DNA of 13,902 nt. It comes from Candidatus Heimdallarchaeota archaeon. GTDB taxonomy: Archaea > Asgardarchaeota > Heimdallarchaeia > Heimdallarchaeales > Heimdallarchaeaceae. The stretch covers positions 1 through 13,902 of the forward strand of contig JABCTC010000066.1 in NCBI GenBank assembly GCA_018238545.1, written 5' to 3'. Under the pieces are notes generated by a model. That model was not told where the DNA came from and did not search any database. It worked only from the letters and a program-made list of their open reading frames with translations. Shown here one piece after another: positions 1 to 13,902 of this stretch. The first letter of the stretch is position 1, and each line of letters opens with the position of its first letter. The position numbers and the translations under genes are program-made.

Positions 1-573
1 GAGTATTATAGGAACTCCTTCTCTCACATTCAAAGTGGTTTCAGATAAAATACTATTCTGACCACCTCCGCGTCCCCAACACTCATAAGAGTTACAGAAA
101 GTAATGGTAGAAGCTGAAGCTAACAATTCTTCATTTTCTGCTTCAACTGTAACGTTATTGTGATCACCTACTACAAATAAATCTGTACTGACATTGGCAT
201 CAAATGTATTTGCTTCAGGTTCTGTAGGAGCTGGCAAGGTATCACCACCCTTACTCACGGGTGGAGGAAATGTAGTATAATTTATATAACTCCAAGTCAC
301 GTTGAATGTGCTAGTAGTGTCATTTAAATTGAATGGATTACCAATCGCTGTCACTTCTGTTAAATTAGATTCAGCATCATAAGCAAGAATTTGTACGATG
401 TTATCAGTACTCATTAAAGTTATATTAAATATAATTATTGGGGATGTTGAATCGGCATTTAACCCTCTAATGGGACTAGGTTTATCCTCAATGACAGCTT
501 CTAAGGAATAGGTTGATAAGAGTAAGAGTGATATGAAAAGTGTTATAATTGCTATTTTAAACCGGATTTTCAT
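1..573 (-). CDS. Secreted/surface glycoprotein-like hypothetical protein (5' part, 191 codons, runs off the left edge)
   Basis: My translation from ATG at 573 is open to position 1: MKIRFKIAIITLFISLLLLSTYSLEA-VIEDKPSPIRGLNADSTSPIIIFNITLMST...NVREGVPIIL. It has a basic N-terminus and hydrophobic signal peptide, N-x-S/T sequons (NIT, NLT, NDT, NVT, NYT, NVS, NVT) and a Pro/Thr linker (PPPVSKGGDTLPAPTEPE). Confidence 0.8.
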   Translation of the reverse strand, partial: MKIRFKIAIITLFISLLLLSTYSLEAVIEDKPSPIRGLNADSTSPIIIFNITLMSTDNIVQILAYDAESNLTEVTAIGNPFNLNDTTSTFNVTWSYINYTTFPPPVSKGGDTLPAPTEPEANTFDANVSTDLFVVGDHNNVTVEAENEELLASASTITFCNSYECWGRGGGQNSILSETTLNVREGVPIIL

Positions 574-599
574 AGTAAATAAACGATTCATGAACAGAA

Positions 600-612
600 T
601 ACTTAAACTTTA
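600..612 (-). promoter_or_regulatory. Putative archaeal BRE/TATA promoter of the secreted-protein gene (leaderless)
   Basis: The minus strand reads TAAAG-TTTAAGTA, and the TATA-like box ends 27 nt before ATG 573. This is the spacing expected for a leaderless or very short-leader archaeal mRNA. Confidence 0.5.
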
Positions 613-654
613 CCTACTTAAAGCCTAAAAGAGCGCCATGCCTTACTTATTGTT

Positions 655-668
655 GTAACAAATGTTAC
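655..668. promoter_or_regulatory. Palindrome, candidate transcription-factor site in a divergent promoter region
   Basis: GTAACA-AA-TGTTAC is a perfect 6-bp inverted repeat lying between the two divergent TATA-like boxes (600-607 and 711-717). Confidence 0.35.
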
Positions 669-705
669 GTCAAACTAGCTGAATCATCTCTCAGTTGTAA
701 TAACA

Positions 706-717
706 AAGTCTTTTAAA
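706..717 (+). promoter_or_regulatory. Putative BRE/TATA promoter of DEAD-box helicase 1
   Basis: AAGTCTTTTAAA; the identical 12-mer recurs at 2210-2221 at the equivalent position upstream of helicase 2. Confidence 0.6.
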
Positions 718-742
718 GCATTGGGAAAAAATAATAATCAGA

Positions 743-866
743 GATGAGGAAGATAAGATAAGAATACTATTCTGTTTTTTCAACATTTCAGAAACTATGA
801 TATTAATTGAAAAGAATCAAACATTCGCAACAATAATACTTGGTTTTGAATCATAACTAATTACAG
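743..866 (+). ncRNA. Candidate structured 5' leader (cis-regulatory RNA), copy 1
   Basis: Blocks TGAGGAAGAT (745-754), TTTTTTCAAC (775-784), AGAATCA (813-819) and TACTTGGTTTT (837-847) recur in the same order in front of helicase 2. Blocks 1/2 and 3/4 are mutually complementary when G-U pairs are allowed. Confidence 0.55.
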
Positions 867-2144
867 ATGAAACCAATGAAATTTCAAGATTATAATATAA
901 AACAAGAAATTAAACAAGCTTTAGAAGAAATGGGGATACATACTCCAACTGATATACAGGAGAAAGCAATCCCAGCAATAATAGAGGGAGAAAAAAGTCA
1001 CATTTTAGCTCAAGCAAAAACAGGGACAGGGAAAACATTAGCATTTGCTATACCCTTAGCTGAGAAACTTGACCCATCACTACGCAATGTACAAGCAGTG
1101 ATAATGGTTCCAACAAGAGAATTATGTAAACAAGTATATCACGTAATAAGTGATGTGACAAAATATCGTCATCTTAAGGCAGTGGAAGTTTATGGGGGCG
1201 TCTCTATAGATCGACAAATACGCAACATTCGATCAGGTGCTCAAATAATAATTGCTACTCCAGGAAGACTAATTGATCTATACCATAGAAAAGCGGTAAC
1301 TTTCAAGAAAGTCAAGTTCGTGGTTCTAGATGAGGCAGATAGGATGCTTGATATGGGATTCCTTCCTGATATCGATTTCATTTTATTTGACGCTATGAAA
1401 GATGTATTTCCACGATTGTTATTGTTCTCTGCTACATTATTGGAGGAAATAAAGGAAATCGCTTCTGATTTTAGCTGGGGTCAAGAACTAATTGAAATAG
1501 ATGTCAGCAAGGACGAACTTACTGTTGCTTCTTGCAAGCAATATTACTATGAAGTTGATGACCCTAAGAAGAAGTACAATGCTTTCATTAAAATTCTGCT
1601 TAAGGAAAAACCAAGGTCTTGCATCATTTTTGTAAATACAAAAAGATGGGCAGCAATGTTGAAGAAACGGCTCATTAACGATAGAAGAATTCAATTAAAA
1701 ATAGATACTCTCCAAGGAGACATGACTCAAAAGCAAAGAGAAATAGTCATGAGTAATTTCAGGAAGAACAAAATTACCTGCCTAGTTGCTACTGATGTTG
1801 CTGCAAGAGGTTTGGATATCCCTCACGTATCTCATATATTTAATTATGATTTACCTGTTGGAAATGCTGAAAATTATGTTCATAGGATTGGTAGAACATC
1901 CAGAATGGAAAGTGTAGGAAAAGCTATTTCGATTATAGAAAGTGAACAGATGAATATGATTAGGCGTATTGAATCATTCATGAATAGAGATATACTAAAA
2001 TTATATTTGACAGAGAACGAAAGGAAAAACGACCGTGGTAGGGCTAAATATCCTCAAAGAAAGGAAAAAGAGCAAGTAACCTACAAAAAGGATAATGAGC
2101 AAGAAGATGATGATCCTTATTTAGCAGACCTCTCCCATTATTAA
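867..2144 (+). CDS. DEAD-box ATP-dependent RNA helicase (paralog 1; alternative start ATG 876)
   Basis: Full motif set: Q motif (F...PTDIQ), AKTGTGKT, PTRELC, GG, TPGRL, DEAD, SAT, IIFVNT, QKQR, TDVAARGLD, HRIGRTSR. It has a short charged tail ending in acidic EQEDDDPY and no recognisable DbpA RNA-binding domain. Confidence 0.97.
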   Translation: MKPMKFQDYNIKQEIKQALEEMGIHTPTDIQEKAIPAIIEGEKSHILAQAKTGTGKTLAFAIPLAEKLDPSLRNVQAVIMVPTRELCKQVYHVISDVTKYRHLKAVEVYGGVSIDRQIRNIRSGAQIIIATPGRLIDLYHRKAVTFKKVKFVVLDEADRMLDMGFLPDIDFILFDAMKDVFPRLLLFSATLLEEIKEIASDFSWGQELIEIDVSKDELTVASCKQYYYEVDDPKKKYNAFIKILLKEKPRSCIIFVNTKRWAAMLKKRLINDRRIQLKIDTLQGDMTQKQREIVMSNFRKNKITCLVATDVAARGLDIPHVSHIFNYDLPVGNAENYVHRIGRTSRMESVGKAISIIESEQMNMIRRIESFMNRDILKLYLTENERKNDRGRAKYPQRKEKEQVTYKKDNEQEDDDPYLADLSHY

Positions 2145-2173
2145 TTTCCTTTTTTCAATTTACCCACTTTTTC
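2145..2173 (+). terminator. Oligo-T/pyrimidine tract, putative archaeal terminator
   Basis: TTTCCTTTTTTCAATTTACCCACTTTTTC immediately follows the TAA stop. Confidence 0.45.
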
Positions 2174-2209
2174 ATTCAGAGAAGGTCTTTCTACGAATCT
2201 GTTCAATCG

Positions 2210-2221
2210 AAGTCTTTTAAA
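2210..2221 (+). promoter_or_regulatory. Putative BRE/TATA promoter of DEAD-box helicase 2
   Basis: AAGTCTTTTAAA, identical to 706-717. The TTTTAAA start lies 33 nt before TGAGGAAGAT (34 nt in copy 1). Confidence 0.6.
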
Positions 2222-2245
2222 ATGCTGTTCAAATGCACACTTGTA

Positions 2246-2365
2246 GTTGAGGAAGATTTCGAAATAAGTAATTATTTTGTTTAAGTTTTTTTCAACGCCC
2301 AAAATAATTACTCAGAATCATGCCTTCAAAGAATTGGTACTTGATTTTAATGTAATCTATAGACA
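2246..2365 (+). ncRNA. Candidate structured 5' leader (cis-regulatory RNA), copy 2
   Basis: Hairpin 1: GUUGAGGAAGAUUU (2246-2259) pairs over 14 bp with AAGUUUUUUUCAAC (2283-2296), capped by CGAAAUAA-GUAA-UUAUUUUG (GNRA tetraloop). Hairpin 2: AGAAUCA-UGCC-UUC-AAA-GAA-UU-GGUA-CU-UGAUUUU (2314-2348). Confidence 0.6.
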
Positions 2366-3823
2366 GTGATATCAATGAAATTTCAAGAATTAGATATAAA
2401 CAATAATATAAAACGCGCATTAGATGAAATGGGAATTGAAACTCCAACTAAAATACAGATTAAAGCGATTCCTAAACTTCTTGATGGTGGTAGAACACAT
2501 ATTTTAGCTCAAGCTAAGACAGGAACTGGAAAGACACTTGCTTTCGCCATTCCTATTACTAACCAGATTAGCCCTAAAGAACGCTCAGTTCAGGCAGTTG
2601 TATTAGTTCCTACTAGAGAATTATGCAAACAAGTGTATAGTGTTATTACTAACTTAAACAAGTATAGAAAATTGAAAACTGTTGAGGTTTATGGAGGTGT
2701 CTCTATCGACCGACAAAGAAAAGAGATCAAAGCTGGAGCCCAGATCGTTATAGCTACTCCAGGAAGGTTTATGGATCTTTACAGAAGAAGAGCTATTTCA
2801 TTAAATAAAGTAAGATTTGTTGTTTTAGACGAAGCAGATAGAATGCTCGATATGGGTTTTCTACCTGATATAAAGTATATTCTATTTGATGCAATGAAAG
2901 GTGTCTCTCCTCGCTTATTACTATTTTCAGCAACAATGCTTAAACAAATATCAAAGATTGCTCGCCAGTTCAGTCAAGGTGAAAAACTTGTTGAAATAAA
3001 TGTGAGCAAGGATGATATAACAGTAGCTAACTGTAGGCAGTATTATTACAAAATCAGAGAGCCTGGTCAGAAATATGCTAGTTTTGTTACACTTCTCAAA
3101 ATGGAACAACCCAAATCTTCGATTATTTTTGTAAACACAAGGAGATGGGGAGACAAACTTAGAAAGCGCTTAATACAGGAAAAAGGGCTCAATATGAAAT
3201 TCAGTACATTACATGGAGATAAAACACAAAACCAAAGAGAACGTGTTTTGAGGGATTTCAGAGATGAGAAAATTGATTGCCTGATAGCTACTAATGTTGC
3301 AGCAAGAGGACTAGATATTCCACATGTAACACACATTTTCAATTTTGATATACCAAGAGAAGGACCAGAAATATATGTCCATAGAATAGGAAGAACATCT
3401 CGAATGGAAAATGAAGGAAAGGCAATTTCACTTGTTACTAATGACCAAATGAAAATGATTCGAGAAATAGAAAAATTCATGCAAAAACCAATTCAAACGC
3501 TCTATTTCAGTGAAAATCAGCAAATTACAATAAAAGAAAAATCCAAAAAGAAATATTCAAGCAGTAGTGAAACCAAAAGGAAATCCTCAAGTTATGGCGG
3601 ATCTAAAAGGAAATCTTCAAGTTATGGTGGATCTAAAAGGAAATCTTCAAGTTATGGTGGATCTAAAAGGAAATCTTCAAGTTATGGTGGATCTAAAAAG
3701 AAATCTTCAAGTTATGGTGGATCTAAAAAGAAATCCTCAAACTATGGTGGATCTAAAAAGAAATCCTCAAACCAGGGTGGAAACAAAAAGAGCAGTCCAA
3801 TTGCAATTCCTGCAAGCGATTAA
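2366..3823 (+). CDS. DEAD-box ATP-dependent RNA helicase (paralog 2) with a basic Ser/Gly/Tyr repeat tail (GTG start; alternative ATG 2375)
   Basis: Motifs PTKIQ, AKTGTGKT, PTRELC, TPGRF, DEAD, SAT, IIFVNT, LHGD..QNQR, TNVAARGLD and HRIGRTSR. It is colinear with paralog 1 and shares long identical blocks with it (e.g. FVVLDEADRMLDMGFLPDI, ILFDAMK, HRIGRTSRME). Confidence 0.97.
   Translation: MISMKFQELDINNNIKRALDEMGIETPTKIQIKAIPKLLDGGRTHILAQAKTGTGKTLAFAIPITNQISPKERSVQAVVLVPTRELCKQVYSVITNLNKYRKLKTVEVYGGVSIDRQRKEIKAGAQIVIATPGRFMDLYRRRAISLNKVRFVVLDEADRMLDMGFLPDIKYILFDAMKGVSPRLLLFSATMLKQISKIARQFSQGEKLVEINVSKDDITVANCRQYYYKIREPGQKYASFVTLLKMEQPKSSIIFVNTRRWGDKLRKRLIQEKGLNMKFSTLHGDKTQNQRERVLRDFRDEKIDCLIATNVAARGLDIPHVTHIFNFDIPREGPEIYVHRIGRTSRMENEGKAISLVTNDQMKMIREIEKFMQKPIQTLYFSENQQITIKEKSKKKYSSSSETKRKSSSYGGSKRKSSSYGGSKRKSSSYGGSKRKSSSYGGSKKKSSSYGGSKKKSSNYGGSKKKSSNQGGNKKSSPIAIPASD
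3545..3784 (+). repeat. In-frame 30-bp tandem repeat, 8 units (degenerate first and last), encoding K[R/K]KSSSYGGS
   Basis: Consensus unit AAAAGGAAATCTTCAAGTTATGGTGGATCT; units start at 3545 (degenerate), 3575, 3605, 3635, 3665, 3695, 3725 and 3755, with no spacers. Confidence 0.95.
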
Positions 3824-3877
3824 ACAATTTGATTTTTCAAGATATGCTAATTGGCTGACAAGTAAGGAGGTAACTAT

Positions 3878-3915
3878 CCTCTAATTCTTTCCTTTTTCTT
3901 CTTATAAATTAGAGG
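3878..3915. terminator. Inverted repeat enclosing a pyrimidine tract at the convergent gene junction
   Basis: CCTCTAATT (3878-3886) and AATTAGAGG (3907-3915) form perfect 9-bp arms around CTTTCCTTTTTCTTCTTATA. The right arm contains the vWA gene stop codon. Confidence 0.4.
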
Positions 3916-5273
3916 TATTTTTTTAGTTGGTCAATTAATTTATCAAAACTACCTTGTATTGTTCTAATGCCATTACTTTTCAGTCTACTTACAAATCGTG
4001 TATTCATATACACATGACCTCTTCTATTCATACTAGCTAGGGAAATGATTTTTACTCCGTCTTCTTTCATTGAAATCATGTTATTAAACAGAACATCGTC
4101 GCTTCCACCCTCGTAATAGTCAGTTATTAGAACTAAAGCAGTGTTTTTTGGGTCTGTAATACTTTTTTTTGCTTCCAGAAGAGCTAAATTTATGTATGTT
4201 CCTCCTCCTAATCTGGTCTGCATCAAAGCTTCAAGAGGGTCGGTAACATATTTTGTAAGGTTAACAACTCTAGTATCAAAAGCAAATAATTCAATATCTG
4301 TATTTGGAAGCCCTGAAAATACTGAAGCCAATATTACTGATTGAACCATGGCATCTACCATTGATCCGCTTTGGTCTACAACAATAATGATTTTAGTTGG
4401 AATGGTTTTTTTTCCTGCTCTGTAATAAATCAGTTTGTCTACAAATAGACGCTGTTCCTCTTCTTCCCAATTTGGAAGGTTTTTCCAGATGGTTCGTTTA
4501 AGGTTTAGATTTCTGAAAATCTTCTTAGGTACAATATCGGGGTTAGGGATTTTGCGAATAGCTTTCTCAACCTTGTGTTTGAGAACTTCAGCAACTTTAA
4601 GCACATATTTTCTTATTAGTGCTTTTGCATGAACTAATGAAACACCACTGAGCTTATGTTTCTCATAAAGTAGTTCCTCAACAAGATGTATTGATGGATC
4701 AATAGTTTTATGCAACTCCTCGTCTTTGAGAAGTTCTATCACGCTCATTTTCTTAACCATTTTTGCTTCTAGAAGGTAGAAAACATCTTCGATATCTTCT
4801 TTGTTTATCGTAAAACCAGATCCAGTTGAAGTTCCACCTAATTTTCCATAACCTTTTCCGCCTTTTCCCACCATCTCCTTCCATTTCTCTGTAGATTTCT
4901 TCCATTCATGCATATCTGCAGCTCTTACATTATTTTGCTGACTAGGAGTGAATAAGTCTTGAATATTTTTAGATTTCATCAACATTTCCTTAATTAATGC
5001 TGTTTCATCTAAATCCATTGGGTCTTCAAGTCCTTGTTCTTCCATTTTTGCATCTGTAGCTTCAGTTTTTTCTTTATCTTTCAATTGATCAGGAAATTGT
5101 TTTTTCAGGTTTTCCAGAGATTGTTGAGAATTCATAAAATCCTCAGGCAAATCGTTTTTCTTTGAAAGGTCTGACATTTGTTTCTGCAGTGGTGATTTAG
5201 ACCCTAGAGACCCAAGAAGGGAGTGCCAATGGGTCAAAGCTCTTATATTGGGGTTCAATTTTGTCTCGCTCAT
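3909..5273 (-). CDS. vWA domain protein (VWA_CoxE / YehP-like), MoxR partner
   Basis: MIDAS elements VVDQSGSM, LGGGTYI and LITDYYEG, preceded by LNLKRTIWKNL (CoxE-like 'RTIR.N' segment). Last gene of an operon headed by a MoxR ATPase; ATGA overlap at 5270-5273. Confidence 0.88.
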   Translation of the reverse strand: MSETKLNPNIRALTHWHSLLGSLGSKSPLQKQMSDLSKKNDLPEDFMNSQQSLENLKKQFPDQLKDKEKTEATDAKMEEQGLEDPMDLDETALIKEMLMKSKNIQDLFTPSQQNNVRAADMHEWKKSTEKWKEMVGKGGKGYGKLGGTSTGSGFTINKEDIEDVFYLLEAKMVKKMSVIELLKDEELHKTIDPSIHLVEELLYEKHKLSGVSLVHAKALIRKYVLKVAEVLKHKVEKAIRKIPNPDIVPKKIFRNLNLKRTIWKNLPNWEEEEQRLFVDKLIYYRAGKKTIPTKIIIVVDQSGSMVDAMVQSVILASVFSGLPNTDIELFAFDTRVVNLTKYVTDPLEALMQTRLGGGTYINLALLEAKKSITDPKNTALVLITDYYEGGSDDVLFNNMISMKEDGVKIISLASMNRRGHVYMNTRFVSRLKSNGIRTIQGSFDKLIDQLKKYL

Positions 5274-6619
5274 TTTTTATCTCTCAGGATTTTGCTACTT
5301 CTTTCTTTTAGTATAGAATAAATGGGGTTTTCAGTACTGATTTTTTCAGATATTAGTCCCAAAAACACATTACTCGCACCTATGGAAGTTAAAGGTTTGA
5401 AGAACCAACCGTTATCAAATCTTAATTCCATTAACATATTATTTTTCGTAACAGGTCTTTGTACTCTCTTCGTGGGTTGAAGTTCAAAACGAATTGGAAT
5501 TTCTTTATCTCCTACCTTAACTGTTTGATTCTTTATATCCTCTAATTTTATGATACAAGGAAGTTTGAAATGAATTGGATGCCTGTCTATAGCTTGAATT
5601 TTCGAGATAAGCAAGGGATTTTTGTCAGCTGATTTTTGTACAACATCTAAAATATCAAACGTTTCTGTTGTGAGTTTATAATCTGTTAAAACAAGATTCC
5701 CATTTTGTTGAAGAACACCATTACTAACCTTAATAATATTAGATTTGAGTAATCCATCAATCAAATTCTGATTTTCTTGTTTGAGCTGGAACCAAAATTC
5801 TTCGATGGGTACAAGATCTATGATAAATTTCGATTTTTCAATCTCCACATATATTTTCTCTTTTTTATTTTCTAAAATGCCATTAAATACAATTGTAAGA
5901 AAATTTCTATGAACATATGGTTGTAGACCAAGTAATTTTAAGTTCCCATTTACCTCCCTTACTTTGGATGGTATCTGTTTCTTCAAGGTGAGAAGATAAG
6001 CTTTGCACCATAGATCCATCCATCTTACTTGAATGGAGTGCTCCTTTTCTTTAGTATCGGAACGAACTAGAATAATCTCGTTACTTAATCCTCTCAAAAT
6101 CACTCCTAAGCGCTTCAATTTTTTATTATCTTCAACTGTCTGTAACACAGTTTCGAAGGATTGTATTGATTCTTTATTAAGATCTGAAAAACCTCCTATG
6201 GCTATGTCAATCAACCAATTTTGAATGTTAGACAAGAGTGTACTCATTTCTTCGGTGTGTTCTTCAAAAGTTGTATCGCTTTCTTGTGTAAGAAAAGTTA
6301 TTTTTTTCTCCAGAACCTCTTCAGCTTTTGCGTATAATGCATCATGAATACTACCATGTATCGACGTAATAGCTAATACTAAAGCGGTGAAATTATCTTT
6401 ATGGAAATCTGATTTTTGTAATTTGTCTATTCCCTGCGGAACAATCTCTCTTAATGGACTATTTACAAATCCTTTTGCTAGTTGATTTAAGACATCCTTC
6501 TCTTTTTGAATTAACTTGCTAAATCCATTATAAAACAGAAAAGATAAATCCTGTGTTAATTTAATTGCCTTATCTAGATCTCCTGTCAAATCATAGAAAT
6601 TTACATTTTTGTCACTCAT
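5270..6619 (-). CDS. Hypothetical 449-aa protein, possibly the C-terminal portion of a SWIM/YehQ-like component
   Basis: Long ORF with a GAGGTGA RBS (6624-6630) and ATGA overlaps at both ends. The N-half looks helical (WLIDIAIGGF, RWMDLWCKAYLL) and the C-half beta-rich. The family call rests on recalled motif resemblance only. Confidence 0.75.
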   Translation of the reverse strand: MSDKNVNFYDLTGDLDKAIKLTQDLSFLFYNGFSKLIQKEKDVLNQLAKGFVNSPLREIVPQGIDKLQKSDFHKDNFTALVLAITSIHGSIHDALYAKAEEVLEKKITFLTQESDTTFEEHTEEMSTLLSNIQNWLIDIAIGGFSDLNKESIQSFETVLQTVEDNKKLKRLGVILRGLSNEIILVRSDTKEKEHSIQVRWMDLWCKAYLLTLKKQIPSKVREVNGNLKLLGLQPYVHRNFLTIVFNGILENKKEKIYVEIEKSKFIIDLVPIEEFWFQLKQENQNLIDGLLKSNIIKVSNGVLQQNGNLVLTDYKLTTETFDILDVVQKSADKNPLLISKIQAIDRHPIHFKLPCIIKLEDIKNQTVKVGDKEIPIRFELQPTKRVQRPVTKNNMLMELRFDNGWFFKPLTSIGASNVFLGLISEKISTENPIYSILKERSSKILRDKK

Positions 6620-7077
6620 TTTTTCACCTCTAATTTAGTGTAAAACCATCTGCTTTCAGGTATGGACTCGTCCTGCATATCGTTTAGTTCCAAAAATCTT
6701 AGTTTCTCTTGAAAACGAGTGAAAACTTCAGAATACCTTGCTGATCCATCTTGTACCAAACTATAGGTTTTATTGATTACATCAAGACCTCTTATGGCAT
6801 CAACTGTTTTTGCATTGGAAAGTAAACTATTCAAATGACTACACATTGAACCGCGTAATCCTCCACATGGTCTATTATTATTGGTGTGACAAGTGAAAGT
6901 ATTTGTGTTAAAATCTAGAACACACACATATACTCTTTCTAAACTGCTCCCACTTGAAACAACACCTTGGATTCTGTTATTGTAAAACTCTACAAATGGT
7001 ACTTTTTTTATGCCTCTATTCCTTAAGGGTGGTGGGTCTAAAATGCCTATACTTCCTGAATTTTTTATATCTATCAT
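6616..7077 (-). CDS. Small SWIM-like zinc-finger protein
   Basis: IQGVVSSGSSLERVYVCVLD followed by C63-x7-C71-x7-C79-x-H81; ATGA overlaps with both neighbours. Confidence 0.7.
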   Translation of the reverse strand: MIDIKNSGSIGILDPPPLRNRGIKKVPFVEFYNNRIQGVVSSGSSLERVYVCVLDFNTNTFTCHTNNNRPCGGLRGSMCSHLNSLLSNAKTVDAIRGLDVINKTYSLVQDGSARYSEVFTRFQEKLRFLELNDMQDESIPESRWFYTKLEVKK

Positions 7078-9974
7078 TCCTTTTCTTCTCCTATTTTTTT
7101 CATTTCTATGAGAGTATCATCATACTCTGTTACTAATGTAGAAACCCCAATATCCTCTTTCTTTGTACTATTCTCTCTCCTCCCAATTTCAATTGTTAAA
7201 AACTCTAAATCTGTGCCTTCCAAGTGTTTTAAACTATTAACACTTTCAGGAAAACGGTTAATTAGATTACCAAGATAATTGATTTCACTAATATTTTCTT
7301 CAATTTGTTCTACAATTTTTTCTTCATATTTTTCCCATCCCTTATGTCCTCCAATCATAGAGGCTAACTGAATAATTGTAGTTGGATTTTTTTGTAGAAA
7401 ACCATCAAGTTCAGATACCATGGGTTTCTGTTTGATTTTAGTTTTCTTTTCCACTTTTGATATTTTTGTTTTACCTGTTAATTCATTGTAATAATCTTCA
7501 TCATACCAAAGCTGCAGTGACTCTATTTCCTTGGTGGATCCTTTGTAGTATCGTTTAATTATCACTTCAATTCGTTTAATATATTCTCGTTTTAGCTCTG
7601 AAAAACTATCTATAAGCAAAGGCATCCATTGAAAAATAAGCTGATCATCTAATTTTCTGAAACACTGATCGAGGAGCTCTATTAAGATATTTACCGCATT
7701 GGGAGCAAAATTTGTAGCATATACTATTCCCGTGAGTAAATCTGATAAAGTTTGTATTGTGAGAGGATTCCAGAATGTTTTAGCAACCATTAGCTTTAAC
7801 TCTTCTTCTTTTTCTTGGTTTAACAGAGATTCTGCCGCTAAAACTACCGCTTTTTTGCCTAAAGGCAATTTTAATCTCTCTATTAACAGAAAAGCTACTT
7901 CAAGCTCATTTCTAGACGCACCTTGAGCAAGAGCTATGGATTCAACCTTAAAGACGAAATTAAAAATCGTTGCTATATTTTCAACTGAAATTGTGCTATC
8001 GTCTACCGCTGATGCAAGTTCTTGACAATATGCTCTATATGCAGATAAGATATAATTGTTAAACCATTGTGGTATGCCTGTTTTCTGTGATCTATAAAAA
8101 TTAAGGATCTCAATTGTCAAATTGTATAACTTCATAGGATCTTCAAAACGTAAATCGAAAGTGCTTGAAACAAGCATTTTTGTCAAATAATTTAAAGTAA
8201 TATCATCAATTTCAAGATAAGTTAAAACAGTCCTAATCGCATTGAGGACTTCAACAGGTTTACTTTCTTTGTCAATTTTTTTCACAATTCTATTTCTGAA
8301 AACCTCTTCTACAGTAATACCTTCTAAAGCTAATCTGATTAAGATATTTTGTTGTTTGTAAATATAAATATCCCATGATTCTTGGTTATCTTGGCTTCCA
8401 AGTTTTTTTTGTCCAACGATCGGAGTAACATTTACTTCAAGAAATTTCAATAACCATAACAAGTCTGATATTAACTGATATTGAGGTTCTTTCTTTAAAT
8501 CGTACAGAATGCGTTTTATTTTCTTATAAGTACTTGGAACCTTTAAGCTGGATAACCTATCCATAACGTCTTGTGCTAATGGAGGTAAAGCATGGTATCC
8601 TACCTTCCCTATTTTGTTAGAAAATAATATTTTTCCAACCATATCCTCAACTTTAGGAAGGTAAGGGTCATCTTTTTCTATACATGTAGTTGCTGCTTCG
8701 GTAAAATCAAATTTTGAGATGTAAGGTCTATTCTTTAATTCTTTTAATCTATAAGTTGTTCGGACTATTTCTATACTATCTGCTGGACTAGTTATATATC
8801 CTTCTTGTCTTGCTTTCTTAACAATATCAATAGACCATCGTACTAGTTGATCATGTTGGGCAATACTATAATTTTCTAATAAATCTGAAGGATTTTGAGG
8901 TTTGACTCTATACATTTTTGATTTTATTGCATCCCATCTAGCATCTATTTCTCCTGTCACTCCTGGAAGCTGTCCAAATTGCGCATCTACCATTAAAAAA
9001 TCAGATTGCATGACGCCATACTTCCAATTGCTAGTATCTAACGCTTCATTCTTACCTTTCTTGCCGTCTATACCCCATTCTTCAACCATTTTTATCGCGT
9101 GTGAAGCTCCACAAATAAGTACAGCATCAGCAGGCTGAATTTTTCTACTTCTAAGTGTGTTTTTTATTTTATTCCACATGAAAATATCTCTGTTCTTAGT
9201 GATTTTTTCAATATGGTCTTCAGCTCCTAACCTGCGAAAAACACCCCCTATCAGAATCATAATTTGGCGAAAATTCTCATAAGAAAGATCCAAAAGGGTG
9301 TTTTCTACTATATCTAACCACCATTCAGAAAAATGATGCACGTTTGCTTTAGATAGTAATATCTCCACAAACCCTTCTCTAGATGGATAAATATCTGCAG
9401 TTTTAAAGTGAATTTGATGACTATTCTTTCTTTCTTCTTCGGTTGTAAGCTCATTCTTAATTGTAGCATCTTGGAATTTTTGTTGCCAAATAATTCTCTG
9501 TTCACATGAAGCGTCAACAAAAACAATTTCTGTATCTTTATTCTCGGTTGCATATTTCATCGCTTGATATTCAGCTGAAGCTTCAGTGTTAACACAAAAA
9601 CTTGCAATAGGCAGATGTTCGTGAGCAATATTGCTAGATTTCTTAACATAGCCTTGAAAAGCTACAGGAAGAGTACAGTGTTTCAAATCTGGTAAAAGCT
9701 TCTGAAAATCTTCAGAAGCCTCAAGAAAAATAATCTTTGGCTTCTTTTCAGCTAATCTCATCCGTGTATGGATTGCTGAAGCCAAAGAATGATGCGATAC
9801 TGGTATAATTTCCAATTTTTCTTTTTGAAGAATTTCTATGTCTTTTGTTATTAGTGTAAGTATTTTTTGAAGATTTTCACCTTCTTCCTGAATCACATCT
9901 GAAAGGATATCAAATAGAGTATTGTTTCTAAGATCATCGTTGAATTTGGTTTCAAGAACTGGTTGGGTTATCAT
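7074..9974 (-). CDS. DUF5682 / YehM-like large protein
   Basis: N-terminal PVSHHS, IFLE, SAEYQAM, FVD, RDIFMW and ICGASHA, and later ARQEGYITSPADSIE, followed by a long helical-looking C-terminus. It lies directly downstream of a YehL-type ATPase. Confidence 0.8.
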   Translation of the reverse strand: MITQPVLETKFNDDLRNNTLFDILSDVIQEEGENLQKILTLITKDIEILQKEKLEIIPVSHHSLASAIHTRMRLAEKKPKIIFLEASEDFQKLLPDLKHCTLPVAFQGYVKKSSNIAHEHLPIASFCVNTEASAEYQAMKYATENKDTEIVFVDASCEQRIIWQQKFQDATIKNELTTEEERKNSHQIHFKTADIYPSREGFVEILLSKANVHHFSEWWLDIVENTLLDLSYENFRQIMILIGGVFRRLGAEDHIEKITKNRDIFMWNKIKNTLRSRKIQPADAVLICGASHAIKMVEEWGIDGKKGKNEALDTSNWKYGVMQSDFLMVDAQFGQLPGVTGEIDARWDAIKSKMYRVKPQNPSDLLENYSIAQHDQLVRWSIDIVKKARQEGYITSPADSIEIVRTTYRLKELKNRPYISKFDFTEAATTCIEKDDPYLPKVEDMVGKILFSNKIGKVGYHALPPLAQDVMDRLSSLKVPSTYKKIKRILYDLKKEPQYQLISDLLWLLKFLEVNVTPIVGQKKLGSQDNQESWDIYIYKQQNILIRLALEGITVEEVFRNRIVKKIDKESKPVEVLNAIRTVLTYLEIDDITLNYLTKMLVSSTFDLRFEDPMKLYNLTIEILNFYRSQKTGIPQWFNNYILSAYRAYCQELASAVDDSTISVENIATIFNFVFKVESIALAQGASRNELEVAFLLIERLKLPLGKKAVVLAAESLLNQEKEEELKLMVAKTFWNPLTIQTLSDLLTGIVYATNFAPNAVNILIELLDQCFRKLDDQLIFQWMPLLIDSFSELKREYIKRIEVIIKRYYKGSTKEIESLQLWYDEDYYNELTGKTKISKVEKKTKIKQKPMVSELDGFLQKNPTTIIQLASMIGGHKGWEKYEEKIVEQIEENISEINYLGNLINRFPESVNSLKHLEGTDLEFLTIEIGRRENSTKKEDIGVSTLVTEYDDTLIEMKKIGEEKE

Positions 9975-9989
9975 ATAATTAACCCTCTC

Positions 9990-11183
9990 TTAATGGAATG
10001 ATTTCATGGTTTTCTGACCTTCTATGTAATACTCTTTCCATTCCTTTGAAACTGTTTTATTCTTTTCAATTACTGAATGCCAGAATTTGTTCATAACAGT
10101 TAGATCTTCAGGTAACCTTCTTGTTAACCCTCCTATAAGCGATTGAGCTAAAGCTTCTTCAGGAGATGCTTCTTTAAAGAAAGCAACCTGTAATAACGTG
10201 TCCTCTAATATACCAATTTGTTCTGCGGTTGATAAGGACGATTCTAATCTGTCACTATCACTTCTAGAAGATAGACTTACAGCTCTTAACTCCTTAAAAG
10301 TCTCCAGTAATATATCCAGTAGTGAAGCTGGTATCTTCTTCGATAATCCCTTCTTCTCTAATAAATCTTGAATTCTGAATTCAATAATCTCTTTCTCTGT
10401 TTTTTGATCTGTAACAATTGGTATGGTAACAAAATTGAATCTTCGTTTAAGGGCAGAGGACAACTCATTAACTCCTTTATCCCTACTATTTGCAGTTGCA
10501 ATTACATTAAACCCTTCTTGAGCGTAAACAACATTGCTTTCTGATAATTCAGGAATCGCGATATACTTCTCTGAAAGAATTGATATCAAAGAATCTTGAA
10601 CATCTGAAGTACATCGTGTTAACTCTTCAAATCGCCCGATATTCCCTTTTACCATTGCAGTCATAATTGGTGAAGGAATCATAGTGTCTAGTGATTGTCC
10701 TTTTGCTATTACTGCTGCAATATTCCACGAGTATTTTATCTGATCTTCTGTTGTAGCAGCTGTTCCTTGAACAACTAAGGTAGACTTTTGACTAATTCCC
10801 GCCGCTAACAATTCTGCTAACCATGATTTACCTGTTCCAGGTTCACCTATTAGTAAAAGACCCCTGTCACTTGCTAGAGTAACGATAGCTCTTTCCACCA
10901 AATTTTGGTTACCATAAAACTTTTTCTCTATCTTTTTACTTAATTTATCTTTAGAAGAACTTCCTAAAACAAAAATTTTTAGCATGTGTGGAGACAAGAA
11001 CCAATTTTTGGGTTTGGTAAACTTATCTATAGAATGTAAAAATATTAATTCTTCTTTATACAATTGTTCGACTGAAGGTCGTAAAACAGTCTTGTCTTTC
11101 TTCTTTTTCTGACTGCCTGTTTTTTTTGTATTTGTAGCAGATTCTGAACTGGTTTTTTGTGCAGTTTTATTTTTTTCGCTCAA
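9990..11183 (-). CDS. MoxR-family AAA+ ATPase, YehL-like (AAA_5); TTG start
   Basis: Walker A GEPGTGKS, Walker B variant GRFEELTRC, sensor-1 IATAN and arginine finger SSALKRRF. It also carries YehL-type segments ERAIVTLASDRGLLL and QGTAATTEDQIKYSWN. AGGTGA RBS lies 6 nt upstream of the TTG. Confidence 0.93.
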   Translation of the reverse strand: MSEKNKTAQKTSSESATNTKKTGSQKKKKDKTVLRPSVEQLYKEELIFLHSIDKFTKPKNWFLSPHMLKIFVLGSSSKDKLSKKIEKKFYGNQNLVERAIVTLASDRGLLLIGEPGTGKSWLAELLAAGISQKSTLVVQGTAATTEDQIKYSWNIAAVIAKGQSLDTMIPSPIMTAMVKGNIGRFEELTRCTSDVQDSLISILSEKYIAIPELSESNVVYAQEGFNVIATANSRDKGVNELSSALKRRFNFVTIPIVTDQKTEKEIIEFRIQDLLEKKGLSKKIPASLLDILLETFKELRAVSLSSRSDSDRLESSLSTAEQIGILEDTLLQVAFFKEASPEEALAQSLIGGLTRRLPEDLTVMNKFWHSVIEKNKTVSKEWKEYYIEGQKTMKSFH

Positions 11184-11189
11184 TTTTAT

Positions 11190-11195
11190 TCACCT
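11190..11195 (-). promoter_or_regulatory. Shine-Dalgarno (AGGTGA) of the MoxR gene
   Basis: The minus strand reads AGGTGA-ATAAAA-TTG. Confidence 0.65.
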
Positions 11196-11227
11196 ATTTT
11201 CTATCCATTAATTGTAAATGATTAGGC

Positions 11228-11235
11228 TATATAAA
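11228..11235 (-). promoter_or_regulatory. Putative TATA box of the MoxR operon
   Basis: Minus-strand TTTATATA ends 45 nt before the start codon, which would give a leader of about 20 nt containing the RBS. Confidence 0.45.
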
Positions 11236-11501
11236 CGCCGTATAAATGGTTGTTATGACTTTAAATAGTGAAATAATTTTTCTTTGAAATATAATAAAAT
11301 CAAGTTTTTGCAGATGTTTTTAGATTAAAAAAGAATGATTGTCAAAGAATGTCGAATCTCTGTGATAAGGAAAAAAACTATCTATTAATTCATCCCCATC
11401 TTAGAGCAACTTTACTTAAACTTTAATTTTCTAAATAAGATTCTCCGTTTTGTTAAATAAGAACCTATTCAAAAAAGGAAGATGAGAATAACTTGAGAAA
11501 A

Positions 11502-12557
11502 ATGAAACACAAAACACTAAAAATAGCAACAGGATTTTTGTTTCTAATCTTACTTGTTTTGACACAGGTAAGTGCAGATGATCAAGACTTCTTTTATGAA
11601 GAAAATAGTAACCAAGTGACTTTCAAGTATTATGATTTGGAATTCATTGCTAAAGCAGGTGGAAGCGTACCAAAATTCCAATTCCTAACCGAGACTGGAT
11701 TTGAATTCTCTGAAGGCTTTTCATTTAATGTTCAGTTCAAATCTATAACTGAATATATGGATTACAATGAAGATGGTGCATTCCAAAACGATGAAACAGG
11801 ACTCTGGAAAGATACAACACCTTCTGGGTCTATATATTCAAACGTGCTTGCTCTATCAGCTGTAGACTTTAATTTCAGCGGTTTCAGAGTTGATTATATT
11901 GATATTGAAGGACAAACAGAAGTATCAGCAGTTCATTTCGATTATACTTCTACATCAGTTAGTGTTCCCAATTATACCAACTTCGAAATCATGCTAACTG
12001 TCCATATGTATCTAGCAAATCAAACCATTGATGGCTACGAGATTATGGGTGGAGCAGAGATGAAATTTGATATTACTATGAACAATTGGCCTTGGCAAAG
12101 AGAAGATTCTAACCTTGCTCTTAGATTTGATATCACACCAACAACTAATACTCATAGAATCAATGACACAAATGGTCTGTTAATAAACAATTATGAGAAT
12201 AGTACCGGAAGTGAATATAAGGTTCAAAGCCAAGATCAAGTTAAACAACAATTTGCTATTGGTGATGAACACTACCAAGCATTCTTTGCTTATGCTAACC
12301 AAGCCAAGTACAACATATCCAACACCTACCAGTATAGAACTGTTAACGCATCTTACTCCAGTGTCGGTGATGGAACAGTACAAACCTATCTTAGCTTTGA
12401 ACACTTTGATGAAGAAGTTGTTTATGATCCTTCAATTGGTTCATCAATTGGTCCTACCATAGAGACAGCAGAAACTGGTACTTTGGAACTTGTTACAATA
12501 AGTGCTGTTACTGTAGCAGTAGTCGCAATAATTGTTAGAAGAAAGAGACAACAATAG
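11502..12557 (+). CDS. Secreted, C-terminally membrane-anchored surface glycoprotein-like protein (ATG 11502; alternative TTG 11493)
   Basis: Signal peptide MKHKTLKIATGFLFLILLVLTQVSA-DD, then an acidic beta-rich ectodomain with sequons (NFS, NYT, NQT, NDT, NST, NIS, NAS), a Thr/Glu linker, a C-terminal TM helix and a basic tail RRKRQQ. Confidence 0.85.
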   Translation: MKHKTLKIATGFLFLILLVLTQVSADDQDFFYEENSNQVTFKYYDLEFIAKAGGSVPKFQFLTETGFEFSEGFSFNVQFKSITEYMDYNEDGAFQNDETGLWKDTTPSGSIYSNVLALSAVDFNFSGFRVDYIDIEGQTEVSAVHFDYTSTSVSVPNYTNFEIMLTVHMYLANQTIDGYEIMGGAEMKFDITMNNWPWQREDSNLALRFDITPTTNTHRINDTNGLLINNYENSTGSEYKVQSQDQVKQQFAIGDEHYQAFFAYANQAKYNISNTYQYRTVNASYSSVGDGTVQTYLSFEHFDEEVVYDPSIGSSIGPTIETAETGTLELVTISAVTVAVVAIIVRRKRQQ

Positions 12558-12559
12558 AA

Positions 12560-12592
12560 CTCTTCCTTCTTTTTCTTTTCTTTTTCCTTCTT
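12560..12592 (+). terminator. Pyrimidine/oligo-T tract, putative archaeal terminator
   Basis: Unbroken 33-nt C/T run just after the TAG stop, in a convergent intergenic gap. Confidence 0.5.
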
Positions 12593-12611
12593 AAACGATT
12601 TTTAAAACAAA

Positions 12612-13301
12612 TTACTTAACTGATTTTCTTAAAGCTGCAAGAGCATGTAATGTTGTCGTATCGAACACAGGTAAAGGACTATCTTCTTGTTTGATCAATA
12701 GAGGTATTTCTGTGCACCCCAAAATTACTCCTTCTGCTCCTTTGGATTTTAATCGTTTAATCACTTCAGAATAACCTTTTTTTGATTCTGATGTAAGAAC
12801 ATGATGTGTTAGCTCTTCCCAAATAACTGTATTAACATACTCTTGGTCTTCTTTGTTAGGTACAATTACTTCTATACCATATTTGCTCAAAGTTTTTTGA
12901 TAAAAATCTGATTGCATCGTGAATATTGTTCCAAGTAACCCTACTCTCGTTATCCCTCTCTCCTTTATTGCTTCTGCAGTTGCATCCATGATGCTTATCA
13001 TTGGTGTGTTGATTTCCACTACTAATTTCTCGAAAATCTTATGGATAGTGTTAGTTGCAATAATAATGATTTCCGCTCCAGCATCTTCCAAATTTCTGGC
13101 TGATTTAAGGATGATCTGATAAACCTTCTCCCAAGAATTTTCAACCATCAAATTTCTTACAACCTCTAAGTCTAGACTATCTATTATAAGTAAAGGAGAA
13201 GACGCGCCACCTTTTATCAAATTATATTCTTTAACTAGGATTTTGTAATATTCAATAGTAGATTCAGCGCTTAAACCACCAATGATCCCTATTTTTTTCA
13301 T
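12612..13301 (-). CDS. Aspartate/glutamate racemase family protein (YgeA/RacX-like, PLP-independent)
   Basis: MKKIGIIGGLS.EST..YY N-terminus, IATNTIH (T83), VGLLGT.FTM, VILGCTEIP (C196) and FDTTTLHA. Confidence 0.93.
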   Translation of the reverse strand: MKKIGIIGGLSAESTIEYYKILVKEYNLIKGGASSPLLIIDSLDLEVVRNLMVENSWEKVYQIILKSARNLEDAGAEIIIIATNTIHKIFEKLVVEINTPMISIMDATAEAIKERGITRVGLLGTIFTMQSDFYQKTLSKYGIEVIVPNKEDQEYVNTVIWEELTHHVLTSESKKGYSEVIKRLKSKGAEGVILGCTEIPLLIKQEDSPLPVFDTTTLHALAALRKSVK

Positions 13302-13406
13302 AGATATATAATTAAGAGTTCTTTATGATAAATTTTTGTCTTGTAGTCATATTAGCTACAATTGTATCAGTTTAAATGGATGGTTTAAAGCGAATATTAC
13401 GGGAGT

Positions 13407-13414
13407 TTTTATAA
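13407..13414 (+). promoter_or_regulatory. Putative TATA box of tnpB
   Basis: TTTTATAA ends about 22 nt before ATG 13436. Confidence 0.4.
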
Positions 13415-13435
13415 GAATCTCTAGGTCAACGAAGG

Positions 13436-13902
13436 ATGGCAAAGGTACTGCGTGCAGAACGTATAGAAGTGGAGTATCATCCCGCATTAAGCAGAATCTG
13501 TCATCAAGCAAAAAATCTCTATAATCGAGCAAATTTTCTGATAAAAACTTCTTTGAAACAAACAAACAAACTCCTCTTTTATAATGATCTCAACAAGTTG
13601 CTCAACCATGAAGGGTGTTATCGCGTTCTCCCTGCTCATGTTGCCCAACAAACTCTCAAACTTCTTTCTAGGACCTGGAAGAGCTATTTCCGAGCTAAAC
13701 AAGAGTGGAAGAGGAAACCTAATCTGTTCTTTGCCATGCCTAATCCCCCTAACTACAAGAAGAAGGATGGGGAAGTGGTAGCTATCTTCACCAATCAACA
13801 GGCGAAGATAGTCAATGGATTGATAGTGTTACCGAAGAAAGTGATATACACCTACAAGACAAGATTGACAGCTCAAGCAGAGTTAAGAGAAGTAAGAGTC
13901 AT
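13436..13902 (+). CDS. tnpB: RNA-guided endonuclease TnpB family protein (N-terminal 155 codons; runs off the right edge)
   Basis: My translation: MAKVLRAERIEVEYHPALSRICHQAKNLYNRANFLIK...YRVLPAHVAQQTLKLLSRTWKSYFRAKQEWKRKPNLFFAMPNPPNYKKKDGEVVAIFTNQQ...ELREVRV. The segments KNLYN.AN, LP...AQQ.LK....WKSYF, P.PP.YKKKDG and EVRV are characteristic of IS200/IS605 TnpB. RuvC motifs lie outside the window. Confidence 0.9.
   Translation, partial: MAKVLRAERIEVEYHPALSRICHQAKNLYNRANFLIKTSLKQTNKLLFYNDLNKLLNHEGCYRVLPAHVAQQTLKLLSRTWKSYFRAKQEWKRKPNLFFAMPNPPNYKKKDGEVVAIFTNQQAKIVNGLIVLPKKVIYTYKTRLTAQAELREVRV

Follow-up and report, generated by a model that had tools for sequence, protein, structure and literature searches.

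A conserved structured 5' leader shared by two DEAD-box helicase paralogs of Heimdallarchaeaceae, a candidate two-state regulatory RNA

Two neighboring DEAD-box RNA helicase genes of a Heimdallarchaeaceae archaeon are preceded by upstream regions that share five short blocks in the same order, raising the question of what these blocks are and why they stand before both genes. We examined them in a window of 13,902 nucleotides (the whole stretch of DNA analyzed) and at helicase loci of other genomes and metagenome contigs. The encoded proteins are 62% identical; the genes and the blocks (copy 1 before paralog 1, copy 2 before paralog 2) are:

876..2144, + strand: DEAD-box RNA helicase, paralog 1 (422 aa), with Pfam DEAD and Helicase_C domains and orthologues in 21 species
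2375..3823, + strand: DEAD-box RNA helicase, paralog 2 (482 aa), with Pfam domains and a K/R-SSSYGGS repeat tail
706 / 2210, + strand: block 1, AAGTCTTTTAAA
745 / 2248, + strand: block 2, TGAGGAAGAT
775 / 2287, + strand: block 3, TTTTTTCAAC
813 / 2314, + strand: block 4, AGAATCA
837 / 2338, + strand: block 5, TACTTG[G/A]TTTT

All five blocks lie where a preliminary description had placed them, with the spacings it had given (34/33 nt from TATA to block 2, 24/24 nt from block 4 to block 5). The conservation upstream of orthologous helicases that this description implied is also present: the same ordered blocks precede orthologues of both paralogs, in ~20 species each, and their recurrence is therefore far above chance. 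Block 4 was located correctly as well, yet as a conserved block it holds only in part, since its copy 1 is kept in just one portion of the paralog-1 lineage: it reads AGAATCA in the window's clade and AGAATTA in a second clade, and is missing from a seven-species clade.

Promoters, conservation and distribution of the leader

Judging by its conserved motif and its spacing, block 1 is probably an archaeal BRE/TATA promoter. The elements that delimit the leader are:

701..718, + strand: BRE/TATA promoter of paralog 1 (block 1, AACAAAGTCTTTTAAAG), invariant or near-invariant across all paralog-1 upstream regions
739..745, + strand: predicted transcription start zone of copy 1 (CAGAGAT), ~23 nt past the TATA end, matching archaeal promoter geometry
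864..878, + strand: weak Shine-Dalgarno-like UGA(U/A) region and start codon of paralog 1 (AUG at 876, with a second in-frame AUG at 867)
2205..2222, + strand: BRE/TATA promoter of paralog 2 (AATCGAAGTCTTTTAAAA), kept in ~18 of 20 paralog-2 upstream regions (2 of the 20 end at contig ends short of the promoter) and followed by a variable spacer
2243..2245, + strand: predicted transcription start zone of copy 2, inferred at 22-24 nt past the TATA box

In paralog 1, a variable spacer of ~22-25 nt separates the TATA motif from the onset of conservation, and the promoter motif AAAGTCTTTTAAAG followed by a 22-25 nt variable spacer before the conserved part is kept in four genera. Cross-species conservation begins at the predicted start zone in both copies, ~24 nt downstream of block 1 and, in copy 2, with near-invariant sequence from TGTAGTTGAGG onward, and from there continues through to the start codon. 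The leader had been proposed to start near 741-745 and 2244-2248; the predicted starts, at 741-745 and 2243-2245, agree with this and coincide with the point at which conservation sets in. With these predicted starts, a long structured 5' leader lies directly upstream of the helicase coding region. At its 3' end, the protein start of paralog 1 (MKFQDY) is kept among orthologues, copy 2 carries an SD-like GUGAU at 2366-2370 and an AUG at 2375-2377, and the 3' end of the 16S rRNA reads ...GGAUCACCUCCU. A bacterial promoter and terminator scan returned nothing informative.

The strength of this conservation was gauged against neutral and flanking sites. Between species, paralog-2 leaders have an identity of 0.89 and paralog-1 leaders one of 0.70, compared with 0.60 and 0.47 at four-fold degenerate codon sites, and with 0.43 and 0.44 in the DNA further upstream. 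The conservation of the leader thus equals that of codon positions 1 and 2 and greatly exceeds that of four-fold sites, and the earlier claim of selection is borne out, with strong purifying selection over ~130 nt. In paralog 2, not only the stems but also the loops and the linker are near-invariant. We rejected a conserved upstream ORF as the source of this signal: the short ORFs considered (UUG or AUG starts in block 2, and an AUG start in the hairpin-2 loop) do not keep their frame or their start codon from one species to the next.

The leader stands before both helicase paralogs in 22 of the 23 species of the genus, and was also found in two further genera of Heimdallarchaeaceae, whose divergent leaders retain both hairpins (described below) despite altered sequence, and in metagenome contigs (a pattern scan of metagenomes gave at least 2 true leaders, among the 120 stretches listed). 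A hairpin 1 covariance-model match in one more genus of the family is weak, does not lie at a helicase gene and is likely false. None of the 16 genomes from the other three families of the order had the leader, nor did the loci of helicase homologues outside the family, which are 54-62% identical and include Lokiarchaeum ossiferum and several metagenome contigs, have a similar one; Heimdallarchaeum endolithica has merely a shorter hairpin-1-like stem. A search of genome contigs for related loci was dominated by generic DEAD-box motifs and recovered no relatives. In the phylogenetic tree, the paralog-2 clade has a support of 99/99. The tree places the origin of the leader before the paralogs diverged, and both have retained it.

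Across the 3.6-Mb genome from which the window comes, matches to the pattern TGAGGAAGA...TTTTTYCAAC and to the hairpin 1 covariance model lie only at the two helicase loci and at C115, where a strain duplicate of copy 1 sits at a contig end. Two candidate classes were rejected on these grounds: a regulon motif, since pattern and covariance model place hairpin 1 at helicase loci only, and a mobile palindromic repeat (REP- or MITE-like), since the model's matches in each genome are confined to helicase loci rather than spread over many unrelated ones. Rfam likewise offered no match to the leader: a cmscan of the whole window (E up to 1), against families that included cspA RF01766, thermoregulators, riboswitches and archaeal sRNAs, gave nothing in 700-880 or 2200-2380, its only match being a single sub-threshold, snoRNA-like one inside the paralog-1 coding region. 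A C/D-box or H/ACA guide RNA was likewise rejected, having no Rfam support and no conserved boxes. The leader is a new RNA motif outside curated families, very probably of a regulatory kind that is already known.

Hairpins of the leader and a second, mutually exclusive fold

The conserved blocks had been proposed to pair with each other into two hairpins. The first of these is:

743..784, + strand: hairpin 1, copy 1, with 5' arm GAUGAGGAAGAU (743-754), apex AGAAU/AUUCU (761-773) and 3' arm GUUUUUUCAAC (774-784)
2246..2296, + strand: hairpin 1, copy 2, with arms GUUGAGGAAGA (2246-2256) and UUUUUUUCAAC (2286-2296) and apex CGAAAUAA-GUAA-UUAUUUUG (2260-2279)

The G-U-rich pairing of GUUGAGGAAGA with UUUUUUUCAAC was predicted in all 39 sequences folded, and the differing apical stems are as claimed (AGAAU/AUUCU at 761-773; 8 bp closed by a GUAA loop at 2260-2279). 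Pairing in the basal helix amounts to 96.2% over 42 distinct sequences, and copy 1 scores 55 bits with covariance model R1. In copy 2 the helix is 99.7% paired, with a G-U to U-G flip in L299, and across the genus and contig L224 its loop varies only among GUAA, GUGA, GCGA and GAAA. Taken alone, hairpin 1 does not show covariation above shuffled controls. Its predicted stability at 37 °C ranges from -5 to -20 kcal/mol (mean -12), and only 1-5 nt separate it from the predicted 5' end. A T7 tract in its 3' arm, ~45-50 nt into the predicted transcript, is invariant in all paralog-2-type leaders; in several paralog-1 clades the tract is interrupted (TTTTGTT, TCTTGTT) and the pairing is retained.

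The blocks might instead act in DNA, as transcription-factor operators or elements of the initially transcribed region. Block 2 does adjoin the predicted transcription start, a frequent site of archaeal repressor binding, and GTTGA...TCAAC forms an inverted repeat in DNA. The arms of this repeat, however, are 30-40 bp apart, conservation extends over 130 nt up to the AUG, and one-sided substitutions (e.g., A-U to G-U, or G-U to G-C) preserve pairing in RNA. Moreover, the pairing relies on four or five conserved G-U pairs. In DNA, and likewise on the opposite strand, these would not match, so that the pairing can be functional only as RNA and on this strand. A DNA-level signal is accordingly extremely unlikely.

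The second hairpin presents a mixed picture:

2307..2356, + strand: hairpin 2, copy 2, pairing AGAAUCA (2314-2320) with UGAUUUU (2342-2348) and, on the outside, AUUAC (2307-2311) with GUAAU (2352-2356)
791..847, + strand: second structured domain, copy 1, model 1, pairing AGAAUCA (813-819) with UGGUUUU (841-847)
791..847, + strand: second structured domain, copy 1, model 2, pairing GAAACUA (791-797) with UUGGUUU(U) (840-847), which encloses UAUUAAUUG/CAAUAAUA and GAAU (814-817)/AUUC (823-826)

Paralog-2-type leaders and other genera bear out the proposed pairing of AGAAUCA with UGRUUUU, which shows compensatory changes there: hairpin 2 of copy 2 is 94.5% paired, and contig L224 has compensatory changes from C-G to U-A and from U-G to G-C. 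The loop of this hairpin carries CCUUCAA, which is complementary to block 2 (UUGAGG). In paralog 1 the claim did not hold to the same extent, as a rival pairing fits about equally. There, the helix first proposed (84-90/112-118) is 87.4% paired, compared with 88.9% for the outer and 79.1% for the inner helix of the rival model, in whose inner stems pairs have changed in a compensatory manner from U-A to C-G and from G-C to U-A; these models were set by hand, and the outcome is ambiguous between the two. From a MAFFT alignment of the paralog-1 leaders, RNAalifold derived no consensus structure. The AGAAUCA/UGGUUUU pairing recurs in genus g10, and in paralog 1 this hairpin-2 pairing is ancestral, yet not kept in every clade.

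Together, hairpins 1 and 2 make up fold A, which hides the U7 tract within hairpin 1 and leaves the ribosome-binding site free. A second predicted fold (fold B) excludes it: block 2 pairs with the hairpin-2 loop and the hairpin-1 apex with the linker, U7 is looped out, and AUUGAUAC pairs over the ribosome-binding site and the AUG. Its further helices are:

2266..2313, + strand: alternative helix B, copy 2, pairing AAGUAAUUAUUUUG (2266-2279, hairpin-1 apex loop and 3' arm) with the linker CAAAAUAAUUACU (2300-2312), which excludes hairpin 1
2333..2376, + strand: alternative helix C, copy 2, pairing AUUGGUA (2333-2339, hairpin-2 loop) with UAUCAAU (2370-2376)

Helix B has 13 bp in the window; over 24 leaders it is 95% paired, and 4 of its pairs have changed on both sides. 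The pairing of the hairpin-2 loop with block 2 is likewise 95% paired. Helix C, which reaches over the final base of the SD-like GUGAU and the AU of the AUG, is an 8-bp perfect complement in most species and 97.8% paired overall, with an A-U to G-C change in L299.

Fold A as a whole is 97.6% paired (37-66% in slid controls), and its 4 compensatory pairs were reached by 0 of 500 shuffles; for fold B the figures are 95.8% paired and 6 compensatory pairs, and 0 of 500 shuffles reached its covariation score. Both counts reflect few independent events, come mainly from three or four divergent sequences and were made on alignments fitted to the model structures. As judged from these comparisons, predicted fold B is at least as well supported as the two-hairpin fold A. 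This evidence comes from paralog-2-type leaders; L299 shows a weaker fold B, and genus g10 has none. For about two-thirds of the species, the predicted energies of the two folds (constrained ensemble energies) lie within ~3 kcal/mol of each other, and the predicted winner varies between species. On these predictions, the leader would behave as a bistable RNA, riboswitch-like or attenuator-like, with two exclusive, conserved folds of similar stability. The preliminary description had missed this second, mutually exclusive fold and its covariation.

A constitutive role, in which a 5' hairpin blocks 5'-end-dependent decay and the remainder keeps the ribosome-binding site open, with no switch and no signal, would suit a hairpin 1 that starts 1-5 nt from the predicted 5' end. 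It would also suit a ribosome-binding site whose predicted openness equals or exceeds that of shuffled leaders, most clearly in one paralog-1 clade. Against this stand the near-invariant loops and linker of paralog 2, conserved beyond the stems, the covariation for a second, mutually exclusive fold, and the confinement of the element to helicase genes; we regard a plain stabilizer or translation platform as unlikely.

Masking of the ribosome-binding site, temperature and the U7 tract

Many lineages have 6-9-bp complements between leader and ribosome-binding site. In the 31 of 43 leaders covered, however, the unpaired probability at -13 to +4 matches or exceeds that of dinucleotide-shuffled controls at both 37 and 10 °C. 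Further, the duplex energy between leader and ribosome-binding site does not differ from that of shuffled leaders (p = 0.04-0.6), and helix C, taken as a duplex, is no stronger than in shuffled leaders. Since neither accessibility nor duplex energy beats the shuffles, we rejected masking of the ribosome-binding site as the main principle; masking may be conditional, because helix C is present in fold B. An RNA thermometer of the masking type is likewise not supported, accessibility and complementarity being the same as in shuffled leaders.

A broader, cold-shock-type thermosensor would change its fold with temperature alone and so set translation or mRNA stability, with no role for the helicase. 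The cspA 5' UTR is known to change its fold with temperature. Several features of the leader would fit such a sensor, namely a G-U-rich, marginally stable hairpin 1 (-5 to -20 kcal/mol at 37 °C), two alternative folds, and its place before a class of gene that in other archaea is cold-induced and has a long 5' UTR (PMC3590241; bioRxiv 10.1101/2021.03.08.434349). Yet the predicted balance of folds A and B has no temperature trend consistent across species, shuffled leaders mask the ribosome-binding site no less at either 37 or 10 °C, and neither cspA nor any other Rfam thermoregulator matched, making this reading rather unlikely.

The T7 tract raises the further option of an archaeal oligo-T terminator, with formation of hairpin 1 deciding between a ~50 nt RNA and the full mRNA. 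The tract never varies among paralog-2-type leaders; fold A buries it and fold B loops it out. Archaeal termination depends on U-tracts (PMC8716108), and E. coli deaD is partly controlled by termination inside its leader (PMC7430678). Such an attenuator or short RNA is nonetheless very unlikely, as several paralog-1 clades interrupt the tract (TTTTGTT, TCTTGTT) and leave the pairing intact.

Proposed mechanism and comparison with known systems

Taken together, these results indicate that the leader is very probably a functional, structured cis-regulatory RNA. Because it is structured, is conserved like a protein-coding sequence across four genera and has two exclusive predicted folds, it most likely sets the amount of helicase. 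That it acts as a two-state switch is plausible, at slightly under even chances, and that the signal it reads is helicase activity (autoregulation) is a tentative proposal. Our best full explanation, a helicase-specific two-state leader giving negative feedback, is a model to which we would give an even chance.

According to this model, each helicase gene would be transcribed from its BRE/TATA promoter into an mRNA with a ~130-nt structured 5' leader, laid out as a 5'-terminal, G-U-rich hairpin 1, a second hairpin, a weak Shine-Dalgarno and the AUG. The nascent RNA would fold locally into fold A and be translated. High helicase activity would open the weak hairpin 1 and lead to fold B, or to exposure of the 5' end and the U-tract, either of which would lower translation or stability; the outcome would be negative feedback common to both paralogs. 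Cold would slow refolding and thereby shift the balance. A more specific version, which we consider doubtful, is that the leader reads the cell's RNA-unwinding capacity, with both helicases catalyzing the transition from fold A to fold B, which masks the start codon and exposes U7. In that version specificity possibly comes from the SYGG/KR tail of paralog 2, and the helicases would refold both leaders, so that each paralog would control its own expression and that of the other.

Structured cis-regulatory RNAs are rare in archaea. Asgard archaea are the closest known relatives of eukaryotes, and the Heimdallarchaeaceae organisms considered here are uncultured. We found no structured cis-regulatory RNA described in Asgard archaea: the leader had no Rfam match, and searches of the literature on archaeal and Asgard leaders gave none. 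If true, the more specific version of the model would make this leader the first cis-regulatory RNA switch described in this group, and an archaeal counterpart of the plant DEAD element. Self-control of helicases has long been described in E. coli and more recently in plants, with RNA determinants that are poorly understood, and the leader offers a concrete case in which to test how a DEAD-box helicase might gauge and restrain its own activity. For annotation, the motif can also serve as a clean marker of helicase genes and their true start sites in Heimdallarchaeaceae genomes.

The likeliest function, resembling that of E. coli deaD and the plant DEAD element, is a two-state leader that would sense helicase activity or cold. 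The cspA thermosensor (Rfam RF01766) and the ROSE and fourU thermometers, which mask the ribosome-binding site, resemble the leader in having alternative folds and weak, non-canonical pairs before RNA-chaperone genes; the Heimdallarchaeaceae leader differs in having no cmscan match and a ribosome-binding site that is not preferentially masked. Closer in gene and length are two cold-induced archaeal genes, compared here by description only: deaD of Methanococcoides burtonii, with a 5' UTR of 113 nt (Lim 2000), and Tk-deaD of Thermococcus kodakarensis, with one of 158 nt (Nagaoka 2013), both as cited in bioRxiv 10.1101/2021.03.08.434349 and PMC3590241. These belong to Euryarchaeota rather than Asgard archaea, and the portions of the literature covered describe no conserved fold or switch for them.

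E. coli DeaD represses itself via its 838-nt 5' UTR, through mRNA stability and Rho-dependent termination (PMC7430678). Both deaD/csdA and the present genes have a long structured leader before a DEAD-box helicase gene, with remodelling by the gene's own product proposed. The Heimdallarchaeaceae leader, in contrast, has no similarity to it in sequence or structure, is six times shorter and archaeal, has a BRE/TATA promoter and no Rho, and is common to two paralogs; feedback is here only proposed. The plant DEAD element is a sensor of helicase activity for negative feedback, with specificity from a disordered RGG tail (bioRxiv 10.64898/2026.01.23.701338). It is not homologous to the Heimdallarchaeaceae leader and acts on alternative splicing of pre-mRNA, whereas here the element is the 5' leader of an intron-less archaeal gene. 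What the two have in common is a conserved RNA structure inside DEAD-box helicase genes, kept in both paralogs of a pair, and a helicase tail, RGG in plants and a disordered K/R-SSSYGGS repeat in paralog 2.

A promoter and a leader in front of each helicase gene

The window, contig C98 of G000 (a 3.6-Mb metagenome-assembled genome of 34% G+C), carries the paralogs P1 and P2, which are 62% identical; NCBI lists near-identical helicase proteins under the name Candidatus Heimdallarchaeaceae.

876-2144, P1, DEAD-box RNA helicase, in tandem with P2
2375-3823, P2, DEAD-box RNA helicase, in tandem with P1

The two genes are adjacent throughout the window's clade (G000, G002, G010, G016), and elsewhere in the genus (G001:C7, G011:C41, G012:C54, G022:C148, G023:C55) they share a contig and strand but are separated by 8-20 kb, so the tandem order is either a secondary rearrangement or the result of a loss of intervening genes.

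Checked against the window sequence, the five blocks that the preliminary description had found in both upstream regions agreed in coordinates, spacings and apical stems. Upon comparing the upstream regions of P1 orthologues from 21 species and P2 orthologues from 20 species of the same genus, we found a conserved AAAGTCTTTTAAAG, in form a BRE plus TATA box, followed by a freely variable spacer of ~20-25 nt. Past this spacer, conservation returns abruptly at CAGAGTTGAGGAAGA (P1) or TGTAGTTGAGGAAGA (P2) and lasts to the ATG. Judged by sequence, block 1 appears to be the promoter and the remaining blocks the leader, a layout suggestive of archaeal promoter geometry with predicted transcription start sites at ~740-745 (P1) and 2243-2245 (P2). 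By sequence inspection, TATA-like boxes were placed ~23-30 nt from the start codons of the racemase gene and of two ORFs, one starting at 13436 and the other ending at 591 (window 13299-13440 and 560-700). This fits leaders that are absent or very short, in line with the earlier remark that several neighbouring genes look leaderless.

A family-specific leader under selection

We measured conservation as mean pairwise identity between species. Set against four-fold degenerate sites and the DNA further upstream, the identity of the leader shows it to be under purifying selection, which in P2 matches the strength of that on the protein.

Mean pairwise identity between species, by class of site
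Leader: P2 0.89, P1 0.70
Codon position 1: P2 0.87, P1 0.83
Codon position 2: P2 0.91, P1 0.93
Four-fold degenerate sites: P2 0.60, P1 0.47
DNA further upstream: P2 0.43, P1 0.44

In the whole of G000, the exact pattern and R1 (a covariance model of hairpin 1) matched only the two helicase leaders and a duplicate of the P1 leader on contig C115. This duplicate (C115:11951-12261, at the contig end) copies the P1 promoter, leader and first codons with a few substitutions, and probably reflects more than one strain in the bin (contamination 4%) and no third locus. Across 46 genomes of the order, R1 located the element in 22 of the 23 species of the window's genus and, as a helicase-gene leader, in another two genera of this family (G040 and G041; G043, in two copies). 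A single weak match away from any helicase gene in G045, of a third genus, is probably false, and none of the 16 genomes from the other three families had the element. All strong matches inspected lay immediately in front of a P1/P2-type helicase gene; metagenome contigs L147 and L224 supplied further variants. No similar leader was seen at homologues outside the family (54-62% identity), including Lokiarchaeum ossiferum and several metagenome contigs, and Heimdallarchaeum endolithica showed no more than a hairpin-1-like stem, of shorter length and 22 nt past a TATA box. The annotated TTG start of the latter's helicase (CP084167.1; L252:470-510) is probably too far downstream, as the conserved N-terminus (..IEFNELPL..) runs upstream to a GTG within GGTGATAAAAATAGAATTC. 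The element itself is a family-specific structured leader that runs from the predicted start site, is restricted to P1/P2 helicase genes and is under strong selection.

In a tree built from the N-terminal 132 residues, P2 and both G043 copies formed one clade (support 99/99), while the P1 type grouped with genus g10, L224 and Lokiarchaeal homologues. Since the two-hairpin leader is present in L224 and g10, it must have existed before P1 and P2 diverged, and both lineages kept it. The two P2-type genes of G043 stem from a lineage-specific duplication (support 100/99), each with its own diverged leader (C50:1872-2004, C105:108-250; loci L291, L299), and are a second, independent case of a leader kept after gene duplication.

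Two predicted, mutually exclusive folds

Fold A consists of the two hairpins proposed in the preliminary description. Hairpin 1, GUUGAGGAAGA with UUUUUUUCAAC, was predicted in 39/39 sequences folded for it and, among 42 distinct sequences from both paralogs, was 96.2% pairable versus 55-68% with the partner strand slid. Covariation in these 42 did not exceed shuffled controls because the arms are too conserved. The upper part is lineage-specific in sequence and always forms a stem (AGAAU/AUUCU; UUAGAA/UUCUA; AAAUAA/UUAUUU, with a GUAA, GUGA, GCGA, GAAA or UCGC loop; UUAGG/CCUAG plus UCGU/ACGA); L299 has a G-U to U-G flip. With four or five G-U pairs, hairpin 1 is RNA-only and specific to this strand; that the blocks serve as a DNA-level operator is highly improbable.

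In P2-type leaders, the pairing of hairpin 2 (CUUAGAAUCA with UGAUUUUAGG) is upheld across sequence change: AAAAUCG, AGGGUCA/UGAUUUUGGG and one-base-bulge variants still pair, and L224 has compensatory changes at two adjacent pairs (C-G to U-A and U-G to G-C). Over 25 such leaders, in a model-guided alignment fitted to fold A itself and holding few independent events, fold A was 97.6% paired, with 4 pairs changed on both sides versus 0.6 expected (0/500 shuffles as high). The counterpart claimed for P1, AGAAUCA/UGGUUUU, holds in the window's clade, a second clade (AGAAUUA) and genus g10, and breaks down in a seven-species clade that lacks the pairing. A rival model of this second domain, GAAACUA with UUGGUUU(U) around GAAU/AUUC, has compensatory pairs of its own, and the two models appear to fit about as well. 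In the P2 leaders of G010 and G016 (L008:1237-1396, L009:2863-3021), a 21-nt insertion duplicating the UAGGUUAAACUAUAG segment lengthens the spacer from hairpin 2 to the ribosome-binding site, so this spacer tolerates length change.

Folded singly, P2 leaders flip between fold A and another fold, B. There, the linker (2300-2312) pairs with the hairpin-1 apex loop plus 3' arm (2266-2279), over 13 bp in the window; block 2 (UUGAGG) pairs with CCU(U)CAA, the sole conserved motif in the otherwise variable hairpin-2 loop; and AUUGAUAC, in the 3' part of that loop, pairs with GUAUCAAU. The last includes the AU of AUG and shares the 3' end of GUGRU, a motif judged SD-like by comparison with the end of the 16S rRNA (GGAUCACCUCCU). 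Folds A and B cannot coexist, as they have strands in common. Over 24 leaders, in a model-guided alignment likewise fitted to fold B itself and with few independent events, fold B was 95.8% paired versus 24-50% in slid controls, with 6 pairs changed on both sides versus 1.1 expected and a covariation score of 0.129 versus 0.105 (0/500 shuffles as high for either). Loop position 2 is C only with linker G, in three separate lineages; UUUUG/CAAAA becomes UUGUCC/GGAUAA in L224, and AUUGAU/AUCAAU becomes AUUGGU/ACCAAU in L299. In L299 fold B is weak, and genus g10 lacks it. Constrained ensemble energies of the folds lie within 3 kcal/mol in roughly two-thirds of species, the predicted winner being species-dependent, with no consistent temperature trend. 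The modelling suggests that the leader has two exclusive folds and that compensatory changes lend some support to each.

Elsewhere in G000, the 16S rRNA gene (contig C86, minus strand, ~94.2 kb from one end) has a ~30-nt insertion immediately 5' of the GGGGAACCUGCGG / GGAUCACCUCCU 3' end, which makes it an expansion adjoining helix 45. The insertion forms a hairpin of 10 perfect base pairs, GAAAUUUAGA-UGAG-UCUAAAUUUC.

Possible function and known systems

A functional, structured cis-regulatory leader is very likely. The thermosensor put forward earlier, in its plain form masking the ribosome-binding site, was not borne out: at both 37 and 10 °C, the predicted openness of the site equalled or exceeded that in dinucleotide-shuffled leaders (31 of 43 leaders), and the best leader-to-site duplexes were no stronger than shuffles (p 0.04 to 0.6). 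We consider a pure thermosensor unlikely.

A two-state switch is a serious possibility, though we hold it tentatively. Hairpin 1, being local, would form first on the nascent RNA and yield a translatable fold A; opening this weak, G-U-rich hairpin would let the RNA reach fold B, with the start codon paired and a U7 tract exposed. An attenuator relying on that U tract seems quite improbable. Opening might in addition leave the 5' end prone to decay. A leader acting as a constitutive stabiliser is a shade less likely than the pure thermosensor. For the switch, the obvious catalyst would be a DEAD-box helicase, giving negative feedback common to both paralogs, and cold, by slowing refolding, would bring more helicase expression. 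Such helicase-sensing autoregulation is conceivable, and more doubtful than the switch itself.

The RNA motif is undescribed, with no match in Rfam and no description found in the literature searched; its kind is already known, since DEAD-box helicase genes with regulatory leaders have been described. Its interest lies in the Asgard host lineage, its retention in two paralogs across the family and the evidence for two exclusive conserved folds. Archaeal deaD genes induced by cold are reported to have 5' UTRs 113 and 158 nt long (bioRxiv 10.1101/2021.03.08.434349; PMC3590241). The proposed feedback would mirror that of E. coli DeaD, which represses itself via its own 5' UTR (PMC7430678). A plant DEAD element senses helicase activity, a disordered RGG tail giving specificity (bioRxiv 10.64898/2026.01.23.701338). 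The C-terminal tail of P2 (window 3545-3823) is made up of 30-bp tandem repeats coding K/R-SSSYGGS units, and orthologue lengths of ~410 to 482 aa imply that it differs in length among species. Disordered as well, this repeat tail may, by analogy, have a role in RNA-target specificity like that of the RGG tail of plant DRH1.
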